Counted from the whole stretch's first letter, positions 1 to 63,748 are shown. The stretch is DNA of 63,748 nt, filler included, from Octopus bimaculoides (GCF_001194135.2; 5 parts of 4 records of this genome joined end to end with filler, not necessarily neighbours in it), one strand, 5' to 3'. Translations and numbers: made by a program. The notes: generated by a model from the letters alone, not told the origin.

Positions 1-19
1 TATATATATATATATGCGT

Positions 20-245
20 GTGTGTTTTTTGTTTGTGTGTGTGTATGTCCCCAACATCGCATGACAACCGATGCTGGTGTGTTTACCTCCCCGTCACTTA
101 GCGGATCGGCAAAAGAGATCGATAGAATAAGTACTAGGCTTAGAACGAATAAGTCCTGTGGTCGATTTATTCGAATAAAGGTGGTGCTCCAGCATAGCCG
201 CAGTCAAAATGACTGAAGCAAGTAAAAGAATAAAAGAATATAAAT
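20..245 (+). mobile_element. 3' half of bipartite tRNA-derived SINE (family A: head, internal microsatellite, tail)
   Basis: Tail GACAACCGATGCTGGTGTGTTTAC...GGTGCTCCAGCAT...GACTGAAGCAAGTAAAAGAATAAAAGAATA recurs at about 17830-18050, 31060-31280, 60810-61040 and inverted at about 41905-41970; the complete element is seen at 30728-31280. Confidence 0.85.
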
Positions 246-771
246 ATACTTATATATACACCCACTTATACACATGCTACAGGGCAGAGAAGTCAGCTAG
301 CAATGGATTTTTCTGCACAGATTTCCTGCTAAGATGGTTCTATCTCTGAAATATTGAAATCACGGATAAACGTACGAACCTTCGACTTATATCATTAATT
401 TTTAATAACTAGAATTGTTCTGTTTGGCTTTAAGAAATTAAATAAAAACAGTTTAATATATACACATATGTACATGCAGATCGAGCTACTGAGGTACATA
501 TACGTATGTGTTTATATAGATGCCTCCATATGCACATGTATGTAGAAAGAGAGATAGAGAGAAAGAGAGGGAGGGGGAGAGAAAGATTGAGTGTGTAGGT
601 ATATGGTATCACTACGAGTGTATATATTTATGATATATATTTATGATTATGTGTGTGTGTGCGTATGTATGTATTTGAATATACTTATGCTTACACACAC
701 GCGCGCTCTCACACACACGCGCACACACACACATACACACATATATAGTTCAGTATGAATTTATGTATAAT

Positions 772-807
772 TTATGCTCGTATACACACACACACACACA
801 CACACAC

Positions 808-859
<52 letters not shown>

Positions 860-955
860 GTGTGTGTGTGTGTGTCCGCATGTATATATATATGCGTATA
901 CATGTGTGAGAGAGAGAGAGAGAGAGAGAGGTAAAGAGAAAAAGAGGGAAAGAGC

Positions 956-998
<43 letters not shown>

Positions 999-1030
999 TG
1001 TGTGTGTGTGTTTGTATGCGTATGTATTTA
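772..1030. repeat. Compound (CA)n/(TA)n/(TG)n/(GA)n microsatellite
   Basis: Directly visible; representative of dozens of such arrays in the window. Confidence 0.95.
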
Positions 1031-1429
1031 TTATGTGGAGAAGATAAGTCTGTGCTACTCAAAGAAACACGTTTATTGCTGGTCACGTAACTAATTTCTG
1101 ACATTGAGCACAATATCTTTATAATAGAAAGAAATTTGAGAATTCGCTGAAATGTAAAAATATACATATGTAAAAAAAAAAGTACATATATAAAGGTAGT
1201 GCGCATAAATAAATGATAATAAACATTCATTTATATACACACACATACACACACCGACACATGGGCGCGCGTACACATGCGCACACATACCACGCACATA
1301 TTCACACACATATATAAATGATAATAATATACATATATGCATGTGTATATATATGTATGTTTGTGTGTATGCATATATCTATATGTAATGATACATGCAC
1401 ATATTACACGCATATACATAAATAAATGC

Positions 1430-1468
<39 letters not shown>

Positions 1469-2719
1469 GGAGAAATAATAAAAAAATGTATAAATAGATG
1501 ATGAGTAAAACACCGGCACAGCTTCGATTACCTGTTGTTATCCGTAGATTTATACATACATACATACATACATACATACATACATACATACATACGCCAT
1601 GACATGAAAATATATTCATAAAAACGCATCCATAAAACAAACATACAAATCTGCGCATACACTAACACCAAATACTGCACACACACATGCACAAATACCT
1701 AGATGATGTTGATAAAAGTTCCAATGAAGGAGCCTTGAATCTATGTTAGAGTCCGGCTCTTTCTCTATGGACAAGAAATACAGAAATGAAACTGATTGAT
1801 AACATACATACATATATACATACATATATGTAGCGTGTATAGTAATCAGCTGTATGTATATGAATTATTGCTCAAGTTTTCAAAATATCCTTCTGTGAAA
1901 ATATAATGATTAGCAAAATCTCTGAAATTGCTTTCGAATGGTCCGCTCTCTGGAAATTCTGGAAGAAATAGAGCATTATAAACTCTATACGTTATACAGG
2001 AAACAGCCCTGATTCAAACGCTTCCAGGCGTATCTCATTGACGTTATGTATGGCCAAGATACAACATAAACATACCTCATATAAATTCCATTATGCCTCA
2101 ATTAATACTAACTTTTCATTAATTCCAATGCAGATTTTGTATAACTGCAACTGGACTTCAGATATTAAAAGCAAACAAATGATCTTGAGATTGTAGGAAC
2201 AGAAAATATTAGTTGTAATATAATTTATTTTAAAGAGCCCAAACGAAGTCATTATAGTCAGTAGTATCATCATTTCTGTGAACGTAACGATCTAAAGATG
2301 AGTCTTTAATGAGTTGTCGTGGGAATATTAATTACTATGTTTAATAGCTTCTGTTGGTTTCCTCTAAAATCCGGTCAGCTAACCAAACAAGCTAATAACA
2401 TTAAATCGTCGAGGTAATAAAATGGATCTCTAACTTTAAAGATTGGCATCGGAACAGCTTTAACGTCATGTATAAGAAAGGTGATGAAAACATATAATAA
2501 TAAATAATAATGAAAAGCACATGAGCAAAGCTGTGAATTGACAAAATCGGTAGAGTGACGGACAAAATATCAAATCCTGCCGAGGCTCTAGCTTGCCTTT
2601 TAATCTCTCCGTGGCCGAGAAAATATCTGTCACTTCAGTCGAGCAAATCGACTGTATTCATCCTTCCAAATTTTTAGATCCTGTAAAGCCCAATAATAAT
2701 AATAATAATAATAATAATC

Positions 2720-2775
<56 letters not shown>

Positions 2776-2776
<1 letters not shown>

Positions 2777-3275
2777 CCCGGATGCAGTACCAGGCAGTGA
2801 CTCTCATGGCTTCGGATCTTAATTGATTGCAAGTGTTATCGTGTACATTGTTTTGTCTTGGTATAAAAGATGGGCTACAGCAAATATTCTGCTTAATACC
2901 ACAGATTTGCTTGTCAGTTGTTTGACCGTAACCAGTTGAGCATGTCTCTTGGTGGCTGACGATATGTGCATCTCTGATCATAAGCAGAAGTAGTTGGGGA
3001 GCATCATAACCATGTGTTGAAAGGAATTCTTTGGGGTTTGAATAATTCAGCTTTGGAAACATGGGTGTTTTGCTCAACATCCTGAAACAAACCTTATTCA
3101 GGGACCTTTTGAGTGGGATGGGCTACTCGACCTGAAAAAAATTCTAACTGGGCCCCACCTGCGAGGTCATGTGCTGTTTATCTTGGTATGAGATCACTAT
3201 GTCACGCACACACGGTTGTGATGCATGTGCCTGGTATACCCTTATCAGACGGGTAGTTATGATGGGTATACTGGA
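2776..3275 (-). mobile_element. Unclassified interspersed repeat (family X) with (ATT)n tail, embedded in trinucleotide microsatellites
   Basis: Clear inverted homology to 23975-24426 and to 3566-3632; on its own strand it ends ...GTACTGCATCCGGGC followed by (ATT)n. Confidence 0.8.
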
Positions 3276-3528
3276 CATGGAGTGTTACTACCCGAGCAAA
3301 CCCGTAGACGAAAATGGTATTGTGAAGTACATAGAACAAAATAGGGGTTGCAATAAGGGTGGGGCACTTGCAGAAAACAGCACTGCTTGGAGCCACTCGA
3401 ATACTCCGGCTGGTGCTCGAAAAATAAGAGGTATTGCCTTAGTTAACTGGTAGTGAATAGCTGGCACCGTAGTACATCTCCAGTAATAGAAGCTGTGCAA
3501 AGACAACAACAACAACAGCAACAGCAGC

Positions 3529-3562
<34 letters not shown>

Positions 3563-3565
3563 ATA

Positions 3566-3632
3566 ATGGGCTACAGCAAATATTCTGCTCAATACTACAG
3601 AGATTTGCTTTTCAGCTGTTTGACCTTAACCA
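3566..3632 (-). mobile_element. Short fragment of family X
   Basis: ATGGGCTACAGCAAATATTCTGC...TTTGACCTTAACC matches about 2869-2932; abuts an (AAC)n array. Confidence 0.75.
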
Positions 3633-3798
3633 GATCGATCCCAAAATCTAATCACGTCGTTCCAGTCACGAGGCCAAACATCATTGAAAGTTTCATCCGA
3701 ATCCATCCAGCAGTTCTTGAGATATCTTGTCTACGGACAGACAAACAAACAAACAAACACCACTGAAAGAAACAAACACGCTAAAGTGGAGGTAATAA
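3633..3798 (+). mobile_element. Helentron-associated (HINE/DINE-1-like) non-autonomous element, 3' part
   Basis: Contains (CAAA)n microsatellite and terminal GGAGGTAATAA, an architecture I recall for HINE-type elements; no database check. Confidence 0.45.
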
Positions 3799-3799
3799 T

Positions 3800-4335
3800 G
3801 ATTTATTTTATTGGTCACAAGAACCTAAGACATTGAGGACAATATCGAAGGACGGGTTATAGCACATAAAACAAAAGAAAAGCAAAAACAAAAACAGATG
3901 GGGTTTACATCGATCAAAGGGAGAACCTACCACATTAAGGAATATAACAGCGGATATATAGTAGAAATTAAATAAATAAATAATAATTAAATAAATAATT
4001 AGAATCCCCAATAGCGGGGCAGTTCACTTAGGGTAATCCGGGGTAAGCTCCACACAGAAATCCCAGATTACTCAAGGTATGAGAAAGTGCCCTCTTCCAG
4101 TCTCTTTCCTGCTGCTTAGAAAAGCCTACCCAGAGTCGATCCATTCAGTCTCACCAGTCTTGCCACTGTCGACCGGAAGTCCTTCGTACGTTGGGCAAAA
4201 GAATTAGCAGCATTTCTTCTGGCTCTTTCACGTCCTGGCTTCAAATGACTTCGACTCCAGCTTTGCCTTTCGTTCTTTCGACAAAGGATGGTATAAAGCA
4301 CTAGTCAATGAAATAAAGCACCTGTTGATGTTTAA
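3800..4335 (-). mobile_element. 3' end of an L1/Tx1-like LINE (ORF2 C-terminus plus 3' UTR), frameshifted
   Basis: Minus-strand peptide pieces YHPLSKERKAKLESKSF and VARLVRLNGSTLGRLF* resemble, from memory, L1/Tx1 ORF2 C-termini; followed by a UTR-like segment. Confidence 0.45.
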
Positions 4336-4336
4336 A

Positions 4337-4430
4337 CTGGTCTCGGTAGGATTTGAACCCGGATCTCTCAGATCACAAATGGAACAAGTACAGCAAGGCA
4401 TTCTATCCAACGTTCTAACTACTCTGTCAA
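4337..4430 (-). mobile_element. Diverged tRNA-derived SINE head (family B)
   Basis: Reverse complement gives GAGTAGTTAGAACGTTGG...GGGTTCAAATCC (A/B-box-like), similar to the 9295-9506 head. Confidence 0.55.
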
Positions 4431-4799
4431 AAGTGGATCGATGGACATATTAAGTCATATAATTCTAAGTATAGTGTGTCAGAAGATAAAACAGAAGAGT
4501 TCCAGTAGGAATGCTTTTAAGCATATGTTTTCGTCGATCGGGAGTGATGAAGGGTTAAATAACAGTAATTGCTAGAGTGTTAGACTATTTATACTTAAAA
4601 GAATTCGAAATTATTTCGGCAATTTAGAAATTGCGCATTCTTTATGAATTTTTACATCAACAGTTGAAGAAACTAGTTCTGAAATTATTTAAATCACACG
4701 AAAATGGAACATATGTTAGGAATATTTAAACTCAGTTTTGTGTGTTGAATACTCTTTCTTTCATTTGTACATTGAAGACTATATAGACATGGAATATCA

Positions 4800-5950
4800 T
4801 AAAATTGTGGTGGACCATAAAAGTTTTAAAACGTGTGATTACTTCACATGCATTTCTTATCTCTAACAACACACACCTTTCTGACACTTATTCCACATAT
4901 TTCTTTTTATATCTTTTACGGTATATCTTCGTTATTCCATGTAACTTATCTACACCCCATCCCATCGACACTATTACTGTTCATCTTATTCCATTCTTCA
5001 CAATTACATTTATTAACTTTACCAAAGCCATTTTGTGCACAACCATAGTTTTTTTTACATGATTATTTATTACTACATAATTTCATTATTAAAAATTTTT
5101 TTTCCCACTTATTCGTTTTTATTATATTTTAACTACTTCGCCTCTCTGCCTCAATACCATTGATTATCTCTTCATACTTTCATTGTTTCAATCTCCACTT
5201 TTTTACTATTTCTCAGAGGCCCTCCTACTTTTCGCTACCTAAAGTTTAATTCTACAATTAAACCCTAATTTTCAAATTATTTTTACCATTCTATTTTTCA
5301 ATTCTTAACTTTTCCTAATGTACATGTCGTTGTTCCAACTGCCTTCCATACTTCATTTTGACCCATATCTCCTACCATATTAATTTTTTTATCTTGATAT
5401 TTTCCTCTCACTCTATGTGGCTTCTCTTTCACACACCATTCTGCCCTTTCTCACTTATTCTCCTTTCTTCTTCCTTCTTTGTCATCTTTCTATTTTATTT
5501 CTTCCTTCCTTCCTTCCTTCCTCCATAATCTGCATTACTGTCCAACCATATTTGAACCATTTATAATAAGTCATTACACGACCTGGCTTACCTAGCCTAT
5601 ATTTTCATACCTATGCTACCCTTAAGATAGCTTTCACTTCCTTTTAAATTCCATCACATTTTAACCTTTAACATTGACACTTAAACAGCTATCACCTCTA
5701 CTCTCCCCTTCCCATTATCCATTTAATCGCGACTCCTATAATATAGAGTTATTTCCATCTTTCATTCTTTACAGTCTATATTTTCTTTCAATAGCTTTTT
5801 GAAGCATCATCATGAACATAGGAACGATTCATATAGCTAATGCCTTTAACTGGTTTTAATTTCTAATGGAACGAATTCCAGTTTTTCTTGACCTAAACCC
5901 TGTCTCATAGTCTGCTTTCTTATCTTAATTTAGCCTTTCCCACCACTTCT
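4800..5950 (-). mobile_element. Highly decayed LINE reverse-transcriptase remnant (RTE-like)
   Basis: Minus-strand GFRSRK and GKPGRVMTYYKWF resemble the QxGFR and GxxQGCVMSP RT motifs; many stops. Confidence 0.3.
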
Positions 5951-5989
5951 TTTCGCTTTTATAAATGTGTGTGTACGTGTGTGTGTGTA

Positions 5990-6020
<31 letters not shown>

Positions 6021-7094
6021 ACAAGAATAAGGGCAGGGAATCGTCAATTAATAATAGAATTAACAATTAACAATTTTGCCAAGTAGTTCAGTATGAAAAA
6101 ACCTTTATCGGTAAAACCATTTATCATCATAAATATACAGGGATTAGCATTGAGTTGCTTCTCCAACATACTGAAAATTTAGAAATAGCAGTCAAAGAAC
6201 TACTGATTCTAAACTACAAATTTTTCTCTAAATGGATGGCGATATTTGTGGCACACATAGAACAAAAATCTATCTATCTANNNNNNNNNNNNNNNNNNNN
6301 NNNNNNNNNNNNNNNNNNNNNNNNNNNNNNNNNNNNNNNNNNNNNNNNNNNNNNNNNNNNNNNNNNNNNNNNNNNNNNNNNNNNNNNNNNNNNNNNNNNN
6401 NNNNNNNNNNNNNNNNNNNNNNNNNNNNNNNNNNNNNNNNNNNNNNNNNNNNNNNNNNNNNNNNNNNNNNNNNNNNNNNNNNNNNNNNNNNNNNNNNNNN
6501 NNNNNNNNNNNNNNNNNNNNNNNNNNNNNNNNNNNNNNNNNNNNNNNNNNNNNNNNNNNNNNNNNNNNNNNNNNNNNNNNNNNNNNNNNNNNNNNNNNNN
6601 NNNNNNNNNNNNNNNNNNNNNNNNNNNNNNNNNNNNNNNNNNNNNNNNNNNNNNNNNNNNNNNNNNNNNNNNNNNNNNNNNNNNNNNNNNNNNNNNNNNN
6701 NNNNNNNNNNNNNNNNNNNNNNNNNNNNNNNNNNNNNNNNNNNNNNNNNNNNNNNNNNNNNNNNNNNNNNNNNNNNNNNNNNNNNNNNNNNNNNNNNNNN
6801 NNNNNNNNNNNNNNNNNNNNNNNNNNNNNNNNNNNNNNNNNNNNNNNNNNNNNNNNNNNNNNNNNNNNNNNNNNNNNNNNNNNNNNNNNNNNNNNNNNNN
6901 NNNNNNNNNNNNNNNNNNNNNNNNNNNNNNNNNNNNNNNNNNNNNNNNNNNNNNNNNNNNNNNNNNNNNNNNNNNNNNNNNNNNNNNNNNNNNNNNTGAT
7001 AGGAAAAGAGGAACCGTGAGAGAGCGAGAACGGTTTGTGTTGATAAGTAAATGAATAAAACGATTCGATTGTTTGTTTTCTTTTCTCTTTAAAC

Positions 7095-7135
<41 letters not shown>

Positions 7136-8591
7136 GTTTTGCTCTCTATACGTTAATCTCTATACTACTCCATCCTCACTTTCTTACGTGGAAGTAAATT
7201 GGGTAAGAATAAAAATAAAAAGAAAAAGAAAAAAAAACGAAAGAAAAAGAACATGAAACTAACAAGATTTTATTAATGGCTTCTCTTAAGATTAATGTTA
7301 AATACGCACCAGACAATCAGAGAGCATATAGTGTAAGTCACGCAATATTTGTGACTATAACGACAAAACTGCTTAACTGAAATATATTGAAGGTGCAGAG
7401 GATAGAAGGAAATAAATCAGTTTATCACACATACAATACCCATTTATTCACTCCATACGAAATACTCGCAAAATCATGAAAGCCATGCACACACTAACCA
7501 AATATTATAAACCTCTTACAGCCCTCGGCTTTAATAAGCTTTTAAACAACTGGAGAGAGATGTGGCTATTGCTCTTTTACGCCCGGACGAAATAAATAAA
7601 TGCGAATTGGTAGAAATTGTAAGCTAGTTGATAGAATGGTTTTGTATTTACTTACGTTTTTTTTTTATGAGTTTATACCTTCACTAGGTTGACTTTGTAT
7701 TTCATTCCTCTTTGGTCGATATAACAATATGTATAGTATACGTGGACCTTTAAGCGCATGTCGGATGAAGTGCCACACCGATGTAATCAACCGCAAATGT
7801 TGCGTAACTTTTCACGCGAAGTCATTTATGTGGAGCTGTGCCGAAACAGTTGAAACTAGTAATAAAGACGGGTTCATTCTTCTTTCGTCTTATTTGGATT
7901 ATGCATGCATACATACATACATACATACATACATGCATGCATGCATGCATACATACATACATACATGAATACATACATACATGTATACATACATACGTAC
8001 ATACATACACAAACATATATATATATATATATATATAAATACATACATACATACATACATACATACATACATACATACATGGATGCATACATACATACAT
8101 GCATACATACATACATACATACATGCATACATACATACATACACACATGCATGCATACATACATACATACATACATACATACATACATNNNNNNNNNNNN
8201 NNNNNNNNNNNNNNNNNNNNNNNNNNNNNNNNNNNNNNNNNNNNNNNNNNNNNNNNNNNNNNNNNNNNNNNNNNNNNNNNNNNNNNNNNNNNNNNNNNNN
8301 NNNNNNNNNNNNNNNNNNNNNNNNNNNNNNNNNNNNNNNNNNNNNNNNNNNNNNNNNNNNNNNNNNNNNNNNNNNNNNNNNNNNNNNNNNNNNNNNNNNN
8401 NNNNNNNNNNNNNNNNNNNNNNNNNNNNNNNNNNNNNNNNNNNNNNNNNNNNNNNNNNNNNNNNNNNNNNNNNNNNNNNNNNNNNNNNNNNNNNNNNNNN
8501 NNNNNNNNNNNNNNNNNNNNNNNNNNNNNNNNNNNNNNNNNNNNNNATATATATATATATATATACACACGCACACACATATATATTTATC

Positions 8592-8765
8592 GTATCAGGA
8601 CAATTACCCCTCCACTAGGACAATTGTCTCCGATGCCAACCACCCCCTAGGACAATTACTCCCTCTCCAATATATTAAGAAGTTTTAAATCATCATCTGT
8701 TGTCCTCAGGGGTAATTATGCTTGGGGGTGAGGTTATTGTGCATGAGTTTGAATGTCCTAGACTC
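8592..8765. mobile_element. MITE-like element with subterminal repeats
   Basis: Three direct GGACAATT(A/G) units at left (GGACAATTACCCC) and inverted GGGGTAATT/AATGTCCTAG units at right, flanked by (TA)n-rich DNA. Confidence 0.5.
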
Positions 8766-8834
8766 ATATATATATATATATGTATATTTACGTACATAGA
8801 AAAGACATTTAGTAATGTATATTTGGATAGTTAT

Positions 8835-9235
8835 TTTTAGGCACCATTGCCCATTCGATTAAAGAGTTGTTGTTTGCATCAGTGTAACCGGGTGTTGGTG
8901 GTTTATCTGGAATTTGTTGGAGATATTCATCCTGGAACCTTTTGAAGGTTATGAAATCTTTTTCCTCCTTTTGGAATGATGTTAAAAAGAGCAGCTCCAG
9001 TTGAGGAGAAAGTGTTCTGACTTAATGCTGTGATGTGCTGAGAGCACGAATTCTGTAGAGGACACATAGCACGGGGACCAACCCTTGGTTGGATTTTAGA
9101 AGTGATACCGATATCATGTGAGCAATACTGTCGGAACAATTTCCACATCATACAAATGATAAAGCGCTCTCGGCGGCGCTGGAGAGAATACAGTTGGAGA
9201 TTCGTGACTCGAACCCAGTAATTAAGACCAGACAT
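8835..9235 (-). mobile_element. CR1-like LINE, 3' end of ORF2
   Basis: Minus frame SGLNYWVRVTNLQLYSLQRRRERFIICMMWK...ALFNIIPK contains the LxSLxxRR and LFNxxP motifs typical of CR1 C-termini. Confidence 0.75.
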
Positions 9236-9294
9236 ACCATTTATACATACATATATATATGTGTGTATGTATGTATATGTGTGTGTATATATAT

Positions 9295-9506
9295 TCTTTT
9301 CTACTCTAGGCACAAGGCCCAAAATTTTGAGGGTGGGGGCCAGTCGGTGAGATCGACGCCAGTGCGCAACTGGTACTTAAGTTATCGACCCCGAAAGAAT
9401 GAAAGGCAGAGTTGACCTCGGCTGAATTTGAACTCGGAACGTAAATACACGAAATACCGCTAAGTATTTCGTCCGACGTGCTAACGTTTCTGCCAGCTCG
9501 CCGCCT
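9295..9506 (-). mobile_element. tRNA-derived SINE family B, near full length, CpGs intact
   Basis: Head GGCGGCGAGCTGGCAGAAACGTTAGC... with B-box GAGTTCAAATTC; homologues at about 11570-11740, 22550-22645, 35875-36075, 46637/48492-48670 and 63510-63680. Confidence 0.85.
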
Positions 9507-9678
9507 TTGTGTGTGTATATATATATTAAATTATACATATATGTATATGTATGTATACATGTATATGTAAGTGTATATATATATATATATATATATATAT
9601 NNNNNNNNNNNNNNNNNNNNNNNNNNNNNNNNNNNNNNNNNNNNNNNNNNNNNNNNNNNNNNNNNNNNNNNNTGGATG

Positions 9679-9970
9679 TATAAAAGATAATAAGAGTGAA
9701 AAAACTACAGAAGGCTTGTGTTACATGGTTAAAGTATATATTTAAATTATGTCAGAAAAATGTTATAAAATCTTTTTGGTATATAAACATTGTATTTTGA
9801 GAAATAACCGGTTTCGTGTTGTCTTTTCAAATTTCTCTACTTCATTGTAACGTGTTCGCTAGAAATAACCGGTTTATATACCAAAAAGATTTTATAACAT
9901 TTTTCTGTCATAATTTAAATATATACTTTAACCATGTAACACAAGCCTTCTGTAGTTTTTTCACTCTTAT

Positions 9971-9981
<11 letters not shown>
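9679..9981. repeat. About 110-bp near-perfect inverted repeat with about 85-bp spacer (Penelope-type inverted pLTR)
   Basis: 9679-9788 is the reverse complement of about 9872-9981 with one mismatch I could find; the spacer holds two copies of AGAAATAACCGGTTT. Confidence 0.85.
9799..9837 (-). ncRNA. Degenerate minimal type-I hammerhead ribozyme motif
   Basis: Minus strand: GAGAAAT [TTGAAAA] G-ACAACA-C [GAAA] CCGG [TT] ATTTCTC; 7-bp helix I and palindromic CCGG loop 3; core carries C3U and G8A changes. Confidence 0.5.
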
Positions 9982-10010
<29 letters not shown>

Positions 10011-10015
10011 ATACA

Positions 10016-10048
<33 letters not shown>

Positions 10049-10884
10049 GTGGTCAATAATTTGTTGGATGAGATCCAGCCTACTATGCTCGATCCTTATA
10101 TTAAGATATATTAAACGTTGGGACAATAGATTATATCATTTATATGTGATTGCATAGCTTTTGTGTCTCAACTTAGAAGCCAATACCGTTTCCCTAAAAA
10201 TTCTGCTGTTGAGGTGAAGCCCAGATGGGACAAAGAAAAATATTTGAGAAAAAGAACGGTTCACATTTTCATCTTTATTAAGAGGCACGAAACACATAGC
10301 CATAGCATGTTATTTTACAACTATATGCTTTTTTCTTTATAAAATATTTCCTTTGAAACATAAGAAAATGAAGCTCTTGATTTCGAAATAGGTTCCCTTA
10401 TCTCTGTAATATCTCTCATATAGTGTTTTTGTTGCTCTCCCAAATATAATTCACTGTTTTCCTCTGTGCAGATTTATTGTTCATTAACGATCGTCTGCCC
10501 TTCTTGTCTAGCGAGATTCTTTCTCTTATACTCTATTTCTTTTAGTACATTGTTTCTCCCGAAGTGGTGCATTTCTCTTGAAGCAATATGGCGACGTTAA
10601 CTGTAGGGAAGCAATGTAAAAGGTCAAACTATCATAAAGCGTTAAGTCTCTTTTCTCACAGCCTCTCTTCCACCTACTCCTCTTTCTCCTTCCATCTTCT
10701 TCTTCGCCTCTCCTTCTCTCTTCCTCCCCTTCCTCCTCCTCTTCACTATCGTCGTTATTAACCTATATGACCCGAACAATGAAGTCATTCAACCTGCAAA
10801 TCTCGTAACATGTTTATTAAAAGTTTTGTATAAGATGGTACATGAAAATTTATTCATAGAAGTTTAAAATTGAAATTTTGCTCA

Positions 10885-10956
<72 letters not shown>

Positions 10957-11139
10957 GTCTACATTTTATTTGTACGTGTGTCGACAAACCATGAATATAC
11001 ATATCTTTGTACGCGCATACAGATATGAACATAGAAAGACGTACCGAGTGATTTAGTCCTAGTTGAACTTTTTCTTACAGAACAAAAGAAGAGAGGTGAG
11101 CGTCGCAGATTGACCAGCTTTAATCATAGATCTGTTCAG

Positions 11140-11436
11140 TCATGGGATTAAATTGGAACTAAATAATAATAATAATAAGAATAATAATAATAAAGATGAT
11201 GATGATAACATTAATAATGATGATGATAANNNNNNNNNNNNNNNNNNNNNNNGAAGGAAGTGGAGGAGGAGGAGGAGGAGGAGGAGGAGAAGAAGAAGGA
11301 ACAGAAAGAGGAGAAAAAGGAGGAGGAAGAGAAAAAGAAGGTGAAGGAAGTGTGAAAGAAGAAGGACGAAGAAGAGGAGGAGGAAAAGAAGAAGAAGAAG
11401 AAGAAGAAGAAGAAGAAGAAGGAGAGCAACAGCTGC

Positions 11437-11482
<46 letters not shown>

Positions 11483-11510
11483 GCTACAACAACCACAATA
11501 GCGACAAGGC
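11140..11510. repeat. Compound trinucleotide array (AAT, GAT, GAG, GAA, CAA)
   Basis: Directly visible; explains the poly-N/G/E/Q/L ORFs here. Confidence 0.9.
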
Positions 11511-11760
11511 AAAAACAACACAGGCAACAAGAGCCAAACCAACCACAACGAGTCCAACAATAGCACAATCGTTAAGATATTAAACACAAAACCATGCGGT
11601 AGTTAGTTACCATCCGTTAGCTTCTGAGTACAAATCTCACTGAGGGCAACTTTAGCGCTTTACTTTTCACACTTTCGGGGTTATCAAAATAAAGAACATA
11701 TCAAGTAGTGACGGGTTGATTTGCTCGGCTAAACCCTTCCGAAACATTAGGGGCAAAGTA

Positions 11761-12670
11761 CGACGTGGTATCAAAACGTTCCCGAATTAGCACTGTAGCG
11801 CGCCAGCAGATGACAGCACACGGTTGCGTGCGCAGTGGGAGCTAGCAGTGACCTTCATGAGGTAATGTGCTGAGTAATATCGCTGTGTTTACTTCGCAAG
11901 TTGTGAAATTTATGTTTTTGTGATCACGTGTATGCTGTAACTGTGATTTTATCATTGATAGGAACAAAGAGCACTGTAAAATTTTGCGTTAAACCTGGGA
12001 TGTCTGCTACAGAGACATTGAGATGCTTCGGCAAGATTACAGAGACGAGGTAATGGGTGGTACGCAATGTTTTGAGTAGCAGGGGCGCTTCAAAAACAGA
12101 ACGTCCCTGAAAGATGATGAGCGATCTGAAAAACCTGCCACGAGTGTCATCCCCGGAAATGTGGTATTGTACATCGAGAATTCGTCCCCAAGACAGTCAA
12201 TTGAGAGTTCTACTGCGACGGTTTGAAGCATTTGAGGGAGGGCAGTCGCCGAAAGCGACCGGATATGTGGAGCACGAATAAGTGGATTCTTCACGACAAG
12301 AATATACCCAGTCACCGACCCTCATCACTCGTAAGTTTTTTTTCCAAAAACAAAATGGTATCACTTCCTCTCTCGCCCTATTTACCAGATTTAGCACCTA
12401 CAGACATCCATCTCTTCCTCAAGATGAAAAGGCAGCTCAAATGCCGTTTTAACACTGTTGTCGGGATCCGGAGCGAATCGCAGGAGGTCCTCGACTCGCT
12501 TACGGAAAACGACTTCCAAGGCGGATTCTAAAAATGGCAGGAAGGCCGAGACCGCTGTATTACTGTGCAAGATGATTATTTCGAAGGAGATGATGTTTAA
12601 ACTTAGGTAAATAAGTTATTTTTTTTTTTATTAAACATAACTAGTCCGGCAAACTTTTGATGCAACATCG
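11761..12670 (+). mobile_element. Internally deleted mariner (DD34D) transposon
   Basis: 30-bp imperfect TIRs (11761-11790, 12641-12670), TA at the left end; relic transposase with WILHDKNIPSH and PYLPDLAPTD (YSPDLAPxD) at 12223-12531. Confidence 0.9.
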
Positions 12671-13462
12671 TCAAGGCATTTATTAGAGATCGTCATTAAT
12701 CAACCCATTGACAATGATGGCTGGAATGTTCACAGCAAACACGTAAAGAAAGGATCTTCATTCGCCGCCATCGTTTATCGTCTCGTATCAATTTCGACAA
12801 AGAACAGGCGTCTTTATTGACTTTAAAGTAACCTAACTGTGTCTATGACGATATCATGCTGGAAAATATCAGTACATTCTCGATTAGTAGAGATAATTAT
12901 CGTCAAGTATTGATAACATTCAGATCAGTGACAGCTTTAGCAATTTAGAAAATACTTTCTTTAATGGATATTCGAGAAAGATGCTTCTACTACACGGTAA
13001 GTATAGCAAAAAAAAAAAAAAGTAGAAACAAAAACAAAAAATCTAATAAAATATATAAAAGATAAATGAATAAAAAGGACAATACTACTTCTCGGAATAA
13101 CAGTTAATCGTAATAATGTGATTCAGAAGAAAGGGAAAAAATAAAAAGGAGAGACGTAAGACTAAAATGGCTTTTAATCATCATCAACGTTTTCTTCCTT
13201 TCGCTTCCTAAGTCNNNNNNNNNNNNNNNNNNNNNNNNNNNNNNNNNNNNNNNNNNNNNNNNNNNNNNNNNNNNNNNNNNNNNNNNNNNNNNNNNNNNNN
13301 NNNNNNNNNNNNNNNNNNNNNNNNNNNNNNNNNNNNNNNNNNNNNNNNNNNNNNNNNNNNNNNNNNNNNNNNNNNNNNNNNNNNNNNNNNNNNNNNNNTA
13401 TATATATATATATGTATGTATATACGTATGTATATACATACACATGTGTATATATGTATGTA

Positions 13463-13502
<40 letters not shown>

Positions 13503-27559: not shown

Positions 27560-27827
27560 TTGGAATGAAACCCCTACAGACCAAGGGTGATATGATGCTG
27601 AAACTGTGAGGTTGACAGGGCCATAAAAGAGAAGTGATGGGTTTGGAAAGAGTGGAAAAGTAGGGGTAGCAAAGACTCATATCAGATAGCTAAAAGAGAA
27701 GCTAAGATGAAGTTTATCTCGGTGGAGCAAAAACAGAAAAGAAGAGGTTTGTCAATGTCCTACAACATTGAGATCAAAGACTTGAGATGTTCCAGGTTGC
27801 TAGACAGTATGTCAGAGAGAATCGTAT
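27560..27827 (+). mobile_element. RTE LINE ORF fragment
   Basis: Translates to YQIAKREAK...QRLEMFQVARQYVRENR, which resembles the RTE linker region just upstream of the remnant at 52250. Confidence 0.55.
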
Positions 27828-27864
27828 TCTTTCTGTTGAAGAGCGTAGCTTGAAACATTAAAGA
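27828..27864 (+). ncRNA. Degenerate minimal hammerhead motif (same family as 17571)
   Basis: TCTTT [CTGTTGA] A GAGC-GTA-GCTT [GAAA] CA [TT] AAAGA; perfect 5-bp helix I, A6U core change, CpG-type decay. Confidence 0.55.
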
Positions 27865-27960
27865 CTTTCTGTATTCCCAAGTGTCAAACTAATACATCCT
27901 TTTGTTGTTTACACCACCTGTCCTCGTCTGTTGTTTGTTTTTTTTCATACATTCTCCCAT

Positions 27961-28034
<74 letters not shown>

Positions 28035-29110
28035 ATATATATTAGATTTGGATCATAATTTTGATCAGTATTTATTCTATATAAATGTGAATAATATCTA
28101 TGTTTAACATGTTAAACTGCTAACATAAAGTTGCTTTTCCTTATTTTCTTCTTCTCCTTCAGTTTTATCAACACTTATATGATATCCCATAAATAATAAT
28201 AGGTCTTCAAATGGAGTTCTATATGACATATCAACAATTGTGTGAGATGTATTGTTCTAGCTTCCTTTACCACCACCAAAGTGTTCTAACAGTAAGTATT
28301 TGATGAATAGGCAAACCAATATCTTTATATCTCTAGCTCTGTTAATTCTATTCATTTGGGAAATATATAATTATCAATCAATATATTTAAGTATCGTTAT
28401 GAAGGTGTGTTTATGATAACATTTATCGACATGTAGAAATACTTGAAAGTTCTAAATTAAAATCATTAAATATGTATACATCTGGGATTATCTATTATGC
28501 ATTATTTAAGGAATGCATATGAAAAATATTTTTCTCTCCTTAAATTGAATGAATGATTGTGTCATACATTGTATTAAATTTGCCTTTTAATCAAATCAAT
28601 TTAATTATAATGCTGTTACATATTAATTAGTATATGTTTCATAATTTTTCTTCAGTCATTCATCATCTTTATTACTAAATACAAAGCATCATTAGCTTGC
28701 TAATTGAAGATGTATAATACCATCTTCAGATCCTAATTTCAAGTATTTAATAAACATTTACTAATTTTATACCATCAGAAGTGCACCAGTTAACTACCAT
28801 TTTCTGTTAGAACAACTTTGAGCTACAATATATTACAAGGAGCAAAGACATTGTTATTGTTGTTGTTGTCATTGTCGTCGTTATCATCGTCATCATCATC
28901 ATCATCATCCTGCCTCCCTCTTCCTTTTCTTCCCTCCTCTTTCTCCTCTCTTTTTCCCCTCCTACTCTACTTCCTATTTTCTTTCCTCACTCCACATCCC
29001 TCTTCCCCTCCTCTCTCTCTCCCTCTCACCCTCTCCTATTTTTGACCTTCACCTCTCTTCTTCCCTCTCCTCCCTCCTCACCATCCTCTTCTGTAAATGT
29101 TCATCTTTCC

Positions 29111-29271
29111 ACCAGTGACGTTGCAACTAATTTCTACAGCTGAATGAACTGGAACAATGTGAAATAAAGTGTCCTGCTCAAGAACATAACGCACAGCCTG
29201 GTCTGGGAATCGAACTCACTACCTCATGCCTGTGAGCCTGATGCTCTAACTCCTGAGCCATGCACCTTCAC
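29111..29271 (-). mobile_element. tRNA-derived SINE (family C) head plus conserved central domain
   Basis: GTGAAGGTGCATGGCTCAGGAGTTAG (A box)...GAGTTCGATTCCC (B box)...GTTCTTGAGCAGGACACTTTATTTCAC. Confidence 0.75.
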
Positions 29272-30238
29272 TCTGTTCAAAGAACTAAGGCAAACATTAC
29301 ATTCATTACCTTACTTGTAAAACAGGTGTGGGTTGATGACAGGAAGAGCATCCAAGCTACAACAAAATTTACCTTATCAAATTTCGTCTGACCCATGCAA
29401 GCATAGGAAAGTGAACGTAAAAACAATAGTAATGGTCATATAGAGACAAAAAAAGTGGGCTTAATGTGCAGATATGTATAGTATATGTTTATCATATAGT
29501 AATAGGTAGTTCATTCATTTCATAGTCTGTAGTCTGGCATATAGTTTTTTTCTTATACATGCGTGTTCTTTTTGTACATACCCCAGTAAAACAGATGTCT
29601 TCTCTCTCATTAATTGATGGTACAGTGAGTAACTACAAAACTATTTAATCTTAAACTAGTCGGTCAAAAGAAACTATTGTATATACGAATATTTATAATC
29701 TCTGAATATAATTTTTTTACAAGAAGCTACATCTTATTTCAGACTTTCTTTATCCAAGAGTAACATTTGATAGTAATTAGGATTTGAAAAAGCAATGGAC
29801 TAGATTTTTCACTGGGTGAACAATTATATAAGAATCTCGGATAACGTTTCTGTTAGTGGCTGATTGGAGAAGAACTTTATGTGTTCGGCAATTTTATGCC
29901 TATATAAACATGTTTAAAACAACAAAACAGACAGAATTCAAATCAATAATTGATTCTTCACCCCCACACCAACCAAAATGCAATAAATTAAGATGAGGCA
30001 TTTAAAAAAAAGCATAAACATATTTACTAACTTCAAGTAAGAAATTGCGATTCCTCTCGTTAGATTAACCTTATGCTTGACCATATATTACTAGGTACAG
30101 TCATGACTGTATGAATATATAAAAATGTGGTTTTGAGTTCTATTTCACAGTGTAGCATGAACTTAGTGACATCTACTATAACTTTGGCCTGATCTGTGTC
30201 TCTGAGTGGAGCAGGTAGATGTAATGTATGTATGTATG

Positions 30239-30269
<31 letters not shown>

Positions 30270-30586
30270 TTATTCAGTTTTATTCAAGATTTCTTATCAA
30301 TAGAGAAAGAGTCAGGTTCTAACCCAGATCCAAAGTTTCTTAATTGGCACCAAGGTAGAGTCAATGATAGTGCACCTGTGCACTAAAAGAGTGTACATGA
30401 AACCAAAACATAAGAACCAATACACATTATATGCTATTTGTGTGAAGAATTCTAAATGTTGAATTTTACTCTTTACTCATCTGAAGAAAATGTTTCTTTT
30501 ACATGAATTAATTTTTGTTCATCAATAATGAACATATCTGAAACAGCTGTAGTGAAACTCAGCCTATCTGTTTTATATATATGTGC

Positions 30587-30633
<47 letters not shown>

Positions 30634-30636
30634 TGT

Positions 30637-30727
30637 GCATATTCTAAAATTGGAATGATACAGAGAAGATTAGCGTGGCCCCTGCACAAGGATGACACGC
30701 AAATTCGTGAAGCGTTCCATATTTTTT
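30637..30727 (+). pseudogene. U6: U6 snRNA copy lacking an intact 5' stem-loop
   Basis: CATATTCTAAAATTGGAATGATACAGAGAAGATTAGCGTGGCCCCTGCACAAGGATGACACGCAAATTCGTGAAGCGTTCCATATTTTTT; about 4 substitutions vs canonical metazoan U6 as I recall it; ACAGAGA box and AGC triad intact; (TG)n replaces the 5' stem. Confidence 0.95.
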
Positions 30728-31280
30728 AGGCACAGGAGTTGCTGTGTGGTAAGTAGCTTGCGTACCAACCACATGGTTCTGGGTTCAGTCCCACTGCATG
30801 GCACCTTGGGCAAATGTCTTCTACTATAGCCTCGGGCCGACCAAAGCCTTGTGAGTGGATTTGGTAGACGGAAACTGAAAGAACCCCGTCGTGTATATAT
30901 ATATATATATNNNNNNNNNNNNNNNNNNNNNNNNNNNNNNNNNNNNNNNNNNNNNNNNNNNNNNNNNNNNNNNNNNNNNNNNNNNNNNNNNNNNNNNNNN
31001 NNNNNNNNNNNNNNNNNNNNNNNNNNNNNNGTATATATATGTATATATATATATATGTATGTGTGTGTGTATGTTTGTGTGTCTGTGTTTCTCCCTCTAG
31101 CATTGCTTGACAACCGATGCTGGTGTGTTTCTGGCCCCGTCACTTAGCAGTTCGGCAAAAAGTGACCGATAGAATAAGTACTAGGCTTACTAAAGAATAA
31201 GTCCCCCGGGGTCAATTTGCTTGACTAAAGGTGGTGCTCCAGCATGGCCACAGTCAAATGACTGAAACAAGTAAAAGAGT
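30728..31280 (+). mobile_element. Full-length SINE family A fused to the U6 3' end
   Basis: tRNA-like head AGGCACAGGAGTTGCTGTGTGGTAAG...GGGTTCAGTCCC, central domain, internal (TA)/(TG) microsatellite with a gap, then the common tail ending AAGTAAAAGAGT. Confidence 0.9.
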
Positions 31281-32374
31281 ATTGATTTAGTACCTAAAGA
31301 AAAAGTACTGTACACAATAATGCATGTAGTAGAGTTTATTTGTTTGTAGCTGATGTCTCACTCTGTTGCTAATCCAATATTTTGCGATGAACGAAACTTT
31401 GCATGACTGAAGGAATACACATATCAAGAAACACTGATTTGTAGCTAAACATAAAAATCTCAACATTGTCTCCTCTTCTTTTCATCTCTGCAGTTCTAAT
31501 AAAATAATTAACTGTACATCAACTGTTGATGATATTTTCATTACGGAAATTATGTCAATGTACCCAATCAAATAATGAAATCAATATGGTTATCTCCAAT
31601 AACTTATTTCAAGTTTGAATATTGATTACTGATATAAAACTATGGTTACTCAACGATTAGTAGTTGAGTAAATATTCAGATGAACATTACCATTCCATTT
31701 GAAACCAAATTTTAGCAGTTATACATTCCTACATATATCTTTGATCATTTGATACTTCAGGTTGGTAACAAAAATATAAAACCCGTATAAACTATTAGAA
31801 TTATATGTTTGTAGTATTTTTCTTCAGCAATTAATTCTGTTATCATTCATACTGTGATTGAGTTGAGCGTTATCTAATACATTATTATGTAGGTCATTAT
31901 CTCATGATACCTGATTCTAATTTATTTTACCTGTGATTTATAATATACATTATCTATTGATCTTATTACATCTCATCAGATTAAAAGAAAAATTAGGAAA
32001 TACTGGTCATGATAGTTATAGAATCATATGATAGGCGGTTCCATCATATGTACGAAAGCTGTTAGCTTGCATTACATACTATAGCCATGAAACAACCAAT
32101 AGCTAGTTGACAGTGAAACTGGTAGATAGAAGAAGCTTTATTCTCTCACTCTCTCTCACACACACATACATATATACATATATTTACATGTATATATATA
32201 CAAAATTACAAATTAAAAGGGTAAAGGATTATCAATTTATTAATTAATAAATCAATTAATAATTAATAATTTTTACCAAGCCCATCGGTATGAAAGCACC
32301 ATTATTGGTGGAGAACTTATTCAAAAGTTCATATATTTATACATATAATTAAGGGATCAGCAAAATATTTGCTT

Positions 32375-32437
<63 letters not shown>

Positions 32438-32539
32438 ATTTGATTTTTACTTGATTGGTGTTGCTTAATTAAAATATCAAATATGTCCTCAAATACCTCT
32501 TGTACCCTATATATAGACATACACACACAGATATATATA

Positions 32540-32790
32540 TGTGTGTGTATCATTATCATTATCGTCATTGTCATTTAATGTCCGCTTTCCATGCTGGCAT
32601 GGGTTGGATAGTTTCTCTGACGACTGGCAAGCCAGGAGGCTGCACCAGGCTCCAATCTGACTTGGCAAAGTTTCTACAGCTGGATGCCCTTCCTAACGCC
32701 AACCACATCGAGAACGTAGAGGGTATTTTTTTACGTGCCACTGGTATGGGAGCCAGTCAGGCAGCATTGGCATCGACCACGTTTGAATGG
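32540..32790 (-). mobile_element. LINE-derived/SINE 3' tail family ending in (GAT)n-like repeats
   Basis: GAAGGGCATCCAGCTGTAGAAAC...CCAACCCATGCCAGCATGGAAAGCGGAC; homologues at about 29325-29430, 33130-33246, 36990-37160 and 46085-46190. Confidence 0.75.
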
Positions 32791-32799
32791 TGCTTTTTA

Positions 32800-32852
<53 letters not shown>

Positions 32853-32942
32853 ATACATGTGTGTGCATGCTTGAGTTTATTTGTGTGAGTGACTTTATAT
32901 TTCCCTTATTTTCATGTGTATTTTCTGACTATAAACAACTAC

Positions 32943-33026
32943 CTTGTTATCCATGCTGGCGATGTCTTCTTGCAATCGATCAAAGCATATCAAGGATTCT
33001 TGAAATGCCTTGATGTGTTGTAGAAT
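32943..33026 (-). CDS. Candidate internal exon (phase 0-0), possibly of the TPR gene
   Basis: ttttgtttacaaag|ILQHIKAFQESLICFDRLQEDIASMDNK|gtagtt; phase fits the 57727 donor and the peptide looks helical, but it lies across a scaffold join. Confidence 0.3.
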
Positions 33027-34635
33027 CTTTGTAAACAAAATCCTTATTCAAAAGTTGTTTGTTTCCAGTTCTCTGCATAAACATGTCTGGGTTTTTCATA
33101 GTTCAGTAGACCAGAGGGTTATCAACTTGCTTGGAAATAGGTGGGTATCAATGTCAGTGAAGACATTCAGCCATTGAAACTCTACTCCAATATACTCTCA
33201 TCCAACCAATATAACCATGGAAAGTATGCACTAAAACAATGATGACAAGCTACTATAGTACATAAGATCTAACTTTTGTTGGCAGAATCATTAGACTTTT
33301 AGAATAAACAACTTGTGTCATTTGTTCTGAGTCATTACATTCTGTGTTCAAAAGTTATTGGGATCACATTTATCTGTTATTCAACCAGGATTGATAAGAT
33401 AAGACACTTGTCAAATATTGGGGATTAATAATATCAACTAACCCCTTACCTGCAAAACTGAAACTGAAGGTATTGTTCCCAAATCAGAAAAAAGAGTCAT
33501 ACATTAGCAGAATCTGTTACCTGGTTCAATACTTCCGATTGAACCCTTGAGAGGCTTTAACAGTGATTCCTCTGTTACAAGCATTTGGATAAGGTTTCTG
33601 CTTCAAGGGTACCTTCCTTTTTCTAGGATTTAAAACCCTGTATTATATCATGAGTCCTGCCTCTCCTCTTAAGTAAATGATAAAAGAAACAAAACAATAA
33701 AAGAACGGAGTCATTTAGCATTATTATTTCTTCATTTACATGTTTTATCTGTAATTGTTGGATTTTGTTATTAATACAGTTGCATCCATATAAATTTATT
33801 CAAAAATATGCTTTTAATGTTGCAACAAATGAGAAAACTATATGGTACAACATGCTCTTTAATATCCTTCATTTCTATAACAATTTCATTCTGTCTTGGA
33901 TAATTATGACTAAATAATATGATAAACTGTCATAAATATTTCCTAATACCATTATCAATTTGTATTATTATTGTCAAAACAATGACCACTCGAATGAAAT
34001 AATGGGTAGAAATGTGTTGGTTAAAAAGGGAAAGTCGTGGCTAATGGCTATTAACAATTAAGATAAAAATTGCAAAAGTTGGGTTAATTATTGCCAAATG
34101 CTAATTTAATTTTGCTGCATGATGGAAAATATTCCAATACATCGGAATAATGATTCCCAATAGTGTTTGTTAGTTAGAATAATTATTGCTTAATGTTGTG
34201 GAAAACTGGAATGATTGAAGGTTTTGCTGAATTTTGTGGTAAATTGAAAGACAAGTGAAGTGTATTGTGATGCTTTATTTCAAAACAATTTCCAGTTGCT
34301 TTGAGCAATGTTTCTTTCTTATTAAGTTTATTTTTTCTGATGATTTCTATCGCTTCATTTTATTTAAACTGTTGTTAAGATGTCTTTCATACTTGTTTAA
34401 TCATCAGTAAATAAGAAAAAGCTAGAAAATGAAATTTTGATATATTAGTTACTTCATATTTGTATTACTTTTATAACGCATTCAAAAACTATATAGTTCA
34501 TATAAAACTACAAGTGGATTTTTTTTTATTTCCCTAAATTCATTTATCAAGCTTTTCAGTGATATTAAACCATTACCTGAATCTGCCTCTAGCCATATGA
34601 TAGAAAATGTTAGTGTATTTTAAAACCCTTTTCTT

Positions 34636-34986
34636 GTTGTTGTTGGCACTCCATCGCTTATGACGTCGAGGGTTCCAGTTGATCTGATCAATGGAACTGC
34701 CTGCTCGTGAAATTAACGTGCAAGTGGCTGAGCACTCCACAGACACGTGTACCCTGTGACAAGGCTGGCCCTTTGAATCACAGGCGCAACAGAAACAGGA
34801 AGTAAGAGTGAGAGAAAGTTGTGGTGGAAGAGTACAGCAGGGTTCGCCACCATCCCTTGCCGGAGCCTCGCCTCGCTTTAGGTGTTTTCGCTCAATAAAC
34901 ACTCACAACGCCCGGTCTGGGAATTGAAACCGCGATCCTATGACCGCGAGTCCGCTGCCCTAACCACTGGGCCATTGCGCCTCCAC
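34636..34986 (-). mobile_element. Young full-length tRNA-derived SINE with 11-bp TSD and (AAC)n tail
   Basis: Head GTGGAGGCGCAATGGCCCAGTGG (A box)...GGTTTCAATTCC (B box); ACCCTTTTCTT duplicated at 34625-34635 and 34987-34997. Confidence 0.9.
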
Positions 34987-35874
34987 ACCCTTTTCTTACA
35001 AACCCATCTAAGATTCTGTGATACAAACTTAATATTTTAAAGGAATCTAAATAATCAAAATTTTCCATCAAGCTTTCATGTTAATTTATGTTCCAAACAC
35101 CAGTTTTATAGCGACAAAATTACTTTATAAATTCTTACTGATTTTCAACATTAATAAGATAGCATATTTCTATAGAAATATTGTAACAAATATGTTAATG
35201 TATAGTCTTATTTTTTTTATATAAGAATCTTTTGTTAAGTTTTACTCTAAATAGAAAAAAAAGCCAATTATTTTACTAAATCCTTACAAAATCTTGATTA
35301 TTTTCAAAATTAATTAAAATACATTTTCTGCATGTTTAATTATAAATACAGTTATGAAAGAATGAGACATGTGTCTTATATAACGGTATGTAAAATGTCT
35401 GCAGTAATAAATTGTCTACTGTTATCTATTCTGGGTAGTGCCTAAGTGTGTCAACTTCAAACTTGTTCAGCAGTCCTTTCATTGAATGGCATATTACAAA
35501 CATCCCTTTCCATGTACTGAATCCATCACCATAAAAAAGCAGGTTACCATATTTCAACGTGTATAAGGAACCCTTTTTGTCAAAAATTAGGTTAAAAAAA
35601 TATGGGTGCTTCTTATACATGGATAATATTATAACCCCTTACAAAACCTTTTTCCAAATTTTAAGCCCCAAAATTAGAGGCTTCCTTATACATGTTAAAA
35701 TACAGTAATTTAATCAAACACCAGCTAATTTTCTTCATTTGTTTATTATCTATGTTTATTATCCATATTTCTTTCTATTATGTGCCTTCTTTTAATAGAT
35801 ATTTTTATGGACTAATACTACCTACCATATTAAATTTCTATGGAAATTCATAACGAAGGCAAGGGTCTAAATAA

Positions 35875-36075
35875 TCTTTTCTACTATAGGTAGAGGGCCA
35901 GAAATATCAGAGGTAGGGGATAATTCATTACATCGACCCCAGTATTTAACTGGTATATGCTTTATTCACCCTGAATGGATGAAAGACAAAGTTGACCTTG
36001 GTGGATTTTGAACTCAGAACATAAAGATGGAAGCAATGCCACTAAGCATTTTGCCTGGCATGCTAATGATTCTGC
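35875..36075 (-). mobile_element. SINE family B, CpG-decayed
   Basis: Homologous to 9295-9506. Confidence 0.75.
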
Positions 36076-36667
36076 ATCCATTATATTTCATTATTTAGAT
36101 CCTTAAGGCGGTGTTAAGCTATTGAAAGTCTAGATTTGAAATAAAGATTCCAGGTTCAAAATCTGCTAAGAAATATATTTAATTTTTTAACATTTCATAA
36201 TAGCCTATTCATCTTCTATGACCTCATCTTTAAAGATCTGAATGGAATCAAAGAGAAGTTGTTCAGTTAAAGAAGAAACATCAAGTTTAGGATTGTGGTA
36301 CTGTGTTTAAAAGAGCTGAAAGTCTAAATTTTGAAATAAGATTCCCAGTTTCAAATCCTGGTTAGAAATACATTTAATCTTAGGAGACTGGAGTACTGGA
36401 GGATAAATGGAATATAAACTAACAGAAACATAGAATAAAGGAGAGAAACAAAGGAAATGAAGTAGTTTAAAAATTTCAAATTATTCTGGTTTTACAAGAC
36501 ACATAGACCGAGTGGTTCAGAAATTTGATTCATAGCCAAAAGTTTCTGGGTTTAATTTGTGTTGTAAATTGGGTAAGGGTCTCCTGTTATAGCATGGGTG
36601 GACTGATGCGTTCTGAGCAAAACTGTGTAAGTAGAAAGTGTATGGAAGCCTGTTGCATATGTATGCA

Positions 36668-36900
36668 TATACAACAGGTGTAGGATTGGTCATGTGCTTA
36701 AGAAGTATGCTTCCCAGCTGCTTTGTTAAAGGTTCAGTCTCAACATGTGGCACCAAGGTTCTGACAGAATCTTGGGTTAAGTAAAGCATTGTTACTGAAT
36801 TTAGTCAATGAAAACTGAAAGAAGCCCATCACATATATATGTATTTGTGTGTGTGTGTGTGTGTGTACTTCCCCATCTTGACACCATGTGAAAATTCTAC
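36668..36900 (+). mobile_element. SINE family A, diverged
   Basis: AGGTGTAGGATTGG...GGTTCAGTCTC...GAAAACTGAAAGAAGCCC then (TA)/(TG); further heads at about 38330-38458 (-), 39360-39470 (+) and 62860-63035 (-). Confidence 0.7.
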
Positions 36901-38093
36901 GCAAGAGTCACTATCACACAAGCTGTGTCATTTCTTTCCAATCTTTCCTAAAAACGTCTGGTCATGGGCAAATATTACCTTACATGGCATCAAATAAGAG
37001 TTGGCATCTTGTTATAAAAAGCCTGCCTCAACAAATTTCCTTTGTTTCACAAAAACATGGAAAAGTGAACATTAAAACGATGACGATGATGAGAATGATA
37101 ATGACAACGATGATGAAGATGATGGCGATGACAATGAAGATGGTGGTGATGATGATGATGATGAGGATGATTTTTTACGGGCATATACATTTACATCTTT
37201 ATCAATGTCAGGGATTATGGTTATTGGTGCAGATTGAAACTAGTGTTGCTTCCCTTTATGTAAAGAAAAAACTATTAACCTCTTAATAAACATCGATCAA
37301 TAGTTATGTACTGTAGCTAATATAATAGACTCAACGCCTTGAAGGTAGTGACCTAGCATAATAACAGTTTAAGGAACGAATATATAGTCCATTGCAGAGA
37401 AGGAAGTTTAAGCATGGATAGAAACAGAAGGTTTTAATATTCTACGTTCTTTTAGGCTTTCATGTATCATAGTAGTTTCAACTGTATTTATGTTGCAAGA
37501 TTCACGAAATCATTATAATTGGCTTTATTTAACAACATTTGTTGCTGGTTTATAAAAGATAAAATTTGTCTAGACATCTTAGTAAATAAATGAATATACA
37601 ATATTTGTTTTAAATTCCAGGTGATACAAGGAATAAAGTGATAAATGAGAAATGGCAAATTAGCAGAATCATATTAGTGTTATTTTAGTGATTTCTGAGA
37701 TACAGAGAACTCTATAAATACATATCCTAATGGAATAACTAAGAATTAATTGGCTAACCAAATGTCAGATTCATTTCTGTTCTATCAGAAAATAATTTTA
37801 TATTCCAATTACATAAGTTTTATATTTTCCTCCTGTCAAATTGTATAATTCTAATTCCCCATATTTCTCCTTCTTTCTTTTTTTCTAAAATTTAAAACAT
37901 CTTGAAACATGTTTGCAGATAGATTCCAGATTAATTCTATTTTATGCCTTATCAAGCAGCACAAGAAATTAAAAGAGATTCGGCACATCTTTCATTACAA
38001 TGAATGCGTACTGCAATGATTAATTACTTTAAAACTTACCGAAATATAAAAAAAGAAATAAGATAAAACAAATTTGCATATTTCTGAAATAAT

Positions 38094-38158
<65 letters not shown>

Positions 38159-39739
38159 TGTTGTTGTTGTTATTGTTCTTGCTTGTGGTTATTGGTGGAA
38201 TTATTTTTAGATTAGTCTGGTAAAGTAGCTTATATATTCAGTGGTGTTACATCCATGAGCTTTACCAGCGATTTTATAAAGCTTGGACTACCTTATCCAA
38301 TACATTTTTCCTTTTTTGAAGAAGCCATATCTACTCACTAGGCTTTGATCTGTCTGGGGCTATAGTACAAAACATTTTCCCAAGTTGTCATACAGTGGAT
38401 TGAACCCAAAACCATATGGTTGGAAAACAAGTTTCTTACCACACATCCATGCTTCAAATGAATTTTCCCACAGACTTCAGAGATTAGAAATGTCTGGTTT
38501 TTCACTGAGCTGATTTTACTTACAACAAACTGGTTTTCCAAGTCCATCCTTTAATTGGTTTCAGATTTTGGCTGTGGAACCTAGTGCAAGTCTTCTGCTT
38601 GCCAGCTCTGGTCAAAGCGTCCAAGTGAAGCCCTCGTAAAAAAATGGATGTTAAAAGAAGATGATGATAATTATGATGAAAGATGATGATACAGCAAGAG
38701 GATTCATTTTGATGCCATCCCCCATCCCTGCTTTGCAGAATTCTTCCAGAAGATTACAATATTGGTGAAATGTTCCCCATATAAAAGTGGAATAAAGTTC
38801 CAAAATTTCCTCTGAAACCAAAGTCTTTTATATTTTGAATGGTCAGTGTATTGAACTTAGATGAGGTATCTAAACTGATGCAGCTATATTATGGAAGAAC
38901 CATTTCTCCATCTAAGAACACACATAAATTATTCTCTTCACTTTTCATTTATTTTGTGAGGTGACAAAATTTTTATCGCGCCACTACTCTAACCTGGTCA
39001 TTCACACAATTCCCTTTTGACATCTTATGAAATAAATGTAAAGTGAATATATATCAGGTTTTGTGTGCTTTTAGGTAGCTAAAATGTCTCTTCTATGATG
39101 TAATTGCTATTTTATATAAATTATGTAGCCATGTGAAAAACGGCTAATAAAACATATTGACACTTAGTTATAGTGAAAGCTTCATAATATGTATAGAATA
39201 TAACACTAATTGAAATGGAAGAGAAATTGAATATCTCAGGTTTGGTTGCCATTGTCTCTACAAATATAAATATATATAACAATGGATGACAAAATCAGGA
39301 GAATGTTGAATAAATACTTTGTAGAATTTGGTTGTGCTCTTTTATGTTCTGATTTAAAGCATTATATTGTAGTTCAGTCCCACTGAGTGACACTGGGGCA
39401 TATATTTTCTAGGTTATGCTCGGGCTGATTGAAAATTATGATAGAAATCAGGTTGACCAAAGCCGTAAATGCCTCCTTAAATGGCATGCACCTGCAATTC
39501 AGGAAATCATTGTATGAAATTCATTCCACAAGTCTTGAGACCCTTTGAGGAGAGGCATTTGTAATTGTCCTGGGTTATTGTAATTTTAGTATATTATTAC
39601 TTTACATCTAATAAGCTGACCTGCCAGCTATTGTTTTTGTTTTCTGATATTCCAGATTGAAGTAGATGGCTGTAAATGCACTTTGAACATACTCTACTAA
39701 GTAGTGCTTCCCACAGATTACTAGTTTGCTGAATGCAGT

Positions 39740-40270
39740 CAGAATATGAAGACAATTTGGAAGCTAGCTATGCAAGAAAGTTTTGTAACAATAAATGTTA
39801 TAGAAACTTATGAAATGCTCAAGACTGCTTATAAATTAACTTGCATGAGCTGACACATCTGTTTTACACTGGCACAAGATGCCAGGCAAACCAAGTCCAC
39901 TTGGGACGTATATGATGATCCCCTTTTCTGACAGCTAAGGTATCATCCACATCTACTGGATTCCCTTTGGTCAGACAGTCAATAAAAAAGTACTTTGTGG
40001 AGGTTTTGAGGGAGTTCAGGAAGAGATTTCCTCAGAAAAGTCCAGAGGGCATCTGCACCAGTCCACAATTCCATCCTGATAACTATTTGACAGAGATGGT
40101 CATCAGAACTGTCCTTCACTCTCCCTACTGTCCAGACCTTGCTCCCTGTGACATTTGATCTGAAGACGATGAAAGAAGCTGTGACAATGGTTCTGGACAA
40201 CTTCCCTTTTGGCGACTTCCGTGGAGACTTCATGAAGTGGTTGGAGCACTACAAGAAGTGCATTGAAATC
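39740..40270 (+). mobile_element. Fragmented mariner transposase remnant
   Basis: YFVEVLREFRKRFPQK and HSPYCPDLAPCD motifs; upstream ETYEMLKTAY HTH piece. Confidence 0.8.
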
Positions 40271-43200
40271 TATTGTTGTGAGAGCACGACACCCTCTGAT
40301 GTGAATAGACAAGACCACTACATATATATAGTAGCAGTCTGACGTAGTTTGCAGTCCATAGTTTGGTCTTCGAATTCCAGGTGCAGTTTACAGTTTTAGT
40401 TAGTGTGTTGGAAATATTGATTGTTGGTTCATAAAAGATTGTTGGTTCGGTGTGTGTTTGTTACTGCCGGTGTTTCTATTATGTATAGTTATAACACTGT
40501 TGCAGTGTATTCTTCATCGTCGACAATATCAACTGTTCTACAATATTGGAGATGTAAGGATGTAATAATATCAGAGGATCCTACTTTGAATGAGATTAGA
40601 GATTTGTACTTCTTTGAAATTAATGCCTCTTCTGAAAAATTTCAAGATTTCTAGAATGCATCATGTTTTTACACACAGTAGTCACATTGAATCTGTTTGT
40701 GGATTATGTTAAAAAAACAAGTAGAATTAAAAAGATTATAACAAATATTTTTCCTGCCTTGGATAGCAATGATATTCTTTGCAAATTCCCATAAGATTTT
40801 TAAACTCCTATCTTGGAGATGGTAATAATAACTGTATTTTAAAATTCATTTGGGATTTGGCAGTGTGCTGATATTTTCAGGATCAGAGTGTGAAATAAAA
40901 AAAGAAAACAAAAATGCTGGAGAAAAATGCTAAGAAAGCAAGATAAAGTAATAACAACAATAACCATTCACTCTATTATCTCTTCATTGTACATTTCTAT
41001 TATCGCTGGTGGTGGTAAAATCTATGATAATTTCATGTTAATCCTCACAAGATTTTCAATCTCCTTTCTTAAAAATGATGATAATAACTTCAGCTTTCAA
41101 TTCATGTGGGACTTTGGTGGTGGTCCTATATATATTTAGGATCAGAGTGTGAAGTGAAAAAAAAAATGAAATAAAAAAAACATAAAATCCATCAACAACC
41201 ACACACTCTTCCATCTCATTCTTGCATGTTGTATTTATTGTTGTTTTTTGTGTTAGTTGTGGTGGTGGAGGACCATGACTCCTGGTGCCTTTCATAGCAG
41301 AAGAAGAAGAAGAAGAAGAAGAAGAAGAAGAAGAAGAAGAAGAAGAAGAATTAGAAAACGATTGGCAAATAAGGCAAATATTGATAAGGTTAATCTTCAC
41401 TGCTCTCACCAAAATTTGTATTATTAAACATTAGATACACCTCATTATACTTGTAAAATTGTACTGTTTGATATATAATTAACCTCTTAATTTTTTCCAA
41501 CAGTAGAGTAGAATATAATTGTAATTTTTCAAAGCTTGTAGTAGCTATGTCGTCGTCATCTTCCTCCTCCTCCTCCTCCTCCTCCTCCTCCTCAACGTCA
41601 TTGTCATTGTCCTACCAGTGGTGATTATGAAGGTGGGATGATAGTATCATCCACCATCTCTCATGATATAACAAAAAGAAAAAAAGGAAAATCCCATACC
41701 CTTGACAAGGATATTATTGCACCAGCTATCAGAGATGTCACTGAAACTGTTATAATGAAAGACTCTTGGCCAATTCCAAAATGCAAACTTTTATGTACTA
41801 AGAAAGTGAGTTGATGCATGGATGAAATGGCCATCGAAGTGGGAAAATTTGGGGGGGTCAGAACTTCAGCATTACAAGTTTTCTATACAACCAAATGAAT
41901 CATCATTTACTCTTTTACTCTTCAACTTATTTCAGTCATTTGACTGCTGCCATGCTGGAGCACCACCTTATGGTAATTCAAATATTTTCATGGCCTATCT
42001 TAAAGGGCATTTCTGATGAATTTTCATTTTCTAATTATCTTAAAACAGATACAAAAGAGAAAACAATATTTTGATGCTAAGAGGATTATTTGAAAAAAAA
42101 AAAAAAATTAATGTCCTACTCCAGAAGATGAATACCGTGGCTATACTAGGCTTTTAAATTTTATTTTTAAAATATACACAATGCGGGTCAATAAGTCGTC
42201 AATGATTCCAAGAAAGAATCAATAAGATAAGAATTTTCCTGACCCCTGTCCTAGAACATCTCAAGAAAGTAAGCCTGCCGGTTGGCAAAGACTTACTTAC
42301 CAACACAACAATGTCAGACATGTAAATATGTTGTCTCCTCTCTACCTATTCTATTATTTCTTTACAATATGAAAAATTCTCTGCTCCTTACCTTATACAT
42401 CTAAGTCTTCCTTATACATCTATCTCTCCTGTTTCTGCCACTCCATACTGCACCTCAGTTCTTCACCCAGGTTCTGCTCTAACCATTCTGACCAATCTTT
42501 TCTCCCCAGAACAAAACTGGTCTGGAATTCCCACAAAATTAATATATTTTCTGCAGAAAATGACTTCGAGTTGTTAAAACTGATTGGAAATTGTACTAAT
42601 ATAAGCAGTCACAGAGTGCCATGACAGGAAAGGTAATGGATACAATTCCTTCCTTCCTTCCTTTCTTTAATCTTTATTCCTTCCTCCTCTTTGATAAACT
42701 TTTCCTTGCAACATAACTAGAAGAGATGGACATCAATGATAATGAGTATGGTACTTAAAATACAGTTTGACAGCAGCAAGATCAGATTAGATATGTAATA
42801 ATACACTGAAGAATTCCAGATTGGTGGAGATATGTAATCTCTCTCGTGACTTTCCTTAACATACATCACAAAGTCAAATTGCGAGAGACACGTGAAGGAA
42901 TTTGGCTTTCCAACTAGGATATTATAAGAGATTAGATAACACTAGAAGCAGAACTGATGAAAACTAAGTGGATTATTTGGGTATTTCATTCATTTATTTA
43001 TTTACTACTACTGCCACCACCACCACCATAATCAACACCATCACCATCTTTCACCATTATTGCTATTACTATTATATTTTTTTCACAGGTACATATTTAA
43101 ATATATATCTGATTCTGTAATAGTAGAAACAAATTCTTACTTTTATGGTTATTTTTTCTTCTTTTTTTCGTAATTTCACATTCAATTGAAAAGTCCAATC

Positions 43201-43310
43201 TACACCAACTCACATCACTATGTGGCAGATTCTAAATGTCACATAGCTTAGCATGGGGACTTAATTTCCTTCAATCAATCGCAATGTAACAATAGTACTA
43301 TTCATGGTTA

Positions 43311-43383
<73 letters not shown>

Positions 43384-43539
43384 TAAATAGATAACAACAG
43401 ACAGATAATGTGTCAATTCACTACAGCTGTTTCCAACGAATTTTTAGTTGATTAATGGAGACATTACATTAGTAAAAACATTTTCATCGGGTGAATACAT
43501 GAGCCACAACATTCAAAAAACAATCAAAAGATTAACCTT

Positions 43540-43724
43540 GAACTCTGTTGTGCATGTGCTCTAAGTTTTAATGTTCTAGCTCACTTCTGCTGTTTATAGC
43601 AGTTCTAGGAAGGAAGGAAGGTGTATAGCATGTGATTGATGCATAGAACATGACAGAGAAAGTTGAGCAGAGAATCTGCATTAAATTTTGCCAAAAGCTT
43701 GGCAATACTTGCTTTGAAGCCTAA
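43540..43724 (+). mobile_element. Mariner 5' fragment
   Basis: ATG at 43650: MTEKVEQRICIKFCQKLGNTCFEA*, the typical mariner N-terminal EQRxCIKF motif. Confidence 0.7.
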
Positions 43725-43924
43725 AATTTTTATATTAAATGTCGAAAGTTATATTTGAATTGAATTGTACTTGGGCATAACAATTTCAATATGAAAAATA
43801 TGTGTTTAACTGCAGCAGGGTTGTGTATTATCAGTTATTCTTTTCATAATTATTTTGAACTGGATTGACATGCACTGCCATATTGTAGGGGTGGTACCAC
43901 AATCAGTGGATGTAGGATTGGTCA

Positions 43925-44520
43925 GGAGATATTTGCCAATGGCGTTTTTCTACTTGGTTCATCAGAAGATGATCTCCAGTACGTACTAAATGAGTTTGCT
44001 GCTGAGCGCTGCAAAGTAGAGGTGAAAATTAATGTTGCAAAGACTGAGACATCAGTCCTCTCAAGAAAGTCTTTCCGTAAACTCTGCATACTAGTGAAGC
44101 ATCACCAAGACAAGTGGAGTTTAAGCATCTCGGGACCATATTCCCAAGTGATGAGAATTAGAAGGGTGAATACGAAACAAGAACTGCAGGTGCTGGCATA
44201 GTAATGTACCAACTCCAGCAATCAACTCTCAAAAGAGGTAAGGTTGGTAAATAAAGCCAAACTTGCTATCTTCAATTTGATTTCCATGCCTGTCTTCACA
44301 TATGGTCATGAATGCTGAGTAATGACTAAGCGTAAACTGTTGAATACAAGTCGCCAAAATGGGGTCTGAAGAGCCTTTGGAGTATTACTACTTAACAGTG
44401 TATATAGCTCAGAAATCAGGGAATCTTTTCAGGTCAAGTCACTACTTCTCAGCATTAAATGGCCTCAATACCAATACATCAGGCATGTGATGAGAATGTC
44501 ACAGAAAAGAATTAGATAAT
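43925..44520 (+). mobile_element. RTE LINE RT C-terminal remnant
   Basis: FANGVFLLGSSEDDLQ (YADD region), INVAKTE, FKHLG, YGHEC and EIRES motifs. Confidence 0.75.
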
Positions 44521-46636
44521 AATATCTTTCGTTTCTGAAGTGTAGCATAAATTTATGTAATGTTATTTTAGAAATGTTGATTATTATTGACATTCTAAGA
44601 AGAAGCTGTTCATGAAGAATTTATGACACAATATTTCAGTACTAAAATATGCAGCTTATTTATTTCTAGTGTTAAAAGTAATTTTCTCTTGTTCAACTGT
44701 GAAATATCCTTCATCCAAAATAAATAAGTTTATATATTATCCTGCACGAAAATATATCAGTCTGTATAAATATTTTCTTTATTTTTTTTAGCTTACTAAT
44801 TAGATTAATAAATCAAATGACTAATGGAAAGGATCACTTACTGATTCATAAGGCAATTTAATCTTGAGGCTGTCAGTCTTTAAACCAACCAACCGTCTTT
44901 TGCTGATTTCATAAGAACTAGCTTCCTTTTATTTTATTTTCTGAAAATATTCTGAAAGTATGAAAAGGATTCGCTTCAATTTCTCACATTACCTCAATTT
45001 CGTGATTAATCATAACTTGAAGAGAAGTGAGATAGAATAATTATAATTACTAGAAATATATCAAATTCAGAGAATTTGGACATGTTATGAATTATACATA
45101 TTTGTACATATATATGTGTATGTATAAATGTGTGCGTGTGTGCGCTCGCACACTCACATGCATGTTGGCAGGGAAAAGTGGATGTTGAACAATGATGATG
45201 TTGATGATTTATGACAATAATGAGGGTGATAATAATGATGATGATGATGAAGAGAATGAGGATGGTTATAATGATGATGATGATACACACACACATACAC
45301 ATACACACATATATATGTCTTTATGTGCCTAGATAAATTATATTATCTTCTGATTTTAGTCATCCTCTTTGATCTATTGTATAATCATTGGGCATAAGTT
45401 TAGACCCAAATATCTTAAAGTCATTAATTAAAGCTAATAAACATCTTTAATAATATAAAGATCACGTTTAGAATGCTTGTATCTACAATATCAGAGGTTG
45501 ACATGTGTTAGAGTTGGTAAGGTTAAACCACGTTAATTATTTAAAGATGGATTCGATAAAATGTTTGCTAATTTAGTTTTCTTTTGATACATGATGCATT
45601 AAAAGGATATCTTTGCAATGGAATGGTTCATTAGAATACCTTATTGATTAGTTCAACAAAAGTACTGGAGCTTGTTAAGAGTTGATGAAAGGAAATTCTC
45701 ATATAACAAGCATTCTACAATTCCAAAGTTTTAACATTTATTAATATTGAAATATTTCCTAGTTAAATCATTAAATGTTATCAAACTACTATTAACTGAA
45801 ATAGATATTTAAGTTCATAATAATGTGCTAAGGTGATTCTACTAATTACATAAGTTCAAATCATGTTGTATCATTACCTAAAAGACACCCTCTACTTATC
45901 TCCAAATATCTAACATAAAAATGTGTTCCATGCCCAGTTCTTCAGTCAGTGGCTCTTGGTTTAAATTTCGCATACGTATATGCAAAATCTGAATCATCTT
46001 TGTAAGTTGTCTGAACAGCAACTTAACTATTCAATAATCTATAAATGATTTTTGAATTTTTGAGAAGTCGCCACATAAAAGTATCCAGCACACTCTGTAA
46101 AGCGATTGGTATTAAGAAGGGCATCCAGCTGTAGAAACCATGCCAAATCAGACTGGAGTCTTTTGTCTCTCCCCAGTTTGCCAGCTCTGTTTGAGTAGAA
46201 TTGTATGAATGTGTGAAACATCGGACAAAAGTGATACATTAGAAGCAAATCAAAATATTGACCAAAAATGAACTCGAAATTGTGCAACCCACTATAGTTA
46301 CCAAGGTTATTTTAGCTGTAAAAAAGAGTTGTTGAGTCAAAAACATAGTTCATTTGGTAGATAGATAATAAGCAGCTTTCTTTATTATAATACACATGTG
46401 ACTAATTCGGAGAAACATTACTTTCGTTATTCACACATCGTCACTCTCGTAATGCAACACTTTGTAATTTTGGTTCAAATTGAAAGTGTGAAACTATTTT
46501 CACTTTCTAATGAAACCTGGTCATTGTAGAGAAGTGTATTTGAAATAACTATTGCTGGCTATTGAGATAACGTAGAAAATGTGCAAATGAAAACAAAGTT
46601 TATTTGACATTTGTAATTGATTTGATTGCTCTGGAA

Positions 46637-48726
46637 GGTGGCAGGCTGGCAGAATTGTTAGCATGCTGGGCAAAATNNNNNNNNNNNNNNNNNNNNNNNN
46701 NNNNNNNNNNNNNNNNNNNNNNNNNNNNNNNNNNNNNNNNNNNNNNNNNNNNNNNNNNNNNNNNNNNNNNNNNNNNNNNNNNNNNNNNNNNNNNNNNNNN
46801 NNNNNNNNNNNNNNNNNNNNNNNNNNNNNNNNNNNNNNNNNNNNNNNNNNNNNNNNNNNNNNNNNNNNNNNNNNNNNNNNNNNNNNNNNNNNNNNNNNNN
46901 NNNNNNNNNNNNNNNNNNNNNNNNNNNNNNNNNNNNNNNNNNNNNNNNNNNNNNNNNNNNNNNNNNNNNNNNNNNNNNNNNNNNNNNNNNNNNNNNNNNN
47001 NNNNNNNNNNNNNNNNNNNNNNNNNNNNNNNNNNNNNNNNNNNNNNNNNNNNNNNNNNNNNNNNNNNNNNNNNNNNNNNNNNNNNNNNNNNNNNNNNNNN
47101 NNNNNNNNNNNNNNNNNNNNNNNNNNNNNNNNNNNNNNNNNNNNNNNNNNNNNNNNNNNNNNNNNNNNNNNNNNNNNNNNNNNNNNNNNNNNNNNNNNNN
47201 NNNNNNNNNNNNNNNNNNNNNNNNNNNNNNNNNNNNNNNNNNNNNNNNNNNNNNNNNNNNNNNNNNNNNNNNNNNNNNNNNNNNNNNNNNNNNNNNNNNN
47301 NNNNNNNNNNNNNNNNNNNNNNNNNNNNNNNNNNNNNNNNNNNNNNNNNNNNNNNNNNNNNNNNNNNNNNNNNNNNNNNNNNNNNNNNNNNNNNNNNNNN
47401 NNNNNNNNNNNNGGTAAGTCACCAATTTAGCAAAAGTTAGTATGCATCGCCAATGTATGAAAGTACAGACAGTCAACATTTATTTGGAACATATACTAAA
47501 AGTTTTAAAATTCACGATTGAATGAATGTCATGGGGAAGAAAGTATAAGTCCAAGAAAATTCAGAAGGCATAATTCAGTTTCTCGTGCAAAAATAATTTA
47601 TGTTGCAATTTTGAAACGAATGCTGAACCAAATGTATAAAAAGGAAGACGCTGTTTTTGAAGTGTGTAACATTATAGGCTGTAGAAGAAATACTGAGTAG
47701 TGCAGTAAAATGTTTGTGCAATGTTGATACTCACAGTGATGAAAAATACAAGGATCTTAAAAAAAAACATTATCTTGCAACTGGTTAGAAGGAGTGAAAT
47801 AACATTTCTGTAATTATATTGAAAGAGTCGCTGAGGTTTTCTATTTCGGCAAGTTTCCGGATTCGTTATAAAAACCAGAATAATATTTTTTCAGATATAT
47901 TTNNNNNNNNNNTGGGATCGATGCAATCAACTGGTCCCCTCCCCCGAAATGTCAGGCCTTGTGACTATAGAAGAAAGGATTTGATAGTTCTGGTCTTAAC
48001 ATCCGTTGGTAAGAATAGAAGTCATTTGACGACACCGTTTTGTTTGTAATTGGCTATCCTGTTGCAGGTTCAATCCAAGGAATATTGAAATAATACCCAT
48101 CTTGTTTATTCCACAGAATAAGATTATACAGGAGAAGATCATAACAGGGATGAGTCTGTGAAACACATTTAAGGTTATCTTGAACACGAATGAGAATATT
48201 ATGATTTTCAATGGGATCACCAACCATAAGGATGACTACTTCATTAGATGTGGGCTCATTAAAACAGAGCAAAATGTTCTTTACTATAGTTTACAATAGA
48301 CTTAATGGATGCAAAAACACACACACACTCATAAAATTGATAATATTGAAAACAGCAAAATGTATACACATGAAGTTCATGCAAAATGAAATGTAGTCAA
48401 TATAGGTGCAGAACATATTTTCTGTAGTATAGTTTTGCCATTAAAAAATGGTAAGTCACCAATTTAGCAAAAGTTAGTATGNNNNNNNNNNGTTAGCATG
48501 CTGGGCAAAATGCTTGAGCAGTATTTTGTCTGTTCAAATGCCGCTGGGGTCAACTTTGCTTTCATTTTTTCAGGGTCAATAAATTAAGTACTAGTGAGAC
48601 ACTGGGATCGATGCAATCAACTGGTCCCCTCCCCCGAAATGTCAGGCCTTGTAACTATAGTAGAAAGGATTTGATAGTTCTGGTCTTAACATCCGTTGGT
48701 AAGAATAGAAGTCATTTGACGACACC
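46637..48726. other. Locally duplicated or misordered contig ends around a family B SINE
   Basis: About 46657-46676 matches 48492-48511; 47413-47443 matches 48450-48481; about 47914-48040 matches 48604-48726 with a few SNPs; most copies abut gaps. Confidence 0.8.
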
Positions 48727-48999
48727 NNNNNNNNNNNNNNNNNNNNNNNNNNNNNNNNNNNNNNNNNNNNTTAATTAATTAANNNNNNNNNNNNNNNNNN
48801 NNNNNNNNNNNNNNNNNNNNNNNNNNCAAAGTGTTGAGTAAAATTATTTCGTTGCAGACCTCCTTTGAGTCTTTTTATTATCACTGCGACACACATAGTC
48901 CCCAGTTGGTAACGTTGATTTCAAGGCCCTCCTAGATGAGAGACTGGCATTCCACTTAATGTCTATGTTCCATGCTGGCATGGATTGGAGAGTTAGTAA

Positions 49000-49110
49000 T
49001 GTAGAATTATGGTATCGTAGCTACTAACAGTTGAGGGTTGCGTAGTCTAGACGGCGTTTTTAGATTTCATTATTCTCTTTAACCCGGGCAAAGCCGGGTA
49101 TTTCTGCTAG
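49000..49110 (+). mobile_element. Helitron-type 3' terminus
   Basis: Hairpin ACCCGG-GCAAAG-CCGGGT (49082-49099), then CTAG (49107-49110) followed by T; 5' boundary uncertain. Confidence 0.6.
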
Positions 49111-50109
49111 TTGTATATAAATTCATTAGTTACTAAAAATTATTAGTTTCTTTCACATATTCTTAGTTTATGCATGTGTATGCAAATATAGTATTGTTAT
49201 ATCCCATATATGTTCATTAGAAATTAAATAAATAAATAATTTTGACATGTACGAATATTTATTTCCCCCCATTGTATACTCTCCACCCAGTTTTTACATT
49301 GATTGCTCTCAACTGCATGTCAGCTTTCTTTTTCTCATTCTTTCCTATCTTTCCTCCATCCACTGTGTCATTATTACTATCCTTCTGTTCTTCACATCTC
49401 TTTCTGTATTGTCAGTCAGTTCCTAATCTCCCCACCACCTCCTTCCAACTCATATGTATTTCTGGTCATCACCCATCCCTTATCCACCATTCACTACATC
49501 TATCCCTCAATCCTACCCAATTTTTACAGGTGTCACCTACCCTTCCCTAATTATTCCTCAAGACCTTTTCTTTAATATATTCACCCCACTAATTCATTCC
49601 CATCTCTAATAATCACTTCTTTCTCATCAATACACACAGTTTCTACCTCCTCACGCCTCCAGTTCTCCTGTCCCTATTCACACCCACAGGTCTCCTGTCC
49701 CCACTCACTTCTATTCATCTTGTATTTTTTTTGTCTTCACTCTGACACTTTATCATTACAATTCTATCTCTTTCCATCTTGCCATCACCCCCACCCTCTC
49801 TTCTATAATGTGAACAGCCACATAGCTCCTATACAGCAACAAACCTGATCTGCTCTGGTCCTTTCTCTCACACACTTTAACCTTTTGTCTCCTGAAGCAT
49901 AAACCCACTTCCCTCTCTACAGTAGATTCACTCAGTCAAAGACATCTTAGACTTGCATAACAATCTAACTACTGTTGGTGCAATGAAAAAAGCACCCAAT
50001 AGGCAATTGTCGTTAGAAAGGACATTCAATCATAGAAACCATACCAAAGTAGATATTGAAGCATGATGCTGTCCTCTGACTAGTCAGATCTTCTCAAACC
50101 CTGCAACCC

Positions 50110-51090
50110 ATGCAAGTGTATCACATGTCCATACCAGTACAGTTTTCTTTCTTGCACACTACATCTGATTATGTCCAGTTTTTCACTTAGCATCTTTGAA
50201 CTTTATTGTTTATGCACACTTACACGGCACCTTCAATGGGGCATGCCAACTTAATTTTTTACAAGTCTTCTCAATTCCTTTGCATTCAAGGCTCATGTCT
50301 CACTGCCATGTAACATTGCAGTTCTGACACAAGCATCATACAACCAGTCTTTCGCTCTGAGAAAAAAAATCTTTGTTGTCAGCAGAGGCAGTAGCTCCCT
50401 GAATTTTCTCCAACCCATTCTACTCTGGCTTTTATACTTTCAAAGCAATTACTTCTCTTACTAATTACATCTCCTCTGAAGCAAAAGCTGTTGACTACTT
50501 CTACTGAGCCATCTGAGCATTTAAAAGGATCTATTTCCAGTGTACTCCTATGAGCTGCTCTAGTTTATCTATAGCATATGAAACTTATGCTCTCAGATAG
50601 CCTGCCAGTGATTCCACTATATCTCTTGTATGTCCATAACATTCATTGGGTATAGCATATGGAATTTATACCTACTCTTTTTCTGCATATCAAACAAGGC
50701 CATTTCTTTGAAAGTATAAGAGTCTTGTTTTCTTTCCTACTTGCTAAATACTTCATCTTTGCTAGGCTTACATGAAGACCACTCAATTCTAGGTTTAGTT
50801 TCCATGCCTGGAATATCCTCTTTAACAGATTCAGCTATGAAAACTAGACCATCAGTATATAAGAGTTTCCATGGGCAACCAGTCTTAAACTCTGATGGCT
50901 TATAGTAGGACTGTAATGAATAGGTGATGACTAAGGCTTAAACCTAGATGGATTCTTGCTTTATTGCTAAATTTGTCACTGAAATCATTGCCAACTCTTT
51001 ACTTACTGCAGTAATTTTTTCAGTGTCCACGAAATTAGTGAGCATGGTATTCTGCTAAATGCTTTCTTCAATCAATGAAAGGCAAGAATA
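50110..51090 (-). mobile_element. RTE LINE RT remnant
   Basis: Minus frames LPFID*RKHL (AFVDLEKAF) and LLYTDGLVFIAES (LLYADDL); homologous to about 53130-53530. Confidence 0.75.
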
Positions 51091-51332
51091 GCAGTATGTA
51101 TATGAGAAAGAGGGGAAACAGGGAGAGACAGAGGGAGAGACAGAGGGAGAGAGTCTGTGTGTGTGCACGCGTGTGTGTGTGTGAAGACATGCTATAATTC
51201 TTTCCAGTCACAAAACATTATACAACCAGAATCCAATTCTGAAGGCATTTCTAATCTCTTGAGAGTTTTGTATAATGGAATAGTTTTCAATGGCATTTTC
51301 ATAAATTATCACCATATGTCAATACATTGTGT

Positions 51333-51386
<54 letters not shown>

Positions 51387-52249
51387 CTGCATGTGTGTCT
51401 GCATGCACGTGTGTGTGTGTGTGTGTACGTGCTTGTATACATATTTATATGCATGACTGTTGTAAGTTTGTATGTAAGGCGTGTACATGTTATGTGTATG
51501 TATGGTATGTGCTGTCTAATTCTGTGTATGTGTATTTGTGTATGTTTGTATTGTATATTTGTATAAATGTGTGTGGTGTATTTGTATGTATACATGTGTG
51601 TGTTGTATACTTGCATTTGTATTCATGTTTNNNNNNNNNNATGTGTGTGTTGTATACTTGCATTTGTATTCATGTTTGCTATGTTTCAATCTATGTGAAT
51701 GTGTTTGTGTGTGTATCAACATGTTCACTCCATGTCAGTCCTGATCCAGTAGAATTGTGACCATAGGCCTTTTAGCTGCAGTTTTTTGCATGTTATTTGA
51801 TTACATACAGGTTTGTTTGTTGGTAAATGTGTTTAGATGTGAATTCATTTGTTTGTGTGTGTACATGAGAGAGAGAGGGAGGAAAGAGAGAGAAAGAAGA
51901 GAGAGGAGAGAGAGGGAAAGAGAGAGAAAGGAGAGAGAGAGTGTGTATGCATGTGCATGTTTGTATGTTGGCATGTATGTGTTATTGCAGCTATGTCATT
52001 GTTATTTATCCCAGATGATCTCTGATCAAGTAGACCGATGACTAAAGGCATTCCAGCTGTAACTATCTCATCTTTCTCTCAGACATAATATATCTTACAC
52101 TACATTATCCATTTGTTCTTTTTTTTTTTTTACATGGTAGGGATTTGAAGAAGATTTCATGTCTATTTCCAGATTAAGCAACTACAAAGAAGTTTCCTTG
52201 TTAATTTATATGAATACGTTAGTATAAGACAGTATATCAGAAAGAATCA

Positions 52250-53826
52250 AGATGTTGAGGATGAGGAGTATATATGGATAGATAATGGTACACTTGCAAT
52301 GAGTGACTCTAAAAAGAAGGTGTGTAAGTGCTACTACAAAAGGTTATTATGAGTGAAGAATGCTTGGGGTAAAGGGAGTCTTTCCAATGTGAACTCAACA
52401 GCTATCCTAGTTGACAACAGTATGACAGATAAGGCATTTAAGGATATGAAGATGGGGAAAGCTCCTGGTCCATTGGGAACTATACTGAGATTCTTAAATT
52501 ATCTGGTGGAGTAGGATACAGTCTAGTTGCCTGTATAGTTTATCAGGTTACTCAGGAAGGTGTCATCCCCAATGACTGACATAGCAACATAATAGTTAGC
52601 TATTACAAAAGTAAGGGAGATGCCCTAAATAGAAGTAATTACGGAGGTGTCAAATAGCTGGGTTATGAAAGTTACAGAGAGAGCACAATTAATTAGAAAC
52701 AGAATTGGAGTAAAGATTATTATGGCAGTCCTGATTTAGGATTAATGTTGCTGTAACTTAGCCCCAAGAGACATCATCTCCAGCTGGTTACACAACACGA
52801 TCTGTGTCCTTATATTTTCAAACAAGGGAACCTAGCACCCCCACTCAGCTCAAAACAATTTCTGTGTATCACAATTTCTGGGTTATTTCCCTTCATTAGC
52901 ACAGAATAATAGTTCAGCTAGAGGTGGTGCTGCCATATTCCTGCTCAAAATACATAGTTTTCAAATCTTTACTCCAAAGTACTGTTACTGAATATTTCTA
53001 TTTACAAATAGTAATTTTCTAAGAATTGGAGCAGATGAGATGCAGTTTGGCTTTGTGCTGGATAGAAGTACTACTGATGCTATCTTCTTAGTCAGATATC
53101 TGCAGAAGTATTTAGCTAAGAATAAACCATTATACTAGGCATTTGTTGACTTGGAGAAAACCTTTGACAGAGTCCCTCATTCTGTGATATAGTGGTCTCT
53201 GAGAAAACTAGGAGTATGTATATTGCTTGTGAAAACTGTACAAGCCATGTACATGTATGCTGTCAGTAAGATGAGTTAGCCATGAGTATAGTTTCAAATT
53301 TAGTGAGCAGATTGGCATTCACCAAGGCACAGCTTTCAGTCCCCTTCTATTCATCATTGTCCTCCAGGCCATAACAGAGCAATTTAAAACCAGCTGCCCC
53401 TAGGTACTGCTATATGCTGATGATCCCATCATCATAACAGAATCTGTAACAGAACTAGAAAAGAAATCGCAGGTGTGGAAGCAAAGCCTGAAATCAAAAG
53501 GTCTTAATGTTAACTTTGGAAAGATCAAGGTTCTAATAAGCAAGAAGACAAGCAGAACCCTATCCACATGTAGTACACAAGAGAGGAGACTACACTGGTT
53601 TAGTCATTTGATGCATATGGACAAGAACAATTGCATAAAGAAGTGACAGTTGCTTAAAGTGGATGGAACTCATGGAAGAGGGAGACCCAGGAAGAATGGG
53701 ACAAAGTATTCAAGGTTGATCTCAAGATGCTGAGCCCTAAAGAGATGACAATGGACCAAGATAATTGGTGTTTTTGCTGTGCTCAAAAAGACCTAATCAT
53801 TACAGCAAAGATGGTATCCTAAAGCC
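52250..53826 (+). mobile_element. RTE LINE remnant interrupted by a nested insertion
   Basis: MKMGKAPGP, QFGF, FVDLEKTFDRVP, GIHQG, LLYADD, RLHWFSH and RGRPRK motifs in order, with stops and frameshifts. Confidence 0.9.
52711..53021 (-). mobile_element. 311-bp family Y insertion with 10-bp TSD
   Basis: AGAATTGGAG at 52701-52710 and 53022-53031; removing the insert rejoins the RTE sequence; homologous to 16542-16710. Strand is inferred. Confidence 0.8.
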
Positions 53827-55736
53827 ACTCAGTTATGCTTGTATTTGCTAGGCCCTGTCCCCACCTCCTCTTTCCCCTCTCCCCAGACACATCAAGCATT
53901 CCTCCCACCATACATGGTACCACATGGCTACTGTACTTACCTGACAACAGTATCACATATCCCATCCCCTCCTAAATGGTCTCTCCAGCCCAGAAGGAGG
54001 AGGAGGTGCCACTGCCACCAATGATTCATATATATGAAGGCAAATATATATCTGATTGACAATATTTATTAAAATTCCCTAAAAACAGCAGCTGCAGGGT
54101 TTTGAGATGCTGTTATTTGGAATTTTCTGTAGTCTAGAAAATATTTTTAATGCATCTAGTATGCAAACAGAGAGTGCACCGTAAATAAGAAAATGAAATA
54201 CAGTATAATGAATACCACTTTATAAGCCTCTAAATGTACAGTAAGCCATTTCAATATTTAAAACAATTTAAAAACGCTTTAAATTAAAATAAAGTATTAG
54301 ATAATGAATATGTATTTGTTATGCTGTGGTGTCACAATAAGTAAATAAGGAAAACTAACATTTTAAAGTTTAAAGAAGAATTTTGAATAAAGGAAAAGCA
54401 TGTTAATTCAAATTTTATTTCTAAAGAGATTTCTTTAAGAATTTCCCAACATTTCTTCATTTTATGAGCTTTTGTTTTGTAGTGATCATTCTATATGTAA
54501 GCATATGCATTTGTAAAATGTTGTTGCACGGAATTCTACTAAACCAAAGAAGAATCATATCCATATATGACTGAACATTTAAGATAAATATGTTTTCTAT
54601 GGTTTTGTTTGTATGACTATCTTCATCACAACAAATTGCTGCATCTGAATGTTTTGAAGTAACCACCTTGTCAATAATCTCCTATCAACTGCAATACAAT
54701 CATCAATATCTCTATACTTGAAATTACATAGTAGATTTTATATGAACATTGTAAGTACTATCTGCACTATTTCTTTTGTACTCCACCTAACAATATTTAT
54801 AGAAATAAACATTTCCAGTAAAGCTAGTTTCAGCAGCATTGTATATTTATCAACTGTAACATCATATTCTTTGGTAAGTTCATTAAATATTACATTGCAC
54901 ATTGTAGCTAATTATAAGTGTGCTGATTGTTTTGCTCCTGCAAAATGTTCAATTTTTTTAATTCCAATGATTTATGGTTGGTTATCTGAGAAAACAAATC
55001 CATTTTCTTTTGAAAATGTTTAAATTTGGTTAAAATTATCAGCCCAGATATAGCTTCAATGAAAACCACTTAATGCAATATTTTATCTAAATTTTCACAT
55101 GGCTCAGGTTATGTTGTAAAATTTAAAAACTTTGTTTTAGTTCAACAATACTATGCTATATTCTGTTATTAGTACATTTCTACTTATACCCACCTAGTTT
55201 ATTACTAAATTTAATGTTGTCTTTTGTTTCTTGTTCTCAGTAGTAGTGGGCATCATAAATAAAAATGTTTAAAATGCTGCACTAAGCATTTTACATACTG
55301 TCTCCAATGTATTCATTTTACAAATGGAATTAACAGCCATAAATAAATTAGCAAATTGCTGGTAGTTTTCTTTACTATAAAATAAGATTTCAAAAATGGT
55401 ATTAGTTTGGTATTTCTGTTATTCTGGATGTAGTTATTTTGTAGTCATACAGCCAGATGAATTTAGGTATGTGCATGAATGTGAGAACATGAATCTTCAA
55501 AAGTATGTGCATGCATGTGTGTGTGTGTGCATGTGTATGCATGTGTACAAAAGAGATTTATGAACAGATAAGTCATATATATTTCATGTACACAAAAGTG
55601 AGAAATTCTGTGTGTATGTGTGTACATTTGTGCATGTATGTACATTCGTGTATAATTGTCGAAACATGTATACTTCAATATATGCATGAATGCATATGCT
55701 TGTATATGAGAGAGTGCATACATATGCATTTATATA

Positions 55737-56899
55737 TTGAGTCATCCCATAAATAATGCGGTTTTTTCAATTGCATGAATTTTTAGTTCATGCAATGGGA
55801 TAAACAACCTACATTAACTTACTATAAAAGCAAGTAGTAACTTTACCTTGGATTTATTCCTAATATAAGTTTTGAAGAGTGCAGTTCGATTTTAACAGTT
55901 ATTCTTTCAAAGCTATAATGGAAGTAACGAAGGAGCATATTCGGCATATTTTGCTTTATAAGTTCAATAAAGGCAACAACGCAACGGAAAGTGCAAGAAA
56001 TACTAATGCAGTATATAGGGATTGGACAATAATCGTAAGCCAGTGTCAACGGTGGTTTCAGAAATGCCAAGCCAGAAACTACAGCCTAGAAGACGAGCCT
56101 TGTCCTGGAAGATCTGTAGAGTTCGCCAAAGATGTCCTGTGAACCCTGGTGGGACAAAATCCCACCATAACTGTTGGGGAACTAGCAGAGAAGCTTGGAT
56201 TTAGTCATTCAACCATTCATTGACCTCTGTGTGCCATCAGAAAAGTCAGAAAATTGGGTCAATGGGTTCCTCACAAACTTTCTCTATAAAAATGTTAAGC
56301 ACTGAAGACAGTGGGTAGGGAAAGTAGAAACACTAGCACTCCTGGCTAAAGAAGGTCTTCATCCACATAAGGTGTTGTTATCTGTTTGGTGGGATATGAA
56401 AGGTTTAGTCCACTTTGAACTTTTTAAAGCTAAACGAAATGATAACACAGGAGATCTACTGTGAGCAGCACTAGAAGAAAAATGACAGTCTTTGATTTCA
56501 AGACGAAAGGTGTTCATCTGTCAGGATAATGCTCGGCCACATACAGCGAGGATGACAGTCCAAAGGCTGGAGCAGTTTGAATGGGAAATGATGTCCCACC
56601 CACCATATTGACTGAACATTGCCCCGTCTGATTATCATTTATTCTGCAGACTTCAAAATCATTTGGATGGAAAAAAAATATGAATTCTGTAGACGAGGTC
56701 AGAACAATATTGGAGGAGAATCTTTTGCCATGGACAAGTGAATTTTGGAAGAGGGCCCTTGCAACTCTACCAGATAGATGGAAGAGCATTGTAGAAAATG
56801 AAGGAGAGTGCATTTTAGATTAAAAAAGAACTTTGTCTATCTTAATTTTGAAAAATAAAAGAAGTATAAAACAACCACATTATTTATGAGATGACCCAA
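55737..56899 (+). mobile_element. Near full-length defective mariner (DD34D), 1163 bp
   Basis: 26-bp TIRs (23/26 match) with TA on both sides; HTH MEVTKEHIRHILLYKFNKG..., WVPHKL, QDNARPH and degenerate PYxxxIAPSDY; stops and deletions. Confidence 0.95.
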
Positions 56900-57726
56900 T
56901 ATATACATATACATGCATATGCACACTGCTTGTGACTTGTCCAGCAGATCCAATGACAACCATCTCCATTTGTGAATCTTTTGATAACTAGATCCCAATC
57001 CGGGATGTACACCTTTTGTATAGACAGAATATATAAACGTTTGGTTAGAGAGATCAAGTGTAACTTTACATGTATACCTCTTATCTCACTTCCAGCATTG
57101 CTGAAGTGTGTTTCCCCACCAATAGCAAGATTGCTAAAGTGAACATCTAGTTGTAATGTCTTTCACTCATAAACAAGTAATGTTGTTCCTCTTCAAAGTG
57201 ATTTTCATATAGCTTTTAAACTGCTTCTGTGTGCATAATTCTATCTTGTCAAGAGACTTGGTTTCAAGCATAATAAAGAATGACTGACAAGTCTCACATG
57301 CACAAATGCATCTAGCCAACACAAGATAAAACTTTAAATGATTGGTAAGTTCCATAGTCAGAGAGCACTGAATGGAATAACACATTTGCCAACCTCTTAT
57401 AAGGTCCAGGACTTTTTCAAAATTAGTTCACTCAAAAATTTGTGTCAACAGTTTGACTGCCTTCAGAGCCATAATGTGTCATCTGATCAACCTATTGCAC
57501 CAATACAAGAAGAGAGTCTGATAGACAAATAATTAGATATGGAGGCTGAGATGGTTGTTTAGAAAGACTCTCCTTCTGAGCCTTCCAAGCCTGGTACATA
57601 TATTCACAGTTGCATCATACACACATATATAATTGTGTGCTTGAAATCATGGGTTTATGTGTTTAATTTTAGATGAGATAGCAAGAACTCCAAGATACAA
57701 ACAAATGGACAACAAACTGAACTTAC

Positions 57727-57867
57727 CTTCTGGAAAATTTCAATGGCCTGTTTAGTGTGATGTGTATTTGCAAGAAAACTTCCATACTGTGCATAGACAT
57801 CCCAAAGTTTAGGGTTTATAACCATAGCCTTCTGAAACATTTCCTCAGCTTTGGTATTTCTTCCCAG
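57727..57867 (-). CDS. Exon of a TPR-repeat protein gene
   Basis: aacttttctag|LGRNTKAEEMFQKAMVINPKLWDVYAQYGSFLANTHHTKQAIEIFQK|gtaagt; 141 nt, phase 0-0, TPR consensus; splices in frame to 59140-59285. Confidence 0.85.
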
Positions 57868-59139
57868 CTAGAAAAGTTAAAATGCCTGTCTAAGCAACTG
57901 ACAGCATTGGTGAGAGTGAGGATGTAGGTAGGAGAATATGTTTAAACATTGTATTTGTAAATAATACATGCTAACTTTCTTTTAGTATTATAGTACACGG
58001 AAAAAAAAATTTATAACTGGTAAAGTGCACAAATCTTAAACAAAACAAAAGGGAATGTTGAAAAGGATCTTTGAACTTTACCAATGTTAACTGTGAAAGT
58101 GCAACTATTGGATAAAATCAACATTGTAGAAGGATTTTTATGTTTTAAACAATAAGCATTCAAGATTTGACATTTTTTTAATTACAAAAAATTACAATTA
58201 TGTATTATATATCACTCTATACAATATCAAAATTATCTAAAAAGATAAAAGGCAATATTTTAATTTAAATTGCATACATACTAGATGATTTTAACATATT
58301 AAATTATATATATTGCATGTATATATTAAATGATACATTGACTGGATGATTACAGCTGGAAATACAAAATTTTAACTGAAGTATGCAATAGTGTATAAGC
58401 AGGAACTAAGTACATTTCATCATTTTGCTGTTTCCATTTCAGTTGTACATTTTATCTTTGAATTATTTTTCAATGTGTAAGATAACCAACGATTTTGAGT
58501 GATACAATCTCTGACATGGATAACACTTAATATATTATCACTAACATGAAAAGAATATAACATTATTGAAATGATCTGACCTCTTCATTAAAAATAAGTT
58601 AGCTTGAACAATGGATATAACTTATACCATCTTGAATATGATGATACAATTGAAATCAGAAAATGGCTAACATTTAGTTTTTCATATAGGATATGTATCT
58701 CTAATTTTTAGGTTTAGAAATCTTTAAAAATATTATTGCACACAAATGAATATGACATGTATTGAAGCCATAGTTTAGAAACATGATATTATCTGTTCAA
58801 ATTGTCTTCTAACAAGTTTATGATTCTGAGACCTTTCTAGTATAGCCTCTCTGCCCCCTTCATTTGTTGACTATATTTCTGTTTCCTTACTTGCTGTGGG
58901 TTTTATGTGAGCTGGAATAGAAATAAAGGTTGTTGGAGATAGATACGTGGCCAGTCATTGAATTTATCAATCTCTAATGCTTCAAAAGAAACTGTCTTGA
59001 TTATGGTAGTAGGGTTCTATAGTGTATTAGGAGGATTTGTTTGAACAGATGCCATAGAAACTCTAAAATATCAAAAACTAGGAAGGAGATACTAGTGTTA
59101 AGTCCTACTGAAAAACAATTGAGACTGATTAATACGAAC

Positions 59140-59285
59140 CATAAAAAATTGGTTAGCAATAGTAAGATAAGCTACAACAAATAAAGGATCAAGCTCCATA
59201 GCTTTGGTGCTGTGTTTAAAGGCTTCATTAAATCTTCCAGCCAGAGAATAGATCTCAGAAAGTTTCAAGTGAACTTCAGTATTAC
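59140..59285 (-). CDS. Exon of a TPR-repeat protein gene (TMTC-like resemblance, family unresolved)
   Basis: ctttctttttcgtcttcag|(G)NTEVHLKLSEIYSLAGRFNEAFKHSTKAMELDPLFVVAYLTIANQFFM|gttcgt; 146 nt, phase 1-0. Confidence 0.85.
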
Positions 59286-59630
59286 CTGAAGACGAAAAAG
59301 AAAGTAAATACATATAATTAGATAGAATGCGTAAGTTGTAAGTAAATTACATTGCTCATCTCCAAAAGTTTTCTACCCTGAGTCATCTATAATTATAAAT
59401 GTAAAAACAAAAAGTACATCTTTCACCACATATTATGTACTCCAGTGAAGGAAGAAAAGACACATCTGCAAGTCCTAATGAAGGTAATAATAAAGTGTAC
59501 TCTAGCCTACTAATGTAGTAACCCAAGAAATTCTATTTTAATAATATTACATCATTAGTGGTGCACAAGAGTATTTTGTAGTAAAAGTTTCAGTGACATA
59601 TTCTTTCAAATGCTTGGAAAGCTTCCTTAC

Positions 59631-59759
59631 CTCGGTGTCCAAACTGGCAGTGAAGGTAGATGCTTAGAAAATATAGTAGAACAGAGATGAGAAAGAGCTC
59701 AATTGCCTCTGATGGCAACAAAAGGATTCTCTCTTCAGATGAAGGTAGACTGTATGATG
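59631..59759 (-). CDS. Candidate upstream exon with hydrophobic segment (phase 1-1)
   Basis: ttttcctactaag|SYSLPSSEERILLLPSEAIELFLISVLLYFLSIYLHCQFGHR(G)|gtaagg; strong donor in the phase required by the 59285 acceptor; the acceptor is a weaker AAG. Confidence 0.45.
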
Positions 59760-60053
59760 CTTAGTAGGAAAACATGGGTATTGTATGAAAGTTAGAAAAA
59801 TAATGAGGCATGTGTTACAGCATATAAGCTTAAAGTATGTTACAGCATATATAAGCTTAAAGTAAAACTGAGTATAAGAGAGGACATGCACTGCTACAGA
59901 CATGTAATACATATGTGATCCCAAAAGAAGGAATCTATGGAAGAGAAAGATGGAAAAATACATGGGCAGAAATAATGTGAACTGATCTCAGGATGCTGAA
60001 CCACGCAAAAGTAACTGCAATATGAGATACTATCCGTATATATATAAGGCAAG

Positions 60054-60086
<33 letters not shown>

Positions 60087-60099
60087 TGAATGTAGTCTA

Positions 60100-60540
60100 T
60101 GTACGTCCACAAATTAGCACGCATGTCACTCCAATTTTAGGAGGAGATTCGTCATGACCCTATCTGCATTTTCGTCAACTTTTTCTCTCAGAGGCACCCG
60201 CGTATAGCTGTAAAAATCGATTTTCAACCATAACTTTTACCAATTTTGAAGTTTGTTGACATGGCAAAGTCAAACTGCGCATACGCGCGTGAAGGAGAGA
60301 GAGAGAGAAAAAATAGTGTGTTTGTAACAGGGGAGAAACAGAGTGTTTGCTAGCGTCTAACAAAAAAAGTAAAGAAAAAGTGGGAGAGGGAGACAAAAAG
60401 CGTCTAAGTAATGAAAATTTTTGTAAGCAAGACAGAGTTTGTTTGCTAGCGTCTAACAAAAAAAAAAGTAACAAAAAAGTGGGAGAGGGAGACAGAAAGC
60501 ATCTAACAAAAGAAAAAGTGGGAGAGGGCAGTTTTTGAAA
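60100..60540 (-). promoter_or_regulatory. CpG-rich segment; candidate promoter and first exon of the TPR gene, or a repeat
   Basis: CpG cluster with NRF1-like TGCGCATACGCG (60276-60287); GCCATG at 60262 reads MSTNFKI-G|gtaaaa (phase 1); contains a 96-bp-period direct repeat (60345, 60441). Confidence 0.3.
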
Positions 60541-60770
60541 GACACTATATTTTATAATGAGATTATATATACTTTCTCACACAACAATTAAAATATATTT
60601 ATTTTAAATCATTTATTTATTTTAAATTGTTCATCTTTCTCCCCCCTCTCACTCTCACACACACGCACATNNNNNNNNNNNNNNNNNNNNNNNNNNNNNN
60701 NNNNNNNNNNNNNNTTAATTAATTAANNNNNNNNNNNNNNNNNNNNNNNNNNNNNNNNNNNNNNNNNNNN

Positions 60771-60809
<39 letters not shown>

Positions 60810-60829
<20 letters not shown>

Positions 60830-61040
60830 ACTCGTGTGTCAGTGTTTGTTCCCCCACCTTCGCTTGACAATCGATGGTGGTGTATTTATGTTCCTGTAAC
60901 TTAGCAGTTCGGCAAAGAGACCGATACGATAAATACTAGGCTTACAAAGGATAAGTCCTGGGGGCGATTTGTTCGACTAAAGGCGGTGCTTCAGCTTGGC
61001 CGCAGTCAAATTACTGAAACAAATAAAAAAATAAATAAAA
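60810..61040 (+). mobile_element. SINE family A 3' half, CpGs intact
   Basis: Same tail as 20-245. Confidence 0.85.
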
Positions 61041-62557
61041 GTATATATATGTGTACCACGGCGTTTTGATATTTGCGTGGCACTTGCCGCAGTGCGCTAT
61101 GAGGTGGTTGTCACGTAATCTTCTTTCCTGGTATAACTCAGTTACGTTTTCAGGGAACTATACACATACATACGTACGTACATACATACATACATACATG
61201 CATACATATTTGTATGAATGTATGGCCATTGTAAATGTGACAAATGTGGCGGTGACGCATCATAGTTACAACTTTCGGGCACAAAATCATAGAAGAATAA
61301 AAGAACATATTTATGTGTGTGTGTATGTATATATATGTATATATTTATATATGTATGTATGTATGTATGTANNNNNNNNNNNNNNNNNNNNNNNNNNNNN
61401 NNNNNNNNNNNNNNNNNNNNNNNNNNNNNNNNNNNNNNNNNNNNNNNNNNNNNNNNNNNNNNNNNNNNNNNNNNNNNNNNNNNNNNNNNNNNNNNNNNNN
61501 NNNNNNNNNNNNNNNNNNNNNNNNNNNNNNNNNNNNNNNNNNNNNNNNNNNNNNNNNNNNNNNNNNNNNNNNNNNNNNNNNNNNNNNNNNNNNNNNNNNN
61601 NNNNNNNNNNNNNNNNNNNNNNNNNNNNNNNNNNNNNNNNNNNNNNNNNNNNNNNNNNNNNNNNNNNNNNNNNNNNNNNNNNNNNNNNNNNNNNNNNNNN
61701 NNNNNNNNNNNNNNNNNNNNNNNNNNNNNNNNNNNNNNNNNNNNNNNNNNNNNNNNNNNNNNNNNNNNNNNNNNNNNNNNNNNNNNNNNNNNNNNNNNNN
61801 NNNNNNNNNNNNNNNNNNNNNNNNNNNNNNNNNNNNNNNNNNNNNNNNNNNNNNNNNNNNNNNNNNNNNNNNNNNNNNNNNNNNNNNNNNNNNNNNNNNN
61901 NNNNNNNNNNNNNNNNNNNNNNNNNNNNNNNNNNNNNNNNNNNNNNNNNNNNNNNNNNNNNNNNNNNNNNNNNNNNNNNNNNNNNNNNNNNNNNNNNNNN
62001 NNNNNNNNNNNNNNNNNNNNNNNNNNNNNNNNNNNNNNNNNNNNNNNNNNNNNNNNNNNNNNNNNNNNNNNNNNNNNNNNNNNNNNNNNNNNNNNNNNNN
62101 NNNNNNNNNNNNNNCATACATATATACATACATACATACATACTTACATCATATGCAAACGTCTTTATATACATATACATGTGCATATATATATGTATAA
62201 ATACATGCATATATCTATGTATGCATATATAAATATACCCATATATATATGTATGAATGTATCTATGTATCTATATAGTATACACTCACAGAAGCGTACA
62301 TATACATGTGGGTTCATGTCTTGTATATACATAGGCATGTGCTCCTTCATGTACGCGTGCTTAGGAGCTAAATTTGGTAGGTCGAAAAACTGTCGTATGA
62401 GATTATCATTTTAGTTTGTGATTTCAAACCGGTCAATAGGATGGTTTCACCTGGCCGTGTTCTGCATACACTGAGAAAAACTCACTCCATCATATATGTG
62501 CATCCCTCCACACGCATATACACTGTGTACTTGTACATACATACATACATACATACA

Positions 62558-62593
<36 letters not shown>

Positions 62594-62824
62594 NNNNNNN
62601 NNNNNNNNNNNNNNNNNNNNNNNNNNNNNNNNNNNNNTTAATTAATTAANNNNNNNNNNNNNNNNNNNNNNNNNNNNNNNNNNNNNNNNNNNNGTAATCC
62701 TGTGTTGGACCAGCGTCCTGTTCAGGTGAGAAATATATACACTACGGAAACCAGGAAACTGACACTTATGAGAGTCAGTATGACTTGAGAAGGTAACTTT
62801 ACCTTATCTACCTTACACACACTC

Positions 62825-62859
<35 letters not shown>

Positions 62860-62873
<14 letters not shown>

Positions 62874-63035
62874 ACAAGTTTCCACACAGTTTCCAGTCTA
62901 CTAAATTCACTCAAAAGGCATTGGTCAGTATAGAGCTCTAGTAAAAGACACTTGCCCAAAGTGCTATGGAGTAGGACTGAACCTAAAACAAAGTGGTCAC
63001 AAATTGAACTTCTCAACCACACAGCCATGCCATAT
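62860..63035 (-). mobile_element. SINE family A head, CpG-decayed
   Basis: Reverse complement begins GGCATGGCTGTGTGGTTGAGAAG...GGTTCAGTCC...GCACTTTGGGCAAGTGTC. Confidence 0.75.
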
Positions 63036-63439
63036 TCAATGATTAAAATTTGTTGTATGTACAAAATGGCAAAATTCACATCCTGTTTGTGAACGTGCTG
63101 CCATCTTTCTTCTGTCTCAAATTGATACTTGTAATATCTGTCATCTTACATTGAAAGGAGTCGATCGTTTCAATTTGGTTTTGTTTTAAATATATTTTGC
63201 TGAGAAAGAAAAGATTCCTATGTAGCAGATGAGCCCCCATCAAACAAAATATTTCAAACATCCAGAAAACTGTCTAAAAGCAGCAGACTGTTTCTGTTAC
63301 TTAGGAGACTAAGTCATAATTGAAGAAATATATAGTTGCAGGGCATGCAATGGATACCCAGGATATATAAACAAATATAAATCATCCAACAAGTCCAAGC
63401 CTAATACTTATAATTTCATTGTTCTTATGTATTTATCAG

Positions 63440-63466
63440 GAACAAGGAACCTGAGAATACTGAAAG
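63440..63466 (+). other. Candidate 27-nt microexon of a plus-strand gene
   Basis: gttcttatgtatttatcag|GAACAAGGAACCTGAGAATACTGAAAG|gtaaga; open in two frames (NKEPENTE or TRNLRILK). Confidence 0.35.
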
Positions 63467-63509
63467 GTAAGATATTTGAACAATTTTATTGACCCTTTAT
63501 TTTTAGAAT

Positions 63510-63677
63510 TGTAGTAATGATTTCCTACATATACAGAAGTCTATGTTAACCTCCAGTACATGAATGGTACTTAATTTATTGAGATGGAAGGATAGAATCA
63601 AAGATGACTGCCACCTCCTCAGGACTTCAATTCAAGCATTTTGTCTACTGTGCTAATGATTCTGCCAGGTCACCACC

Positions 63678-63680
<3 letters not shown>
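63510..63680 (-). mobile_element. SINE family B, CpG-decayed, next to terminal (AAT)n
   Basis: Reverse complement begins AAGGTGGTGACCTGGCAGAATCATTAGCAC. Confidence 0.7.

Positions 63681-63748
<68 letters not shown>

What the first reader, a model, noticed from the sequence alone, without database searches (positions are those of the whole stretch)
30583..31280. U6 snRNA fused with no spacer to the first base of a full-length SINE: a U6/SINE chimeric retrogene or U6-headed SINE
Seen: an almost perfect U6 body (30637-30727) ends in T6 and is followed at once by AGGCACAGG..., the same start as the free family A copy at about 36666 (AGGTGTAGG). The SINE is complete through its tail. Established: U6 chimeras with LINE-1 or mRNA are well known in mammals, arising by template switching or RtcB ligation at the U6 oligo-U end, and snRNA-headed SINEs exist in crocodilians. 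Inference: this is the same process using a mollusc SINE RNA as partner, or a member of an unrecognised U6-headed SINE subfamily. I do not know of a cephalopod example, but I could not search. No obvious TSD repeats the U6 end after the SINE tail, which argues weakly against simple SINE insertion into an older U6 pseudogene.
Basis: partly seen in the sequence, partly recalled or inferred. Interest (0 to 1): 0.8.

Follow-up and report, generated by a model that had tools for sequence, protein, structure and literature searches.

The report
U6 pseudogene fused to a SINE
A dead, 5'-shortened copy of the spliceosomal U6 RNA sits end-to-head against a tRNA-type SINE in what looks like an octopod genome. 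It is most likely a by-product of a retrotransposon's reverse transcriptase jumping from one RNA to another, a process already documented in vertebrates, so it is a modest taxonomic extension, not a new mechanism.

Summary
Rfam finds U6 at 30621-30726 (101 bits). True U6 similarity runs only from C30638, the foot of the 5' stem-loop, to a T6 run at 30722-30727. One A follows, then a tRNA-type SINE head with A and B boxes at the expected spacing.

The (TG)n in front of U6 is not decayed U6. It is the end of an older repeat that has a second copy at 43322-43516.

Whether the SINE is complete cannot be shown, because the 120-N gap lies in its internal (TA)n(TG)n microsatellite. No significant target-site duplication brackets the SINE alone, U6+SINE, or the larger unit.

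Best explanation (about 0.55): a single retrotransposition in which the reverse transcriptase copied a full SINE RNA and then jumped onto the 3' end of U6. This matches the published U6-SINE chimeras made by L2/RTE-type LINEs in platypus and lizard: 5'-truncated U6 and small or absent duplications.

A U6-headed, self-amplifying SINE is unlikely. T6 is a Pol III terminator, and the U6 piece has no 5' end or promoter.

Independent adjacent insertions remain possible (about 0.2). No octopod DNA was reachable, so recurrence and the empty site are untested.

The parts
30459..30637 (+). Older repeat 'R' (class unknown) that ends in (TA)n(TG)n. The microsatellite part is 30574-30637. R forms the 5' neighbour of the U6 piece.
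   Evidence: 70% identity over 197 columns to 43516-43322 on the minus strand, E 2e-23. Both copies end at the (TG)n, and the sequences beyond it are unrelated. TRF reports (TG)25 at 30588-30637.
30638..30727 (+). U6 snRNA pseudogene, about nt 19 to the 3' end. The ACAGAGA box and AGC triad are present. It ends in T6 (30722-30727).
   Evidence: Rfam RF00026, 101 bits. Comparison with the Rfam consensus shows 3 of 61 highly conserved positions changed. No 5' stem-loop is present in the window.
30728..30728 (+). Single A at the junction. It may be the first SINE nucleotide, an untemplated addition, or target DNA; this is undecided.
   Evidence: Sequence. The related SINE at 36676 also has A before GG. 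That agreement has a 1 in 4 chance of being coincidence.
30729..30893 (+). SINE 5' half. It has a tRNA-like head with an A-box-like TTGCTGTGTGG (30739-30749) and a B box GGTTCAGTCCC (30782-30792), followed by a conserved central domain (30795-30890).
   Evidence: Read from the sequence. The central domain is 90% identical over 96 nt to an Argonauta hians locus (alignment). Neither ARAGORN nor Rfam calls a tRNA here.
30894..31090 (+). Internal (TA)n(TG)n microsatellite of the SINE, containing the assembly gap 30911-31030.
   Evidence: The same module order is seen in the ungapped relative at 36783-36866.
31091..31280 (+). Putative SINE 3' half, ending ...GACTGAAACAAGTAAAAGAGT. The last 66 nt form a stable multi-hairpin domain.
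   Evidence: The last 53 nt are 91% identical to a 5'-truncated copy at 41969-41917 on the minus strand. Fold of 31215-31280: -21.3 kcal/mol, z = -3.26, with 1 of 200 shuffles folding as well. Linkage to the 5' half across the gap is unproven.
31281..31300 (+). 3' flank ATTGATTTAGTACCTAAAGA, unique in the piece. No copy of it lies in front of the SINE, the U6 piece or R.

Best explanation
This is a dead-on-arrival chimeric retrocopy made in one retrotransposition event.
1. A LINE reverse transcriptase (RT) started target-primed reverse transcription on the 3' tail of a SINE RNA. The LINE was probably of the 'stringent' type that recognises a structured 3' end.
2. The RT copied the SINE to its 5' end.
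3. It then jumped end-to-end onto the oligo-U 3' end of a U6 snRNA.
4. It copied U6 back to the foot of the 5' stem-loop (about nt 19).
5. The cDNA was joined there to the target DNA, right at the (TG)n end of an older repeat.

The product has no function. The U6 part lacks its 5' stem-loop and promoter and carries substitutions at invariant positions. T6 prevents Pol III from transcribing the two parts as one unit.

Shown: the anatomy and the junction. Inferred: the single event, the template jump and the LINE type.
For: 1. The U6 3' end with T6 is followed after one nucleotide by the SINE head, in the same orientation.
2. The SINE start lies 11 nt upstream of the A-box-like motif, with the B box 43 nt further on. 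This is where a Pol III transcript of a tRNA-type SINE should begin (read). The related family aligns from the same AGG.
3. The U6 piece fits none of the other published pseudogene classes. It has no promoter or 5' end, no A-tail and no 3' truncation. That leaves the class 'chimera with a non-LTR element' (PMC4476161).
4. Published chimeras made by L2/RTE-type LINEs, including with the SINEs Mon-1 and AnolisSINE2, have almost always a 5'-truncated U6. TSDs of only 1-9 bp were found in 72.5% of cases and none in the rest. The missing TSD here is therefore not disqualifying.
5. The SINE's 3' end is strongly structured and ends in short repeats (AAAAGAGT), as expected for a stringent-LINE partner.
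6. U6 similarity begins exactly at the last nucleotide of the 5' stem, a plausible stalling point for an RT.
7. Chance adjacency is rare. About one SINE-type insertion occurs per 5 kb in this piece. That gives roughly 3e-4 for a SINE 5' end landing within 1 nt of a given point in the right orientation.
8. Ligation by RtcB needs a 5'-OH and is abolished by a 5'-triphosphate (PMC6789731). A junction at the very start of a primary Pol III transcript therefore favours template jumping over ligation.
Against: - No significant TSD flanks U6+SINE. The best candidate, TATCTGTTTTA/TATTGATTTA, includes the microsatellite and has p about 0.08.
- There is an extra A at the junction. In PMC4476161 an extra A plus no TSD at a U6atac/Alu pair was read as a hint of two separate events.
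- The SINE consensus, and hence its true first base and normal TSD length, could not be established, because no octopod DNA was reachable.
- The 3' half and 3' flank are separated from the junction by an assembly gap inside a very abundant repeat. They may belong to another copy.
- This is a single locus, with no evidence on recurrence or on the empty site.
Confidence: 0.55

Rival explanations
1. Two independent events. A U6 pseudogene or a relic of a U6 gene was already present, and a SINE later inserted exactly after its T-run. Either this was chance, or the LINE endonuclease favours the T/A-run boundary and leaves little or no TSD.
For: An extra A sits at the junction and no TSD surrounds the whole unit; PMC4476161 reads that pattern as a possible double event. 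A weak SINE-only repeat TATTTTTTA/TATTGATTTA abuts both SINE ends. With a blunt insertion, the bottom-strand nick would fall at ...CAAT/AAAAAA, an A-run boundary of the kind APE-type endonucleases often use (inference).
Against: The SINE-only repeat is not significant (p about 0.23). A related SINE in the piece has a 9-bp direct repeat, GCATATACA at 36665-36673 and 37181-37189, so a real TSD of that size should still be visible. T>=6 or A>=6 runs occur about twice per kb (42 in 20.8 kb), so even a run-seeking endonuclease would rarely choose this one. A lone U6 retrocopy with an intact 3' end and no A-tail is not a class expected from known LINE mechanisms. The TATA-like string upstream belongs to repeat R and not to a U6 promoter.
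Confidence: 0.2
2. Same single insertion, but the chimera was made at the RNA level. U6 ending in a 2',3'-cyclic phosphate was ligated by RtcB to a SINE RNA, and the fused RNA was then retrotransposed through the SINE's tail.
For: RtcB-mediated U6/L1 and U6/other-RNA ligation has been demonstrated in human cells (PMC6789731). The junction uses the mature oligo-U end of U6.
Against: Ligation needs a 5'-OH, and a 5'-triphosphate abolished it. A junction at the first base of a primary Pol III transcript would need an unusual 5' end. Six T's plus an A is one or two nucleotides longer than the five-U end of the major human form. U6 is 5'-truncated, which either model allows.
Confidence: 0.1
3. Tripartite chimera. 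After U6, the RT jumped a second time onto the (UG)n tail of an RNA of repeat R, so that R, U6 and the SINE arrived together.
For: R, U6 and the SINE all have the same orientation. R ends exactly in its (TG)n where U6 begins. Tripartite B2-U6-L1 chimeras are known in mouse (PMC2104539).
Against: The two R copies differ by about 30% whereas U6 is only a few per cent from consensus, so R looks older. No TSD surrounds R+U6+SINE (p about 0.85). The class of R is unknown, and its second copy lies next to mariner-like sequence, so it may not be a retroposon at all.
Confidence: 0.05
4. Assembly artefact. The contig was mis-joined at or near the SINE boundary, or the two sides of the gap come from different SINE copies.
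For: The piece has several N gaps. The one at 30911-31030 lies inside a microsatellite of a highly repeated element.
Against: The U6/SINE junction lies in uninterrupted sequence 183 bp left of the gap. A graph-based mis-join at a repeat boundary would still require reads that contain U6-T6 followed by the SINE head. Only the 3' half and the 3' flank are really at risk.
Confidence: 0.05
5. Member of an amplifying U6-headed SINE subfamily, comparable to the snRNA-headed SINEU elements.
For: SINEs with U1 or U2 heads exist and probably arose by template switching (PMC4494074).
Against: T6 between head and body terminates Pol III. The U6 part lacks its first 18 nt, and U6 genes use external promoters (established knowledge). 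The SINE's own A and B boxes would start transcription downstream of U6. The other SINE copies in the piece have no significant U6-like sequence upstream (p 0.29 and 0.53). No junction-spanning ORF relatives were found, though the database holds almost no octopod repeats.
Confidence: 0.03

Closest known systems
U6 chimeras with SINEs mobilised by stringent LINEs: U6/Mon-1 (platypus, L2), U6/AnolisSINE2 (lizard, L2), candidate U6/RTESINE1 (opossum). Doucet et al. 2015, PMC4476161.
   Same: U6 lies upstream of a tRNA-type SINE in the same orientation, joined at the U6 3' end. U6 is 5'-truncated. TSDs are tiny or absent. The SINE has a structured, non-poly(A) 3' end.
   Different: The host is a mollusc (apparently an octopod), not a vertebrate. 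The partner LINE is unidentified. This is a single locus with no TSD and an assembly gap inside the SINE.
U6/LINE-1 chimeric pseudogenes of mammals (Buzdin 2002, Garcia-Perez 2007; RtcB model of Moldovan 2019, PMC6789731).
   Same: The U6 3' oligo-U end is fused directly to a retroelement sequence, and the product is non-functional.
   Different: In mammals U6 is usually full length, the partner is a variably 5'-truncated L1 with a poly(A) tail, and 7-20 bp TSDs are the rule. Here U6 is 5'-truncated, the partner starts at or near its first base, and there is no poly(A) tail and no TSD.
SINEU, SINEs with U1/U2 snRNA-derived heads in crocodilians (Kojima 2015, PMC4494074).
   Same: An snRNA-derived sequence lies at the 5' side of a SINE body, probably added by template switching.
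   Different: SINEU families amplify as units and share their junctions across many copies. Here a Pol III terminator separates the parts, and nothing suggests amplification.
Tripartite chimeras such as B2-U6-L1 in mouse and WEIRD-MgSINE-MGL in Magnaporthe (Gogvadze 2007, PMC2104539).
   Same: Three repeats or RNAs lie in one orientation with U6 in the middle (R-U6-SINE).
   Different: Those are bracketed by 14-16 bp TSDs. Here there is none, and R looks older than U6.
Dada-U6 DNA transposons, which target U6 genes, including in oyster (PMC3706591).
   Same: A mobile element is found adjacent to U6 sequence in a mollusc.
   Different: Dada inserts at U6 positions 65-70 with a GCGCAA/GCGAAA TSD. 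That site is uninterrupted here, and both boundaries lie elsewhere (nt 19 and the 3' end).

Membership tests
U6/non-LTR chimeric retropseudogene (Group IV of Doucet et al. 2015) | U6 and the retroelement lie in the same orientation and abut directly | tested here: met
   One nucleotide (A30728) lies between T6 and the SINE head, and both are on the + strand.
U6/non-LTR chimeric retropseudogene (Group IV of Doucet et al. 2015) | The junction uses the native 3' oligo-U end of U6, not an internal site | tested here: met
   The Rfam alignment runs to model position 105 of 105. T6 occupies 30722-30727.
U6/non-LTR chimeric retropseudogene (Group IV of Doucet et al. 2015) | The 3' partner is a LINE or SINE carrying its own 3' tail | tested here: inconclusive
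   The head and central domain are clearly SINE. A matching tail is present at 31228-31280. The two are separated by a 120-N gap, so continuity is unproven.
U6/non-LTR chimeric retropseudogene (Group IV of Doucet et al. 2015) | A target-site duplication brackets the whole unit | tested here: not met
   The best candidates have p about 0.08 (including the microsatellite) and no match at the U6 start. TSDs are also absent from about a quarter of the platypus U6-L2 chimeras.
U6/non-LTR chimeric retropseudogene (Group IV of Doucet et al. 2015) | Both parts arrived together, so the orthologous empty site lacks both | not testable with these tools
   No octopod genome was reachable. DNA scans of the viral, metagenome and prokaryote collections gave 0 hits. 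Window ORFs are not indexed.
Functional U6 snRNA gene | Full-length RNA with the 5' stem-loop, intact invariant positions and an upstream promoter | tested here: not met
   The 5' stem-loop is absent. Three of 61 highly conserved positions are changed. The upstream sequence is repeat R.
snRNA-headed SINE (SINEU-like) | Many copies share the same head-body junction | not testable with these tools
   Only 21.7 kb of the genome is on hand. Within it, no other SINE copy has U6 in front.
snRNA-headed SINE (SINEU-like) | Head and body can be transcribed as one unit | tested here: not met
   A T6 terminator lies between the parts, and the U6 5' end and promoter are missing. The A and B boxes lie downstream of U6.
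tRNA-derived SINE with a conserved central domain (CORE-SINE-like, such as the octopus OR1/OR2 families) | Internal A and B boxes in a tRNA-like head | tested here: inconclusive
   A B box GGTTCAGTCCC and an A-box-like TTGCTGTGTGG are visible with 43-nt spacing. However, ARAGORN and Rfam tRNA models do not score the head.
tRNA-derived SINE with a conserved central domain (CORE-SINE-like, such as the octopus OR1/OR2 families) | Central domain shared with other SINE families and species | tested here: met
   96 nt are 90% identical in Argonauta hians, where the flanking head differs, and the domain is also shared with copies at 38325-38445 and 36783-36830. Identity with the published CORE consensus rests on memory only and was not tested.
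Dada-U6 insertion | Insertion at U6 positions 65-70 with a GCGCAA/GCGAAA TSD | tested here: not met
   That site (GCACAA, 30684-30689) is continuous in the focal U6.

The most novel reading that the evidence does not exclude
U6-SINE (and U6-LINE) chimeras could be recurrent in octopod genomes. That would make U6 a natural 'timestamp' of which LINE drove the large cephalopod SINE expansions. In the extreme version, this junction would be the founder or a member of a propagating U6-tagged SINE lineage. Nothing here excludes recurrence, because no octopod genome could be searched.
Probability: 0.1. Interest if true: 0.55.

Novelty: new member of a known kind. Interest (0 to 1): 0.3.

Why it matters
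If the single-event reading is right, it shows three things.
- A cephalopod LINE reverse transcriptase performs end-to-end template jumps, as vertebrate L1, L2 and RTE enzymes do.
- This very abundant SINE is mobilised as a full-length Pol III transcript.
- U6 chimeras could be used in octopods, as in mammals, as markers of which LINE was active and when.

I found no paper describing such chimeras in cephalopods in the searchable library. The mechanism itself, and U6-SINE chimeras made by non-L1 LINEs, are already published. The locus has no plausible function. The gain is incremental.

Tried and rejected
- **(GT)n as decayed U6 5' end: rejected.** It belongs to repeat R, which has a second copy. 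The Rfam 5' stem is a G-U artefact.
- **Decayed genuine U6 gene whose TATA box is TTTATATATA at 30571: rejected.** That string is part of R.
- **Upstream flank as an old SINE 5' half: rejected.** The local alignment has p 0.41-0.95. The test anchored at the microsatellite gave p 0.035 against the focal SINE and 0.68 against the relative, which is not convincing.
- **U6-3'-like strings in front of the other two SINE copies (GAAGC..TT.CATAT at 36645; AAATTC..GAAGC at 38451-38466, read on the minus strand): chance.** p = 0.29 and 0.53.
- **R having split a full-length U6: no support.** No U6 5' stem-loop occurs anywhere in the window.
- **R copy 2 as a paralogous empty site: rejected.** The sequences after the (TG)n are unrelated.
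- **TSDs for SINE only, for U6+SINE, for microsatellite+U6+SINE and for R+U6+SINE: none significant**.
- **Dada-U6 targeting: wrong site**.
- **Getting more SINE copies or the orthologous locus: failed.**
  - A junction-spanning ORF and a six-frame SINE query found only one Argonauta protein and three octopus proteins with SINE-derived stretches.
  - Ten window ORFs are not in the protein collection.
  - The O. bimaculoides protein is not indexed.
  - The mariner/RT query led to ENA contigs, and the one fetched lacks this SINE.
  - Exact-pattern scans of the viral, metagenome and prokaryote collections gave 0 hits.
  - SINE strings occur in no searchable paper.
- **Continuity across the gap through the related SINE at 36676: unresolved.** Only the 5' module order is shared. 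The 3' halves are unrelated.

Full report
**What is there**

The piece is AT-rich (33% G+C) and strongly CpG-depleted (observed/expected 0.34). It is full of microsatellites and repeats.

Rfam finds exactly one family above its gathering score, U6 snRNA at 30621-30726 on the + strand (101 bits, E 1.5e-25).

The 5' end of that alignment is an artefact. The model's 5' stem is filled by G-U pairs of a (GT)n run. Real similarity starts at C30638, which is aligned to the last nucleotide of the 5' stem, and runs to the 3' end.

No U6 5' stem-loop sequence occurs anywhere in the window, even allowing three mismatches.

Within the 89 aligned positions, 3 of the 61 highly conserved ones are changed: 30656 C>T, 30675 A>G and 30686 G>A. 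Two of these are CpG transitions, in keeping with the CpG depletion. The ACAGAGA box and AGC triad are intact.

The copy ends in six T's (30722-30727). It is therefore a 5'-truncated, mutated U6 pseudogene with a complete 3' end.

**The SINE**

After one A (30728) comes GGCACAGGAGTTGCTGTGTGGTAAG...

The head is not scored as a tRNA by ARAGORN or by Rfam, even at E up to 10. It does carry an A-box-like TTGCTGTGTGG at 30739-30749 and a good B box, GGTTCAGTCCC, at 30782-30792. These lie 11 and 54 nt after A30728, the geometry of a Pol III tRNA-type SINE (read).

Positions 30795-30890 are a conserved central domain.
- They are 90% identical over 96 nt to a locus in Argonauta hians, whose head is different.
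- They recur in degraded copies at 38325-38445 (minus strand) and 36783-36830.

From memory, this domain resembles the CORE domain of CORE-SINEs, to which the octopus OR1/OR2 families are assigned in the literature. I did not test that.

A related SINE family at 36676 aligns with the focal copy from its first bases, AGGTGTAGG against AGGCACAGG. The similarity stops immediately upstream. This is the only tool-based evidence that the SINE starts at 30728 or 30729.

**The gap**

The 120 N's (30911-31030) lie between (TA)n on the left and (TA)n(TG)n on the right.

The ungapped relative at 36783-36866 shows the same order: central domain, then GAAAACTGAAAGAAGCCC, then (TA)n(TG)n. The gap therefore sits in the SINE's internal microsatellite.

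The relative's downstream part is unrelated to 31091-31280. The only other match to the focal 3' half is a 53-nt tail fragment at 41917-41969. Continuity of the two halves is plausible but unproven.

Because the SINE is highly repeated, the 3' half and the 3' flank could in principle belong to another copy. This weakens every TSD argument, in both directions. The U6/SINE junction itself lies in uninterrupted sequence 183 bp from the gap.

**The 5' neighbour**

The stretch 30459-30637, including the (TA)n(TG)n directly in front of U6, is a copy of a repeat I call R.
- A second copy lies at 43516-43322 on the minus strand (70% identity over 197 columns, E 2e-23).
- Both copies end at the (TG)n, and the sequences beyond are unrelated.

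Three consequences follow.
- The microsatellite pre-existed and is not a decayed U6 5' end.
- The TATA-like TTTATATATA belongs to R, not to a U6 promoter.
- The U6 piece begins exactly where an older element ends. The two R copies differ by about 30%, whereas U6 is only a few per cent from consensus.

This argues that the U6 piece is an insertion and not a relic of a resident U6 gene.

**Target-site duplications**

I compared the bases abutting each possible left boundary with the bases after the SINE tail, against 30,000 random position pairs from the piece.

| Candidate unit | Best repeat | p |
|---|---|---|
| SINE only | TATTTTTTA / TATTGATTTA | about 0.23 |
| Microsatellite + U6 + SINE | TATCTGTTTTA / TATTGATTTA | about 0.08 |
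| U6 + SINE | nothing | not applicable |
| R + U6 + SINE | none significant | about 0.85 |

No TSD supports or refutes any model.

A related SINE in the piece does have a 9-bp direct repeat, GCATATACA at 36665-36673 and 37181-37189. TSDs of that size therefore occur in this genome.

**Interpretation**

In the published classification of U6 pseudogenes (PMC4476161) there are four classes:
- genes with promoters;
- copies with A-rich tails;
- heavily 3'-truncated copies;
- chimeras with a non-LTR element.

The present copy has an intact 3' end, no A-tail and no promoter or 5' end. It is followed at once by a SINE in the same orientation, so it fits only the last class.

The same paper shows that L2- and RTE-clade LINEs, which recognise a specific 3' structure, form U6 pseudogenes only as chimeras. 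It reports the following.
- They do so with their SINEs: Mon-1 in platypus, six U6/AnolisSINE2 in lizard, and a candidate U6/RTESINE1 in opossum.
- In platypus the U6 part is almost always 5'-truncated.
- Only 1-9 bp TSDs are found, and only in 72.5% of cases.

The focal SINE has the hallmarks of such a partner. Its last 66 nt fold into a stable multi-hairpin domain (z = -3.26). It ends in short AAAAGAGT-type repeats, not poly(A).

The most economical account is one event:
1. Target-primed reverse transcription of a SINE RNA to its 5' end.
2. An end-to-end jump to the U6 3' end.
3. Copying of U6 to the foot of the 5' stem-loop.
4. Joining to the target at the end of R.

End-to-end jumping is an established property of non-LTR reverse transcriptases (my own knowledge).

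The RNA-ligation route demonstrated for human U6/L1 needs a 5'-OH acceptor and fails with a 5'-triphosphate (PMC6789731). This fits a junction at the first base of a primary Pol III transcript less well, so I rank it as a minor variant.

**Rivals**

Two independent insertions remain possible. An extra A with no TSD was read that way for a U6atac/Alu pair. With a blunt insertion the first nick would fall at an A-run boundary.

Against this:
- About one SINE-type insertion occurs per 5 kb here, so the chance of a SINE 5' end landing within 1 nt of a given point in the right orientation is about 3e-4.
- T>=6 or A>=6 runs occur twice per kb, so even a run-seeking enzyme would rarely hit this one.
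- A lone U6 retrocopy of this shape has no known origin.

A self-propagating U6-headed SINE is unlikely.
- T6 is a Pol III terminator.
- The U6 part has no 5' end.
- U6 promoters are external.
- The SINE's own boxes would start transcription downstream of U6.
- The U6-like strings I thought I saw in front of the two other SINE copies are chance (p 0.29 and 0.53).

A tripartite R-U6-SINE chimera, as for B2-U6-L1 in mouse, is not excluded. However, R looks older and no TSD brackets it.

Dada-U6 transposons, which are known from oyster, insert at U6 positions 65-70. That site is intact here.

**Limits**

Nothing from the source genome or its relatives could be reached.
- The protein index holds almost no octopod repeat ORFs.
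- Window ORFs are not indexed.
- The O. bimaculoides protein found is not on record.
- Six exact-pattern scans of the viral, metagenome and prokaryote collections returned nothing.

Recurrence of the junction, the empty orthologous site, the SINE consensus and read support are therefore all untested.

**Verdict**

The chimeric-retrocopy reading is the best one (about 0.55 for template jumping, about 0.7 for any single-event model). The U6-headed SINE reading is improbable.

It is a new member of a known kind. I found no cephalopod or mollusc report in the searchable library, but the mechanism and the U6-SINE form are published for vertebrates. Interest is modest.

Noticed in passing
window 30459-30637 (+) and 43322-43516 (-): Two copies of an unclassified repeat 'R' (70% identity), both ending in (TA)n(TG)n. 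The second copy lies beside mariner-like sequence. Its class (retroposon with a (TG)n tail, or part of a DNA transposon) is unresolved.
   Followed up: partly
window 43810-44600 (+): Decayed LINE reverse-transcriptase fragment (LQQGCVLS...FANG..LL motifs, several stops). Pfam RVT_1 gives E 4.7e-4, below the curated cut-off. No similarity to the focal SINE's 3' half was detected, so there is no evidence that it is the partner.
   Followed up: partly
window 39919-40339 (+) and about 43647-43720 (+): Mariner-type transposase remnants. The C-terminal part at 39919-40339 matches many PF01359 proteins at 45-49% identity. By eye, an N-terminal MTEKVEQRICIKFCQKLG stretch near 43650 looks like a mariner HTH motif; this was not tested.
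   Followed up: partly
window 36676 to about 37175 (+): A second SINE family with the same central domain and internal (TA)n(TG)n, but a different head and 3' half and a (GAT)n tail. It is flanked by a 9-bp direct repeat GCATATACA (36665-36673 and 37181-37189), a likely TSD.
   Followed up: partly
window 32624-32702 and 46106-46184: A further repeat family present as an inverted pair (77% complementary). Its ORFs share the string RLQSDLA.FLQLDAL. The copy near 32.6 kb is again followed by (TA)n(TG)n.
   Followed up: no
window 38325-38445 (-), 39372-39428 (+), 41917-41969 (-): Degraded or truncated SINE fragments: a head plus central domain, a central-domain piece, and a 53-nt tail ending in tandem GAAGAGT/AAAAGAGT units.
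   Followed up: partly
L001 10001-10300 (Argonauta hians, GCA_054771915.1): An annotated 'hypothetical protein' (P0001) is partly a translation of the antisense strand of the SINE central domain. It is probably an annotation artefact.
   Followed up: no
window 27042-48726: CpG observed/expected is 0.34 while GpC is 0.96. This points to heavy germline CpG methylation decay in this region.
   Followed up: no
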